A DNA stretch of 64,000 nucleotides, from NCBI GenBank assembly GCA_977020255.1, contig CDROCS010000506.1, forward strand, positions 2,232,001-2,296,000, given 5' to 3'. This document shows, piece after piece, positions 1-64,000 of this stretch (position 1 is the first letter of the stretch; the number at the start of each line of letters is the position of its first letter). A program made the position numbers and the translations under genes. Under the pieces are notes generated by a model. That model made no database searches and was not told where the DNA came from. It was given only the letters and a program-made list of their open reading frames with translations. Origin of the DNA: Obrimoposthia wandeli (taxonomy: Eukaryota).

Positions 1-691
1 ATAAGCCGGTATTTCCTGTCACCGTAAACTCAAATACGATCGCGAACACGGCTATCGGGGCGAGACGAATGATGCTCTGCACTAATTTATTTAAACCTGT
101 ATTCAACCCCGCAATCACAGTAAATACCACATGGTCTTGTGGCAATGAACGTAATAACGATACTGAAAATAACAACGAGAATAAAACAATCGCTAACAGG
201 TTACCGTTAACTAAGGCTGAAAAAGGATTCACTAACGCCATCGCCAATAATTTAGCGGTAATGCTTGAGCCTGTGACTGTATCTTGTTCAATTAAATTAA
301 TGTGGTCAGCAACAACGACTGGCTCTACAAGTGGCTGCCATTCTGGCATTAATAGCGCAGCACCAAGTCCGAGACTAATCGCGATAATCGACGTTAAGCT
401 GTAAAAGGCGAGGGTGCTGACGCCTAAGGTTTTTAACTTTAGCGTTGAGCCTATATTGGTAATACCCTGCATTAACGACAGCATTACTACTAAGCCGATA
501 ACCATTTTCAGCAAACCGATATAAGTGGTCTTGCCTAACAAGATTAATTGATACCAAGTTTGTTCAGTAATATGTTCAGCCACGGGCTCGGTAATATTGG
601 CTACTGCAGGCATTATTGTGGCAAAAACCCAAGCCAGTATAGCGGCTATGACTAGTTGCAATGGCAATGAACGCTTGATCGTTGATAGCAT
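1..691 (-). CDS. Dicarboxylate/amino acid:cation symporter (DAACS/SDF family), 3' end runs off the window
   Basis: Hand translation from ATG at 691: MLSTIKRSLPLQLVIAAILAW...YIGLLKMVIGLVVMLSLMQGI...NPFSALVNGNLLAIVLFSLLF. The LLKM and NxLxIVxF motifs are typical of DAACS transporters. Not in the supplied ORF track because it is truncated. Confidence 0.8.
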   Translation of the reverse strand, partial: MLSTIKRSLPLQLVIAAILAWVFATIMPAVANITEPVAEHITEQTWYQLILLGKTTYIGLLKMVIGLVVMLSLMQGITNIGSTLKLKTLGVSTLAFYSLTSIIAISLGLGAALLMPEWQPLVEPVVVADHINLIEQDTVTGSSITAKLLAMALVNPFSALVNGNLLAIVLFSLLFSVSLLRSLPQDHVVFTVIAGLNTGLNKLVQSIIRLAPIAVFAIVFEFTVTGNTGL

Positions 692-785
692 AATCTTTCT
701 CGTTAGAGTTACTGGATATCAGTAATGAAGGCGAGATTATATTGGAGTTATGTGCTGATGATAATTAGCTGGATAAGCAAATCAC

Positions 786-805
786 TTTTACTGGATAGTA
801 ATAAT
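786..805. promoter_or_regulatory. Putative LysR-type operator TTTTAC-N6-GTAATAAT
   Basis: Interrupted dyad containing T-N11-A. Its reverse complement matches the box at 50203-50222 upstream of frmA. Confidence 0.5.
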
Positions 806-862
806 TTAGGTTTATTGTCGCTAATAACTTATAATTGTTACCTAACAGTTGAATAAGAGAAT

Positions 863-1753
863 GTGTTGATGAGTGATTGGTCTGGTGTCAGTGAGTTTGT
901 AGCGGTTGCCGAAACCGAAAGTTTTACCGCCGCAGCAAAGCGTTTAGGGATCTCGACCGCGCAAGTGAGTCGACAGGTGTCTGCACTTGAAGAGCGCTTG
1001 TCGGCAAAGTTATTCTACCGGACCACACGTAAAGTATCTGTAACCGAAGTGGGTGGCATTTACTATCAGCATTGTCGTCAGGTAATGGATGGTTTAGCAG
1101 ATGCTGAACGTGCCATCAGCAATTTACAAAGCACACCCAAAGGTAAGTTAAAAATAACAGCACCAATTACTTACGGTGAACGTAGTGTTGCGCCATTAGT
1201 GAATGATTTTGTGATCCAATATCCTGAATTAGAAGTGCAATTAGTATTATCTAATCAGCAGATTGATTTAATCGATGAAGGCTTTGATTTAGCCATTCGT
1301 CTCGGCCAGTTAGGTGATTCATCGATGATTGGTAAGCGTTTAGCGACTCGTAAGCAATATGTTTGCGCTGCGCCGGAATACTTAAGTGCCTTTGGTGCTC
1401 CGCATACCTTGTCAGAATTAGATCGCCATAATTGTTTATCGGGCACCTTGGATTACTGGCGTTTTCAAGAAAAAGGCAAAGCTCGTAATATTCGCGTGAA
1501 AGGTAATTTTAGCTGTAACAGTGGCCCGGTATTAGTCGATGCGGCATTGAAAGGCGTGGGTATTGTGCAACTGCCTGATTATTATGTGCAGGAATATATT
1601 AACCAAGGTCTGCTGATTGAATTGCTGCCAAACTACCGTGAACCGGATGATGCTGTGTGGGCTTTATATCCACAAAATCGCCATCTGTCGCCGAAAGTAC
1701 GTATGTTGGTAGACTATTTAGCCAAAGAATTAGCGATAAAAGCAGCACCATAA
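863..1753 (+). CDS. LysR family regulator resembling the GfnR/AdhR-type regulators of glutathione-dependent formaldehyde dehydrogenase operons (likely start ATG 869)
   Basis: N-terminal HTH (FVAVAETESFTAAAKRLG...VSRQVSALEERL); CrgA-like effector domain with CNSG, QLPDYYV and WALYPQNRHLSPKVR motifs. Confidence 0.85.
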   Translation: MLMSDWSGVSEFVAVAETESFTAAAKRLGISTAQVSRQVSALEERLSAKLFYRTTRKVSVTEVGGIYYQHCRQVMDGLADAERAISNLQSTPKGKLKITAPITYGERSVAPLVNDFVIQYPELEVQLVLSNQQIDLIDEGFDLAIRLGQLGDSSMIGKRLATRKQYVCAAPEYLSAFGAPHTLSELDRHNCLSGTLDYWRFQEKGKARNIRVKGNFSCNSGPVLVDAALKGVGIVQLPDYYVQEYINQGLLIELLPNYREPDDAVWALYPQNRHLSPKVRMLVDYLAKELAIKAAP

Positions 1754-1771
1754 AGTGCCAATATTTATCGC

Positions 1772-2260
1772 TTAATGCATCCAACAAATATGATTGAATC
1801 CTTCGATATTATTAGCGGAGTAAAGATAAAGGAAGTTACCCTTTCGTTCAACCTTATAATTTATCGTAAAGTCTTTATATAATAATTGATCATTGTTGAT
1901 GACGGCATCAGGATGCTTTTTGGTAAAAATAATATTATTGAAAGTCATCGATAAGCTATTGCCGTTTAAAGTATATTTGCCTACGAAGAGAAATTCAGCT
2001 GTATCGGTTTGACCATTTTTATTCTTCACCAATAATCTGTCTTGGATATAGAAATCGCTTTTAGAGGTAAACGTATACGCCATTGTTTCATTAATAATGG
2101 CATATTTTGAGTATGCATTCGTGGCAAAGCCAACTTTTTTAAAGTCACAGAACCATTGACCACCAACTAAACTTACATTGGCAGTCATGAATGTTTTACT
2201 AACTAAAACAAAAAATAAAATAATTATCAAAATTATTGGTTTAGTTAAATATATTTGCAC
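1772..2260 (-). CDS. Membrane-anchored periplasmic beta-rich protein, ToxS/lipocalin-like candidate
   Basis: N-terminal hydrophobic anchor IILIIILFFVLV, a GGQWFC motif, alternating beta-strand pattern, two Cys (one near each end). Divergent from a ToxR-like gene. Confidence 0.55.
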   Translation of the reverse strand: MQIYLTKPIILIIILFFVLVSKTFMTANVSLVGGQWFCDFKKVGFATNAYSKYAIINETMAYTFTSKSDFYIQDRLLVKNKNGQTDTAEFLFVGKYTLNGNSLSMTFNNIIFTKKHPDAVINNDQLLYKDFTINYKVERKGNFLYLYSANNIEGFNHICWMH

Positions 2261-2345
2261 TTAGCCACCATTGCGCTCATTTTGTTCTGTGTTATGTAAC
2301 GACTAAATATAAGCAGTTAGTCGTATAATAAAACATTAAATTATA

Positions 2346-3311
2346 ATGTATTATATGCAGCTTTATTGCTTTTACGCAGTGAAATATTTTATATCTAATG
2401 AAATGCAGGCATTAATGATCCATAAACAGTCAATAACTCAATGTATTCGCATTGATCCTGAGATGCGAACTATTACTTGTCTTTCTTCCAACGTGACTGT
2501 GAACATGCGTCCTCTGCCCTTTAGAGTGCTAATGTATTTATTAAAACATCAAGATAGATGCATTTCTAGAGACGAACTATTCGAAGTATGCTGGCAGGGA
2601 GCTATTGTTTCAGAGCAATCCTTAACTAATACCATTAGTTATATAAGAAAAACGATAAAAAAACTCGAATCTAATGAACTGAAACTTAATACCATTAGTA
2701 AAAAGGGTTATTCATTAGTTATTACCTTGAATAATAAACTTCCTGAAGATAACCATGATGACAACATTGTTGATACAACTGAAGAGTTGGATAAACTTAT
2801 TACACTAGTTGATGGTTCCAGTGACTGTGATAAAACTGCTCACAGTAAGTCATTAATGGTAGATAAAAAAATAGAGCTATCCGTAACTAAGCGTAGTTAT
2901 ATAAATTATATCTGGTCTTTTGTGAGCATCATATTAACATTGACGCTGATTTTTTTGATCGCCAAGGATAATAAGGGAAGCGCACCTTTTATGGATGAAA
3001 AAAACTATCAACTTTATAAATTGGATAATGTGGACGTCTATATGAGTGATGTTGATGGGTTACTTGATGAGGATGAATTTAATAAATATCTAGATAATTC
3101 AAGCTTAAATTCGTGTGATATAAATAAGGTTTATATTAGAGTTTATACAGATCCCTATGACAAAGAAAATGTCGCCATGAGTGCTTTTAGTATAACTCCA
3201 AGCCATGAAAGTCTGAATATTATCAATTACAAACTCGTAGATAATAAGCTCTATACCTCTATATTAGAATCTATTCAAGATGATGAATTTTGTCATGGTT
3301 CATCAATCTAA
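2346..3311 (+). CDS. ToxR/CadC-like transmembrane winged-helix transcriptional regulator (true start may be a later ATG)
   Basis: OmpR-type wHTH (RVLMYLL...ISRDELFEVCWQG..VSEQSLTNTISYIRK...TISKKGY), linker, single TM helix YIWSFVSIILTLTLIFLIA, and a ~110 aa periplasmic domain with 2 Cys. Confidence 0.85.
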   Translation: MYYMQLYCFYAVKYFISNEMQALMIHKQSITQCIRIDPEMRTITCLSSNVTVNMRPLPFRVLMYLLKHQDRCISRDELFEVCWQGAIVSEQSLTNTISYIRKTIKKLESNELKLNTISKKGYSLVITLNNKLPEDNHDDNIVDTTEELDKLITLVDGSSDCDKTAHSKSLMVDKKIELSVTKRSYINYIWSFVSIILTLTLIFLIAKDNKGSAPFMDEKNYQLYKLDNVDVYMSDVDGLLDEDEFNKYLDNSSLNSCDINKVYIRVYTDPYDKENVAMSAFSITPSHESLNIINYKLVDNKLYTSILESIQDDEFCHGSSI

Positions 3312-3467
3312 AATTAGCTTTCTAAAACTGGATTATTTCATCTTAATGCAACTCATCGAGTACTAAATATTGTATTTATACGTAGTTTTTATAATAAAAA
3401 TATAACCAAAATAAATATCATCATACATTTATAATTTATTTTAATTAATAAATTCAATAATTTATAG

Positions 3468-3516
3468 TGTTTCTTTGTTGTTCATTATGTTTATTTATTG
3501 ATATGTTTCTTTATTG
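3468..3516 (+). repeat. Three direct repeats TGTTT(C/A)TTT(G/A)TTG upstream of the OMP gene
   Basis: Copies at 3468-3480, 3488-3500 and 3504-3516. Confidence 0.55.
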
Positions 3517-3589
3517 TTTATTTTTTCTTGAAATTTAACTTTATTATGCAGCCTGATTTAAATGAGAATTCAAGATTAAAAGGTAAGTA

Positions 3590-4213
3590 ATGAAAACAAC
3601 AATGATAGCCACGACAACCTTAATGTCGGTATTGATGGTAAGTACTGTATCGGCGAATGAATCAAGAGGATTTTATCTTGGTGGTGCAATCGGAACTTCT
3701 GGTATTGATGATGGTGGATTAGTTGAAAAATCATTGGTTCCAATAGAGATTAACGCTGAGGATTCTACCTATAAAATCATTGCAGGTTACCAGCTTAATA
3801 ATATTGCTGCGATAGAAGCACAGTATACAAATTATGGTGATATTAGTTTCAGCTCTCCATCGCCATTATACCCTTCAGGTAAGTATACATGGACCCCTAA
3901 AGTATTATCCTTAAGCGCGAATTTAGGTTATACCTTTGATAACGGTATTCGTCCGTTTGGTATTATTGGTGTGAGTTCTATCGACTTAGATGAGTCGGTA
4001 CAAAGTATTGCCGATAGTGACAATGGCGGGGGTGTTCGTTATGGTTTTGGCATCGAGTATATTCCATATAACCCGTATGAGACTTACGCTGATGTTAGTA
4101 TTAGATTTGGCTATGAAGCTGACACTTTCACTATTGAAAGTGGTAACGCTGTAGTCGGAGATAAAGATATTGTTCTAGATTCTTACTATGTAGCGGTTAA
4201 CTTTCGCTTCTAA
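3590..4213 (+). CDS. Outer-membrane beta-barrel protein (OmpA-like 8-stranded / porin family)
   Basis: Signal peptide, GFYLGG start, GYQLN..AIEAQY strand motifs, C-terminal aromatic ...VNFRF (BAM signal). Confidence 0.85.
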   Translation: MKTTMIATTTLMSVLMVSTVSANESRGFYLGGAIGTSGIDDGGLVEKSLVPIEINAEDSTYKIIAGYQLNNIAAIEAQYTNYGDISFSSPSPLYPSGKYTWTPKVLSLSANLGYTFDNGIRPFGIIGVSSIDLDESVQSIADSDNGGGVRYGFGIEYIPYNPYETYADVSIRFGYEADTFTIESGNAVVGDKDIVLDSYYVAVNFRF

Positions 4214-4264
4214 GTACTCCCTTTCATTTTATTCCAATAGCTGACTTATATTGAAAGGTAAGTA

Positions 4265-4561
4265 ATGAAAGCTGCAATGATAAGTGTAGTGATAACGACG
4301 ACTGCGCTAATGTCGGTACTGATGGTATATGCTGTATCAATTCATGAGTTAAGAGGCTCTTCTGGTGATGTAATGACTTCTTCTAAAAGTGATGAGGGGC
4401 TGCTTACAGGAGAACAATTCACAGAAACAGCCAAGATTGATGCACCTTGCCCAAATTATGGTGATAACTGCAGGAGAGCTCCGTTGGGGAAATTTAGGCG
4501 AAAACGCATAAATTCTAATTATATTATCTTTAAGCGAAAAATTAGATTATCTCTTCGATAA
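4265..4561 (+). pseudogene. Decayed tandem duplicate of the upstream OMP gene
   Basis: Same RBS context (aaaggtaagtaATGaaa). Nucleotide similarity over the signal peptide (taatgtcggta.tgatggta...tgtatc...atga.t.aagagg) and at caaattatggtgata. The rest diverges and has no C-terminal Phe. Confidence 0.7.
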
Positions 4562-4664
4562 TAGTATTCGCCTAATTTAAATTTAAGCATCTCTTTATAG
4601 CTAAACGGGGCGTCCAAATCCGTGAACTCAGAGCCCCTTTTATGATTCTAGCAAGTAAAAAAAT

Positions 4665-5345
4665 TTACTCGATTAACAGCGCAACAGTTTCTTGTAATTC
4701 TGTTAACTGCGCTTTAAGTGTCGCGACTTCATGCTCAAGTTCATCAACGCGCGTAGCTAATGCGTTATTCTCATCGGCGCTGTTATTGCTCGCCAGTGCT
4801 GAGTTATCTGTAGTGGCAGCTGTCGACGCTACTGCTCCACTGAATAGATGGGCATAACGACAAGCACTTTGTCCCGGCTCTCTATCCAGTTTAACGATAA
4901 ATGGACCTTGTTCATGGTTGGCCAGTTGATCTAATGCCGTTTCAACTTCTTGCACATCATTAAATGCATGTTGGCGCGCCGAACGGGTTCTTAGTTCACC
5001 AGGTGTTTGCGGACCACGTAAAAATAATAGCGTCAAAATAGCTAATTGTTGTGGGTTGAAACGAATTTTACTGAACTCAGTATTGCCAAAGCGATGACGA
5101 ATTTTAGCACTGCGTTTACCGCCATTTTCATCGTTTATCACTAAGTGTTTTTTTACCAAATCATCAACAATGTTTTGTACTTCGTCTGGGCTTAATGACA
5201 GTACAGGTTCGCGGCTGCTTTTTTGATTACACGCCGAGGTTAATGAGTTTAGCGATAGCGGGTAATTATCTGGCGTTGTGTGTTCTTTTTCGATTAATGC
5301 GCCTAATACGCGCGTTTCATGTAGTGATAATTCATCCATTACCAA
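4665..5345 (-). CDS. yceH: YceH family protein (DUF480)
   Basis: RVLGALIEKEHTTPDNYPLSLNSLTSACNQKSSREPV and LLFLRGPQTPGELRTR motifs; C-terminal coiled coil. Confidence 0.9.
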   Translation of the reverse strand: MVMDELSLHETRVLGALIEKEHTTPDNYPLSLNSLTSACNQKSSREPVLSLSPDEVQNIVDDLVKKHLVINDENGGKRSAKIRHRFGNTEFSKIRFNPQQLAILTLLFLRGPQTPGELRTRSARQHAFNDVQEVETALDQLANHEQGPFIVKLDREPGQSACRYAHLFSGAVASTAATTDNSALASNNSADENNALATRVDELEHEVATLKAQLTELQETVALLIE

Positions 5346-5947
5346 TCAATCCCTATTTGCGCTTTAATACCTGAGCGAAAGGCGTGTTTTTCTTCTCTGA
5401 CTTCACTCACTGTGTCGGCGATGGCGACTAAATCTTTGTGGGCACTGCGACCGGTGACGATAACTGTCTGATCAACAGGGCGGTTACGAATAGCGTTCAG
5501 CACTTCTTCGAGATCTAGGTATTGGTAACTGAGCATATAAGTCAGTTCATCTAATAACACCATTTTAAGATCTGGATTTTCGAGCATAGCTTTAGCATGT
5601 TCCCATGCTGTTTCTGCTGCGGCGATATCGGCGGCTTTATCTTGAGTGTCCCAAGTAAAACCAGTTTTCATGGCGTGATATGGCATGTCAGGACGTACTT
5701 GCTGGATAAATTTAACTTCACCCGCTGCCCATGTGCCTTTGATAAATTGCACTACACCGGCATTAAAGCCATGGCCAATACAGCGGATCACATTACCAAA
5801 ACCAGCGCAGGTTTTACCTTTACCGTTACCTGTCATGACGATCAAAATACCACGTTCTTCAGTGGCTTTATCAACACGTTTCGCGACTGTGCTTTGGATC
5901 TTCTGCATCTTTTGTTGATGTTTATCTTGGCTATTTTGTTCGGTCAT
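5339..5947 (-). CDS. btuR: Cob(I)yrinic acid a,c-diamide adenosyltransferase
   Basis: MTGNGKGKT P-loop, VVQFIKG, GFTWDTQD, LLDELTY, IADTVSEV...KHAF..GIKAQ.GIDW. Confidence 0.95.
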   Translation of the reverse strand: MTEQNSQDKHQQKMQKIQSTVAKRVDKATEERGILIVMTGNGKGKTCAGFGNVIRCIGHGFNAGVVQFIKGTWAAGEVKFIQQVRPDMPYHAMKTGFTWDTQDKAADIAAAETAWEHAKAMLENPDLKMVLLDELTYMLSYQYLDLEEVLNAIRNRPVDQTVIVTGRSAHKDLVAIADTVSEVREEKHAFRSGIKAQIGIDW

Positions 5948-6019
5948 TCCATATTCCTTTAATGCCTAATACTAATAACCTCAGTGTAAGGCTTTTATGG
6001 CTAAATGGAAGTGGGAAAA

Positions 6020-6265
6020 TTAAAAATCACCTTGAGTGAGCTTTTGATAAATCTGATCTTTTAAGGCCACGCGACGACTTTTTAATTCGCTAAAGTGACT
6101 GTCGGTGGTGGGAATGCCGCTGGCTTCAAGACCGTAAATATGATGGTCGAGTTGATGATATTCTTTGGCGAGGGCGGTAAATTCGGGGTCATCGCTTTTT
6201 AGCTTGGCGATATCAATCGCGTGATCTGGGAATTCGTGAGATAGCGGGTGTTTTTCATTTTGCAT
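6020..6265 (-). CDS. YdcH/DUF465 family small protein
   Basis: HPLSHEFP...LK..DPEF..L..EY..LD..I..LE......D..FSELK.RRV.LKDQIY pattern. Confidence 0.85.
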   Translation of the reverse strand: MQNEKHPLSHEFPDHAIDIAKLKSDDPEFTALAKEYHQLDHHIYGLEASGIPTTDSHFSELKSRRVALKDQIYQKLTQGDF

Positions 6266-6326
6266 TATGATGACCTTGATAATGAACGGGTTCTTTTAGT
6301 GTAGTCGAACCCGTTCATTGCGGCAT

Positions 6327-7529
6327 CTAATGCTGAGTTTGTTCTTGATGCCAATGATCAAGACGTGGTGTTAGCATGATAGCCAGTAATACCAAAGACA
6401 AGCCGCCCATCAATACGATAACCGCATAAGGGGCTGTTAAATCAGTTTGTTGGATTAAGCCTGCAAGTAGCGCTGCGCCACTCATTTGGATACAACCTAG
6501 CATCGCTGCTGCTGTGCCTGCGCGTTCGCCAAATGCAGCTAGTGCCATGCTGGTAGCAGGACCAAGCAATAGCGCAAAACCAATGCAAAGCAACATCATA
6601 GGTAACATAAAGGCGAAGGCTGCTGACATGCCTGCTGTTGGACCCCATAGCTGTACCATCAACTGTAATGCAGCTGATGATAATAAAGCGAGTAGAGCAA
6701 TAATAACGGTAGGACGATTACCAAAACGTTTAATCACTAACGGTGCAGCAAAACAAGCGGCGATATTAACGATAGCATTAAGGCCAAACAAACCACTGAA
6801 CTCTAACTCGGCGATGCCTAAGTTGCGGATCAACCAATCGGGTGCATACGATACATAAGTTAAGATTGAAGCCATACCAACCATGCAAGCAACGGCATAA
6901 AACATAAAGTGCGCATCGTGTAGCACAGGTTTAAAACGATCCCAGTGATAAAGCGAACCGGATGTATCGGTATTATCTGGGCGAGTTTCAGGTAATTTTT
7001 TGATGATCAGCGCAAGGATGATTAAGCCGTATATTGCCATGAAGACAAATGTTGAACGCCAGCCAAACTGCAGTGCTAATAGACCACCTAGTGTTGGTGC
7101 TAATGCCGGGATAACACAGATCACGCCATTTAAATAACTGTAGTAATGCGCGCTTACTTTAGAATCAAAGCTATCGCGTACGGCACTAAATACCACGATT
7201 GAAGTGGCACAAGCAGCGATACCTTGTAGTACGCGTGCTATTTGTAACCAATGAAATTCCGCAGCGCCTGCTGCAAGTAGACTGCTTAGGCAATACAGAA
7301 TTACGCCGCCGATAGCGACAGGACGACGACCAAAACGGTCAGCCAGCGGGCCAATTAATATTTGGCCAATACCCATCGCAAATAAGAATAATACTAAGGT
7401 AGATTGGATTTCACTTGAGGATACCTGAAATTCAGTTGCCATGGTTGGCATTGATGGTAGGTAAATGTCGATAGCGAGGGGGCTTAACACCACCATCGCC
7501 ATCAAAATAGGTAATATATTTCGGCGCAT
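6327..7529 (-). CDS. Bcr/CflA (DHA1) MFS multidrug efflux transporter, MdtL-like
   Basis: IDIYLPSMP, motif A GPLADRFGRRPV, 12 hydrophobic segments; divergent from a YidZ-like LysR. Confidence 0.9.
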   Translation of the reverse strand: MRRNILPILMAMVVLSPLAIDIYLPSMPTMATEFQVSSSEIQSTLVLFLFAMGIGQILIGPLADRFGRRPVAIGGVILYCLSSLLAAGAAEFHWLQIARVLQGIAACATSIVVFSAVRDSFDSKVSAHYYSYLNGVICVIPALAPTLGGLLALQFGWRSTFVFMAIYGLIILALIIKKLPETRPDNTDTSGSLYHWDRFKPVLHDAHFMFYAVACMVGMASILTYVSYAPDWLIRNLGIAELEFSGLFGLNAIVNIAACFAAPLVIKRFGNRPTVIIALLALLSSAALQLMVQLWGPTAGMSAAFAFMLPMMLLCIGFALLLGPATSMALAAFGERAGTAAAMLGCIQMSGAALLAGLIQQTDLTAPYAVIVLMGGLSLVLLAIMLTPRLDHWHQEQTQH

Positions 7530-7639
7530 TGTTATTCTCGAGTAAAAAAGGCTGGTTTAATGCGGGGCAGTTTACGTAAAGCGTGTTATGAATGGAAGTG
7601 GTATAATGTCAGAAGTGAATTTCCTTTAAGGAATATCTT

Positions 7640-8590
7640 ATGAATTTAGATAATCTCGCCAGAATAGATTTAAATCTCTTAGTAATCTTACAGATCTTGC
7701 TGGAAGAAGAGAGCGTTACCCGTGCTGCCAACCGTTTGCATTTGAGCCAGTCGGCATTAAGTAAAAGCCTCACTCGTTTACGCGATACTTTAGATGATCC
7801 GTTATTTCTACGTACTGCTCATGGACTGAAACCAACAGCCCATGCTTTACAGTTAAAAGCGCAATTACCGACGATACTGCAAGGCTTGTATCAGATCAGT
7901 TTACCGCCGAGTTTTGAGCCCGAAAAAAGTCATCGCCAGTTTTCGTTTGCGATGCTGGAAAGTGCTTATGAAACTTTATTGCCTTATTACATAGGCCCTA
8001 TTTTGTCGCAAGCGCCAAAACTGAATTTAGAAATTTATGGTTGGAATGAAAAGTCATTATTGGACTTGCAGCAAGGGCAAATTGATTTTGGTATTACGGC
8101 AAGGGAGTTACACCCGACCGCTGACTTTCGCTTGAATAACCTACCAGATGGCATTGCCCATCAACGTTTATTTACCGATGACCAAGTCTGCTTAGTGCGC
8201 AGTGACCATCCGTTGTTAGCGAGTATTAATGCCGGACAGTGGGATATCGAAACTTATTTAAGTATGTCGCATGTGCAAGTGCGCTGTGAAGGTAATGATT
8301 GGTGGTTACTTGATTATCAATTAGCGGAGTCTGGACAACACCGTCATATCTGCGCCACCTTACCGGACTTTTACGGCGCTGCTAGCGTCTGTGCTCATAG
8401 CGATTTAGTACTTACCTTACCCTCGTGTTTTGTGTCCCATGCGCAGAAGTTATATGACTTGGTGCAATTACCTCTGCCGATAGATTTTTCTTCTTTGGTG
8501 TATGTGCTGTTATGGCACGAGCGTAATAATGATGAACCTGGGCATAAGTGGGTGAGAGATATGATTTGTCAGAGTGTAGAAAATAAATAG
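7640..8590 (+). CDS. LysR family regulator, YidZ/NodD-like subgroup
   Basis: DLNLLVIL..LLEEESVTRAANRLHLSQSALSKSLTRLR..LDDPLF.R; C-terminal LLWHERN..EPGHKW.R. Confidence 0.9.
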   Translation: MNLDNLARIDLNLLVILQILLEEESVTRAANRLHLSQSALSKSLTRLRDTLDDPLFLRTAHGLKPTAHALQLKAQLPTILQGLYQISLPPSFEPEKSHRQFSFAMLESAYETLLPYYIGPILSQAPKLNLEIYGWNEKSLLDLQQGQIDFGITARELHPTADFRLNNLPDGIAHQRLFTDDQVCLVRSDHPLLASINAGQWDIETYLSMSHVQVRCEGNDWWLLDYQLAESGQHRHICATLPDFYGAASVCAHSDLVLTLPSCFVSHAQKLYDLVQLPLPIDFSSLVYVLLWHERNNDEPGHKWVRDMICQSVENK

Positions 8591-8604
8591 GGGTTAGTAG
8601 AATG

Positions 8605-8634
8605 AAAAACCCAAGCCGAGTGACTTGGGTTTGT
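8605..8634. terminator. Bidirectional intrinsic terminator between the LysR gene and tsdA
   Basis: AAACCCAAG-ccgagtga-CTTGGGTTT hairpin between convergent genes. Confidence 0.75.
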
Positions 8635-8643
8635 TATTAAGGG

Positions 8644-9696
8644 TTAATCTACAGCTTCAGCCGGAAAAGCATTTTCGCCAACGATTTTACCGTTAACTGT
8701 TTTACCATAATAACCTTGGTGGTTATGGTATTGCTCTTGGTTGGCTTTCAAGTCACCAGTAAAGCGTGGATCTTGTGGGCGCTCATGGCTATTCATAAAC
8801 GCGGCCACATCCCATGCTTGTTGGTTGCTAAGTTGGATACTTTTACCCAACGGCATATTTTCATAGATGAAGAATGCTGCGGTATTAACGCGATGCATGC
8901 CTGCCCCCCAGTTAAATGAACCTTTACCCCAAAGTGGCGGGAATGATTGTACGCCGTCTTGTTTTAACCCTTGGCCGCTATCACCATGACAAGTTGAGCA
9001 AGTTTGCTTATACACAATTTCACCACGTTCGATAGACGGTGTCTGCGCTGATTTCGCTAGTTTAGGATAACCACGACCGGCTAACTTATTGCGTTGCTCT
9101 ACTGGCAATGCAGCCGCAATCTTTTTAGGTAATACAAATGAATCGGCTTTACCGCCTAGTTGTACAACTGCATCGCTCATCTCTGGGATAGGCGTACTTT
9201 GCATATCGTATTTATCTAACAAGCCACCCATCGCTAACCAATATGAATAAGCTGTTAAGGCAACTAGTTCTGGTGAATCAACAGCAGGCGCAACGCCGTT
9301 CATTGAATATTTAAAACAACCTTGGATACGCTCTGCGTAAGTATTTACTTTGTCGTTCTTTTTACGATAGGCAGGGTACGCCATGAATGCGCCCCATAAT
9401 GGTGCTGAATTGGCTTTCATACCCGCTTGCATATGGCAGTTGGCACAGTTTTGTTCATTACCCACGTATTGGCCACGCATGGTCTGTGAATTAACGAATA
9501 GTGAATAACCTTGTTTTACTTTATTACCAAACTCAGTATTTGGAATAGTGGCTAAATCACGAGGTACTAAGTACTCAGTACTGGCTGCTTTTGCATGCGC
9601 AGGTAATTCGGTTTGGCGGTCGGGTAAATTTGTTTCTGCGTTAGTAAACGTCGAGAACAATAAACTTGCGCCGAGGATAAGAGATAATGTTTTCAT
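8644..9696 (-). CDS. tsdA: Thiosulfate dehydrogenase / tetrathionate reductase TsdA (diheme cytochrome c)
   Basis: Signal peptide, two CxxCH (CANCH, CSTCH), RIQGCFKYSMNG with the conserved heme-ligand Cys, PPLWG..SFNWGAGM, and NMPLG. Confidence 0.9.
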   Translation of the reverse strand: MKTLSLILGASLLFSTFTNAETNLPDRQTELPAHAKAASTEYLVPRDLATIPNTEFGNKVKQGYSLFVNSQTMRGQYVGNEQNCANCHMQAGMKANSAPLWGAFMAYPAYRKKNDKVNTYAERIQGCFKYSMNGVAPAVDSPELVALTAYSYWLAMGGLLDKYDMQSTPIPEMSDAVVQLGGKADSFVLPKKIAAALPVEQRNKLAGRGYPKLAKSAQTPSIERGEIVYKQTCSTCHGDSGQGLKQDGVQSFPPLWGKGSFNWGAGMHRVNTAAFFIYENMPLGKSIQLSNQQAWDVAAFMNSHERPQDPRFTGDLKANQEQYHNHQGYYGKTVNGKIVGENAFPAEAVD

Positions 9697-9705
9697 TAGA
9701 TGACC

Positions 9706-10323
9706 TTATTTTATCGCTGCAAAGTATTGCGCAAGATGTTGGATTTCAGAGGCTGTTAATTGCTGCGCTATGGTTGCCATTACATTGTTTTGATCGCCGG
9801 TGCGCTTTTTGTTTTGCCATGCCGTTAATTGGTTACTGATATAATCAGCATGTTGGCTGGCTAAACGAGGAAAATGGGCAACGCCTAAACCGCTAGGGCC
9901 ATGACATGTTGCGCAGGCCGGAATATTACGACTCCAGTCACCTTGGTAAACCAGCTTTCTCGCGGGATCGGTAATAATCACATTATCACCACGTTTTTCA
10001 ATATTGCTGATGGCTGGTGCTGGTAAAGATGCAAAGAATGCCGCAACTTGTTGTACAGATTCAGGTGTAGGTAAGGTCATTACCATCGACGTCATGGATG
10101 GATTTTTACGATTACCATTTTTGAAGTGATTAATTTGTTCGATTAAATAATCTTTATCCATGCCAGCTAACATCGGCGCTAGATTAGGCGTACCTAAACC
10201 TGCTGTACCATGACAGCTTTCACATACCATCGCTGCGGGTGGTGTTGCTGCAAATGCTGGCGCTTGCACTAACAGCAAGGCGCTCAGTCCAATGATGCTG
10301 CGGAATATATTCTTTATGGGCAT
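9706..10323 (-). CDS. tsdB: Diheme cytochrome c4-type electron carrier TsdB
   Basis: Signal peptide, CESCH and CATCH, P.LAG..Y..EQ..F and PRLASQ..Y...QL..W; directly upstream of tsdA. Confidence 0.85.
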   Translation of the reverse strand: MPIKNIFRSIIGLSALLLVQAPAFAATPPAAMVCESCHGTAGLGTPNLAPMLAGMDKDYLIEQINHFKNGNRKNPSMTSMVMTLPTPESVQQVAAFFASLPAPAISNIEKRGDNVIITDPARKLVYQGDWSRNIPACATCHGPSGLGVAHFPRLASQHADYISNQLTAWQNKKRTGDQNNVMATIAQQLTASEIQHLAQYFAAIK

Positions 10324-10462
10324 GGTATGTCTCCAGGTTAGTCGATGATGGCAGGGTCGGTCTAATTATAGTAACTCTCTCGCTGTAAGTCGGATTCTTA
10401 TAGGCAAGGTCATATTACGAGCATAATGACGGGCATAGTCTGGCGGTTTGAGAAAGAGAAAG

Positions 10463-10482
10463 ATATTGTGGTTATCCACATA
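10463..10482. promoter_or_regulatory. Putative TtrR box upstream of tsdB (TGTGG-TTAT-CCACA)
   Basis: ATATTGTGGTTATCCACATA; 19/20 identical to the box at 15693-15712. A weaker FNR-like site TCGAT-N4-ATCAG lies at 10509-10522. Confidence 0.7.
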
Positions 10483-10532
10483 AATTTAGGGGTATATAGG
10501 TTCGGCTTTCGATGTGGATCAGCGTTGTAATT

Positions 10533-10568
10533 AAAAAAGCCCACAGGTACTGCCGTACCTGTGGGCTT
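10533..10568 (-). terminator. Intrinsic terminator after ttrA
   Basis: AAGCCCACAGGTAC-loop-GTACCTGTGGGCTT followed by a U-run on the minus strand. Confidence 0.85.
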
Positions 10569-10608
10569 GTTAATTAATGACTGGGCTCTGACTTAATTAA
10601 TGAGTTAA

Positions 10609-13600
10609 CTAGCCTAAACTAATTTTAGCGGGCAGTGCTTGTCTTGCTGCAGCGCCAACCACCCAATCAAGTAATACCCCTTTACCTTCTCGGGTAGGGT
10701 CGATTAAACCAATATCGTTAATATTTACCCCATCATTGGATTTCATTTTCACTGGCTGTTGTGTATCGCCAATCCAATGGGCACGTTCACCGAGCTCTTT
10801 ATGACCAAAGCCATGTTCAAATCCGAGAGTACCCTGTTTAACACCATCAACAATTAACGCCATGGCTTTAGTGGCACTGGTTGGTGTGGTGATAGTAAAC
10901 ATAGCGCCAGTTGTTAAGCCAATCTTAGCCGCATCTGTTGGGTGGATATAAACCGGGTTAACACCTTTAATCGAATTTAATCGTGGTGACAGGTTTGATA
11001 CTGCACTGTGAATATTCGATTTAAAGTTGGTTAAGGTAAATGGCCATTCCGTCGTTGGATACTTTTCTGCTAATGGTGTGCCATCGGCTAATTTTTGTGG
11101 ATGCCAGGTAGGACAACCAGAATAATATTCACCCGTCATGGTATTACGCGATGTACCGAGTTTTTCATTCCAGATCGCTAATGGTTTCTGCCATTTGTAT
11201 TTCATTTCTTCGCCTTTATAGGCTTCTGTCGCATTTTCAAAGCGACCGCCACGGGCAAAAATAAACGCGACTTTACCGAGTTCTTCCGTTGTTAACACAC
11301 GCTGCATTGCAGGTAATAGACGTTCAAGTCCCGACAACACCATATCTTCGCTGCTTGCTGCCGGAACGCCATTGGCGACATAAGCTAAATTGGCTGCAGC
11401 GCGTAAGTAAAAATCTTCCGCATTGTGAATACCGTGCCAGTTACCTTGGCTATCACTAATGGCATTATCACCAAAGCCGCCTAACTGCATTTTCTTGGCG
11501 ATATCAATTAAGAAGTTTTCTAAATTGATACTACGACCGTCAGCGGTTTTTTCTGTTAATGCATTCACAATAGGCCAGCGTGCTGTGACTGTTTTAGTCG
11601 GTACGCCATGCCAAGGAGTCACCATACCCCAACTTTCATAAGTCACTGTGTCTGGGACGATGTAATCGGATAATGCTGTTGTTTCATTAATGAAAGCATC
11701 AACAGACACGATCAGTGGTAGCTGTTTTGGATCTTTTAATTTATCACCCAATAAGTTAGCTAACCCCGGAACGCCATACATAGGGTTCGCCATGTGGTTG
11801 ATCCAGGCTTTAGCGCGATACGGATAACCATCTACTGCAGCAGATAAATGTTCTGTTAATAACGGTGCAGAGATCGGGTACCAAGGTGATCGTGTTGGAT
11901 ATGGCGATTCACCGGCGGCGACACGACGTTTATATTCGCTAGTTTTTTGGTACGGGAATTTACTGCGAGATAAAAAGATCCCTTTCGGTTTTACTTTATT
12001 TTTAAACTTGGTGAAATCGTAACGTGGTCCTTTACCTGATGTTGGATAACCACCTGACTTAGCCATGACGCCGCCTTTCAGATTGATGTTACCAATCAGG
12101 GCGTTGAGCATTAGGATCGTATAGGCATTATAGAAACCATTACTGTGCATGTTGCCGCCATGACTATCGACGACAGCTTTAGTACCATGACTGGTAAAGC
12201 GTTTCGCCAGTGCGGTGATCGTCGCTACTGGAATGTCACATTGCGCACTGTAGAATTCAAGATCGTGGGCAAATGCTGATTCTTTTAAATGTTGTAGTGA
12301 TGATTTAACCTGTACATCACCTTGCTTGGTTGTGACGACTTGATCAATGAATAATCGTGCGGGTTGATCTTGAGTGTGAACTGAAAGATCACCGCTTTGT
12401 GCATCGACGATCACATACGGATCGGATTCTGATAATGCCGTGCCAGTAAACCCAAGATCTACTTCTGAAGCGCGTAGGAAATAACCGTAGCGCGGATGAT
12501 CCTTATCACTTATTACCAAATGCGTGGCATTACACCAATGGGCTGTACCCGCGGTTTTCATCGCATTGGGACCTGGTTGTGTTAAGAAAGCTGTATTAAA
12601 CTTATCATTGGCTAATATCCACTGGATCATGCCAAGCACTAAAGCGGAATCAGTGCCGGGCTTGATCGGTAGCCAGTTGTTATTGTCACCTGCAGCTAAG
12701 CTCGATGATGCCGGTAGCGCTGGAGAAACGACGGTATAGCTAAAGTTACCTTTGGTACGGGCGGTGGCTAATTGACGTGCTTGGCGTTTAAACGGATTAC
12801 CCGCCTGTGCTGGCGACATACCTATGTATAACGCAAATTCACAGTTCTCTAGGTCTGGCTTAACGTGAGCGAATTTATTTAGATCATTCATTAATGCGCC
12901 AGAGCCTGCACGGAAACCATAACCACAGTACGAGCCATGATGGCCAAAGTTACGCGTACCATAACTATTAAAAGCGAAACGTTTAAACAGATCGTCACGG
13001 CCTTCATTACCGGCATTGGTCATTAATAGCTGATTGGCTTTTGGACCATATTCTGGATTTAGCGGATCGAGTGGGGTTTTCACATCGCGGATCACACGTA
13101 AACCATCCACATGACCTTCACCAAACAGATCGCCACCTTCAACCACTTCTTCTAACAGTTGCTCGTAGCTGATCGGGATCCATTTACCTTCACCACGGTT
13201 ACCGACACGTTTTAGTGGTTGGGTGATCCGATACGGACTTTTACGGATTTCCATCATGCCGTTACCACGGGCACAGGCCGTTGAACGACCTGCTAATCCA
13301 GCTTCACCAGCCATGGCGATATAGGCATCTTTGACTGGCGTATTAAAAGGGATCTGGTGTTCATTTGATAATGGGTGATACGGGTTACCAGAAATACGTA
13401 ATATCTCGTCACTGGCGTTATCTACACGTACACGTAAACCACACAGCGTCCAACAGCCGAAACACATTGACGGTGCCACACGCTGCGCTGGGTTATTGAT
13501 CAGCTTACCGTTTTCAGTCACCTTATATTCTGGTGTTAATGAATTACCGTGATGCGGGTGTTTGGTTTTTTTACCGGCAGTACCATCGATAATGCCATGT

Positions 13601-13698
13601 ACTGCATGCGATGTGGTGGTTGCATAACCTGCTGCAAAAGCGCCAACACCACCCACAGCAAGACCTGATTTAAGAAATTGACGACGTTTGTTATCCAT
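10609..13698 (-). CDS. ttrA: Tetrathionate reductase subunit A (Mo-bisMGD, Tat-exported)
   Basis: Tat signal RRQFLK, FeS motif CFGCWTLC...C, SYCGYGFRAGSG, 1029 aa; follows ttrB and ttrC. Confidence 0.95.
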   Translation of the reverse strand: MDNKRRQFLKSGLAVGGVGAFAAGYATTTSHAVHGIIDGTAGKKTKHPHHGNSLTPEYKVTENGKLINNPAQRVAPSMCFGCWTLCGLRVRVDNASDEILRISGNPYHPLSNEHQIPFNTPVKDAYIAMAGEAGLAGRSTACARGNGMMEIRKSPYRITQPLKRVGNRGEGKWIPISYEQLLEEVVEGGDLFGEGHVDGLRVIRDVKTPLDPLNPEYGPKANQLLMTNAGNEGRDDLFKRFAFNSYGTRNFGHHGSYCGYGFRAGSGALMNDLNKFAHVKPDLENCEFALYIGMSPAQAGNPFKRQARQLATARTKGNFSYTVVSPALPASSSLAAGDNNNWLPIKPGTDSALVLGMIQWILANDKFNTAFLTQPGPNAMKTAGTAHWCNATHLVISDKDHPRYGYFLRASEVDLGFTGTALSESDPYVIVDAQSGDLSVHTQDQPARLFIDQVVTTKQGDVQVKSSLQHLKESAFAHDLEFYSAQCDIPVATITALAKRFTSHGTKAVVDSHGGNMHSNGFYNAYTILMLNALIGNINLKGGVMAKSGGYPTSGKGPRYDFTKFKNKVKPKGIFLSRSKFPYQKTSEYKRRVAAGESPYPTRSPWYPISAPLLTEHLSAAVDGYPYRAKAWINHMANPMYGVPGLANLLGDKLKDPKQLPLIVSVDAFINETTALSDYIVPDTVTYESWGMVTPWHGVPTKTVTARWPIVNALTEKTADGRSINLENFLIDIAKKMQLGGFGDNAISDSQGNWHGIHNAEDFYLRAAANLAYVANGVPAASSEDMVLSGLERLLPAMQRVLTTEELGKVAFIFARGGRFENATEAYKGEEMKYKWQKPLAIWNEKLGTSRNTMTGEYYSGCPTWHPQKLADGTPLAEKYPTTEWPFTLTNFKSNIHSAVSNLSPRLNSIKGVNPVYIHPTDAAKIGLTTGAMFTITTPTSATKAMALIVDGVKQGTLGFEHGFGHKELGERAHWIGDTQQPVKMKSNDGVNINDIGLIDPTREGKGVLLDWVVGAAARQALPAKISLG

Positions 13699-13708
13699 AA
13701 TGAAGTCC

Positions 13709-14863
13709 TTACTGTGTGTGTTGTGTTTTGAGAGGTTGTGAGACGGTGCTGTTTTTTACTGATTTTACTCGTTTAACTGACTTTACTGATTTTTCTTGTA
13801 TCGCGACGATCTCTGAAGCCGCTAATGCTAAGGCTAACCACAAACCAGCCATACCAAGAATACCGAGTAGCCCTGCAGAGCCCATTGGCAATTCATACGG
13901 ATACGGTCCTTGGTCAAATTTAGCGATGGTTTGTACATCCATGATGGTGACCCAACGTAGATACCAGCAACAAATTAAGCTGATTGCGCTCATGATTAAT
14001 AATTGTGGGCGGTTATACAGCGCAATTTTAGAAGCTAGCAATGCAATGCCCATACAGGCCAAGAAACTGACCGCCAAGCTGCCCAAGCGAACTAACCATG
14101 CATCGCTTTCATATAACGAAAATGAGGCATTATTGGATGCCCAGATTGGCAGTAACACAGCGGCTAAGATGGCGCTGACTAACAGTGCTCGTTTTATTAA
14201 CCCTTGGTCGCTTTGGGTAAAGGCATTCGCTTTTGCTGGAATAGGGAATAGCGCTAACAGTAATAACGCAAAACCGATGGCACCGATGAACGCGGTCACA
14301 AACCACAATAATGGCGCAGCAGGTTGATGCCACAGTGGGCGGCTTTGCACCACGTATATCTCTGCACCTGTGTATAGTGCGATAGTTAAACCTGAAAGGC
14401 AGGTTAATGCGGTAACCGCGATCATTTGCTTACTACTGGTCTGCCAATTACCTAAACTAAACAAGGCAATCTTCTGCGCGATAGCACTGTCACTGTGTTT
14501 AAGTTTGGCAATATCATCACGTAAATATAACCAAGCCGTTAATATTGCTAATGCTGAAAATAGCGGTAAAAATAGCGACCCTAGCGACATCCATGACCAA
14601 GGTGTTATATGACTATAAAAGTTCAAAGCGCGACCCGGTTGGTGTAAGTCACCTGTTAATGCCAGTGGGCCAACAACGGCGCCAATTGACATAGTCAACA
14701 CTAATGCAGAGCGTAAGTAATGGCTGGTGTGAGCACGGAATATATAACTTAATAAAAATAATATCGCCGCCGCGTACGCAGAGCCAATATAGAAAAAGTA
14801 TTGTACTGCCCACGGGAGCCAAGCAATGGCTTGTGGTTGGACTAAAATTTCGGTGATGTTCAT
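13709..14863 (-). CDS. ttrC: Tetrathionate reductase membrane anchor (NrfD/PsrC family)
   Basis: AWLPWAVQYFFYIG, DLHQPGR, YTGAE...RPLWH; multiple TM helices. Confidence 0.92.
   Translation of the reverse strand: MNITEILVQPQAIAWLPWAVQYFFYIGSAYAAAILFLLSYIFRAHTSHYLRSALVLTMSIGAVVGPLALTGDLHQPGRALNFYSHITPWSWMSLGSLFLPLFSALAILTAWLYLRDDIAKLKHSDSAIAQKIALFSLGNWQTSSKQMIAVTALTCLSGLTIALYTGAEIYVVQSRPLWHQPAAPLLWFVTAFIGAIGFALLLLALFPIPAKANAFTQSDQGLIKRALLVSAILAAVLLPIWASNNASFSLYESDAWLVRLGSLAVSFLACMGIALLASKIALYNRPQLLIMSAISLICCWYLRWVTIMDVQTIAKFDQGPYPYELPMGSAGLLGILGMAGLWLALALAASEIVAIQEKSVKSVKRVKSVKNSTVSQPLKTQHTQ
13754..13793. repeat. Degenerate 9-bp tandem repeat (TTTTACTGA x ~4.5) encoding the KSVKSVKRVKSVK tail of TtrC
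   Basis: Units start at 13754, 13763, 13772 and 13781. Confidence 0.7.
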
Positions 14864-15633
14864 GCGTTTTCTCCTGCTGGATCGTAGATGGCAACTTTAC
14901 CGTCGACATTACTGGTGAACGCGTCATCCATGCCGATATAGAACACATGTGGTTGGGTATTTTCTTCCGGTTTTAATACCTTGATGTCATCTTGGTGTTC
15001 ACGCATTAAATGACTAATGTGGCTGTTAGGATCTTTAATATCACCAATAACACGCGCACCACCCACACAGGTTTCTACGCAGGCAGGTAATAAACCTTCT
15101 TCTAAGCGATGTGCACAAAAGGTGCATTTGTCAGCTGTGAGGGTTTCTTCGTTAATAAAGCGGGCATCGTAAGGACAAGCTTGCACGCAATAAGCACAAG
15201 CGACGCAGCGCTCGTTATCGACCATGACAATACCGTCATCACGTTGGAAGGTTGCCTGTACTGGGCATACTTTTACACAAGGTGGGTTTTCACAGTGATT
15301 GCATAAGCGTGGCAGGGTAAATGATTTCACATTTTGTAATTCACTGCTGCCGTCATCTAAAGTGACTTCGTATTGTTTTACCGTCGTGCGGAATTGGCCA
15401 ATAGGTGCTTGGTTCTCAATGCTGCAACCAACTGTACACGCTTGGCAACCGACGCATTTACGTAAATCAACCACCATGGCATAACGTTTACCGCTCTGGC
15501 CTTTTCGATCGGGGGCTTCGTTATTACGAATAATGGTTGTGGTGAGCGGGTTTGCCGTCGACACCGGTATGATTGCTGCGCCTACAGTTAATGCACCGAG
15601 GCGGGTCATTAAGCTGCGTTTAGTTGAGTCCAT
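14860..15633 (-). CDS. ttrB: Tetrathionate reductase FeS subunit B
   Basis: Four 4Fe-4S motifs (CVGCQAC, CNHCENPPC, CVACAYCVQAC, CTFC...C); Tat-like N-terminus. Confidence 0.95.
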   Translation of the reverse strand: MDSTKRSLMTRLGALTVGAAIIPVSTANPLTTTIIRNNEAPDRKGQSGKRYAMVVDLRKCVGCQACTVGCSIENQAPIGQFRTTVKQYEVTLDDGSSELQNVKSFTLPRLCNHCENPPCVKVCPVQATFQRDDGIVMVDNERCVACAYCVQACPYDARFINEETLTADKCTFCAHRLEEGLLPACVETCVGGARVIGDIKDPNSHISHLMREHQDDIKVLKPEENTQPHVFYIGMDDAFTSNVDGKVAIYDPAGENA

Positions 15634-15692
15634 GAGAACACCTTGTGATTAATAGTGATTAAGGCTATTGTCTGGAAATTAAGTGGTAGATT

Positions 15693-15712
15693 ATATTGTG
15701 GTTTTCCACATA
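15693..15712. promoter_or_regulatory. Putative TtrR box upstream of ttrB (TGTGG-TTTT-CCACA)
   Basis: Palindromic core; twin of 10463-10482. Confidence 0.7.
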
Positions 15713-15724
15713 CACAGGTGCAGC

Positions 15725-15738
15725 TTGATCTAAAACAA
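15725..15738. promoter_or_regulatory. FNR-like site TTGAT-CTAA-AACAA in the ttrB/ttrS intergenic region
   Basis: 9/10 match to TTGAT-N4-ATCAA; FNR dependence of ttr is established in Salmonella. Confidence 0.65.
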
Positions 15739-15818
15739 TAAATATTTTGGCTTTATCGTTATTTTGTTATGCTGAGGTGGTTATCTTATTTGTAATGAAC
15801 GGTATGAGTTTGTGATGA

Positions 15819-17669
15819 ATGGTATTAGTTTGTAATAAATTGTATAAGCAGGGAATTGGCATGGCTAACGTATTAATAAAAGCAGTGATTGGCACCTTGT
15901 TGCTGGTGATGACACAAGTGCATGCCAGTAACGCGGTTGATACGACCATCAGCAGTCCCCGTGATAACAAGCCAACCATAACCACCGTTGATGTCGGCGT
16001 ATTAGCAACACGTGGTATTTTTGAAGCCAAGCAGCGCTGGCAACCCACTTTATTATGGCTACAAAGTCAGATCCCCAATAGTGAATTTAAATTACATCCC
16101 TTTACCTTGGCCGAAATGGAAGCGGCTGTAGAACAACAAAGTGTCGATGTAGTGGTGACCAACCCTGGGCAAGCGGTGCGTTTAGGTCGGCAATACCCTT
16201 TATCTTGGTTAGCGACGTTAAACAGTAAACTCGGTGATGGTACCCATGTCATTGGCTCGGCTTTGATTGTCCGCGCCGACTCGCACTATCAACACTTAGT
16301 CGATGTCAGTGGTGACAAGATAGCTGCCGTTGCCAGTAATGCTTTTGGTGGTTATTTAACGATGCAACTGACGGTGCAAAATCTAGGTATTAATCCGACG
16401 GCTTTTTTCTCTGACGTATCGTTTTTAGGTTTTCCTGTCGATGCCATTATTTACCAGCTGCGTGATGGTTATTTTGATGCCGCAGTCGTGCCTGTGTGCC
16501 AGCTGGAAAGCATGTTAGAAGAAGGGCTGGTTAAGCCTAACGCTTTTCGGGTATTAGATGATATCAGCCCGGATAATTTTGCTTGCGGCCTGTCTACGCA
16601 GTTATACCCGAATTGGTCTATTGCTAAAACCAGTGCGATTTCAGCCACGTTAGCCAAAAAAATAACCCGCGCTCTATTAGCCTTGCCCAGCGATCATGCT
16701 GCTAGTATTGCCGCTTATTCTACAGGTTGGACACCACCCATCAGCCAATTATCTGTCGACCAATTATATCGTGATTTAGATATGCATCCTTTGCAGCGAC
16801 CTTGGTGGCAGGAAGCTGCTGTTTGGATCAAGAAAAATCAGCAGTGGGCTTGGGTAGTATTTTTATTCGTGTTGTTATTAAGTGTTTATCATTTAATTTT
16901 GGAGTACCGTTTTAGTCGCAGTGAACGTAAATTAAAAGCCACTTTAAACCGTTTGAAAGAAAAAAATGCCATGTTAGAACATGCCCAGCGAGTGGCGATT
17001 GTGGGTGAGTTGGGTAGTAGTCTCGCGCATGAGATTAATCAACCACTGGCTGCGATCTTAAATTACAGCCAAGGCGGATTATTACGTATAAATAAAGGTG
17101 CGAATGCCAGTGAAATAACCCCCGCATTGGAGAAAATACAACAGCAAGTGAAGCGAGCAGATGGTATTGTGCAGCGATTACGTGCGCTTATTAATAAACG
17201 TGCAGTGGCTAAGTCACGCTGTGACGTACAAGCATTACTGACCGATACCTTAGAGTTGCTTGATTATGATTTTCAGCAAAAAAATATTACCGTAAGCCAA
17301 TCTTGTGTCGGTAATGCTGTGGATCTAGAGGCTGATATTGTTGGTTTACAGCAAGTATTATTAAATGTATTAAACAATGCAGCAGATGCGTGCTTGATGC
17401 GGGATCCTGCTGTGCTGATCAGTAATAAAATTAGTATCGAGAGTCACTATAGTGATGACCGGTTCATATTAACAGTGACTGATAATGGCATAGGCTTAAC
17501 GGCGACCAGTGCTGAATTACAGAATGCCTTTTTTACCACCAAAAAAGAGGGATTAGGCTTAGGATTAGCGATTTGTCGTGACGTGATTGAAGCACATCAT
17601 GGTCAATTTTCGCTGGTGGCCGCTGATCCCATTGGTTGTCGCGTCAGCATACAATTACCGTTGCCATAA
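15819..17669 (+). CDS. ttrS: Tetrathionate sensor histidine kinase (likely start ATG 15861)
   Basis: Periplasmic PhnD-like domain, TM helix, H-box AHEINQPL, N-box NVLNNAADA, DNGIG and GLGLGLAIC; divergent from ttrB. Confidence 0.92.
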   Translation: MVLVCNKLYKQGIGMANVLIKAVIGTLLLVMTQVHASNAVDTTISSPRDNKPTITTVDVGVLATRGIFEAKQRWQPTLLWLQSQIPNSEFKLHPFTLAEMEAAVEQQSVDVVVTNPGQAVRLGRQYPLSWLATLNSKLGDGTHVIGSALIVRADSHYQHLVDVSGDKIAAVASNAFGGYLTMQLTVQNLGINPTAFFSDVSFLGFPVDAIIYQLRDGYFDAAVVPVCQLESMLEEGLVKPNAFRVLDDISPDNFACGLSTQLYPNWSIAKTSAISATLAKKITRALLALPSDHAASIAAYSTGWTPPISQLSVDQLYRDLDMHPLQRPWWQEAAVWIKKNQQWAWVVFLFVLLLSVYHLILEYRFSRSERKLKATLNRLKEKNAMLEHAQRVAIVGELGSSLAHEINQPLAAILNYSQGGLLRINKGANASEITPALEKIQQQVKRADGIVQRLRALINKRAVAKSRCDVQALLTDTLELLDYDFQQKNITVSQSCVGNAVDLEADIVGLQQVLLNVLNNAADACLMRDPAVLISNKISIESHYSDDRFILTVTDNGIGLTATSAELQNAFFTTKKEGLGLGLAICRDVIEAHHGQFSLVAADPIGCRVSIQLPLP

Positions 17670-17690
17670 CCATAACCATAACCATAACCA
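17664..17690 (+). repeat. Hexamer tandem repeat (CCATAA)x4.5 spanning the ttrS stop codon
   Basis: ccataa at 17664, 17670, 17676 and 17682, plus cca. Confidence 0.85.
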
Positions 17691-17702
17691 GAATCGTTAT
17701 AA

Positions 17703-18338
17703 TTGAGGATGATTAATATGAGTCAAAAACCAGTAACAGGGCATGAAGTATCAGTGCCTGTCTATGTTGTTGATGATGATGAATCGGTACGTGATTCATT
17801 GGCTTTTATGCTCGAGGGTTATGATTTAAATGTCACAACTTATGCTGGTGGTCCGTCATTTTTAGATAACGCCGAAATCATGCTGCCTGGCTGCGTGATC
17901 TTAGATAGCCGGATGCCGGAACTACGTGGCCAAGATGTACAAGCTATTCTGACTCAATGTAATAGCCCACTGTCGATAATTTTTCTTACTGGCCATGGTG
18001 ATGTATCGATGGCTGTTGATGCGTTTAAATCGGGCGCGGTAGATTTTTTTCAAAAGCCCGTCGATGGTGAAAAATTAGTGCAGGCGATTATGCTTGCAGC
18101 TGATAAATCAGTTGCGCGTAGCCAACAGCTTAGTGCGCTATTATCTTATCAATCACTGACTGAGCGTGAGCAGGAAATATTATTATTATTGGTACAAGGT
18201 AAGCGTAATCAACAGATTGCCGATAAATTATGTATTGCAGTTCGCACTGTTGAAGTACATAGGTCGAGCTTAATGAAAAAGTTTCAGGCTAAGACTATTG
18301 CTGAGTTAGTTTTACAATATGGATTGGCGATTAACTAG
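17703..18338 (+). CDS. ttrR: FixJ/LuxR-type response regulator TtrR (likely start ATG 17718)
   Basis: VVDDD, LDSRMP, FLTGHGDV, KP, and LuxR HTH LTEREQE...RNQQIA..L.I..RTVEVHR. Confidence 0.92.
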   Translation: MRMINMSQKPVTGHEVSVPVYVVDDDESVRDSLAFMLEGYDLNVTTYAGGPSFLDNAEIMLPGCVILDSRMPELRGQDVQAILTQCNSPLSIIFLTGHGDVSMAVDAFKSGAVDFFQKPVDGEKLVQAIMLAADKSVARSQQLSALLSYQSLTEREQEILLLLVQGKRNQQIADKLCIAVRTVEVHRSSLMKKFQAKTIAELVLQYGLAIN

Positions 18339-18413
18339 CTGGAAATAGGGCTACACTGCTTGCTGAAATAGATTATTAGCATAATGCTTTGTTTTACTCT
18401 TTAGGAGTAATTT

Positions 18414-18461
18414 ATGGTTGAGAAAAGTTCAATATCGCATAAACTCCCTATTGTGAATTAA
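18414..18461 (+). CDS. Candidate 15-aa small ORF MVEKSSISHKLPIVN
   Basis: AGGAG Shine-Dalgarno 6 nt upstream; no family recognised. Confidence 0.2.
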   Translation: MVEKSSISHKLPIVN

Positions 18462-18509
18462 CATTCCGTTCACATTTATTTTGAATTAATTAGTTAACTG
18501 GAGGTACAC

Positions 18510-18644
18510 ATGAAAAATTTAAATCTTGTTCAATTCGTCTGTGTATCTATCGATCATACCAGCTCCCTGATGGCCGTTCATCACGCCCTCATAGCCTGTT
18601 CCGATCGTAAACCAGGCACCACAGATTTACTAATTAATTCGTAA
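18510..18644 (+). CDS. Candidate 44-aa small protein MKNLNLVQFVCVSIDHTSSLMAVHHALIACSDRKPGTTDLLINS
   Basis: Strong GGAGG SD 5 nt before ATG; followed by hairpin GGCTGC-N8-GCAGCT. Confidence 0.45.
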   Translation: MKNLNLVQFVCVSIDHTSSLMAVHHALIACSDRKPGTTDLLINS

Positions 18645-18772
18645 CCTTAACGGCTGCGAAAAATGGCAGCTGATAGGGTAATCCTCATTTATATCCCTAG
18701 ATAGTCGAAATACTTCACGCCATTTTTCCCAGTTAAATTTGTAAATTCAAACTTATATACTGGAGAATTCTT

Positions 18773-19024
18773 ATGCGTCATTCACTTTATTTAAACCTTG
18801 CTGTATTTTTTGTTCGTGCTGATATCCGCCGTGAAGAACGAGTATGGCTAGCAAAAAGCCGTCGTACCAGCAGTGAACTGCCATTGGGTAATGCGTATCT
18901 GTTAAAAGATATTGGCCTTAATGTCGATGGTCGTCCACTTTGCAGTGCTTTGCCACGTGATGTAGCTGCGAAACGTCGTGTGCGTCATCTACGTCGAGCT
19001 TGCCGTGTGAAAATAGCAACGTAA
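18773..19024 (+). CDS. DUF1127-like small basic protein (Vibrionaceae type)
   Basis: GGAGA SD; MRHSLYL.LA...VRAD.RREER.W and LLKDIGL..DGRP pattern (LLxDIGL is the DUF1127 signature). Confidence 0.75.
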   Translation: MRHSLYLNLAVFFVRADIRREERVWLAKSRRTSSELPLGNAYLLKDIGLNVDGRPLCSALPRDVAAKRRVRHLRRACRVKIAT

Positions 19025-19025
19025 T

Positions 19026-19062
19026 AAAAAGGGCTAGGCTGTATGTGCAGCTTAGCCCTTGA
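19026..19062. terminator. Bidirectional terminator between convergent small genes
   Basis: AAGGGCTAGGCTG-N6-CAGCTTAGCCCTT hairpin with an A-run on the left. Confidence 0.75.
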
Positions 19063-19087
19063 TATGTTTTTAGTCGTAGAATTTTAT

Positions 19088-19270
19088 TTAATGTTCAAAC
19101 GCTGCAGAGCCATCTTCATTGATGTGAAGTTTGGCTTTTGCTTGGTTAATTAATTGCACTGCACAAGATGGTGAGACCGAGCGTAAACTACCTTTTCCAC
19201 TATGGAATGAAGGTTCCCAAGCTCTGTCTTTGTATCGACCTGTTTCTATAAATTCCACAACTACTTTCAT
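19088..19270 (-). CDS. Small hypothetical protein (60 aa)
   Basis: Clean ORF ending just before the terminator; protein-like composition; no family recognised with certainty. Confidence 0.6.
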   Translation of the reverse strand: MKVVVEFIETGRYKDRAWEPSFHSGKGSLRSVSPSCAVQLINQAKAKLHINEDGSAAFEH

Positions 19271-19558
19271 AACGTACCTCTATATTGTTGGTCTTACTAG
19301 CTGCCTATTACGAAGCGATTATCGTCTGGTAATGGTTACTCTGATAAATAGTAATATAATAAATATCGTCCCACTTCAAATATAAATCACGCTTATTTCA
19401 AATGAAACTAAAGCGCGAGTTTGTTATTCTTTTATCTATATATACAGCGATGCTTTGTCATATATATGACGGAGATAATACTGTTTTTTGTTATAAGCAA
19501 TAAATTTCGGCTAGCTACATTAGCGGCATCCACAACGAGATTATTATTCTTCGCCTCG

Positions 19559-20233
19559 TTATGTGTCTGCATCAGGTTGTTGCTCTGGCGCAGCCTCGAA
19601 AAAGGCGGATAATTGAATGCAGTGCTGATAAATGCGGTTGATGATGGGGTAAGGGGTTATATCTAAGTTAAACCGTAGCGCGTTATAAACTTGCGGTATC
19701 AAATAAACATCTGCCATTGTAACTTGTTCATTACAGCAATAGTGAGTACTACCATTTTTTAGTAATAGCATTTCAAATGCTGCAAAACCTTTTGCTAACC
19801 AATGGTGATACCAAGTTATTTTTTCTGCCTCATTACAGTCAAAACACTCTTCGAGATACTGTAATACCCGTAAGTTATTGAGGGGGTGCATGTCGCAGGC
19901 AATGATTTGCGTTAATGTGCGGATATAAGCGCGTTCAATGAGATTAATTGGTAATAGGGCTGGCTGGGGGAAAGCTTCTTCTAAGTATTCTATGATAGCC
20001 GCAGACTGGGTGATGATTTGTGGTTGTTGTTCTAGACCATTAATACTTGGCGCTGTGATATCAAGGCTTGGTACAAAACCTTGTGGGTTAACATTAAGAT
20101 ATTCTGCCGAGTTTTGTTCACCGCCATTACGCACCAAGTGCACTGGTACTATGTCATAGTTTATATGCTTTAAATTTAATACTATCCGCACCCGATAAGC
20201 AGCAGATGAGCGGAAATAGCTATATAGTTTCAT
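19559..20233 (-). CDS. maiA: Maleylacetoacetate isomerase (GST zeta)
   Basis: LYSYFRSSAAYRVRI, NPQGFVPSL, QS.AIIEYL, ACDMHPLNNLRVL. Confidence 0.95.
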   Translation of the reverse strand: MKLYSYFRSSAAYRVRIVLNLKHINYDIVPVHLVRNGGEQNSAEYLNVNPQGFVPSLDITAPSINGLEQQPQIITQSAAIIEYLEEAFPQPALLPINLIERAYIRTLTQIIACDMHPLNNLRVLQYLEECFDCNEAEKITWYHHWLAKGFAAFEMLLLKNGSTHYCCNEQVTMADVYLIPQVYNALRFNLDITPYPIINRIYQHCIQLSAFFEAAPEQQPDADT

Positions 20234-20250
20234 CTTTTATTCCCTGCAGT

Positions 20251-21237
20251 CTATGGCTTTATGCGTGTTACACGCTGTTCAATCGCGCCAAAAATAGAGT
20301 CTCCAGCCTTATCCCGCATTTCAATTTTGACTCTATCGCCAGCTTGTAAGAAAGCTGTCGATATTTCTCCTGTAGCAATTTTTTCTAACATTCTTTGTTC
20401 TGCTAGACAGGATGAACCGACAGTGCGATCACAATTGGATACGGTGCCCGAGCCGATAATAGTACCTGCGGTTAAGGTTCGCGTTTTGGCAGCGTGAGCA
20501 ATCAACTGCGGGAAATTAAATGTCATGTCGACCCCGGCATTAGGGCAGCCAAATAAAGTATCATTGAGATAGGTGGATAACGGTAAATGTAATTTAGCCC
20601 CATCCCAAGCCTCGCCAAGTTCATCAGGTGTCACGGCAACAGGAGAGAATGCGGTCGATGGTTTACTGTGAAAAAAGCCAAAACCTTTGGCTAACTCAGC
20701 GGGAATTAAATTACGCAGGGATACATCGTTAACCAATGTCACTAATAAAATATACTCGCTGGCTGCGGCTGCGTTTAACCCCATAGGGACATCACTGGTG
20801 ATCACCGCTACCTCGGCTTCAAAGTCTAAACCCCAAGCGGGATCTTGTAATGGGATATCATCTTTTGGTCCGATAAAGCTGTCACTGCCGCCTTGGTACA
20901 TTAATGGTTCGGTCCAAAATGACTCGGGCATTTCTGCGCCTCTGGCTTTGCGAACTAGCTCGACATGATTAACGTAAGCACTGCCGTCGGCCCATTGATA
21001 TGCTCGGGGTAATGGAGATTCTAATGAGCAGTTTTTAAATTCAATAGTACCTGTCGACTCACCGTTATTTAACCGTACGTAATGGCTTTGTAACTGGGGT
21101 TCCACAGTAGACCAATGCTCTAACGCCCATTGTAAATTAACCGCTATTGAGGATACACACAATGCAGTTTGTAAGTCTTTACTAACTAGATATAAGTTGC
21201 CATCTCTAGAGCCGTCTCGTAATGTGGCTAATTTCAT
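20251..21237 (-). CDS. fahA: Fumarylacetoacetate hydrolase family protein
   Basis: MKLATL.DGSRDG, PLPRAYQWADGSAYVNHVELVRKARGAEMP, DFEAE, NDVSLRNLIP, GSGTVSN. Confidence 0.92.
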   Translation of the reverse strand: MKLATLRDGSRDGNLYLVSKDLQTALCVSSIAVNLQWALEHWSTVEPQLQSHYVRLNNGESTGTIEFKNCSLESPLPRAYQWADGSAYVNHVELVRKARGAEMPESFWTEPLMYQGGSDSFIGPKDDIPLQDPAWGLDFEAEVAVITSDVPMGLNAAAASEYILLVTLVNDVSLRNLIPAELAKGFGFFHSKPSTAFSPVAVTPDELGEAWDGAKLHLPLSTYLNDTLFGCPNAGVDMTFNFPQLIAHAAKTRTLTAGTIIGSGTVSNCDRTVGSSCLAEQRMLEKIATGEISTAFLQAGDRVKIEMRDKAGDSIFGAIEQRVTRIKP

Positions 21238-21261
21238 CGTATTTTTTACTCCTGCTTGGGT

Positions 21262-22386
21262 CTATTCTTTCCAGCTATCGACATAACCTGACCATTCCAC
21301 ATCCGCCATGCCTGAACCTATGGCTAAACCATCGCGGGTATCAATCATTACCGCGACTTCATCGGTTTCTTTGCGTTGTGACTGACAACCAGCTCTGTAG
21401 GCTTTGGGGTGCGGACCATGGGTAAAACCGCAAGGGTGGAAGGTCAACATACCTGGTTCAATATTGTCGCGGCTAAAGAATTCGCCTTGGTGGTAAAAAA
21501 TCACTTCATCAAAGTCATCGTTGCTGTGATAAAAAGGTACTTTCAATGCGCCTGGGTCCGTCTCCATTGGTCGTGGTACAAAAGTACACACCACAAAGCG
21601 ACTGGTGACAAAAGTAGAATGCGCTGAGGGGGGAAGATGGAAACGGTGGCTCATTAACGGGCGAATATCGAGCCAATTAAGTCGCACGACAGATACGTCG
21701 CCATGCCAACCGACAACATCGAGCGGGTTAAAAGGGTAGGCGATGATGGATTGTTGATTAAAGCGTTTGATGATTACTTGCCAAGGCTGCTCGTCCTGTT
21801 GTTGTAAATAGGCATCGTCAATTTCTGGTGTGTCTAATACCGCTTGATCAAATATGGCATGCTGACCAACGATGGTTTTATCGGGCAAACCATAATAATC
21901 ATTGGTTGCTTCGATCATCATTAAGGTCATTGGTTGGGCTGGTTCTAATCGCCACAAACAAGAGCGTGGAATTAATACGTAATCACCTTGAACCACACTC
22001 AAATGGCCGTAGTCGCAAAATAATTCTCCGTGGCCTTGGTGAATAAATAGCAGGTCATCGCCATCGGCATTTCTGACCAAGGTTTGCATGTTTTCGTTAC
22101 ATTGCCAGAATCGGATCTGGCAATGAGCATTGTGAAATAACAGGGGCGCATCCCAAGGCGAAGTCTGAGCGTAGGGCAGTTTTAATAAATTATAGGCGCG
22201 TGGTCTGTGTTCGCCAGACCACGCACACCATCCTGTAGGTGGATGCTTATGGTGCAAATGTGTGGCGGGTCCATAGAAACCTTCTCGGCTGACTTCACGC
22301 TCGAAAACACCTTGTTCGGGGAGATCCGCGTGCGCTTGCCGAGAATAAGTGCCTTTTCGTAATGGAAACGCAATTCTACGGATCAT
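21262..22386 (-). CDS. hmgA: Homogentisate 1,2-dioxygenase
   Basis: ERE...EGFYGP, RNADGD.L.FIHQG.G, VPFYHSNDDFDEVIFYH.G.F, HP.GFTHGPHP, DEVAVMIDT. Confidence 0.93.
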   Translation of the reverse strand: MIRRIAFPLRKGTYSRQAHADLPEQGVFEREVSREGFYGPATHLHHKHPPTGWCAWSGEHRPRAYNLLKLPYAQTSPWDAPLLFHNAHCQIRFWQCNENMQTLVRNADGDDLLFIHQGHGELFCDYGHLSVVQGDYVLIPRSCLWRLEPAQPMTLMMIEATNDYYGLPDKTIVGQHAIFDQAVLDTPEIDDAYLQQQDEQPWQVIIKRFNQQSIIAYPFNPLDVVGWHGDVSVVRLNWLDIRPLMSHRFHLPPSAHSTFVTSRFVVCTFVPRPMETDPGALKVPFYHSNDDFDEVIFYHQGEFFSRDNIEPGMLTFHPCGFTHGPHPKAYRAGCQSQRKETDEVAVMIDTRDGLAIGSGMADVEWSGYVDSWKE

Positions 22387-22397
22387 ATTTCGCCCCT

Positions 22398-23486
22398 TTA
22401 GCCATTTTTATCAATGATAACGCCACGCGCCACTTGGTCACGTTCAATGGATTCAAACAAGGCTTGGAAATTACCTTCGCCAAAACCTTCATCACCCTTG
22501 CGTTGGATTATTTCAAAGAAAATAGGCCCGATTAACGTCTTGGTGAATGTTTGTAATAACAGCACTAACTTGCCATTGTCCATGTGACCATCAATCAAAA
22601 TACGGTGTTTTCTCAGTTGATCAATCGCCTCGTGATGTTCTGGCAAGCGTTCTGAAATCATGTCGTAATAGGTATCGGGGACATCCATGAATTTAATGCC
22701 GTTGGCTTTTAAGGTGGCGACAGTGTGATAAATATCATCAGTGCCTAAGGCTATATGTTGAATGCCTTCGCCGTGATATTCCTGCAAGAACTCTGCAATT
22801 TGGGATTTATCATCACTGCTTTCATTAATTGGAATTCGTAGATTACCGCAAGGGCTGGTCATGGCGCGGCTACGTAATCCGGTCATCTTGCCTTGGATAT
22901 CGAAATAACGAATTTCACGAAAATTAAATACCCGTTCATAAAACTCAGACCAAGTATCCATGTGGCCACTATGTACATTGTGGGTTAGGTGGTCGATGTA
23001 AGTCAGTCCGGCGGAGGTTGCTGGCTGCTCAGTCTCGCCAGTTAATTTAAAGTGTTCCTGATAGAGGCGTTTTCTGACATCGTCATCGACTAAATACAGC
23101 AGGCTCTCGCCAATGCCATAAATAGCTGGCACGCCGAACTCGAGGATTTTACGCTTACAAGGCTGGGCCTCTCGGCTAATGGCATGTTGATAGGCTTTGT
23201 CGGCATCGCTGACTTTGAATCCCATAGCACAAGCAGAAGGGCCGTGCTGCTGCGAAAATTCAGAGGCGAAACCACGCCCTTCGGTACTCACCAAAAAATG
23301 AATATCACCTTGTTTAAACCAAGTTAACGGACGTGTTTGATGTTGGGCAAAAGCATGGAAGCCCAATGTTTTGAATAGCGTGGCTAGCTGTGTTGGATCG
23401 GGAGACGTGAACTCGACAAACTCGAAGCCTTCAGTGCCAGCAGGATTGCTAAACTCTTGTTTAGTATAATCATACGCATGACCCAT
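22398..23486 (-). CDS. hppD: 4-hydroxyphenylpyruvate dioxygenase
   Basis: GFEFVEF, IDHLTHNV, IPINES...SQI.EFL..Y.GEGIQHIAL, FFEIIQRKGDEGFGEGNF.ALFESIE. Confidence 0.97.
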   Translation of the reverse strand: MGHAYDYTKQEFSNPAGTEGFEFVEFTSPDPTQLATLFKTLGFHAFAQHQTRPLTWFKQGDIHFLVSTEGRGFASEFSQQHGPSACAMGFKVSDADKAYQHAISREAQPCKRKILEFGVPAIYGIGESLLYLVDDDVRKRLYQEHFKLTGETEQPATSAGLTYIDHLTHNVHSGHMDTWSEFYERVFNFREIRYFDIQGKMTGLRSRAMTSPCGNLRIPINESSDDKSQIAEFLQEYHGEGIQHIALGTDDIYHTVATLKANGIKFMDVPDTYYDMISERLPEHHEAIDQLRKHRILIDGHMDNGKLVLLLQTFTKTLIGPIFFEIIQRKGDEGFGEGNFQALFESIERDQVARGVIIDKNG

Positions 23487-23634
23487 AATACCTCCTTTGC
23501 AGACTTTGGAAGTACAGAGCAGCCTACAAATTTAACAGGAATGTAGAGCTAGTATGGACGATTTATACTGGTTTTGCTTACTCGGGGTTTTAAAATAGTG
23601 CCGAGAATAACTTGAGTAAGACGAATCAGCCCGT

Positions 23635-24972
23635 TTATTTGTTCTTGTGTTCATACATATGAAAATCAGCCATCTCAATAATTTCGTCATATTGGTCACC
23701 TTCAGAATACAAGGTTAAACCATACGCAAAAGAAATTTTGTGCTCTCTAAATTCTTTTTTATATTTAGATTTTTGGAGTATTTTATTCTGTATTTTTTCG
23801 ATGATCTCTGTGGCAATCTCTATTGACGGACAATCATTTAATAAAATAACAAACTCATCACCACCGCTTCTGATTAAGTAATCTTCTTCTCTTATTGCCT
23901 CTTGAGCCGATGACGCTAGTAATTTAATGGCACTATCGCCAGCAGAATGACCTAGGGTGTCATTAATTTCTTTTATTTTATTACCATCGATAACTGCTAA
24001 TACCCCAGACGAAGTTGCTTCACTGTAATAATCAAAATAACGTCTGTTATAGGCTTTTGTTAGGGTGTCGATCATGGATTTTTTCTTATGCAATTCCGAC
24101 TCACTGGTAATGCGTCGAATAAAGTGAAAGTAAAAAATGGCCATGGCGATAACAAAAGACAAAATGAATGACACTTTTAACGGAACATCAATGATGTATA
24201 AAAATGGGATCCGGACAATCACGGTAATACCATCGGCAATCACCGCATATTCACTGCGGTAGAATAATAAAGAATCGGGATAATCGGCATATTTAACCGA
24301 GATAACATAATTTTTTTGATTGGTTTTTGAATCGGGTGGCACGATCGCGATATTTTTGTCGTCATAGTAAGAGTTACTATTCAAATGCACATTAAAGCCG
24401 ATATCAATATGATCATTCATGCCTTTGAATATTGTGAACAGTTTATGACCTGATAGAGCATCTTCGTGGATGTAGCTAACGCGGTACTTGTTCATCTTTG
24501 TTTTGCAAATATTTAGCTCACGGCAACGGATCGGGTCAAAAATAGTCGTTACCACACTTGGTGCTAATTTTTGTCGATATAACACACTCTGAGATTGCCA
24601 ATCTTTAATCATGAAATTCCCAGAAATAGACGATGTAGTAATAAAACCTAAACCGTCGAGGGCATTTTTATATTGAGAAAGAAGGTTTTTTCCTCCAGGT
24701 GGAGCCCTTTTTTCAGGCTCCGCCTTACTCATATAAATATAAGAGCTTTTATTGAGAGGTGTTGATGACGCGAGTTCTTTATTCTCGGATATAACGATGA
24801 TGTTAGAGAGTTCGAGTAGGGCATCAGAGAGGTCGTTCATGGTTTGATGTATTACTGATTGTTCATCTTTAAGTGTACTTGCAGAGAACATGTAATGAAA
24901 CATCACGGTTAACACGACAAAAGAAACAATGAACATTCTCACTGCAAAATAGATACTATGTAACAAGCTCAC
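23635..24972 (-). CDS. Membrane-bound diguanylate cyclase (GGDEF)
   Basis: Two TM segments flanking a periplasmic domain; KEINDTLGHSAGD; intact GGDEF with an RxxD I-site (REED) 5 residues upstream. Confidence 0.9.
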   Translation of the reverse strand: MSLLHSIYFAVRMFIVSFVVLTVMFHYMFSASTLKDEQSVIHQTMNDLSDALLELSNIIVISENKELASSTPLNKSSYIYMSKAEPEKRAPPGGKNLLSQYKNALDGLGFITTSSISGNFMIKDWQSQSVLYRQKLAPSVVTTIFDPIRCRELNICKTKMNKYRVSYIHEDALSGHKLFTIFKGMNDHIDIGFNVHLNSNSYYDDKNIAIVPPDSKTNQKNYVISVKYADYPDSLLFYRSEYAVIADGITVIVRIPFLYIIDVPLKVSFILSFVIAMAIFYFHFIRRITSESELHKKKSMIDTLTKAYNRRYFDYYSEATSSGVLAVIDGNKIKEINDTLGHSAGDSAIKLLASSAQEAIREEDYLIRSGGDEFVILLNDCPSIEIATEIIEKIQNKILQKSKYKKEFREHKISFAYGLTLYSEGDQYDEIIEMADFHMYEHKNK

Positions 24973-25147
24973 GACCCTTATTTCTTAAAAAATAGCTTGG
25001 CATGGTAGGACATTTAATCGCAACTTTAAATATGTATGCTTACATAATTTTATGCATGCTTATATATTCAGCGTTTAATATGAGGTCGGTTTGGACTGTT
25101 CGATGTAACAAAATTCATCACCTGTCGATATAGGTACATCAATCAAT

Positions 25148-25222
25148 ACAACTTTAAAGTTGTTTTGATTGATTTTAACAACTAGTATGTTGTATGTGGT
25201 GTGTTTACAACTTATAGGTTGT
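25148..25222. promoter_or_regulatory. Three palindromic operators ACAAC-N6-GTTGT
   Basis: 25148-25163 (ACAACTTTAAAGTTGT), 25178-25193 (ACAACTAGTATGTTGT), 25207-25222 (ACAACTTATAGGTTGT), immediately upstream of the XRE gene. Confidence 0.8.
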
Positions 25223-25230
25223 TTGAAATT

Positions 25231-25545
25231 ATGATGAAAAACATTGAAGAGATTACTAAAGCACTTAGCGATAGACGTAAAGATCTCGGCATGGAACAAG
25301 CTGATATGTACATGCGTATTGGTATGAAACAACAGCAATACCAGCGTATTGAAGCGGGTAGTGATGTTAAGCTTTCAACATTATTACGTGTATTAGAAGG
25401 GCTAGATCTTGAACTGTCGATTTCTCCAAAAAATAAATCAAAACCACTTAAACAAACTAAAGTCGTAACGTCAGATAATCCTCAATCATTAGAAGATGAT
25501 ACAGATGATCTTACCTTCTGGTTTGGTTCTGAGGAGAGTGAATAG
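25231..25545 (+). CDS. XRE/HipB-like helix-turn-helix protein (orphan)
   Basis: LSDRRKDLGMEQADM..RIGMKQQQYQRIEAG.DVKLSTLLRVLEGLDLEL, plus an acidic tail with Trp. ORF track starts at GTG 25201; ATG 25231 preferred. Confidence 0.85.
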   Translation: MMKNIEEITKALSDRRKDLGMEQADMYMRIGMKQQQYQRIEAGSDVKLSTLLRVLEGLDLELSISPKNKSKPLKQTKVVTSDNPQSLEDDTDDLTFWFGSEESE

Positions 25546-25571
25546 TATAATTTATAGTTGGACTGTTAACG

Positions 25572-26449
25572 TTAACGTTTACGTTTATAATTTGAAAATG
25601 CTTTTACATGTTTTAACACATCTTTTATACCGTTTTCACAATCAAGTAATTTATCTGGTGTGGTAGTTAAAATAGGGAGTCCATCTACAATAGGAACTTC
25701 CTTAGATAGCCATGTCCATGCTCTAGGTATAGTTTTTAATACTTGCGGGTCTGTTAAAATATTAAGAATTTCTTCAACTTCTTTAAATAATTTGAACCAT
25801 GATGTAGGTTTTATCGCTACAGATCTGGGTGTTACAATTCGACTAGGGAGTTGTGATTCATAAAGTTCACGGTCTAAAATATTTCTTACCGTCCAGTCAG
25901 AAAGTTCACTTAATGATTTATTTGGTCTACGGTGTAGGTCATTTTCTTTTGATGGGATTATGAGACCAATTTTTATTGGTGAACGTGAACCAGTGTGATT
26001 ATGTTCACGTATTTTTTTTAATGCCGGTACAATATCAGTATCGTTGGTTACAAAAATAATTTGTTCTAAAGTATTATCTGTAATTGCATCATAAACAGCT
26101 TCAATGGCTACATTCACGTCACTTTGTTTCTCTTCTAGTTTCCATACTTTGACCCTGTTACTGATCGCTCTCGACCTTGATCTTAGAAATTAGCATTACA
26201 GTAATGATATAACGCTTGATGGTAAGAACGCTGATCATTTATTGAATTATGGTCTGTTGCAACTTTAGCGCTTATTTCAGCGGTAAAAAACTTAATTCCA
26301 ATATTTTCATGTAAAAAAGCAGTCGGTTCACCTGAACGGGGAAGGATATGGTTTTCGAAGAGATGAACAAGATTAAGCCATTTATAAGAGGTATCTTTCA
26401 AACACCCGTAATATAAATTATAACCATCGATATAGATTCTAGTACGCAC
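25572..26449 (-). pseudogene. NYN (PIN-like, LabA/DUF88) ribonuclease domain with a C-terminal MbcA/ParS-like region, split by a frameshift/deletion
   Basis: 5' part has RIYIDGYNLYYG and IKFFTA. A second frame continues VKVWKLEEKQSDVNVA...IFVTNDTDIVPAL. The frames switch around 26150-26190. Confidence 0.8.
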
Positions 26450-26478
26450 GTTATAGTTCTTATTAGTATTTAGATATG

Positions 26479-26505
26479 AAAAAACCGACTCAAGGTCGGC
26501 TTTTC
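26479..26505 (-). terminator. Intrinsic terminator between yicC and the NYN gene
   Basis: Minus strand GCCGAC-cttga-GTCGG(T) followed by TTTTTT. Confidence 0.75.
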
Positions 26506-26537
26506 TCCCAACTCCAGGGGTCGTAATGCCACGCGTG

Positions 26538-27428
26538 CTAAAATACCCAAGGTAAATAACAGTCGTTTACAATATTTTGCAGTTGCTCGCGCATTTGCTC
26601 AATCAACACTTTAAGCTCTACCGCAGACTTAGTGATATCTGTACTAATAGATTTTGAACCCAGTGTATTTGATTCACGATTGAACTCTTGCATCATGAAA
26701 TCAAGGCGACGGCCGCAAGCGCCACCTTTGGCTAAGATACTACGTGTTTCAGTTACGTGGGCATTTAAACGGTCAATCTCTTCTGCCACATCTAACTTTT
26801 GCGCCATTAAGATAAGTTCTTGCTCAACGCGTGTTTCATCAAGTTCGATTTTAGCATCGCTAAATTTCTTTTGAATACGTGCACGTTGCCATTCGATGAT
26901 CTCAGGCATTTTACCTTCAACGAAATCCGCTTGCTCGGAAATACCTGTTAGGCGTTGTTCTAACATTACTTGCAGTTTTTCACCTTCAGAGGCACGAGAA
27001 TCAAGAAATTCAATAAGGGTTTCGTCGAAAAAGCTCAATAGGTCAGTTGATAACTCGCCCATGTCTTTTTCTGCTGCTTCCATTACGCCAGGCCAGCGCA
27101 GGATATCAACAGGGTTTAATTTTGCTTTACCGGCTTTTTTAGATACCCAGTTCGCACTTTCAATTAATTTTGCTGCTAGCGCTTCGTTTAATTGTAATTC
27201 ACCGCTGTTGGCTGAGTTTGCTTCAAAACGCAGGCTACATTCTACTTTACCGCGTTGTAATTTTTTACGGAAACGTTCACGTAGTACAGCTTCTAAACCA
27301 CGAAATTGCTCAGGTAGTCGGATGTACGTTTCGAGGTAACGTTGGTTAACCGAACGGATCTCCCATACTGCTGTACCCCAATCGCCTTTAAACTCTTTAC
27401 GGGCATATGCCGTCATACTATGAATCAT
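26538..27428 (-). CDS. yicC: YicC/YloC family endoribonuclease with a non-canonical C-terminal extension
   Basis: MIHSMTAYAR, EIRSVNQRYLE, GRRLDFMMQEFNRESNTLGSKS; ends QNIVNDCYLPWVF rather than the usual QNIE. Confidence 0.95.
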   Translation of the reverse strand: MIHSMTAYARKEFKGDWGTAVWEIRSVNQRYLETYIRLPEQFRGLEAVLRERFRKKLQRGKVECSLRFEANSANSGELQLNEALAAKLIESANWVSKKAGKAKLNPVDILRWPGVMEAAEKDMGELSTDLLSFFDETLIEFLDSRASEGEKLQVMLEQRLTGISEQADFVEGKMPEIIEWQRARIQKKFSDAKIELDETRVEQELILMAQKLDVAEEIDRLNAHVTETRSILAKGGACGRRLDFMMQEFNRESNTLGSKSISTDITKSAVELKVLIEQMREQLQNIVNDCYLPWVF

Positions 27429-27550
27429 GTTGAATCCGTTAATTAAAGTAAATTAAGCCAATTATACCCGCAGGTTATTACAACTTGCTATAGCGATAGT
27501 TTAGCTTAGCTCATATAATATTGGGCAATCATCAATGAAGAGTTAAAATA

Positions 27551-28282
27551 ATGCGCCCAAGTCAAAGAACATTAGGTCAAATTAGACCTGTAACAATTAC
27601 CCGTAACTTTACCGCTCATGCAGAAGGTTCTGTATTAGTTGAATTTGGCGGTACTAAGGTATTGTGTACTGCGACTGTTGAAAACAATGTGCCACGTTTC
27701 TTGAAGGGTAAAGGCCAAGGTTGGGTTACAGCTGAATACGGCATGCTACCGCGCTCTACGCACAAACGTATGAATCGTGAAGCAGCACGAGGTGGACAAA
27801 CTGGACGCACTATGGAAATTCAACGTCTGATCGCACGTTCATTACGTGCTTGTATCGACCTTGGTTCATTAGGTGAACACACGATTGTAATCGATTGTGA
27901 TGTTATCCAAGCTGACGGCGGCACACGTACTGCCGCTATTACTGGCGCTTGTGTGGCTTTGGCTGATGCGATTGAATTTTTGATCCGTAAAGGTAAATTA
28001 AAAATTAGCCCAATCAAATTTATGATCGCAGCTGTGTCTGTTGGTATCTATAAAGGCGAAGCGATATGCGATTTAGATTACCCTGAAGATTCTGATGCTG
28101 AAACAGACATGAATGTGGTGATGACGGATACTGGTAAATTTATCGAGATCCAAGGTACTGCAGAAGGTGAACCGTTTAGCCACGAAGAAATGCTAGACAT
28201 GCTGGCGTTAGCGAAAGATGGCATCGAGCAGATCATTATAGAGCAAAAGAAAGCACTCGGTGATAGCTTGATTAAAGTGTAA
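27551..28282 (+). CDS. rph: Ribonuclease PH
   Basis: [55 protein letters not shown]. Confidence 0.98.
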
Positions 28283-28426
28283 AGCTTGTTAGAATAGCGG
28301 CGCTTATCGTTAGTCGCCAAGCGCTAACAAGGTTAATTGCCTAATAATATTCCCCATATTATTAGGCTTTTTAGGTGAAGTGGCTTTTAGCCCACAACAT
28401 CTAATTAATCATAATAGGGGAAAACG

Positions 28427-29068
28427 ATGAAAGATTACCAACGCGAGTTTATTGAGTTTGCTTTAGAAAAAGAAGTGCTTAAATTTGGTGAATTCACACT
28501 AAAGTCTGGTCGTACTAGCCCTTATTTCTTCAACGCAGGTCTGTTTAACACTGGTCGTGACTTATCACGTCTAGGTCGTTTCTATGCAGCTGCTTTAGTT
28601 GATTCTGGTATCGAATACGATGTGGTATTTGGTCCTGCCTACAAAGGTATCCCAATCGCGACAACTACGGTTGTAGCGCTGAACGATCATCATGACATTG
28701 ATGCACCTTATTGTTTTAACCGCAAAGAGAAAAAAGACCACGGCGAAGGTGGTTCATTAGTCGGTTCTGCATTGGAAGGTCGTATCGTATTGGTTGATGA
28801 TGTGATCACTGCCGGTACTGCAATCCGTGAATCAATGGATATCATCCAAGCACATAACGCTGAACTTTCAGGTGTATTAATCGCACTAGATCGCCAAGAA
28901 AAAGGCAAAGGCGAATTATCTGCAATCCAAGAAATTGAACGTGATTATGGCTGTAAAGTATTATCAATCGTCACATTGGGTGACCTTGTTACTTTCTTAG
29001 CGGATAAGCCAGAAATGCAACAACACCTAGAGACAGTAAAAAAATATCGTGAAAACTACGGTATCTAA
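28427..29068 (+). CDS. pyrE: Orotate phosphoribosyltransferase
   Basis: [41 protein letters not shown]. Confidence 0.98.
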
Positions 29069-29147
29069 TTTATACGTTTAACGTTGTTAGTTAGAAAGTA
29101 GCAGTGATAAATACTGTTATTATAAGTACGGTTATTATAAAAACAGC

Positions 29148-29172
29148 AAAGGCTACCGAGGTAGCCTTTTTT
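29148..29172. terminator. Bidirectional terminator pyrE/slmA
   Basis: AAAGGCTAC-cgag-GTAGCCTTTTTT. Confidence 0.85.
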
Positions 29173-29192
29173 GTTTTTACGGTTTGCAGTTA

Positions 29193-29795
29193 TTAGCTTT
29201 GCAGCAGCTGCTTGCGTAAGAATTCCCACTGTTGATCAAAGTCTGTCGTCGGTTTTAATACAAAGCGAGTACGTACATATTGATTCATACGGCCTTCTGC
29301 ATATGCCAGCAATAAGTTCGCTAACATACCTTCATCTAAGCTAAAACCGGCGCCGTCACGCATTTTTTTCTCACGCAGTAATTGTTTTAAGTGAGTTTCA
29401 ATTTTTGCGTATAGCGCGCTGATTTGTTCACCAAGGCGTTCGTGTTCACCTTGCAGTGCATCACCAGTCATAATACGGGTGATACCTGGATTACGTTCGG
29501 TAAATACCAGCAACAAATGCAGGATGTGATGACAACGGGTAATGGTATCTTTCTCTTCATTTAAGATTTGATTAATACCGGCTAAGATCGAATCTTCGAT
29601 AAAGGTAATTAAGCCTTCAAACATACGCGCTTTACTGGGAAAGTGTCTGTATAGAGCAGCCTCTGATACACCCACTTCTTTAGCTAGCTTAGCCGTCGTT
29701 ATACGTTGGCCAGCGTTCGTTTCCAGCATGTGTGCTAACGCTTGTAAAATCTGTTCACGACGATTCTTTTTAGTGCTTGTTGACATCTTTTTCAT
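29193..29795 (-). CDS. slmA: Nucleoid occlusion factor SlmA
   Basis: [43 protein letters not shown]; synteny with dut. Confidence 0.96.
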
Positions 29796-29814
29796 CCTAG
29801 AATGGTGTTAACTG

Positions 29815-30294
29815 TTATTGCTTACCCGAATGGCCAAAGCCACCTTCGCCACGTTCACTACTATCAAACTCTTCAACAATGGTGAGTTGTGCTTGTATTA
29901 CTGGCACTATCATCATCTGAGCAATGCGATCGCCCGGTTGAATACTAAAGCTGTCTTGACCGCGATTCCAACATGAAATCATTAATTCACCTTGGTAATC
30001 AGAATCAATTAACCCCACTAAGTTACCCAACACAATACCGTGTTTATGGCCTAGACCTGAACGCGGTAAAATAGTTGCTGCCATAGTCGGGTCGGCAATA
30101 TGAATCGCAATACCGGTTGGGATCAAGTGTGTTTCACCTGGGTTAACTGTTAATGGCTCTGCAAGACAAGCACGCAGGTCTAAACCCGCCGAACCCGGTG
30201 TTGCATAGCTTGGTAACGGAAATTCAGTACCCACACGTGGATTTAAAATTTTAACTTCTATTTGCTTCATTGTTTGTTTCACTAAATATATCAA
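29815..30294 (-). CDS. dut: dUTP diphosphatase
   Basis: [38 protein letters not shown]. Confidence 0.98.
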
Positions 30295-30373
30295 TTAATG
30301 GCTCAACCGTGCATTGCGTTAGCGCAATACAAGATTAGATGCCGAGTATTTTTATTGTTATTTTTATTATTTT

Positions 30374-31609
30374 TTATGAGCTGGTATTGGCGTTGAACTG
30401 AGTGGCAATTAATTGTAGTAATTGTACTGCCACCACTTGCTTGTTGGCTAACGCTATTTGCGTTGTGCCTTGTGGCCAAAATACCGTTAATGCGTTGTCG
30501 TCAGCATTAAAACCTTGGCCTGATTGTGCCACGTCATTTGCGGCGATCATAGCAAGATTTTTACGTTGCATTTTGTCGCGTGCATAATGTTCAACATCTT
30601 GGGTTTCTGCAGCAAAACCGACAGTAAAAGGCGCATTTTCGAGCGCGGCGACACTGGCAACAATATCGGGGTTTTTGATCATGCGTACGACCATTTCATC
30701 GCTATTGGTTTTTTTGATTTTTTGTTCTGCGATATTTTCAGGGCGGTAATCGGCCACGGCAGCACAAGCAATGAAAATGTCTTGTTGCTGAATGTCGGCC
30801 ATGACGGCAGCGTGCATATCTAGTGCGCTGGTCACTTTAACAAGATGGCATGAAGTGGGCGCTGCTAATGCAACAGGGCCACTTACTACGGTGACATTCG
30901 CACCTAATGAACGTGCCGCTTGGGCCAGTGCATAACCCATTTTACCTGAGCTGTGATTACTGATATAGCGCACCGGGTCAATCGCCTCGCGCGTTGGTCC
31001 TGCGGTGATCATAATATTCTTACCGGCTAATAGTTGCGGCTTTTCTTGTTCGCTAAAGTAGTTAACAACAGCTGTCACTAACTCGTCAGGATTCACCATT
31101 CTACCTGGGCCTACATCACCACACGCTTGTGCGCCTGCTGCTGGTCCCCATAGTGTAATGTTGCGTTGTTTAAGCGTGGCTAAATTCGCTTGTGTTGCTG
31201 GGGCTTGATACATCACTTGATTCATCGCTGGTGCAATGGCAATCGGTGCTGGCGTTGCTAGGCATAACGTCGAGAGTAAATCATCAGCAATACCGGCTGT
31301 GAATTTGGCAATGAAATTAGCGGTCGCGGGGGCAATTAAGACTAAGTCTGCCCATTTTGCGAATTCGATATGACCCATACCAGCCTCGGCTGCTGGATCT
31401 AATAAACTGTGTGCAACGGGGTTACCTGAGACTGCTTGCATCGTGAGCGGAGTGATAAACTCTTGCGCCGATTGGGTCATGACGACGCGAACTTCTGCGC
31501 CTTGTTCCGTTAATCGACGGGTTAACTCTGCGCATTTATAAGCGGCGATACCGCCGGTGATACCGAGCAAAATGCGTTTATTGGCAATAGCAGTCATTGT
31601 GTATTCCAC
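30374..31609 (-). CDS. coaBC: Phosphopantothenoylcysteine decarboxylase/synthetase
   Basis: [54 protein letters not shown]. Confidence 0.98.
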
Positions 31610-31808
31610 GTTAAAATCTGAAAGGATATTCTAATAACGTAACAACAATACCATAATTAAATTCGCAGAGGCTAAGGTTTGTTATTAATTTTATATGCAT
31701 CATTATCAAATCTATAAATTTGAACTATTTCACTGTTTTATCATTATTGAGTTCGTTTATTCACCGAATAGCTAAGCTAACAGGACGTTATGTTAAATGG
31801 TGAAATAG

Positions 31809-32483
31809 ATGAAATTGAAATCGTTACCCAGTAGTGAAATGCCACGCGAAAAATTGGTCAAATTAGGCGCAAATGCATTATCCGATGCTGAATTGTTAGC
31901 AATATTCTTACGCACCGGCATCAAGGGCACCAATGTTGTGGCGTTGGCGAGCAATATATTAGTGGAGTTTGGCACCTTGCGGGCGTTATTTGCGGCCAGT
32001 GAGCATGAGTTTTGCCAGATTAAGGGATTGGGAGTGGCGAAATATGTGCAGTTGCAAGCCACGGTAGAGATGTCTCGACGCTTTTTAGCCGAGAAATTAG
32101 AACGCAGTAATGCCTTAACTAGCCCGCAAGAAAGCCGAGATTACATTCGGGCAAAGCTGCGCGATCAGCCTCATGAAGTGTTCGCGGTATTATTTTTAGA
32201 CAATAAGCACCGAGTTATTCGCTTTGAGGAGTTGTTTTATGGCACAATAGACAGTGCTAGTGTTTATCCGCGAGTGGTGGTTAAAAAAGCGTTAGAAAGA
32301 AATGCTGCGGCAGTGATTTTTGCGCACAACCATCCCTCTGGCATTGCTGAACCCAGCCGTGCAGATCGAATGATCACAGATAAACTTATCTCAGCCTTAC
32401 AATTAATTGATGTTAAAGTCCTCGATCATTTTGTTATAGGTGACAGTGACATAGCGAGCTTTGCAGAGCGAGGGTGGGTGTGA
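31809..32483 (+). CDS. radC: RadC/JAB domain protein (chromosomal yicR type)
   Basis: PREKL...[29 protein letters not shown]; canonical position between coaBC and rpmB. Confidence 0.95.
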
Positions 32484-32634
32484 AATTACGATTTTCATTC
32501 ATTTTTGAAATATAAAAAGCTTGCTCTATGTTTTAATTTACTGTATAAAATGCGGCCTTTAGCACGCGTCTTGGGCGACGGCCAACAAGACGCTGTATAT
32601 TTGCTCGAGCAAGAAAATATTTGGAGAAGACGAC

Positions 32635-32871
32635 ATGTCTAAAGTATGCCAAGTCACTGGTAAAAAACCAGCTGTTGGTAATAACGTTTCTCACGCAAAA
32701 AACCGCACACGTCGCCGTTTTTTGCCAAACCTACATACACACCGTTTTTGGGTTGAGAGCGAAAACCGCTTTGTTAAATTACGTCTTACTTGTAAAGGTA
32801 TGCGTATTATCGATAAAAAGGGTATTGATTCAGTTTTAGCTGAAATGCGTGCCCGTGGTGAGAAGGTTTAA
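32635..32871 (+). CDS. rpmB: 50S ribosomal protein L28
   Basis: [30 protein letters not shown]. Confidence 0.98.
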
Positions 32872-32882
32872 GGAACTATATT

Positions 32883-33038
32883 ATGCGCGATAAAATTCGT
32901 TTGAATTCATCTGCTGGTACAGGTCACTTCTATACCACTGATAAAAACAAAAAAAACATGCCTGAAAAAATGGAAATCATGAAATTTGATCCCGTTGTTC
33001 GTAAGCACGTTTTGTACAAAGAAGGTAAAATCAAGTAA
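32883..33038 (+). CDS. rpmG: 50S ribosomal protein L33 (51 aa, below the ORF-track cutoff)
   Basis: Hand translation [51 protein letters not shown]. Confidence 0.97.
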
Positions 33039-33062
33039 TTCTTGATTTTATGTTCGATATTG

Positions 33063-33090
33063 AAAACCCAGCTTTTGCTGGGTTTTTTTT
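33063..33090 (+). terminator. rpmBG terminator
   Basis: AAAACCCAGC-tttt-GCTGGGTTTTTTTT. Confidence 0.9.
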
Positions 33091-33190
33091 TGCCTAAAAT
33101 TCAGCCTTGAGAAACTTGCTCCTATCGGCGTTTTCACGTAATTTGCATATACTTATTGATAAATCAATGACTAGATTGGAAGGGTAGACC

Positions 33191-33655
33191 GTGCAGTTAT
33201 CACGACGAGGTTGGAATAATGTATTAATTTTTGCGGTATTGGCGATGATGCTGATATTTCAATATTCAGGCAAGAAGATGAATGGTGATGATACCGCGAC
33301 TCTATATCAATCTGCGCTACCGGCCAGTGCGGTAGTATTGTCGATGCAGTTTGATAATATTCAAATCCAACGCGTTGGCAGCCAACTGGCGACCAAGCCT
33401 GAACTGGGTTTGTCACAGCCACAATTGCAGCAAATCATTAAAGCATGGGAAAGTGCGACGTTTAAGCCTGTGGCTAAAGATGTAGTGATCGCCAATCTTG
33501 CTTACGGTATTAACATTTCCTTCGAATTGGCTAATTTAGCCGAACCTGTCACTTTAATTTTATATCAAATCGATAGCGGTTATTTGTTACAAAATTGGCA
33601 AAGCCAGTTATTACAAATTGATGAAACCGAACTGCAGGTTTTATTACCGCGTTAG
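33191..33655 (+). CDS. Hypothetical membrane-anchored protein between rpmG and mutM
   Basis: N-terminal TM (WNNVLIFAVLAMMLIF); fills the intergenic space co-directionally. Confidence 0.75.
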   Translation: MQLSRRGWNNVLIFAVLAMMLIFQYSGKKMNGDDTATLYQSALPASAVVLSMQFDNIQIQRVGSQLATKPELGLSQPQLQQIIKAWESATFKPVAKDVVIANLAYGINISFELANLAEPVTLILYQIDSGYLLQNWQSQLLQIDETELQVLLPR

Positions 33656-33714
33656 CCTTTTGGTTCAAACTCGCTATTTACTATCTAACTTAAACATAAC
33701 CGACTGGATGTCCT

Positions 33715-34527
33715 ATGCCTGAATTACCGGAAGTTGAAGTAAGCCGTCAAGGCATTGCACCGTATCTCGAAAATGCGCAGATAACCAAAATAATAGTGCG
33801 TAATGGTCAATTGCGTTGGCCTGTGCCAATGGCTTTGCAAGATGCAGTGGGCTGTATAGTGATAAGCGTACGTCGCCGAGCTAAATACTTACTTTTGGAA
33901 ACGGAAAAAGGCACGATCATCATTCATCTAGGGATGTCTGGTAGTCTGAGGGTTCTTGATTCAAGTGTAGCAGTCGAAAAACATGATCATGTGGACATCG
34001 TGCTGGATTCAGGTAAATGTCTTCGTCTGAACGATCCTAGGCGTTTTGGTTCGGTGTTGTGGCAAGTGGGCGAAGTGCTTGAACATAAATTATTAGCTAG
34101 CTTAGGTCCAGAACCACTAACCGATGATTTTACCGCGCAACGTTTGTTTGAGCGTTCTCGTTCGCGAAAGATGCCGGTTAAGTCATTTTTGATGGATAAT
34201 CATAACGTAGTTGGTGTTGGTAATATTTATGCCAATGAAGCTTTATTCGCTGCGGGTATTAGCCCAAAACGTGCAGCAGGTAATGTATCTTTACAGCGTT
34301 ATAAAGTCTTAGTCGATGAAGTGAAAAGTGTATTAGCTAAAGCGATTGCACAAGGCGGCACGACACTAAAAGATTTTACGCAGACCGATGGTAAGCCGGG
34401 CTATTTTGTACAGGAATTACAGGTGTATGGTAAAGCAGGCAAACCATGCCCTAAATGTGGAGAGGTATTACAGGCGGTTAAGATAGGTCAGCGCAACACG
34501 ATTTATTGTAACCAGTGTCAGCGCTAA
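33715..34527 (+). CDS. mutM: Formamidopyrimidine-DNA glycosylase
   Basis: [26 protein letters not shown]-terminal zinc finger CPKC...CNQCQ. Confidence 0.98.
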
Positions 34528-34549
34528 CCACATATTTTTATCGTAAAGA

Positions 34550-35974
<1,425 letters not shown>

Positions 35975-36030
35975 GGTCACACGACGCATAAAATACCGAC
36001 TTTATATTACTCTAATTTTAATTGACGTTT

Positions 36031-37125
36031 TTAAAGCCATTTTTGTAAGCAAGATTTGACTTGCTCAATCGAAATTGCGTCCATTAAATCAGGACCTTTG
36101 GCTCTTACACCCCATTCACTATCGGGTAAATGTTGATGATAAACTTCAGCGACATCATCTAGATTATTATAAGGACCTGTGCGCCCTGGATTACTGTGCG
36201 CATATAAACCGACAACAGGTGTTCCGACTGTGGTACTCATGTGTGCGGGGCCTGTATCTGGCGCGAGCACTAGGTCGGCATGTTTTAGAATGGCGAGTAA
36301 TTGTTTTAGTGACGTTTCTCCCACCAAATTATTCACTGGCACTGTCGCAAGCTCGATAATCTCTTTGGCTAATTGTTTTTCACTGTCGGTCGGACCGCCA
36401 CAAATAGAGACTTGGTAATTATTTTCATGCATATAATTAGCTATTTCAGCATAGCCAGCAGTTGACCAATTCCGCTCAGCTTTACTGGCTGATGGACAAA
36501 TAATAAAGTTTTTCTTGGTATGGCTTAATTGTGAATGCGCCCATAAATTATCTTGGGTGGTAAGCGGTATGTCCCACTGCGGTGGTGCTACTGGCACGCC
36601 AATCGCTTCGGCAAATGCCATAAAGCCATCAAGTACGTGCGGTTGAGATTGTGGTTTTATTTTATTATTTGTAAATAGCCATTGGCCTTCTTTGGCTCTG
36701 ACTTTATCAAAGCCCCAACGTTGCTTCGCTTTGATGCATAAACTCGCGACGCTGGCTCTGAGTGCAACTTGCATGTGCAATAATACATCGAACTGGCGAT
36801 TGTTTAATTTTTTACGCAGGTCTGAATAGCCTTTCAGTCCCGTTTTTTTATCAAAAATAATAAATTCAACACCGGCGAGATCCCCCACTAACATCGCCTC
36901 TATTTTACCTATTACCCAAGTTATCTTGGCGTTTGGGTAGTGGCGTTGAATGGCTTGTACAACAGATACAGCATGGCAAACATCGCCAATTGCGGAAAAA
37001 CGTAAAATACAGATACTCTGTGGAGGGGTCATATTCATCATTTCTAGTTGTTGAATGTAAAAGGCTATTATGCAAATCGTTTGAGGTAATGTAAAATTTA
37101 TCGGTAAAGTTTTTTTGGAGATCAC
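36031..37125 (-). CDS. GT9 heptosyltransferase (OpsX/WaaC-like); likely start near 37041
   Basis: ICILRFSAIGDVCH, LAPDTGPAHM, GLYAHSNPGRTGPY. Confidence 0.9.
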   Translation of the reverse strand: MISKKTLPINFTLPQTICIIAFYIQQLEMMNMTPPQSICILRFSAIGDVCHAVSVVQAIQRHYPNAKITWVIGKIEAMLVGDLAGVEFIIFDKKTGLKGYSDLRKKLNNRQFDVLLHMQVALRASVASLCIKAKQRWGFDKVRAKEGQWLFTNNKIKPQSQPHVLDGFMAFAEAIGVPVAPPQWDIPLTTQDNLWAHSQLSHTKKNFIICPSASKAERNWSTAGYAEIANYMHENNYQVSICGGPTDSEKQLAKEIIELATVPVNNLVGETSLKQLLAILKHADLVLAPDTGPAHMSTTVGTPVVGLYAHSNPGRTGPYNNLDDVAEVYHQHLPDSEWGVRAKGPDLMDAISIEQVKSCLQKWL

Positions 37126-37833
37126 ATGTTAATAGACACACAAGGCGCTCGAGTCTTATTTTTTCAGGATGAATTAAAAGGCGAAATCACCCCCGAATAT
37201 TTTGATGGGGCGTATTGGCAACGGAATAATGCAATTATTGGGTCGGCATTTGGTCGTGGTATTACCTGGTTTTTCAAAATAAATAATGACGAGTTTGTAT
37301 TACGTCATTATCACCGCGGTGGGCTGGTTGGTAAGTTAATCAAGGATAGTTATTGCTATACAGGGCTTGAAAACACCCGTGCTTACCAAGAGTTTATGGT
37401 GACACAGCAATTAGTCGAAAAAGGTTTGCCGGCACCACAACCGGTAGCAGGTCAGGTAATTAAACACGGATTATTTTATCGTGCCGATTTAATTACGCAA
37501 AAAATTGCGGGTGCTAACGATTTGGTGGCTGTATTAAAAGATCGCGCGTTGAATCAAGATGATTACCAACAAATTGGCGAGATGATAAGACGTTTTCATG
37601 ATGTGAATTTATGGCATGCAGATTTAAACACCCATAACATCATTTTAGACGGTGATGGTAAGTGGTGGTTGATTGATTTTGACCGTTGTAAATTTAAACC
37701 TGCAGCTGATTCATGGAAACAAGCAAACCTAGCCCGTTTAAAACGTTCTTTTGTGAAAGAGCAAAGCAAAGACACTGCATTTAAATGGCAAACGTCTGAT
37801 TGGGATTTGTTGCTCGCTGGTTATCAGAATTGA
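37126..37833 (+). CDS. kdkA: 3-deoxy-D-manno-octulosonic acid kinase
   Basis: GSAFGRGITWF, LRHYHRGGLVGK, HADLN.HNI, WLIDFDR, NLARLKRSF.KE. Confidence 0.95.
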   Translation: MLIDTQGARVLFFQDELKGEITPEYFDGAYWQRNNAIIGSAFGRGITWFFKINNDEFVLRHYHRGGLVGKLIKDSYCYTGLENTRAYQEFMVTQQLVEKGLPAPQPVAGQVIKHGLFYRADLITQKIAGANDLVAVLKDRALNQDDYQQIGEMIRRFHDVNLWHADLNTHNIILDGDGKWWLIDFDRCKFKPAADSWKQANLARLKRSFVKEQSKDTAFKWQTSDWDLLLAGYQN

Positions 37834-37927
37834 GCGAATATTCTAACAATGAGATATTACACTGTGTCATTTAGCAATAAGTGTGCGAGTATTAACAAAT
37901 CTATTATAAATCAAAGCGGTCATTTTC

Positions 37928-38593
37928 ATGAAAACCAGAGATAAGATCATTCATACTGCACTTGAGCTGTTTAATGAATGTGGTGAGCGTAATGTCACTA
38001 CCAATCATATTGCTGCCCACTTAGGCATTAGTCCTGGTAATCTTTATTATCACTTTCGAAATAAAGAAGACATTATTGATTCTATCTTTGATCAATATGT
38101 AAATTATTTAGCTGAACATTTCCAACCTCATCGTGAAGGTGAAGTGACATTGGAAGTGATGATGAGTTATTTAGATTCTATGTTTGAAACCATGTGGCGT
38201 TTTCGATTTTTGTATTACAGCTTACCAAGTTTGCTGTCTCGAGATCCGAACTTACATAAAAAGTATTTGAAATTCCAAGAAGTTTCAGCTCAACGTGAAG
38301 TCGATTTATTATTTTCGTTACAGAAAAATAATGTCGTTAATATCCCGATGGAAGATCTGGATGAATTAGCTAATTCTATTAAAGTGGTATTGGTTTCTTG
38401 GGTAAGTTATCGCACCACTATTAGTAAAGATGCGAAGGTATATAAAACGGATATTTATCGCGGTATTCTCAAATCAATCTTTATGATGAAGCCTTACTTT
38501 ACCGAAAAAGCATTGGTTGATTATCAGCATATGCGTGAATATTATTTACGTTTAGCGACGGCTGATGTGGTTGTCACTGAGACGAACGGCTAA
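37928..38593 (+). CDS. TetR/AcrR family regulator
   Basis: MKTRDKII..ALELFNE.GE.NVTTNHIAAHLGISPGNLYYHFRNKEDI. Confidence 0.92.
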   Translation: MKTRDKIIHTALELFNECGERNVTTNHIAAHLGISPGNLYYHFRNKEDIIDSIFDQYVNYLAEHFQPHREGEVTLEVMMSYLDSMFETMWRFRFLYYSLPSLLSRDPNLHKKYLKFQEVSAQREVDLLFSLQKNNVVNIPMEDLDELANSIKVVLVSWVSYRTTISKDAKVYKTDIYRGILKSIFMMKPYFTEKALVDYQHMREYYLRLATADVVVTETNG

Positions 38594-38678
38594 TTTATTT
38601 ACGCTAGTGATATGCAATATGGTTTTCTTTCATCGACGATGATGTCATTGACTAAGATAACCATATTGATCAATCAGC

Positions 38679-40010
38679 TTATTTGGTGTCGTGCTGCTTA
38701 ATTGCGTTGCCACTAGGCTGGCTAATGTGTTGGTCAATATAATGCGTTAGCGTCTGCATTATTCTTCCTAACGCCCCTTTGTTTTTTTCCACGACTTGCT
38801 TTGCCTGATTCCCCATTGTCACTGCCATTTCGGGCTGTGATATCAATGTATTTATTTTATCCGCTAATTCCGATGCGTCATTGACGACCGCAACGCCATC
38901 ACAATCGAGTAATTGCGCGGTAACATCAGCAAAATTAAAGTAACTTGGACCTGTAATACAGGCTTTTGCAAGCGCAGCTGGTTCGAGTAAGTTATGCCCA
39001 CCGACCTTGTCACCAATTAAACTGCCCCCCATAAAGCAGATATCACTCGCAGCGAGTAATATTGGCATTTCACCCATGCTATCACCCAAGTAAATATCGC
39101 AATGGCTTAAGTCATTGGTTGGTTCGGTTTGGCTACGGCGCTGCGTATGTGGGAAGCTTTTTAAGCAGAGCGCCGCCACATCATCAAAACGTTCAGGATG
39201 GCGTGGTACCAATATTAATACTGCATCTGGATGTTGCTGTTTTACGTTCTCAAACGCAGCTAAGACAATCTCATCTTCACCTCTATGTGTACTTGCAGCG
39301 ATAACAACAGGGCGTTGCTGGCCAAGTTGTTGGCGTAGTACGAACCCGTTATTGATGATGGTGTCTGAAAATTGAATATCGAATTTTACCGTGCCAGTGA
39401 CAGACAGTTGGCTTTGATTTAACCCTAGACTGCTAAAACGGCGTTGGTCATCTTCATCTTGGCATAAAATATGAGTTATTTTTTGCAGCGGTGCGGAAAA
39501 TAGCGATTGGAAACGTTGATACTTTTGTTGTGACTTTGCTGATAAGCGCGCATTAACCACGATAGTCGGAATATTTTTATCTTCACAGATGGTGAGCATA
39601 TTTGGCCACAGCTCGGTTTCCATGATTAAACACAGCGCAGGTTGCATGCGATTGATAAATTGTTTCACTGCACACGGATAATCCGCAGGGAAGTATCTGT
39701 GCTCAATATTACCCGTTAAAGCTGCTACGCGTTCTGCACCTGTACTGGTTGTTGTGGTGATGAGTAACGGCTGTTCAGGATAGTGTTGTTGTAGTGCATT
39801 AATAATAGGCGTTGCTGCAATCACTTCTCCTACGGATACGGCATGGATCCAGATTGGTTGTTGAGATTGTTTTAATTCTGGCGCTACGCCAACGAACTCT
39901 TTCCAACGGTCACCAACAGGTGGTTTACCTTTTTTAGTTTTTAACAGCAGCGAAAATATCAACGGTGAAGTTGCATAAAGTAACGTGGTGTAAAGAGTTC
40001 GGCTGAGCAT
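38679..40010 (-). CDS. waaA: Kdo transferase
   Basis: IWIHAVSVGEV, METELWPN, NARLS..S, LVPRHPERF, GDSMGEM, GGHNLLEPAA. Confidence 0.97.
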   Translation of the reverse strand: MLSRTLYTTLLYATSPLIFSLLLKTKKGKPPVGDRWKEFVGVAPELKQSQQPIWIHAVSVGEVIAATPIINALQQHYPEQPLLITTTTSTGAERVAALTGNIEHRYFPADYPCAVKQFINRMQPALCLIMETELWPNMLTICEDKNIPTIVVNARLSAKSQQKYQRFQSLFSAPLQKITHILCQDEDDQRRFSSLGLNQSQLSVTGTVKFDIQFSDTIINNGFVLRQQLGQQRPVVIAASTHRGEDEIVLAAFENVKQQHPDAVLILVPRHPERFDDVAALCLKSFPHTQRRSQTEPTNDLSHCDIYLGDSMGEMPILLAASDICFMGGSLIGDKVGGHNLLEPAALAKACITGPSYFNFADVTAQLLDCDGVAVVNDASELADKINTLISQPEMAVTMGNQAKQVVEKNKGALGRIMQTLTHYIDQHISQPSGNAIKQHDTK

Positions 40011-40143
40011 TCAATATTCCCTTCGGTATCAATATAAGCAATGTGATAATATCATCATAAGCGAATGGTTCACTGTTGAATTGTTAAATTCGGTATTTTT
40101 TGTCGATAAAGTCGAGCGAAATTAAATTATATTAAGGTGTAGC

Positions 40144-40464
40144 ATGGATAGTTTTAAGCATATTTCAATTAACGAAGTTCAGCAATTAGTCACTAATAAC
40201 AGCGGTCTGAAAATTGTCGATATTCGCGATCCGCAGTCATTTAGCGATGCGCATATCGAAGATTCCTTGCATCTAACAGATTCGGTGTTAGGTAATTTTA
40301 TGCAAGAAACAGATTTTGACACGCCTGTGGTGGTAGTTTGTTACCATGGCCGTAGTAGCCAAGGTGCTGCGCAATATTTAGTTGAGCAGGGTTTTGAAGA
40401 CGTTTATAGCATGGATGGTGGGTTTGAAGCTTGGCGTCGAGAATGTGCATTTGTAGCAAAGTAG
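40144..40464 (+). CDS. glpE: Thiosulfate sulfurtransferase GlpE (single-domain rhodanese)
   Basis: VDIRDPQSF...HI, active loop [17 protein letters not shown]. Confidence 0.95.
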
Positions 40465-40473
40465 GTAATCGTA

Positions 40474-41322
40474 ATGATCGAGATTGGTGTAATTAATAAT
40501 CCACGAATGGCGCAGGCTTTTGTCGATTATTTAGCGGTACAAAAAATTGATGCGAAAGTCGCACAGACAGATGACGGTTTTGCCATTTGTTTACCGGCAA
40601 TGACCCATGTTGAAGCGGCATCAGCAGAACTTGATTTGTTTTTGGCTGACCCTTATCAAGATAAATACCAAGCGGCATCGTGGGATGTGGCTGATACGCG
40701 TACTGCGAATTTCAGCTATGGCTCGGGTAATATGCTTAGCAATTTTTTGATGCATGCTGGTAAAGTCACGCTGGTTATTTTTGCCATGAGTGTCATGGTC
40801 TTTGTGGCCATGTACTTTAGCATGTTGACCCAAAATGAATTTATCTTTGCTGCACTGCATTTTCCGTATGATTTAAGTTTTAGTTCATTGAGTGAAGTTT
40901 GGCGTTTATTTACTCCAGCTATCATGCATTTTTCAGTGTTACACCTGGTGTTTAATTTATTATGGTGGTGGTACCTTGGTGGCTTGATTGAAAATAAAAT
41001 GGGCAGTAAGAAATTATTGTTATTATTTTTAGTTGCCGCGTTAATACCCAATATCGGCCAGTTTTTATTATCCGGGCCTAATTTTGGTGGTTTATCGGGT
41101 GTGGTTTATGCCTTAGTCGGTTATATTTGGTGGACTGGTTGGTTAGCGCCGGAACAAGGTGTTAGTTTACCTAAGCCTTATATTGGCTTTATGTTAGTTT
41201 GGTTGGTACTTGGCTTTTTCCCTATATTTGGCCTTAATGTAGCCAATGCCGCGCATGTACTTGGCTTATTTGTTGGTTGTGGCCAAGCGTTTGTAGACCA
41301 TAAATTTAAATCTTTTAACTAG
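40474..41322 (+). CDS. glpG: Rhomboid intramembrane serine protease
   Basis: [18 protein letters not shown]...[22 protein letters not shown]. Confidence 0.95.
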
Positions 41323-41339
41323 ATATTATCGAGAAAATA

Positions 41340-42761
41340 ATGGAAATCATTTTACCTGACTTTAACACTGCAAAAATATTAGTCGTTGGCGATGTCATGT
41401 TAGATCGTTATTGGACTGGCGATTCAAGCCGTATTTCTCCTGAAGCGCCAGTACCTATCGTTAAAGTCGGTAATGTTGAAGACCGTCCTGGTGGTGCAGC
41501 GAACGTTGCACTTAACCTTGCCGCTTTAGGTGCTAAAGCTAAACTGATTGGCTTAACGGGTAATGATGAAGCGGCACAGGCGTTATCTGGAAAAATGAAT
41601 GCGGTTGATGTGACCTGTGATTTCTTGCAGTTAGATAATTATCCTACGATCACCAAATTACGTGTATTAAGCCGTGGTCAGCAAGTCATTCGTTTAGATT
41701 TTGAAGAGTCTGTTGCGGCTGTTGATACACAACCGCTTGTTGCTAAAACGATTGCGAACTTAGCTGATTACTCGGTGATGATCGTGTCGGATTATAACAA
41801 AGGTGCTTTGGTTGAAGTGCAAAAAATGATCCAAGCGGCCAAGCAACAAGGCGTTAAAGTCTTTGTTGATCCGAAAGGTTGTGATTTTGAAAAATACCGT
41901 GGTGCGACATTATTAACGCCGAATCTATCGGAATTTGAAGCGGTTGTTGGTCATTGTAAAAATGAGCAAGATCTCGTTGAAAAAGGGCGTAAGCTCATTG
42001 CAGAGCATGATTTTGAAGCATTATTAGTTACCCGTAGTGAAAAGGGCATGACGTTGATTCGCGCCGACGAAGATGAATTCCATCTGCCTGCACTAGCGCA
42101 AGAAGTGTATGACGTAACCGGTGCTGGTGATACTGTTATATCGGTATTAGCGGCGGCCGTTTCTGCGGGTTCATCATTAGAACAGGCTTGCGCCCTCGCG
42201 AATGCGGGTGCCAGTGTTGTTGTTGCTAAAATTGGTACGTCGACGGTTAGCCCGCTTGAATTAGCTAATTCAGTATATGGCTCGCACGAAAGTGGCTTTG
42301 GGGTATTATCTGAAGAACAGCTGAAGATAGCAGTTAAGTCAGCGCAATTACGTGGTGAAGACATTGTCATGACTAATGGCTGTTTTGATATTCTGCATGC
42401 TGGTCATGTGTCTTATTTAAATTCAGCACGTAAGTTAGGCCAGCGTTTAATTGTAGCGGTTAATTCTGATGCTTCTGTCCGCGCTTTGAAAGGCTCTAGT
42501 CGTCCAATTAATACTTGTGATCGCCGTATGACGGTATTGGCTGCATTAGGTGCGGTTGATTGGGTTGTTGAATTTACTGAAGACACACCTGAACGTTTAA
42601 TTGCTAAGTTATTACCTGATGTATTGGTAAAAGGTGGTGATTATAAAGTTGAAGAGATTGCTGGCCATAAACAAGTGTTAGCAAATGGCGGTAAGGTCAA
42701 TATTCTCCAATTTGAAGATGGTTGCTCTACGACGGCTATTATTAATGCGATAAAGAGTTAA
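41340..42761 (+). CDS. hldE: Bifunctional heptose-7-P kinase / heptose-1-P adenylyltransferase
   Basis: GDVMLDRYW...[35 protein letters not shown]. Confidence 0.97.
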
Positions 42762-42814
42762 TGCGATAAAAAGTTAGCGCAATAAAAAGTTAACATGATA
42801 AAAAATAATGCGAC
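42743..42814 (+). repeat. Degenerate 16-bp tandem repeat (TAATGCGATAAAAAGT x ~4.5) spanning the hldE stop
   Basis: Units start at 42743, 42759, 42775, 42791 and 42806. Confidence 0.75.
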
Positions 42815-42843
42815 GCTTATTTTGTTGGTGAGCTAGAAGAACG

Positions 42844-42875
42844 AAGGAGTAGGCTAAATAGCTTACTCCTTTTTT
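42844..42875. terminator. Bidirectional terminator hldE/fliL
   Basis: AAGGAGTAGGC-taaata-GCTTACTCCTTTTTT. Confidence 0.8.
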
Positions 42876-42876
42876 A

Positions 42877-43278
42877 TTACATTAATAAATATTTGGTAAA
42901 TAAAAGGTTTTCAATAACACCTTCACCGCTTTCTTGTTTCAGTAGGCTATTCACTTCATTTTGGATCAGCTTTCTAACTTCCTCTCGCCCTGTTAATGAG
43001 CGTAAATGCTGTGGTGATTGCTGGCCTAATAATGAGATGATTTTATCTCTGATTAATGGCTCATGTTTTTCAATCACCTCTAGGCTCTTTTTATCTGCCA
43101 ACATGAATTCTACAGAGACGCTGATAAAGCCAATTTTGTTGGTTTCACTGACATAGTTAGTAATAATGTCAGGTTCTAAGCCGAAATAAATATACACGGG
43201 CTTATCACCATTTGCTGATACGGCGGTAGGTGCAAGTGATGCAGTGATCATACATAGTAGCCAGAATAGCTTTTTCAT
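42877..43278 (-). CDS. fliL: Stand-alone flagellar basal-body-associated FliL-family protein
   Basis: N-terminal anchor/signal; H.PLIRD.II.LL.......L.S..GREE.R pattern; ..FTKY end. Confidence 0.85.
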   Translation of the reverse strand: MKKLFWLLCMITASLAPTAVSANGDKPVYIYFGLEPDIITNYVSETNKIGFISVSVEFMLADKKSLEVIEKHEPLIRDKIISLLGQQSPQHLRSLTGREEVRKLIQNEVNSLLKQESGEGVIENLLFTKYLLM

Positions 43279-43424
43279 TTACCGTATCCTTAGTTAAATG
43301 AGATGGAAAATGGCAGTGTTGTCGCTAGTATACTCATTTTCAAATGATTAATTAAATAAATCCGAGCACAACTTGTGTCCCGACTTACAATCTTAGCCTG
43401 AATAGCAGATAATTATGCCTGATT

Positions 43425-44048
43425 TTGTTGTTAGAAAAAGTAATTTATAATATGTCAGATAATATAAATAATAAGCAGATGAGCGAATCAAGATCTCCTC
43501 ATTACCCGATTGGTTGTGATGCTAACTGGCTATGGCCAACTATATTGGCAGATAATTTGTCTGCTAGCCTTTTTGATTGGTTGGTTGATACTGGCTCGTT
43601 AACGGCAAGGTTGAAGCAGTATTGTCAGACCTTTACTGTGGAAATATTAATTGAAGGCAATTATCCATTATCCGATGATGAAAAAACAAAATTAAACTTA
43701 ACCGAAAATATTGGTTTTGTACGTGAGGTATTATTAAAACTAGACGGTATACCTTGGGTATTTGCGCGCAGTGTTATGCCCCTTAATGCCTTAACTGCTC
43801 CGGGTGGCGAACTGGAAAAATTGGGTGAACGTTCATTGGGCACTGTGTTATTTAGTGCGCCGGATATGCAGCGTAGTGAAATTGAAATCGCAGAGTTTGA
43901 TGCTCACAGCAGTGTATATGAATTAGCGAGTCAACTTACCTCAATACCGACAATGTCGTTATTTGGTCGTCGTTCATGCTTTTTATTAGCGGGTAAATCA
44001 TTATTGGTATCTGAAGTTTTTTTGCCTGACGCACTGGCATATAAATAA
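43425..44048 (+). CDS. ubiC: Chorismate lyase
   Basis: [17 protein letters not shown]......WVFARS..P, LG..LF, GRRS.F......LLVSEVFLP. Confidence 0.93.
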
Positions 44049-44064
44049 TAAGGACGTAAACGAC

Positions 44065-44925
44065 ATGTCGTTAATGACAGAAAAAGTAAAAGATTATATA
44101 CAGCTTACTCGTACGGATAAACCAATCGGCACCTTGCTATTATTGTGGCCGACATTATGGGCGCTGTGGATTGCAGCTGAAGGATTACCAAAACTAGATG
44201 TACTGTTGGTATTTACACTGGGTGTTATCTTAATGCGTGCCGCTGGCTGTGTGATTAATGATTTTGCTGACCGACATGTTGATGGTCATGTAAAACGCAC
44301 TGAAAATAGACCGATGGCTGCTGGACGTATATCAAGTCGCGCTGCCTTAACCTTTTTCTTTGCGTTGACCTTGTTAGCTTTCTTGCTTGTTCTCACCATG
44401 AATACATTAACGATCATGCTATCGTTTGTGGCCGTTGGCCTTGCTGCATGTTATCCATTTATGAAGCGTTATACTCATCTACCGCAGGTTGTACTTGGTA
44501 TGGCATTTGGTTGGGCTATTCCAATGGGTTTTGCGGCACAGCTTGATACCGTTCCGAGTTATGCCTGGTTATTATTTGTCGCTAATATTTTATGGACAGT
44601 GGCTTATGACACGTTATATGCCATGGTTGATCGCGATGACGACTTAAAAATTGGTATTAAATCTAGCGCTATTTTGTTTGCTGAAAAAGATAAACTGATT
44701 GTGGGGCTGTTACAACTATCCTCGTTATTATGTCTTGGTGTCTTAGGTTGGTTACTTGCCTTGCCAAGCGTGTATTTTATGGGGCTGACTATCGTGGCGG
44801 GATTATTTGTCTACCAACAAACCTTAATTGTTGAACGCGATAGAGCGTCTTGTTTTAAAGCTTTTTTACATAATAACTATGTGGGTATGGTTATTTTTGT
44901 AAGCTTGGTTTTAAGCTATTTATAA
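44065..44925 (+). CDS. ubiA: 4-hydroxybenzoate octaprenyltransferase
   Basis: [50 protein letters not shown]. Confidence 0.97.
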
Positions 44926-44975
44926 GTAAATTATTAAGTCATTTATAGCTAAATAATTAAGATAATAGACAGATG

Positions 44976-45001
44976 AAAAAAGGAGCCGAGGCTCCTTTTT
45001 T
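44976..45001. terminator. Bidirectional terminator ubiA/plsB
   Basis: AAAAAAGGAGC-cgag-GCTCCTTTTTT. Confidence 0.85.
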
Positions 45002-45079
45002 GTTATCTTCTTTTTCATCATCAATATCAAATACTAAGCCGTTACTGATTATATAAATCAAAGGGCTTTGGCATTAATG

Positions 45080-47527
45080 CTAGCCGTTGTTAGATTGCTG
45101 ACTGAGCATTACATCTGAGATTGTTTGTTTGACTTCTAACGTTGTTAAGCTTCTAACTGTGTTAGCTAGTAGGCTAATTTTGTCTGCTTTAGCGGTACCT
45201 GTATCGGATAAGTAATGCAGTTCTTGTAGCTTATCAATAAAGATAGTCAGTACTTTCTTATCAAAGAACTCCGGTGCACTCACACCATTGAGTGACGATA
45301 GACGTTCGGCAATCAACTGACTGCGATCTTCAAGCTGAGACCTTTCAATTACTTGGTCATGCTCTAATACTGTTAGTACGATTGCATAGCGCTGTAATGT
45401 TTCTTGGATGCTGGCAGCAAGTAGCTTCAATGACATGAGGCGTTCATTCACCGGAGTGATGACATCATTGTTATTGTTAATAATGCCTTGCTCTTGCATT
45501 TCAGTTAACGTGTTAGTTATGCAATCACTTAACTCATCTTCAGAATACTTCAAGAATAGTTCTGCTTGAATTAACGGGTAAAGTTGGCGTACTTTAGCGT
45601 TAATATCTTCGACTGTTGTTGTCGGTGTTTCTGCTACGATAGCTGCAATTAAAGACGGCAATGCAAACAGGTGTAAAATATTATTACGGTAGAAAGTTAA
45701 TAGTACAGCTTGCTCGTATGACATTGATAGCATTTGCCCTAAGCTATCTTCACGTACAGTGAATTTTTTCAGTGATATTGCTTGATCTAGAATTTCTTCT
45801 GCGCTGTTTTCTGGCAAGGTACTAAATTCACTATAAGGGTTATTGCGTAATAATTTTAGGTAGCTATCAATTTGCTGTACTAAAATTTCTCGGCTTAATG
45901 CCTTATGTGGTGCTGCGTGTAAAATGAGTGCACAGATCGTTAATGAGTTCACTGCGGCTGCACTGTTGATATTTACCATTACTTTATTAGCAAGATCGCG
46001 AGTGGTTTGCTGTAACCATTCTGGCTGTTCTTCAACCGGCATATTCATGTCATCACGCCAGTTTTCAACGTGTTTATTTAAATATTGGTTAAGGTTGATT
46101 GGCTCACCAAAGTTAACGAATGCTTGGCCGTAATTTTTTAGTTTTTTAGCGATTCCAAATACTTGAAATACACTTTCTTTTTTCTTATTGGCACCTGATA
46201 ATTCTTTTACATAGGTGCTAACTTCCATAACATGATCGTAACCTAGGTATACTGGCACTAAGGTGATTGGTCTGTTTTGCTCTCTTAACATCGCCTGTAG
46301 CGTCATGTTAAGCATGCCCGTTTTAGGAGGTAATAAACGTCCTGTACGGCTACGGCCACCTTCGGTAAAGAATTCAACCGAATAACCTTTCGAGAATAAT
46401 AAACTTAAATACTCTCTAAAAATGGTCGCGTAAAGTTTGTTACCTTTGAATGTACGGCGCAAGAAGAATGCACCACCACGACGGAACATAGGTCCAGCAG
46501 GGAAGAAATTAAGATTAATACCTGCAGCAATGTGCGGTGGGATCAAACCTTCATTATAAATAACATAAGAAATAAGTAAGTAATCCATGTGGCTACGATG
46601 GCAGGGCATGAAGACAATTTCATGACCATCGGCTGCAAGTTTACGCACTTGTTCGGCATTATTTACTTTAATACCGCTGTATATTTTATTCCATAACCAG
46701 CTCATGAAATTACTGGTATTTTTGACTAGTTTGTACGAGAAGTCACTGGCAATTTCATCGATATAATCGTTAGCGCGTTTTTCAGCTTTTTGTGCTGAAA
46801 TATTATGTTCAGCTATTTCAACTTGAATCGCTTTTTTAACTTCTGGATTACGTAATAGTTGTTCGAACAATTGGTAACGATTTGGCAGTTTAGGCCCTGA
46901 CGCAGCTAATTTTTGACGACTAAAATGGATCTTGGCAACGCGAATTAATTTTTGTGCGAGTTTCTCGTCGCTGCCATGTTGGTCGGCCATGAAACGCAGT
47001 GATACAGGGTTATTGAAACGTACTAAGTTGTCTTTACGATTCAGTGCAACAATTAAGGTTTTACGTAAACGGCTTGGCGAAATACTGTTAGCTAATGATA
47101 GTAGTGGTACTTGGCCTTCTTTCCCTGGTGCTCGCCCCCAAAATAAAGCCACTGGCATCAATTGAATATCGAGAACTTTATCATCTTTATGTAAGCGTAA
47201 TAGTTGCTGGAATTCATCAAAAAATGCGTCGGTATTTTTGGTCTTGCCAAACAGTGGAGCTGGATTATCTAAGCAAACGTGGCTCGGAATAATCACACCG
47301 TTAACTTTGATCGGGGTGAGCGGATCGGGTAAGCCTAGTTCTTTACAGGCACGTTGTAATGCGACGAGATCCGTCATCGATTTAGTTTTTAAAGCGTAAA
47401 CAATAGGACGCGTTAAATCTAACTTTAACGCATCAACCGGATTATCTGGTACGTACTGAGATTTAACTAAGCCGTTAACGAAACTTCGACTTAACATTGA
47501 TGGTGTTTGTTGCATAAGTGTTGTCAT
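45080..47527 (-). CDS. plsB: Glycerol-3-phosphate O-acyltransferase
   Basis: PCHRSHMDYLL (HxxxxD), FFTEGGRSRTGRLL; divergent from lexA. Confidence 0.97.
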   Translation of the reverse strand: MTTLMQQTPSMLSRSFVNGLVKSQYVPDNPVDALKLDLTRPIVYALKTKSMTDLVALQRACKELGLPDPLTPIKVNGVIIPSHVCLDNPAPLFGKTKNTDAFFDEFQQLLRLHKDDKVLDIQLMPVALFWGRAPGKEGQVPLLSLANSISPSRLRKTLIVALNRKDNLVRFNNPVSLRFMADQHGSDEKLAQKLIRVAKIHFSRQKLAASGPKLPNRYQLFEQLLRNPEVKKAIQVEIAEHNISAQKAEKRANDYIDEIASDFSYKLVKNTSNFMSWLWNKIYSGIKVNNAEQVRKLAADGHEIVFMPCHRSHMDYLLISYVIYNEGLIPPHIAAGINLNFFPAGPMFRRGGAFFLRRTFKGNKLYATIFREYLSLLFSKGYSVEFFTEGGRSRTGRLLPPKTGMLNMTLQAMLREQNRPITLVPVYLGYDHVMEVSTYVKELSGANKKKESVFQVFGIAKKLKNYGQAFVNFGEPINLNQYLNKHVENWRDDMNMPVEEQPEWLQQTTRDLANKVMVNINSAAAVNSLTICALILHAAPHKALSREILVQQIDSYLKLLRNNPYSEFSTLPENSAEEILDQAISLKKFTVREDSLGQMLSMSYEQAVLLTFYRNNILHLFALPSLIAAIVAETPTTTVEDINAKVRQLYPLIQAELFLKYSEDELSDCITNTLTEMQEQGIINNNNDVITPVNERLMSLKLLAASIQETLQRYAIVLTVLEHDQVIERSQLEDRSQLIAERLSSLNGVSAPEFFDKKVLTIFIDKLQELHYLSDTGTAKADKISLLANTVRSLTTLEVKQTISDVMLSQQSNNG

Positions 47528-47664
47528 TCTGTTGTCTGAAATGCGAGAGTGCTTGCTCCAATAATATCAGATGCGTGCCTATAAATCTGTGTTTAAGCGT
47601 CTGTAAGCGATTAATTCATTATTATTCTGATATCCCCACTGCTTATATTGCAAACTTGATATTA

Positions 47665-47700
47665 CTGTATATAATTACAAGAAACTGTATATAAAACCAG
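47665..47700. promoter_or_regulatory. Two tandem SOS boxes upstream of lexA
   Basis: CTGT-ATATAATT-ACAA (47665-47680) and CTGT-ATATAAAA-CCAG (47685-47700). Confidence 0.85.
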
Positions 47701-47709
47701 TTAAGGTTC

Positions 47710-48336
47710 ATGATGAAAGCATTGACACAAAGACAAGCAGAAGTATTTGAATTAGTTAAGCAACATATTAAAAATACCGGTATGCCACCAACCCGAGCTG
47801 AAATTGCGAAGGAACTTGGTTTTCGTTCACCGAATGCGGCTGAAGAGCATTTAAAAGCATTGGCACGAAAAGGTCATATTGAAATTTTAGCGGGCACGTC
47901 ACGTGGTATCCGTCTGTTGGTTAATGCCGAAGAAGCCAGTAATGAAAGTGGTTTACCCTTAATCGGCCAAGTTGCCGCTGGTGAGCCTATTTTAGCGCAA
48001 GAGCATATTGAAGCGCACTATAATGTCGATCCATCGATGTTTACCCCAAATGCAGATTTTTTATTGCGTGTGCGTGGTGAGAGTATGCGTAATATTGGTA
48101 TTATGGATGGCGATTTATTAGCGGTACATAAAACTAAAAACATCAGTAAAGGACAAGTTGTTGTTGCTCGTGTCGACGATGAAGTGACGGTAAAGCGCTT
48201 TGAACAGCAAGGTAGCGAAATACTGTTGCACCCTGAAAATGATGAGATGAGCACAATACGTGTTGATTTAAACTTCCAAAGCTTTGATATTGAAGGCGTG
48301 GCTGTGGGTATTATTCGTAATACTGATTGGATGTAA
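47710..48336 (+). CDS. lexA: SOS repressor LexA
   Basis: [30 protein letters not shown] cleavage site, GESM, VTVKR. Confidence 0.98.
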
Positions 48337-48368
48337 TAACCTTCAATTTATCCCGTGCTCTTCGAGGG

Positions 48369-48408
48369 TAGATAGTTAATGATCCCATTATTGACTATCT
48401 ATCTTTTT
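48369..48408 (+). terminator. Hairpin/terminator after lexA
   Basis: TAGATAGTTAAT-loop-ATTATTGACTATCTA followed by TCTTTTT. Confidence 0.6.
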
Positions 48409-48585
48409 ATTCTAACCTCCTTACCATTTTACAGTAACTTATCGGAAAGCATTTCAAATCCTGTTCTCAGATCACCGCACTCCCTATAGCCTGCTTATTT
48501 ATAAAATCTTTTCCTATACCAACACGAGTTATAAAAATAATTAATTGATTTTCTGATACGTGTGCGTAAATAGAAGGGTAAATTT

Positions 48586-48642
48586 ATGACGGTAGTAAAA
48601 GCATTCGGGTTCGACACTGATTTTAATTACGTATCAATGTGA
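48586..48642 (+). CDS. Candidate 18-aa small ORF MTVVKAFGFDTDFNYVSM in the lexA-dinF spacer
   Basis: Preceded by TTGATT-16-TAAATA (48545-48572) and an AAGGG SD; followed by a hairpin at 48705-48729. Confidence 0.25.
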   Translation: MTVVKAFGFDTDFNYVSM

Positions 48643-48808
48643 GCGATTAAAGCAGTCATCACAGTAAGGGTAAATCAGGCCATTAGCACGGGCTCGATGG
48701 AGGAAGGATAAATTGTTTTGATTTATCCTAGCGAATACTTTTTTTCATAATTGAAGTTAGATAGACTCGGGCATCTTTTGCTCCCTTCTATAAAGTTGAA
48801 CATAGTCT

Positions 48809-50140
48809 ATGTGGTTATCTATTCCCACTTCGGTACATCGAAATATCCTCGCGTTGGCGTTGCCAATGATCTTATCAAACATCAGTATTCCACTATTGGG
48901 ACTGGTTGATAGCATAGTGATCGGCCATCTTGAGGATGCTTGGTATCTCGGTGGTGTAGCGCTTGGTTCTGCCGTGGTCATGTTCATTGTGTCTATGTGT
49001 AATTTCCTACGCATGTCGACGACAGGGTTAACGGCTCAAGCACTTGGTAAGCAAGATAGTGGCGTTATCTTGATGACGCTCATGCATGCTTTGTTAATCG
49101 CTTTGGCTTTATCTTTACTATTGTTATTCGGTAAAAACTATATCGTTGAGCTGGCCTTGATGCTGACGGACGCGAGTGACAATGTGCAGCAAAATGCACA
49201 AGCCTACCTATCTATACGCATGTGGGGTATACCAGCTGCGTTATTTAATTTTGCGATATTAGGTTGGTTGATTGGCCTGCAAAATATGAAAGCGCCGATG
49301 CTATTACTGATTATCGCCAATGTATTTAATATTGTCTTGGATATTCTGTTCGTTGTGTATTTCGAGTGGGGTGTTGAGGGCGCCGCTGCCGCTTCTGTTA
49401 TTGCCGAGTATGCGGCGTTACTATTTGGCTTATTGTTAGTATTAAAGCAATTGAATAAATTATCATTACCTAGCAGATCGGAGATTATTCAGCGCCTATT
49501 TGAGAGCAGTAAGTTACTGGGTCTATTATCATTAAACCGCGATATATTTATTCGTTCGCTGTGCTTACAGCTTACATTTGCATTTATGACTTTTAAAGGT
49601 GCGAGCCTAGGAGATGAGTATATTGCCGCAAATGCAGTATTACTTAATTTCTTGATGTTTATTTCTTTTGCTCTTGATGGCGTAGCTTATGCGGTTGAGG
49701 CCATGGTTGGTAAAGCGATTGGTGCAAAAGATAGGCTTGGCTATCGCCAATCTATTTTTGCTTCGTTGATCTGGGCGGGTGTTTTTTCCTTAGTGTTTTC
49801 AGCTGTGTTTTTTATGTTCGGCGAGGAAATGGTGCGGATGATCACAGATATTGATACCGTTAACACTATTGCTGTTGAGTATTTACCATGGTTAATGCTA
49901 TTACCATTTACTGCTGTGTGGTGTTTTGTATTTGATGGGGTATTTATTGGTGCAACACGTGCCAAAGATATGCGTAACAGTATGTTGTTCTGTGTTATTT
50001 GTATCTTTCTACCTACGTATATTATTAGCAGCGGCTTAGGTAATCATGCTTTATGGCTAGCGATGAATACTTTCATGCTGGCTCGTGGTCTATCTTTAGC
50101 TTGGTTGTTATGGCCTTCTTTGCAAGGGACGTCGGCGTAA
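48809..50140 (+). CDS. dinF: MATE efflux transporter DinF
   Basis: LA.PMILSNISIPLLGLVDS.VIGHL, FLRMSTTG..AQA.G, DGVFIGAT; downstream of lexA. Confidence 0.93.
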   Translation: MWLSIPTSVHRNILALALPMILSNISIPLLGLVDSIVIGHLEDAWYLGGVALGSAVVMFIVSMCNFLRMSTTGLTAQALGKQDSGVILMTLMHALLIALALSLLLLFGKNYIVELALMLTDASDNVQQNAQAYLSIRMWGIPAALFNFAILGWLIGLQNMKAPMLLLIIANVFNIVLDILFVVYFEWGVEGAAAASVIAEYAALLFGLLLVLKQLNKLSLPSRSEIIQRLFESSKLLGLLSLNRDIFIRSLCLQLTFAFMTFKGASLGDEYIAANAVLLNFLMFISFALDGVAYAVEAMVGKAIGAKDRLGYRQSIFASLIWAGVFSLVFSAVFFMFGEEMVRMITDIDTVNTIAVEYLPWLMLLPFTAVWCFVFDGVFIGATRAKDMRNSMLFCVICIFLPTYIISSGLGNHALWLAMNTFMLARGLSLAWLLWPSLQGTSA

Positions 50141-50202
50141 TCATATCCATCAACTATACTCTGAGATTTGACGATTACTGATAATCTCTTCTTTTACACC
50201 TT

Positions 50203-50222
50203 ATTGTTACACCTGAGTAAAA
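50203..50222 (+). promoter_or_regulatory. Putative LysR (GfnR-like) box upstream of frmA: ATTGTTAC-N6-GTAAAA
   Basis: Matches the reverse complement of 786-805. Confidence 0.55.
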
Positions 50223-50273
50223 GTAATTTGTATTTTAAGGGTATTATCATTGTAGTGTAATTGAATATAATAA

Positions 50274-51482
<1,209 letters not shown>

Positions 51483-51551
51483 TTAAAATATATTTCGTTA
51501 CTTTATATTTAATAAAAAATAAAGTAACGGAATGACTAGTAAAGGTTTGTC

Positions 51552-52397
51552 ATGTCTATAGAAGTTGTTAGTAGTAATAAAATGTTTGGCGGTTGGCAGC
51601 ATCAATATAATCATGCGTCGAGTGTACTAAACTGTCAGATGCGTTTTGCTGTGTATTTACCACCGCAAGCATCGAATATGCGTAAAGTACCGGTGATGTA
51701 TTGGTTGTCTGGCCTGACATGTACTGATGAGAACTTTATGCAAAAAGCCGGTGCTCAGCGTATTGCTGCTGAACTGGGTATTGCTATCGTGGCACCTGAT
51801 ACTAGTCCGCGTGGCGAAGGTGTACCTGATGATGCTAACCAAGCGTATGACTTCGGTCTAGGTGCTGGATTCTATGTGAATGCAACGCAAGCGCCATGGA
51901 ACACGCATTATCAAATGTACGATTATGTGGTTAATGAATTACCTGCGTTAATCGAAGCAAACTTCCCTGTCACACAAGAGCGTGTAATCAGTGGTCACTC
52001 TATGGGTGGTCATGGTGCATTAGTGATGGCATTACGTAATCCTGAACGTTACAGTTCAGTCACGGCATTTAGCCCGATTAGTAATCCTATTAACTGCCCT
52101 TGGGGACAGAAAGCGTTGCAGAATTACTTAGGTAAAGATAAAGCAACGTGGCAAGAATACGATGCGAGCCTATTAATGGCTAAAGCAGAAACATTCGTAC
52201 CAGCAATGGTAGAGCAAGGTAAAGATGACTCATTCTTGGATGAACAGCTTAAGCCTAATATGTTAACTGCTGCAGCAGCTAAGAAAGGTTACCCTCTCAC
52301 GCTCGAAATGCATGATGGTTATGATCACAGTTATTTCTTTATTGCCACATTCATTGAAAAACATATGCGTTTTCATGCGGCTAATTTAGCTAAATAA
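51552..52397 (+). CDS. fghA: S-formylglutathione hydrolase
   Basis: LSGLTCTDENFMQK, GHSMGGHG, GYDHSYFFIATFI. Confidence 0.97.
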   Translation: MSIEVVSSNKMFGGWQHQYNHASSVLNCQMRFAVYLPPQASNMRKVPVMYWLSGLTCTDENFMQKAGAQRIAAELGIAIVAPDTSPRGEGVPDDANQAYDFGLGAGFYVNATQAPWNTHYQMYDYVVNELPALIEANFPVTQERVISGHSMGGHGALVMALRNPERYSSVTAFSPISNPINCPWGQKALQNYLGKDKATWQEYDASLLMAKAETFVPAMVEQGKDDSFLDEQLKPNMLTAAAAKKGYPLTLEMHDGYDHSYFFIATFIEKHMRFHAANLAK

Positions 52398-52417
52398 TTA
52401 GTGTAAGTAATACCAAT

Positions 52418-52456
52418 AAAAAGGGTGATAGAACTATGTTCTATCACCCTTTTTTT
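52418..52456. terminator. Bidirectional terminator fghA/trmL
   Basis: AAAAAGGGTGATAGAAC-tat-GTTCTATCACCCTTTTTTT. Confidence 0.9.
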
Positions 52457-52481
52457 GTGCTTAAATCTTACTTTAATTAGC

Positions 52482-52946
52482 TTACTTTGAACCAGAAAAA
52501 TCCAATTGACGCCAGCTTTCATAAATAAATACTGATACGGCATTTGATAGGTTCATGCTACGACTTTCTGGTAGCATCGGAATTCTGAGTTTTTGATCTT
52601 GTGGCAATGTATCTAATACTTCTGGCGGTAGGCCACGTGTTTCAGGGCCAAATAATAATACATCACCGGCTTGATATTCAGCTTGATGATGGTATTTAGT
52701 CCCTTTAGTTGTACAAGCAAAAATGCGTGCATCGCCAACACAGTCTAAAAAGGCTTGGTAATTAGCATGACGCTTAACATCGGCAAATTCATGATAATCT
52801 AGTCCCGCACGTTTTACCCTTTTATCATCCCACTCAAAACCAAGCGGTTCAATTAAATGTAATTTGAAACCAGAGTTGGCACAAAGGCGAATAATATTAC
52901 CTGTATTTGGTGGGATCTCAGGTTCAAATAGTGCTACTTGTAACAT
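52482..52946 (-). CDS. trmL: tRNA (cytidine(34)-2'-O)-methyltransferase
   Basis: [42 protein letters not shown]. Confidence 0.97.
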
Positions 52947-53013
52947 AATTAAGTCTCAGTTCAGGGTTATATAACATTGCTTCTTTGGGTAGAATAGCAA
53001 AATTAACAACCTA

Positions 53014-53274
53014 ATGGTAAAAGTGATGAAAAAGCGTAGTACTTTGATCGTAGCAGCTTTAATTATATTAAGTGCGCTACCGTTTAGCTTAAATATTTTG
53101 ATTAATATGTTTTTTGAAGATCTCGATACTGAAATGTATGAACAGAAAAAAGCGCGCGTAGAGCAACGCCGCCAAATAGAGAAGATGTTCCCAGATCTAG
53201 ACACTAAAGATCCATTACGTCCACAGGTTAAGATTGTAGAAGTAACGGAAGAAATAGCAGAAGAGAAGCAATAA
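53014..53274 (+). CDS. Small membrane-anchored hypothetical protein
   Basis: N-terminal TM and charged C-terminal half; fills the trmL-cpxA gap. Confidence 0.6.
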   Translation: MVKVMKKRSTLIVAALIILSALPFSLNILINMFFEDLDTEMYEQKKARVEQRRQIEKMFPDLDTKDPLRPQVKIVEVTEEIAEEKQ

Positions 53275-53312
53275 GCTTCCCTCCTGTTTTTATTCCGTTA
53301 TGAATAAAGCGA

Positions 53313-54662
53313 TTAACTGATTGGTATAGTAATAGATACTTGTAAACCGTGCGTTTCTCTATTACTTGCCACTATCTCACCGTGATGTTGCCTAATGGCA
53401 TTTTCGGTAATAGCTAACCCAAGTCCAGCCCCTCCTGATTCTCGGTCACGCGCTTGTGATACGCGATAGAAAGGTTTGAATATTTGTTCAACCTCATCAT
53501 CTGGAACACCAGGTCCATCATCTGTTATCACGAAGGTAATTTTATCTGCATCGCTGATAATGGCTAAGTTAACCTGATTTGAAGCATAACGTAGTGCATT
53601 GCGAATCACGTTTTCGACAGCGCTACCGAGTAGAGCAGGAAAACCTTTAATATCTGCATCTGGGATCACTTGATGAGTAAACATTTTTCCAAGTTGTTCC
53701 GCTTCAAATATGGCATCATCACAAATCGGCTGTAATAAGGAATCAAGATTAAACGATTCTTTTGTTGTGGCATTTAATTGCATTTTTGATAAATTTAACA
53801 GCGCCGCAATCATCTCTTCTAAGCGTTCTGACTCATTATCAATACGTAGGATTTCTTTTGTTTCACCATAACGGCGTTTAGATAGTGCCACCGACATCTT
53901 CAATCGCGTTAATGGTGATCTTAGTTCATGAGATATATCACTGAGTAGACGATGCTGAAGTGAGATATGTTCACGAATTGAGAACATCATGGTACGTAAA
54001 CTTCGCGCTAATTCACCGATCTCATCTTGTCTTTGTGTGGCTGGTACGACAGCATCTAAATTACCATCGGTAATATCTGATGCGGTTTTTTTCAATTTTT
54101 GTAATGGCTTAGAAATATGCCATGCCAGTGATGCGCATAATGGCATGCTGACTAACATAGTAATAAAGAGTAATAAAAAAGGTCTGTCTAATACATTAAT
54201 TAACCAAATGTTATGCTCGGCAGGTAATTGCTGCGCTGCGTATAATTGGAATTGCTCCCCACGTAATACGACAGAAATTGGTCCCGTCATTAGCCAGTTT
54301 TTATATTGTTTTACTTTAGGTGATAATGATTCTTCACTTTGTAAAATAAAACGACGGATAGCTTTTGAGGCTTTTGTGCTGGACACTATGTCGCCACTAG
54401 TTGCGACCAAATAAAAATGTTTAGTTTGTGCTTCTTTAGGTGTGATAAGTACCTGCAGAGGCACGCTTGGGTAGCGTTCGGCTGATGTCGCAATATTATG
54501 GGCGATACTGTTTAAGATATTGACTGAGCGTGGGTCAAGTTGTCTCATTACTCGGCTATCGAGCGTCGGTAGCGCAATGACTACTGCAACCACGAGTAGT
54601 AGCATGCACCAAAACCAGACAAAAATTTTAACGAATAAATGATTTAATTTGCTACTAAGCAC
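53313..54662 (-). CDS. cpxA: Envelope stress sensor kinase CpxA
   Basis: LFVKIF.WFW, HAMP domain, ISHELRSPLTRL, ENVIRNALRY, DDGPGV, GGAGLGLAI. Confidence 0.92.
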   Translation of the reverse strand: MLSSKLNHLFVKIFVWFWCMLLLVVAVVIALPTLDSRVMRQLDPRSVNILNSIAHNIATSAERYPSVPLQVLITPKEAQTKHFYLVATSGDIVSSTKASKAIRRFILQSEESLSPKVKQYKNWLMTGPISVVLRGEQFQLYAAQQLPAEHNIWLINVLDRPFLLLFITMLVSMPLCASLAWHISKPLQKLKKTASDITDGNLDAVVPATQRQDEIGELARSLRTMMFSIREHISLQHRLLSDISHELRSPLTRLKMSVALSKRRYGETKEILRIDNESERLEEMIAALLNLSKMQLNATTKESFNLDSLLQPICDDAIFEAEQLGKMFTHQVIPDADIKGFPALLGSAVENVIRNALRYASNQVNLAIISDADKITFVITDDGPGVPDDEVEQIFKPFYRVSQARDRESGGAGLGLAITENAIRQHHGEIVASNRETHGLQVSITIPIS

Positions 54663-54711
54663 GTGTGAACAACCTTATTTTAAAAGTAATCAAAGCGTCG
54701 GTGAGAACCTA

Positions 54712-55404
54712 TTAAGTATCTAACCACATATAGCCGCGGCCACGTAATGTACGAATACGCATCTTTTCATCTGTTCTTTCGGGTAATTTTTTACGTAAAT
54801 TACTTAAATGCATATCAATGCTGCGATCGAATGGCGTTAGTTTTTTACCGAGTACTTGTTCGCTTAGATCGGCTTTAGTTAAAATAATGCCGGGAGAAGA
54901 GATAAGCGTTTCTAGTAGCATCAGTTCGGTGCTGGTTAAATCAAGTAAAATACTTTGGCACCAAGCCTCTTGTGTTCGGCTATTTATTTCTATGTCTAAA
55001 TGGGTTAATAGCTCGGTATTTTTGGTTGTGGTTGGTTCCACTCGACGTAGTACAGCTTTAATTCGTGCGAGTAATTCTCGATCACTGAATGGTTTTGGCA
55101 AATAATCATCAGCCCCCATTTCTAAACCAAGCACACGGTCGATCTCATCCCCTTTTGCTGTCAACATTAATACAGGAGTACTGTTGTCAACACGGAGTTT
55201 TTTTAAAACTTCAAAGCCGTTTAACTTCGGCATCATTACATCTAAAAGTACCATATCATATTGTGTACTTCTGATTGCGGTTAAACCGGCTTCACCATCG
55301 TGTACCATATCAACATCGAAATCTTCGAGGCTAAGAAACTCAGCGAGTAATTCAGCTAGTTCTTTATCGTCATCAATTAATAATAGTTTCGTCATATTAG
55401 GCAC
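54712..55404 (-). CDS. cpxR: Response regulator CpxR
   Basis: LLIDDD.EL..LL.EFL..E.F, LDVMMP, GLEMGADDYLPKPFSDRELLARI, FDRSIDMHLSNLRKKL. Confidence 0.93.
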   Translation of the reverse strand: MPNMTKLLLIDDDKELAELLAEFLSLEDFDVDMVHDGEAGLTAIRSTQYDMVLLDVMMPKLNGFEVLKKLRVDNSTPVLMLTAKGDEIDRVLGLEMGADDYLPKPFSDRELLARIKAVLRRVEPTTTKNTELLTHLDIEINSRTQEAWCQSILLDLTSTELMLLETLISSPGIILTKADLSEQVLGKKLTPFDRSIDMHLSNLRKKLPERTDEKMRIRTLRGRGYMWLDT

Positions 55405-55462
55405 TCAGTTAATTGTTCTTATAGTATTAGGATACTGGGTTAAGCAGTAAATAATTCGAAGA

Positions 55463-55477
55463 TTTACTTTGTTTTAC
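55463..55477. promoter_or_regulatory. CpxR box (TTTAC-TTTGT-TTTAC, i.e. GTAAA-N5-GTAAA on the minus strand)
   Basis: Perfect consensus in the position and orientation of the enterobacterial cpxP promoter box. Confidence 0.75.
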
Positions 55478-55822
55478 ATTTTTATTTCGCGACCACGATA
55501 ATGCTGGTGTGTAGTCAGTTTAACTAAGGCATGGTAATAAACAATGTTATCTGCAATTTAAGTGCAGGAGATTGTGACGAGCTACCATGATTACTTCATT
55601 TACGATTAATTACAGCGTATTTATTATTCTTATTTCAGATTAACTCACTAGTATAAAATATTTAATTGTATCTATGTGTCTTCAATATCGTTAAATAACC
55701 GCAGGATATGTTTATTTAGGCTGTTTAATTTCATTTGTAGCGGTTTTAAGATTAATAACTTGTCGTTGTTTTTCTACTACCCCCGTTTATAATAAACCCA
55801 AGATAATGTAAAAGGTAAACTT

Positions 55823-56713
55823 GTGATAAATCCTAACCATGAAAAATTAATCAAACGCGCCAGTTATGCATCGGTCGCAACCGCTGTGATCTTATTATGC
55901 AGCAAGTTATTTGTGTGGTTTGCCACTGGGTCTTCATCGATACTGGCATCTTTGACTGATTCATTTTTAGATATTGGTGCATCTATTATCAATCTATTTG
56001 CGATTCGCTATGCATTAGAGCCAGCAGATGAGGCGCATCGCTTTGGACATGGCAAGGCTGAGTCGCTAGCTGGATTAGTACAATCAGCATTTATCGTAGG
56101 TTCATCAATCTTACTCATGTTGCATGGTATTAGCGCATTATTAGATCCACAGCCGATTGTCCGTTCAGAACTCGGTATCGCTGTCTCTATTTTTGCATTA
56201 CTGGTGACATTTATATTAATTCGTTATCAGACTTACGTTGTAGCTAAAACAGCTAGTATTGCTATTAAAGCTGATTCACTTCATTACAAATCAGATTTAT
56301 GGCTTAATGCAGCGGTACTTATTGCACTTAGCTTATCTGCATATGGCTTTTATTGGGTTGATGGATTAGCCACAGTACTAATATCCTGCTACATATTATA
56401 CAGTGCTTATGAGATCGGTATGGAGTCAATTCAGACTCTACTGGATCATGAATTGCCCGCTGAAGATATTGCTAAAATAACGACGATCGTTACGAATACT
56501 GAAAATGTACTCGGCTTGCATGAACTACGGACTCGTCAATCAGGTTATATGCGTTTTATTCAATTGCATATTGAATTGGATGATCACCTGACTTTGTTCC
56601 AATCCCACGCTATAGCTGATAGTGTAGAAACTAATTTACTCCGTGAATTTGCGAATACGGAAGTGCTTATTCATCAAGATCCAATTTCAATAGTAAAGAC
56701 GAAAAATGATTAA
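55823..56713 (+). CDS. fieF: CDF family cation efflux transporter FieF
   Basis: ASLTDSFLD, H.FGHGKAESLA, ADSLHYKSD, LRTRQSG...FIQLH, IHQDP. Confidence 0.95.
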   Translation: MINPNHEKLIKRASYASVATAVILLCSKLFVWFATGSSSILASLTDSFLDIGASIINLFAIRYALEPADEAHRFGHGKAESLAGLVQSAFIVGSSILLMLHGISALLDPQPIVRSELGIAVSIFALLVTFILIRYQTYVVAKTASIAIKADSLHYKSDLWLNAAVLIALSLSAYGFYWVDGLATVLISCYILYSAYEIGMESIQTLLDHELPAEDIAKITTIVTNTENVLGLHELRTRQSGYMRFIQLHIELDDHLTLFQSHAIADSVETNLLREFANTEVLIHQDPISIVKTKND

Positions 56714-57530
56714 TACAAACGTGAACTCTAAATGTTGTAAAGGAATGAACATGGAAGATAAACTTTCAATGTCTTGGCTAAAAATTAAAGAAGAAGCTAA
56801 ATTGTTGGTTGAACAGGAACCGATGCTCGCTAGCTTCTTCCATTCAACAATACTTAATCATGATAGTTTGAAATGCTCTTTAAGTTTTCAACTAGCAAAT
56901 AAACTTGGTAGTGCAACCATGCCTGCGATTTTATTACGCGAAGTGATTGAAGAAGCATTAAAAGCTGACCCTACTATTTTGCATTCGGTAGCTGCTGATT
57001 TATGTGCGGTACAAGAACGAGATCCGGCGGTTGAGTATTTCTCTACACCATTATTGTATCTAAAAGGTTTTCTAGCATTACAATCTTACCGAATTGCAAA
57101 CTGGCTGTGGAATCAAAAACGTCAAGCATTAGCCATTTATTTACAGAATCAGATCTCAGTGGTATTTGCTGTCGATATTCACCCTGCAGCAAAAATTGGT
57201 CGAGGTATCATGCTCGATCACGCAACTGGTATTGTTATTGGTGAAACCGCTGTTGTCGAAGACGATGTGTCTATTTTACAAAGTGTGACCTTAGGTGGTA
57301 CCGGTAAAGAAAGTGGTGATCGTCATCCTAAAATTAGAGAAGGTGTGATGATTGGTGCTGGCGCTAAAGTACTTGGTAATATAGAAGTAGGGCGAGGGGC
57401 TAAAGTTGGGGCTGGTAGTGTCGTACTTGATCCAGTACCTGAGCATACCACCGTCGCAGGTGTTCCGGCTAAAGTTGTTGGTAGGCCTGATTCTGATATG
57501 CCGTCATTAGCGATGAATCAAACAATTTGA
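56706..57530 (+). CDS. cysE: Serine O-acetyltransferase (likely start ATG 56751)
   Basis: EPMLASFFH, RDPAV, DIHPAAKIG.GIMLDHATGIVIGETA, GGTGKESGDRHPK. Confidence 0.97.
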   Translation: MINTNVNSKCCKGMNMEDKLSMSWLKIKEEAKLLVEQEPMLASFFHSTILNHDSLKCSLSFQLANKLGSATMPAILLREVIEEALKADPTILHSVAADLCAVQERDPAVEYFSTPLLYLKGFLALQSYRIANWLWNQKRQALAIYLQNQISVVFAVDIHPAAKIGRGIMLDHATGIVIGETAVVEDDVSILQSVTLGGTGKESGDRHPKIREGVMIGAGAKVLGNIEVGRGAKVGAGSVVLDPVPEHTTVAGVPAKVVGRPDSDMPSLAMNQTI

Positions 57531-57678
57531 TGTATAAATGTCAGTGCTCACAAACAAAAACTTAATTCTGCTTGAGCGCATCATAAATTCACTAATAAGA
57601 CTTGTTGTCGGTTGACTAGCGTTGTATTCTTCTAGCTAAGGGATAGGCCCTCTCAGCACAATATTGAATTCTTAAATT

Positions 57679-57918
57679 ATGGGTGACAAAATGAATTTTG
57701 ACGTATTAGATAAATTAGAAAGTAAAGTCCAGACAGCAGTTGATACGATTTCCCTTTTACAAATGGAATTAGAAGAGCTAAAAGAAGAAAATAACCAGCT
57801 ATTAGCAAACAATTCTGAGCTTAAAGGTCAGCAAGATGTGTGGCAAGATCGTTTACGCTCTTTGCTAGGCAGAATGGATGAAGTTCAAGAATTAGAAGAG
57901 TTAGAAGAAGAAGCATAA
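57679..57918 (+). CDS. zapB: Cell division protein ZapB (likely start 57691)
   Basis: [22 protein letters not shown]...[12 protein letters not shown] coiled coil. Confidence 0.93.
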
Positions 57919-57968
57919 TTTGATTCAGAGGTATAGTTGAGAAAACATATACCTCTGTTTCTATGTTT

Positions 57969-58463
57969 TTATTCGATATCAAGTGCATCGGCGGATAATA
58001 TAATGCCTGTACTGTCAGCATAGACATGATCATCTGGTAAAAATGTGACCCCTCCAAAATTGACTGCTACATCAACTTCGCCAGTACGACTATCATCAGC
58101 CCCTACGGGAATTGAAGCTAGGCTCTGAATGCCAATATTAATATCATCTAACTGATCAACTTCTCGTATACTGCCGTAAACAATAATGCCTTCCCATTCA
58201 TTCTCAAATGCCATCTGTGCAATGTCAGAATCAACTAAAGCTCTTCTTAGTGAACCACCGCCATCAATCAGTAATACTTTACCTAAGCCAGGTTGTTGCA
58301 GAGTTTCCTCAATCAAACCTAAACTTTCAAAACATTTAATAGTTGTAATTTGGCCACCAAACGATGACTTACCACCAAAATTCATAAACATCGGTTCAAC
58401 TACATCAATCATATCTGCATATATATCGCATAGTTCAGAAGTATTGTATTCCATGAGCAGCAC
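57969..58463 (-). CDS. rraA: Regulator of RNase E activity RraA (likely start 58454)
   Basis: [44 protein letters not shown]. Confidence 0.96.
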
Positions 58464-58672
58464 CTTTTAATAAAGAAAGTTAGGTCATTAGCAATAAATA
58501 ATAGCACCGTTGGCATATAAATTAAGCCTTATTATCCTTGGATAAATCAAAATATGGGTTAGCCCATGAAAATATAGACTGACATTTAATTTATATAAGG
58601 TGAATTACTGATAGTCGGATGTGATGGTCTATTCTTTATGATAATAGAGCAGATCATTACGATGGGGTTGTT

Positions 58673-59536
58673 ATGTCGATTATTAATGCACTCAGTATTA
58701 ACGTAGAAGATTATTTTCAAGCCCCCGCTTATCAATTCAACATAAAAGAAAGCGATTGGGGATTACTTTCTCCTCGCATCGAGTATGCGGTTGATAAGCT
58801 CTTATTATTATTAAGTGACCATCACGTTAAGGCTACATTCTTTGTTTATGGTTGGACGATCTCTCACTTTCCTTCGATGTTAAAAAAAATTGCAGAGCAG
58901 GGACATGAGCTTGCATATAGGCATCATACTCCTGCCTACTCACAGCATTTTAATCAACGAAAGATTATTGATGATTTAAACAAGTATAAAGCTCAGCTCT
59001 CACAAATTATAGGGCGTAGGGTTGTTGGTTACCGAGCGGATACAAAATTATGTCGTTCGACGAATACGTGGTTAGAAAATGAATTAGTGCTGGCTGGTTA
59101 TGAGTATTGTAGTGAGAACCGTGTAGATAGGGCTGATATGCTTCAGGATCCTGTGGGATCTGTATTAGAGGGCTTTCAGCATTTAAACGTATCGACTCAT
59201 CATGTATTAAGTCATAGCTATGAAATTATTAATACGAATAGTATTCGTCTACGAAAATATGAATCAAGTAGTAAATTAGTGAGCAATTTTATAGATATGA
59301 CTAAAACACCTGTGTTAGGAAACCTTTCGACATGGGTAATGGATAACGAGCAACCTAATATTAGAGCGGATAGCTTATTTAAAAAATGGTTACATGGTTA
59401 TCATCTACGTGAGACCCCGCTTATCTTGCATCAGCTATTTTCGGAATATAGTTGGCAAGCAATCAGTGATGTACATCTGCGTAAAGTATTGCAGATAAAT
59501 AGTATCCATAAACGCAAAGGACGCTGTGTCAGTTAA
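58673..59536 (+). CDS. XrtA/PEP-CTERM-type polysaccharide deacetylase homolog (DUF3473) with degenerate catalytic motifs
   Basis: NALSINVEDYFQ, KATFFVYGW, GHELAY, GYRAD. The usual HxxxH metal motif and the first Asp are altered. Confidence 0.75.
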   Translation: MSIINALSINVEDYFQAPAYQFNIKESDWGLLSPRIEYAVDKLLLLLSDHHVKATFFVYGWTISHFPSMLKKIAEQGHELAYRHHTPAYSQHFNQRKIIDDLNKYKAQLSQIIGRRVVGYRADTKLCRSTNTWLENELVLAGYEYCSENRVDRADMLQDPVGSVLEGFQHLNVSTHHVLSHSYEIINTNSIRLRKYESSSKLVSNFIDMTKTPVLGNLSTWVMDNEQPNIRADSLFKKWLHGYHLRETPLILHQLFSEYSWQAISDVHLRKVLQINSIHKRKGRCVS

Positions 59537-60686
59537 TGATAAGGATATTGTGATAATGAAAATATTGCACGTGATAGAAAGTGGTGGTTTTTATGGCGCT
59601 GAAAGAGTTTTAATTGAATTAATGCTAGGACTAAAAGTGCTCGGTCATGATACTGCTTTACTTAGCTTTGGTTATAAAGGGCAAAAAGAGAAAGAGTTTG
59701 AAACTATTTGTCGCAAATACGGTATCGAAGTTAATTCAATGAGGGTAAGTAAATTGGAGTCGCTGTGTATCAATCAATATATAAAAAATTTTGCAGAGAG
59801 TAACAATTTTGATGTTGTCCATTCTCACGGTTATAAATTTAATATACTTTTTGGTTTAATGCCAAAGCGAAATCGTTTTAAATGTATTTGTTCTACCGTA
59901 CACGGTTACGTGACAGCTCCTATAGTTAGCCGAATGGCGCTTTATCAATATCTAGATAAGTATGCATTAAAACAATTGAATCGAATTTTTCTAGTCAGCC
60001 AAAATATGATAAGCCTGCCAAATATTCAAAGCTTAGCGCCAAATCAATATACTGTGATAGAAAATGGCATCGGTGGCTACAGCCCTGAGTGTCCGATTGA
60101 TGATCGATTAAACCATTTTATCCATAATAAAACTACACGATTGATGGCAGCAGGTCGCCTCGCAGCTGAGAAGAACTTTGATGCTCTTATCGAGACATTA
60201 CCTAAATTGATTGAACATGATCCAAACACTGGACTTGTTATATTTGGTTCGGGACCTGAAGAAGAGCGATTACGAAATAAAATAAGGTTATTAGGGTTAG
60301 ATAAGCATGTTCTATTATTTGGTTTTGTGGAGTCACTGCTGAGTTATTTTAATTATTTTGATGTTTTTGTTATGCCTTCTATTACAGAAGGAACGCCTAT
60401 CGCTTTACTTGAAGCTATGCAGGCTAGACTTCCGTGCGTTGTTACTGACGTTGGTGGCATGCCACATATGCTCGGTCACGGTCATGGTGGGTGGATAGTG
60501 CCACCGAAAGATCCGATCGCGTTACAAATAGCCATTTCAAAAAGTTTAATTCGAAGTCACAACCAAATTAAAATTAATGTCTCTTACGATCGTGCCATGC
60601 ATGAATTTAATTATCTGCATATGAGTAGGCAATACGTGGCTGAATATAAAAGTGTGCTCGTCGAGACGTCCTCTTTAATAAAGTAG
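59526..60686 (+). CDS. GT4 glycosyltransferase (likely start ATG 59556)
   Basis: MKILHVIESGGFYGAER, HSHGYK, AGRLAAEKNF, MPSITEGTPIALLEAM, TDVGG. Confidence 0.92.
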   Translation: MSVNDKDIVIMKILHVIESGGFYGAERVLIELMLGLKVLGHDTALLSFGYKGQKEKEFETICRKYGIEVNSMRVSKLESLCINQYIKNFAESNNFDVVHSHGYKFNILFGLMPKRNRFKCICSTVHGYVTAPIVSRMALYQYLDKYALKQLNRIFLVSQNMISLPNIQSLAPNQYTVIENGIGGYSPECPIDDRLNHFIHNKTTRLMAAGRLAAEKNFDALIETLPKLIEHDPNTGLVIFGSGPEEERLRNKIRLLGLDKHVLLFGFVESLLSYFNYFDVFVMPSITEGTPIALLEAMQARLPCVVTDVGGMPHMLGHGHGGWIVPPKDPIALQIAISKSLIRSHNQIKINVSYDRAMHEFNYLHMSRQYVAEYKSVLVETSSLIK

Positions 60687-60805
60687 GCATGTAGTATGTT
60701 TATAATGAATAAAATACGAATCAGATTGTTTTTTGTACATCTAGAGAGGTTTTGAAACGTATCCATCCTGTTTTGAACTATTTAGCTATTCATGAACGAT
60801 AATGC

Positions 60806-60957
60806 TTGATTGGAATCATTAGATCTCTATAATGCGACCTCACTGACACGGCAACAGCCGCTAAGTAAAGGTGTTTATCAGTATCGAAAGTTACTTTTTA
60901 ACTTCCTGAAATAAAGTGCAAATATGTGCTTGACTTCAAAATTGGTTTGCGTAGAAT
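60806..60957 (+). promoter_or_regulatory. rrn P1 and P2 promoters
   Basis: P1 TTGATT-16-TATAAT (60806-60833) with a GC-rich discriminator; P2 TTGACT-16-TAGAAT (60930-60957); boxA TGCTCTTTAACAA at 60994-61006. Confidence 0.85.
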
Positions 60958-61200
60958 ACGCAGCCTGACTACGACGAAAGACGTCAAGGTCAATGCTCTT
61001 TAACAATTTATTCAAGCAATCTGTGTGAGCACTTGCAGAGATATAATGACCAAATATTATATCAATGTAATTGTGAACATTAAATTAAATCGAAAGATTT
61101 GGTTTTATAAACAACAAACTTAGGTTTGTTGTTGAAGTACAGAATTCATTGAGCCGACTTAATCGAATCTACTTGTAGATTGGGTTAGTCAAAAAACTTT

Positions 61201-61488
61201 TAATTGAAGAGTTTGATCATGGCTCAGATTGAACGCTGGCGGTAGGCTTAACACATGCAAGTCGAGCGGAAACGAAGAATAGCTTGCTATTCTGGCGTCG
61301 AGCGGCGGACGGGTGAGTAATGCTTGGGAATCTGCCTAGTCGAGGGGGACAACAGTTGGAAACGACTGCTAATACCGCATACGACCTACGGGTGAAAGGG
61401 GGCCTCTTCTTGAAAGCTCTCGCGACTAGATGAGCCCAAGTGGGATTAGCTTGTTGGTGAGGTAAGAGCTCACCAAGGCGACGATCCC

Positions 61489-61571
<83 letters not shown>

Positions 61572-61699
61572 CACAATGGGCGAAAGCCTGATGCAGCCAT
61601 ACCGCGTGTATGAAGAAGGCCTTCGGGTTGTAAAGTACTTTCAGCGAGGAGGAAAGGTAGCAGCTTAATACGTTGTTACTGTGACGTTACTCGCAGAAG

Positions 61700-61755
<56 letters not shown>

Positions 61756-61978
61756 ATCGGAATTACTGGGCGTAAAGCGCATGCAGGCGGTTTGTTAAGC
61801 GAGATGTGAAAGCCCCGGGCTCAACCTGGGAACTGCATTTCGAACTGGCAAACTAGAGTTCTTGAGAGGGTGGTAGAATTTCAGGTGTAGCGGTGAAATG
61901 CGTAGAGATCTGAAGGAATACCAGTGGCGAAGGCGGCCACCTGGCAAGTAACTGACGCTCAGATGCGAAAGCGTGGGT

Positions 61979-62012
<34 letters not shown>

Positions 62013-62118
62013 CGTAAACGATGTCTACTCGGAGTTTGGTTCCTTGAGAACTGGGCTCTTAAGCTAACGCATTAAGTAGACCGCCTGGGGAGTACGGCCG
62101 CAAGGTTAAAACTCAAAT

Positions 62119-62189
<71 letters not shown>

Positions 62190-62245
62190 CTCTTGACATC
62201 CACAGAATCTGGTAGAGATACCTCAGTGCCTTCGGGAACTGTGAG

Positions 62246-62277
<32 letters not shown>

Positions 62278-62283
62278 TGTGAA

Positions 62284-62319
<36 letters not shown>

Positions 62320-62359
62320 TCCTTATTTGCCAGCACGTAATGGTGGGAACTCTAAGGAG

Positions 62360-62412
<53 letters not shown>

Positions 62413-62587
62413 CTTACGAGTAGGGCTACACACGTGCTACAATGGCGCATACAAAGGGCTGCAAACCAGCGATGGTAAGCGAATCCCATAAAGTGCGTCG
62501 TAGTCCGGATTGGGGTCTGCAACTCGACCCCATGAAGTCGGAATCGCTAGTAATCGTGAATCAGAATGTCACGGTGAATACGTTCCT

Positions 62588-62623
<36 letters not shown>

Positions 62624-62744
62624 GGCTGCACCAGAAGTCATTAGCTTAACCTTCGGGAGGGCGATGACCACGGTGTGGTTCATGACTGGGGTGAAGTCGT
62701 AACAAGGTAGCCCTAGGGGAACCTGGGGCTGGATCACCTCCTTA
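61201..62744 (+). rRNA. rrs: 16S rRNA (Moritella-like)
   Basis: AGAGTTTGATCATGGCTCAG, GTGCCAGCAGCCGCGGTAA, and GGATCACCTCCTTA end. Confidence 0.99.
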
Positions 62745-62821
62745 CGTAAAGTCGTTAATTTTTGTAAGTGCCCACACAAATTGCTTGAATAAAGAAATTA
62801 AAGACATAGTGAAATGTCAGT

Positions 62822-62898
62822 AGGACTGTAGCTCAGTTGGTTAGAGCGCGCCCCTGATAAGGGTGAGGTCGGTAGTTCAAATCTACTCAGTCCTACCA
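62822..62898 (+). tRNA. tRNA-Ile(GAT)
   Basis: AGGACTG/CAGTCCT acceptor stem, CTGATAA anticodon loop, CCA end. Confidence 0.98.
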
Positions 62899-62919
62899 AT
62901 TTCACTAACCACATGATGT

Positions 62920-62995
62920 GGGGCTATAGCTCAGCTGGGAGAGCGCCTGCCTTGCACGCAGGAGGTCTGCGGTTCGATCCCGCATAGCTCCACCA
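62920..62995 (+). tRNA. tRNA-Ala(TGC)
   Basis: GGGGCTATAGCTCAGCTGGGAGAGC...TTGCACG...GCTCCACCA. Confidence 0.98.
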
Positions 62996-63272
62996 CATCA
63001 TGTTCTCAGGAAGAGACCAAAGTTAATACTGCTTAGAATAGCAAGCAAATTAACTTTGGTTTTTTTAACTCTGAAATTCAGAGTTAGAGACACGAAATGT
63101 TGCTTTTTAGCGACTTGCTCTTTAAAAATTTGGAAAGCTGAATAAATAAAGAAGTTCTTAAAACACGTTATTACTTCGGTAATAACAATGAAGTGTTCTT
63201 GAGTATTCTTGAGGCGAAAAAAACTAGATAATACCTAGTTATTTCAATTGTACGGTCTACTTTAGATTGTAT

Positions 63273-64000
63273 GGTTAAGTGACTAAGCGTATACGGTGGA
63301 TGCCTAGGCAGTCAGAGGCGATGAAGGACGTGTTAATCTGCGTTAAGCTGTGGGGAGTTGATAAAAAGCGTTAATCCACAGATTTCCGAATGGGGAACCC
63401 ACCTTACTAAGTAAGGTATCGTTAAGTGAATACATAGCTTAACGAAGCGAACCGGGAGAACTGAAACATCTAAGTACCCCGAGGAAAAGAAATCAATAGA
63501 GATACCCTTAGTAGCGGCGAGCGAACGGGGTCTAGCCCTTAAGCAGTTTGGAAGTTAATGGAAGAATCTGGAAAGTTTCACGATACAGGGTGATAGTCCC
63601 GTACATGAAAACGACCTTACTGTGAAATCGAGTAGGACGGCACACGTGATATGCTGTTTGAATATGGGAGGACCATCTTCCAAGGCTAAATACTACTGAC
63701 TGACCGATAGTGAACCAGTACCGTGAGGGAAAGGCGAAAAGAACCCCTGTGAGGGGAGTGAAATAGAACCTGAAACCGTATACGTACAAGCAGTGGGAGC
63801 AGACTTGTTCTGTGACTGCGTACCTTTTGTATAATGGGTCAACGACTTAATTTCAGTAGCAAGGTTAAGCGAATAGCGGAGCCGTAGGGAAACCGAGTGT
63901 TAACTGCGCGAATAGTTGCTGGGATTAGACCCGAAACCCGGTGATCTAGCCATGGGCAGGTTGAAGGTTGAGTAACATCAACTGGAGGACCGAACCGACT
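63273..64000 (+). rRNA. rrl: 23S rRNA, 5' part (runs off the window)
   Basis: GGTTAAGTGACTAAGCG start; GAACTGAAACATCTAAGTACCC and CTGACCGATAGTGAACCAGTACCGTGAGGGAAAGGCG conserved segments; spacer boxA at 63116. Confidence 0.98.

Follow-up and report, generated by a model that had tools for sequence, protein, structure and literature searches.

We describe a regulatory cassette that is probably a transmembrane transcription switch made of two proteins, a co-component system of the ToxR/ToxS-VtrA/VtrC class. Its sequence family had not been named before and is restricted to Vibrionaceae and Moritella. The cassette was found in an AT-rich block of a 64-kb stretch of DNA, hereafter the window. The block encodes three things: a 162-aa membrane-anchored protein (the partner), a ToxR/CadC-type winged helix-turn-helix (wHTH) membrane regulator, and an OmpA-like outer-membrane protein (OMP). 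Co-component sensors of the ToxRS/VtrAC type are known mainly from enteric pathogens, and with this family the class reaches cold-water and deep-sea marine bacteria. What is new is the sequence family and the gene layout; the sensor class was already known and is extended, not overturned, because its mechanism is expected to follow known precedent.

The AT-rich block and its genes

Positions 1772-3589 of the block have a GC content of 29.3%, against 42-44% in its flanks, and the region upstream of the OMP gene (3312-3589) falls to 19%. An earlier note, made from the sequence alone, had called the block AT-rich and had placed its open reading frames (ORFs) correctly. The same LysR and DUF480 genes flank the block in all Moritella species examined, and on that ground the idea that it is a recent island was rejected. 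The features discussed below are as follows.

1772-2260, minus strand: partner gene, ORF for a 162-aa protein that starts at GTG 2260, preceded by the Shine-Dalgarno sequence GGTGG
2261-2414, between the two genes: shared divergent control region, 154 bp separating partner and regulator genes
2415-3311, plus strand: membrane-tethered wHTH regulator, 298 aa (Pfam Trans_reg_C; one transmembrane span; ORF open from 2346)
about 2415-2780, plus strand: CadC/ToxR-type wHTH of the regulator
about 2907-2963, plus strand: transmembrane helix of the regulator (hydropathy)
2964-3308, plus strand: periplasmic domain of the regulator, with invariant cysteines C234 and C293
3312-3589, plus strand: OMP upstream region, with three direct repeats of TGTTTNTTTNTTG at 3468-3480, 3488-3500 and 3504-3516
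3590-4213, plus strand: OmpA-like beta-barrel OMP, 207 aa with signal peptide (Pfam OMP_b-brl, OmpA_membrane)
4265-4561, plus strand: 98-aa ORF that partly duplicates, in tandem, the start of the OMP gene (5' end; DNA and protein alignment)

RNA from this region is limited to two 151-nt contigs from one seawater metatranscriptome, at 2209-2359 and 2464-2614, for which DNA carry-over could account; a host-labelled RNA run gave no reads on the 64-kb stretch.

Fold and sequence of the partner protein

The AF2 model of the partner (pLDDT 91.4) contains one transmembrane helix, eight strands and one further helix. The transmembrane helix, at residues 6-23, is the N-terminal anchor that had been predicted for this protein. 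Whether the protein would model as a barrel had been set in advance as a test; the strands form a high-confidence eight-stranded barrel, and ToxS and VtrC are the structures that it matches most closely. In Foldseek the top three matches are all ToxS, including 8u2f and 8alo_B (E 3e-5, target-normalised TM 0.71-0.74), with VtrC next. The same ranking is obtained with VIA-align, which scores the partner at Z 15.1 against ToxS of the ToxRS heterodimer (131 residues aligned, rmsd 2.4), 13.6 against V. parahaemolyticus ToxS, 12.2-13.0 against VtrC, and 10.1 or less against other lipocalins.

Searches for a sequence link between the partner and known families were negative throughout: there was no match in Pfam or NCBIfam, the ToxS profile (Pfam PF17323) gave nothing at E <= 1, Pfam FidL_like (PF15941) did not match, and a profile of 21 family members found none of the PDB sequences at E <= 10, VtrC (5KEV chain B) included. 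A word-index protein search that returned only three relatives had suggested that the partner is an orphan. This impression was an artefact of the insensitivity of that search, and was overturned by context look-ups and an exhaustive profile search.

The partner has exactly two cysteines, C38 and C159, which are invariant in the family alignment along with W36 and Y53. In the model C38 lies within strand 35-43 and C159 within strand 157-161, the first and last strands of the barrel, where they probably form a disulfide that clamps the two strands together. The 'terminal Cys pair' of the earlier note is accordingly not a pair of neighbours in the sequence. Its GxW motif likewise gives way, the literal G34-Q35-W36 being a local accident of this protein and the family motif being G-[ST]-x-W-x-C. 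Outside the cysteine-bearing strands, the best-conserved segment is H-x-D-x-x-I-N (residues 116-122), which falls on a loop and the single helix of the model.

The membrane-tethered regulator

The regulator matches Pfam Trans_reg_C at E 5e-12, and the closest solved sequences to its wHTH are those of CadC (E 3.5e-9) and ToxR (E 6e-7) in the PDB. There is a single hydrophobic span at about residues 165-183 of 298, and beyond it comes a folded domain some 115 aa long, in which cysteines 234 and 293 are both invariant across the family; these are the one central and one near-C-terminal periplasmic cysteine described in the earlier note. The wHTH and single membrane pass that had been assigned to an ORF at 2346-3311 both stand, and it is the start of that ORF that needs revision. 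ATG 2346 sits inside a conserved promoter-like block, and relatives begin at MIHKQ, which corresponds to ATG 2415; a Shine-Dalgarno sequence, AGG, lies 5 nt ahead of this codon. By this comparison the true start is most likely 2415, not 2346, with ATG 2403 as an alternative.

The model of the periplasmic domain has a pLDDT of 86. Its top three Foldseek matches are all VtrA, a weak match (E 2e-3, 18-20% identity, target-normalised TM 0.62), and the ToxR domain (6utc) ranks only 48th. In VIA-align the score with VtrA (Z 7.4) is tied with that of unrelated HPF/YfiA proteins (7.8), so the resemblance to VtrA is not decisive. A sequence profile of this domain against the PDB gave nothing meaningful.

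The properties of the two proteins bear on how they might work together. One reading accepts the pair as real and makes the partner only a chaperone or protease shield that binds no ligand, the signal coming, as in CadC, from the regulator's own disulfide through its redox or pH state. This would suit the invariance of both periplasmic cysteines and a wHTH that is nearest to CadC in sequence, and there is precedent in ToxS and TcpH, which protect their regulators against proteolysis (PMC10624426, PMC11323476). In ToxRS and VtrAC, however, it is the barrel fold that binds the ligand (PMC4933562, PMC10624426), and conservation of the partner outside its cysteine strands peaks at residues 116-122, on the loop and helix; in VtrC, the helix after a disordered loop, possibly the counterpart of this one, shifts upon ligand binding (PMC4933562). 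We regard a partner confined to shielding as unlikely, and favor a co-component switch with a sensing partner. Chaperone and ligand-sensing roles are in themselves compatible with each other.

Conserved pairing and a rearranged gene layout

Across a sample of 401 genomes centered on Moritella PE36 (G001), partner homologues were found at 15 loci in 12 genomes of Vibrio, Photobacterium, Enterovibrio and Moritella. A homologous regulator is present at every one of these loci (15/15), adjacent in 14 cases and two genes away in one, and no partner homologue without a regulator was seen among them. Co-occurrence in other genomes had likewise been set as a test beforehand, and it holds at every locus examined and in four different chromosomal contexts in two bacterial families. 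The partner and regulator trees resolve the same four groups. Together with the ToxS-like fold of the partner, this constant pairing supports the ToxRS-like co-component cassette that the earlier note had put forward. The family comprises about 18 clusters at 50% identity within the same four genera, annotated solely as 'hypothetical protein'; a degenerate-pattern scan of the genome contigs returned only two Moritella loci.

Could the 162-aa protein instead be an independent membrane-anchored lipocalin, such as a lipid carrier, that lies by chance beside a one-component CadC-like regulator? The divergent transcription of the two genes in the window would be in keeping with this, as would the locus in Vibrio lentus, where the pair lies between alaS and recA and two unrelated genes separate regulator from partner. 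A chance association is nonetheless very improbable given the unbroken pairing at 15 loci, ten of them with overlapping ORFs, and the congruence of the two trees.

The gene order of the co-component pair differs between branches. At the ten loci with overlapping ORFs, all from deeper branches, the regulator precedes the partner in the same orientation, and because of these loci the family as a whole has the regulator-first cassette arrangement. The window genes lack it, being divergent (head-to-head) and 154 bp apart. Among the loci examined, the head-to-head layout is confined to Moritella and Splendidus-clade Vibrio. It had been singled out as unusual, which the canonical overlapping operons of the other branches confirm; as the deeper branches keep that order, the head-to-head layout is, on the evidence of gene order, a derived, rearranged variant. 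One deeper branch has the OMP gene pointing away from a regulator-then-partner operon, and an inversion of the regulator gene alone would convert this arrangement into that of Moritella. Such a rearrangement would uncouple translation of the two halves.

Earlier screens for co-component sensors required both genes to lie on one strand with the regulator first (PMC9214523). Pairs of the present kind, whose genes can be uncoupled and inverted and yet stay linked, would escape any screen that relies on operon order.

Within the shared control region, a block at about 2340-2356 (TTATAATGTATTATAT) is conserved in an alignment of seven Moritella sequences and carries one TATAAT on each strand. We infer that the two could serve as overlapping divergent -10 boxes. 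A scan for consensus promoters and terminators left the 2340-2356 block unflagged and found nothing useful between the partner and regulator genes, and promoter-like sites in the promoter scan were no commoner than in shuffled sequence. At the position of the partner start codon, some Moritella have GTG and others ATG.

The system had also been described as fast-diverging, which is accurate in relative terms: between the window and Vibrio lentus, identity is 65% for the wHTH, 53% for the partner and 29% for the periplasmic domain of the regulator. Values of dN/dS are 0.10-0.33 for the partner, 0.19-0.32 for the regulator and 0.14-0.22 for the OMP; the values of the first two speak in favor of the co-component reading.

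The adjacent OMP gene

The OMP gene that had been reported directly downstream of the regulator is indeed there, at 3590-4213, and its product matches Pfam OMP_b-brl (PF13505; E 2.6e-19, 70.5 bits, cut-off 28.7) and OmpA_membrane (E 8.7e-9, 35.8 bits, cut-off 21). A homologous OMP adjoins the cassette at four loci of the distant subgroup C (L032, L033, L034 and L048) and at five of the seven Moritella loci, and in two genomes (G074 and G350) the linked copy is the sole member of the OMP family. The three TGTTTNTTTNTTG repeats lie 75-120 bp upstream of the OMP start. They are the only matches to the pattern in the 64-kb window, against 0.24 expected, for a pattern picked after the site had been seen. 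The proximal copy and a T-rich block are conserved across Moritella; in subgroup C, the sequence upstream of the OMP gave no match to the motif. Clustered direct repeats are typical of OmpR/ToxR-type sites, and we consider these three to be candidate binding sites for the regulator.

The proposed link between cassette and OMP is thus upheld insofar as a distant branch shows it again, in another geometry, and weakened insofar as several branches lack it: among the loci compared, no OMP lies next to the cassette in subgroup B, Splendidus-clade Vibrio, Moritella sp. 36 or JT01. Because the OMP flanks the cassette in two separate branches yet is missing from others, it is a likely, not a proven, target of the regulator, and the control of the neighboring OMP that the earlier note proposed is, owing to those absences, something we infer.

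The persistence of the pair without the OMP is also what one would expect if the regulator-partner pair were functional and the OMP were not its target, the two being neighbors only through shared AT-rich, H-NS-type silenced territory, with the regulon elsewhere. The unclear orthology of the cassette-linked OMPs leans the same way: reciprocal best hits did not establish it between branches, a non-linked Moritella paralogue being as close or slightly closer. That the same OMP family adjoins the pair in two separate branches with different gene orders speaks against mere shared territory, as do the genomes in which the linked copy is the only one and the repeats clustered upstream of the OMP start. 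We judge this explanation to be distinctly unlikely and retain the adjacent OMP as the likely target.

Relation to known systems

The likeness to ToxR/ToxS (8ALO, 8U2F) comprises a membrane wHTH regulator whose periplasmic domain has two cysteines, C234 and C293, that can be set beside the Cys236-Cys293 disulfide of ToxR (PMC10624426), a small partner, anchored at its N-terminus, with an eight-stranded lipocalin-like barrel for which ToxS is the best structural match, and a tie to outer-membrane protein genes. Unlike that system, the window pair is without sequence similarity to ToxS (Pfam PF17323, PDB), has its genes head-to-head where toxS follows toxR, and neighbors a small OmpA-like barrel, whereas ToxR switches the porins OmpT/OmpU (PMC10624426). 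The invariant cysteines on the first and last strands of the window partner may be a further difference from ToxS. Pairs of the window type coexist with true ToxRS in Vibrio. In four Moritella genomes no ToxS was found with the PF17323 profile; this profile does detect true ToxS in a Vibrio genome and in another part of the assembly.

VtrA/VtrC (5KEV, 5KEW, 8DML) resembles the window pair in that VtrC comes second only to ToxS among the structures matched by the partner, and VtrA is the top, weak Foldseek match of the regulator's periplasmic domain. VtrA has no disulfide (PMC9214523), whereas the window regulator keeps two cysteines, and neither a T3SS nor vtrB belongs to the context of the window locus. 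A second regulator-partner cassette, with overlapping genes (L053), is present in Moritella marina; by hhalign it is unrelated in sequence to the window family, and it may correspond to the VtrAC homologue that PMC4933562 reports.

Among solved structures, CadC comes nearest in sequence to the regulator's DNA-binding domain, and it is also the regulator's best partial match in NCBIfam, where the alignment covers only the wHTH-to-transmembrane region and reaches 52.7 bits against a cut-off of 400; CadC differs in that its own periplasmic domain is large and that it lacks a barrel partner. We know of no solved structure for the FidL/YqeJ group, with which the window pair shares its cysteine pattern (partner C38 and C159; regulator C293, out of 298 residues). 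The YqeI/YqeJ, MarT/FidL and GrvA/FidL partners, which are VtrC-like proteins, have a conserved disulfide between N- and C-terminal barrel strands, and regulators of the group keep a cysteine near the C-terminus (PMC9214523). The window partner differs in having no Pfam FidL_like match and an hhalign probability of only 0.5% between its family and four FidL-like sequences, and the FidL/YqeJ cassettes are regulator-first operons in enterobacterial pathogenicity islands.

Proposed mechanism

In the mechanism we propose, the regulator would sit in the inner membrane with its wHTH in the cytoplasm and its small alpha/beta domain, bearing a two-Cys disulfide, in the periplasm. The partner would be anchored beside it by the N-terminal helix and would present a lipocalin-like eight-stranded barrel with its probable C38-C159 clamp. 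If they behave as in the solved complexes of ToxRS and VtrAC, the periplasmic domains of the two proteins would form a heterodimer, for which the constant pairing and the congruent trees give indirect support; in ToxRS, a ToxR strand fills the gap between the first and last ToxS strands (PMC10624426). Binding of a hydrophobic ligand by the barrel, or its reporting of the state of the envelope, would then stabilise and activate the regulator, which would bind AT-rich DNA, most likely at the three TGTTTNTTTNTTG repeats, and turn on the OMP gene and possibly the divergent partner and regulator promoters as well.

A more speculative extension, which we put forward tentatively, is that the Moritella cassette is a functional stand-in for ToxRS that remodels the outer membrane on an envelope or host lipid cue, and that its divergent, overlapping promoters set the partner:regulator ratio independently, by autoregulation for example, giving a tunable sensor. 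The three-gene module (sensor, partner and candidate OMP target), in a genus apparently without canonical ToxRS, offers a simple test system for learning which cues ToxRS/VtrAC-type sensors respond to beyond the gut.

A partial tandem copy of the OMP gene

Beyond the OMP gene, the 98-aa ORF repeats its ribosome-binding site, signal peptide and first strand, and continues into unrelated sequence with a basic tail. Its phmmer matches to the OMP range from E 1e-5 to 1e-11. The frame is kept open in other Moritella, with a dN/dS of 0.36-0.52.

A divergent regulator-partner pair in Moritella-type DNA

The window is bacterial DNA of Moritella type, on a contig (CDROCS010000506.1) of at least 2.29 Mb. 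The assembly that holds it (GCA_977020255.1) comprises 1.35 Gb in 6,912 contigs, and Moritella-like DNA within such a eukaryote-sized assembly is therefore a symbiont or contaminant genome. DNA near-identical to the window is also present in food and marine metagenome runs. The locus described here adds to a known kind of system: its sequence family is new, its gene layout is rearranged, and an outer-membrane protein (OMP) gene recurs as its neighbor. The class itself is known, and Kinch et al. predicted many fast-evolving families; the family studied here is absent from the 14 cassettes they list, and their screen demanded a downstream neighbor in the same orientation (PMC9214523).

GC content is 29.3% at 1772-3589, 19% in the region upstream of the OMP gene, and 42-44% in the flanks. 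All of the ORFs named in an earlier note, which had claimed from the sequence alone a ToxRS-like pair arranged head-to-head and linked to an OMP, are found in the window, between a LysR and a DUF480 gene:

863-1753: LysR gene, bounding the low-GC block on one side
1772-2260, minus strand: partner, a 162-aa membrane-anchored ORF
2346-3311, plus strand: regulator ORF as opened, divergent from the partner, with a winged helix-turn-helix (wHTH) domain (Pfam Trans_reg_C, E 5e-12)
3590-4213, plus strand: OMP, 207 aa (OMP_b-brl / OmpA_membrane)
4265-4561: 98-aa ORF
4665-5345: DUF480 gene, bounding the low-GC block on the other side

All four genes between the bounding pair are under purifying selection between Moritella species; dN/dS is 0.36-0.52 for the 98-aa ORF and 0.10-0.33 for the other three. 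The block TTATAATGTATTATAT (2340-2356) is nearly invariant across seven Moritella sequences and has TATAAT on each strand, a pattern suggestive of divergent promoters for partner and regulator whose -10 boxes overlap. ATG 2346, from which the earlier note had opened the regulator, falls within this conserved promoter-like block; the ORF and its wHTH domain stand, and the start is most likely ATG 2415 (MIHKQ...), giving 298 aa, because relatives begin there and AGG lies 5 nt upstream. The one seawater metatranscriptome with coverage yielded only two short contigs on the locus (2209-2359 and 2464-2614, 0-1 mismatches), for which DNA carry-over may be the source.

The partner has a ToxS/VtrC-like predicted fold

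A single hydrophobic helix lies at the N-terminus of the partner, whose only cysteines are those at 38 and 159. It has no match in Pfam or NCBIfam, and a 21-sequence partner profile found none among PDB sequences, even at E 10. Its appearance as a near-orphan, with three relatives only in a word-index search, proved to be a sensitivity artefact: an exhaustive profile search of 1.84 billion proteins recovered 18 real partner clusters at 50% identity. Ten of these were looked up, and all are annotated 'hypothetical protein', from Vibrio, Photobacterium and Enterovibrio. W36, C38, Y53 and C159 are invariant throughout the family.

AlphaFold2 on the partner alignment gave a barrel model (mean pLDDT 91.4) in which a helix at 6-23 is accompanied by eight strands and a second, short helix. 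In agreement with the ToxRS-like assignment first proposed, ToxS is the best structural match: its periplasmic domains (8u2f, 8alo_B) are the top three PDB matches in Foldseek (E 3e-5 to 6e-5, target-normalised TM 0.71-0.74), and VIA-align gives Z 15.1 for 8alo_B (131 residues, rmsd 2.4), 13.6 for 8u2f, 12.2-13.0 for VtrC, and 10.1 or less for all other lipocalins. Judged by this model, the partner belongs to an unnamed family with the ToxS/VtrC fold. The two invariant cysteines sit on the first and last strands, the same placement that Kinch et al. describe for the FidL/YqeJ group of VtrC-like proteins (PMC9214523), but profile-profile comparison with FidL-like sequences was not significant (probability 0.5%), so that the family is sequence-distinct within the VtrC-like structural superfamily.

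Two giant proteins match the partner profile weakly over multiple stretches (P0070, 4,799 aa, E 1.5e-6, 9 stretches; P0071, 3,240 aa, E 3.5e-4, 4 stretches), which may represent repeated barrel-like modules or compositional noise.

The regulator and its periplasmic domain

The regulator has a single hydrophobic span (residues about 165-183), and the nearest solved-structure sequences to its DNA-binding domain are CadC (E 3.5e-9) and ToxR (E 6e-7). Its periplasmic domain is alignable family-wide and, as the earlier note had read it, contains two cysteines (234 and 293), both invariant, paralleling the Cys236-Cys293 disulfide of ToxR (PMC10624426). The AF2 model of this domain (pLDDT 86) has a beta-alpha-beta3-alpha fold, and in Foldseek the VtrA periplasmic domain takes the first three places (E 2e-3, 18-20% identity). 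In VIA-align, VtrA (Z 7.4) scores level with unrelated HPF/YfiA proteins, and a VtrA-like domain is thus consistent with the model, not decisively indicated by it. The pair had also been described as fast-diverging, and identities between the window and Vibrio lentus (29% for the regulator periplasmic domain, 53% for the partner, 65% for the wHTH domain) bear this out in relative terms, marking the periplasmic domain, by sequence comparison, as the fastest-evolving part.

Conserved pairing and a rearranged gene order

A partner-profile search of 401 genomes of the order found 15 partner loci in 12 genomes, and a regulator accompanies the partner at every one, adjacent in 14 and two genes away in the other. 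M. marina, PE36, JT01, Moritella sp. 36 and two metagenomic relatives all have the divergent pair at the corresponding site. V. lentus has its pair at another site, between alaS and recA: the partner there is 50% identical (E 3e-56) and the nearby regulator 39%, with a Tpx-like redoxin and a 92-aa ORF separating the two. The head-to-head layout, noted at the outset as unusual, is indeed so within the family, since the deeper branches, subgroups B and C, have overlapping ORFs in regulator-then-partner order.

Gene order in the four groups (arrows give direction of transcription)
Moritella: partner <- / -> regulator -> OMP
Splendidus-clade Vibrio: partner ... <- / -> regulator; no OMP
Subgroup B: regulator -> partner, ORFs overlap; no OMP
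Subgroup C: OMP <- / -> regulator -> partner, ORFs overlap

Partner and regulator trees recover the same four groups, and in each tree the two head-to-head groups share one side of a split with strong support (0.96-1.0). Because all other known families of the co-component class are regulator-first, the best reading of the head-to-head layout is that it was derived by one rearrangement; inversion of the regulator gene alone would turn the subgroup C order into that of Moritella.

At two Splendidus-clade loci (L011, 3836-4791; L030, 4989-5938), a Tpx/AhpC-like redoxin (168 aa) and a family-less 92-aa ORF lie between the pair at recA-alaS; a thiol peroxidase between two conserved-Cys-pair proteins may or may not be meaningful.

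The OMP neighbor and a candidate operator

A homologue of the window OMP (E 1e-28 to 1e-34) adjoins the cassette at all four subgroup C loci and five of seven in Moritella, and in two subgroup C genomes the linked copy is the only member of that OMP family genome-wide. The adjacency claimed for the window therefore recurs in two branches, but not as a fixed neighbor: no OMP lies beside the cassette in subgroup B or Splendidus-clade Vibrio, and JT01 has no OMP match and an intact regulator-partner pair. Moritella sp. 36 (locus L009, 5940-6532) has lost the full OMP gene, the outcome that recombination between tandem copies would produce, and the gene's conserved promoter and ribosome-binding site there drive a 68-aa remnant-type ORF only. 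Between the two branches, the cassette-linked OMPs do not pair clearly as reciprocal best hits. These absences, the remnant and the unclear orthology count against a fixed module.

Upstream of the window OMP are three direct repeats of TGTTTNTTTNTTG (3468, 3488 and 3504), the only matches in 64 kb against 0.24 expected for a pattern defined after seeing the site. The proximal copy is kept across Moritella, and subgroup C did not show the motif. OmpR/ToxR-family wHTH proteins usually bind at direct repeats, and we regard these three as a candidate operator, nothing more.

The 98-aa ORF copies part of the OMP gene in tandem. The copied part takes in ribosome-binding site, signal peptide and first strand, at about 80% DNA identity for the first ~110 nt, after which come a diverged Cys-containing stretch and a conserved basic tail. 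M. marina and PE36 keep the frame open (68-74% identity, dN/dS 0.36-0.52), and the ORF may encode a small secreted protein or be a remnant in slow decay.

Proposed mechanism

The best-supported reading of the locus is a ToxRS/VtrAC-type co-component switch. Folds, family and linkage come from this analysis; by analogy with 8ALO and 5KEV (PMC10624426, PMC4933562), the regulator and partner periplasmic domains, with their putative disulfides, would pair as a heterodimer, the partner barrel would bind a hydrophobic ligand as cue or report envelope state, and the membrane-bound regulator would become stabilised and activated. It would then act at a putative operator to switch on nearby AT-rich, probably silenced, promoters, the OMP's being the most likely target. 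In ToxS, the gap between first and last strands is filled by a ToxR strand (PMC10624426), whereas the Cys pair on these strands suggests a covalently closed barrel in the partner, and the interface may therefore differ in detail.

Relation to canonical ToxRS and other cassettes

Pfam ToxS (PF17323) has no match in four Moritella genomes. PF17323 finds true ToxS in a Vibrio genome that also has two members of the new family, which is therefore no diverged orthologue of ToxS but a paralogous system in its own right. The sole ToxS in the assembly (PF17323 E 1.8e-75) is in a canonical toxR-toxS operon on another contig (L035, G000:C122:61821-65261), with htpG upstream and an OmpU-like porin downstream; since the four Moritella genomes are without ToxS, a second bacterium, likely one of the Vibrionaceae, is the probable source of that contig.

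M. marina has a further cassette (L053, 468-1797; G101:C1 about 1.205 Mb), in which a 286-aa wHTH regulator ORF overlaps that of a downstream 164-aa membrane-anchored protein. It has no sequence relation to the studied family (hhalign probability 0.2%) and no PDB sequence match, and is possibly the M. marina VtrA/VtrC homologue of an earlier report (PMC4933562).
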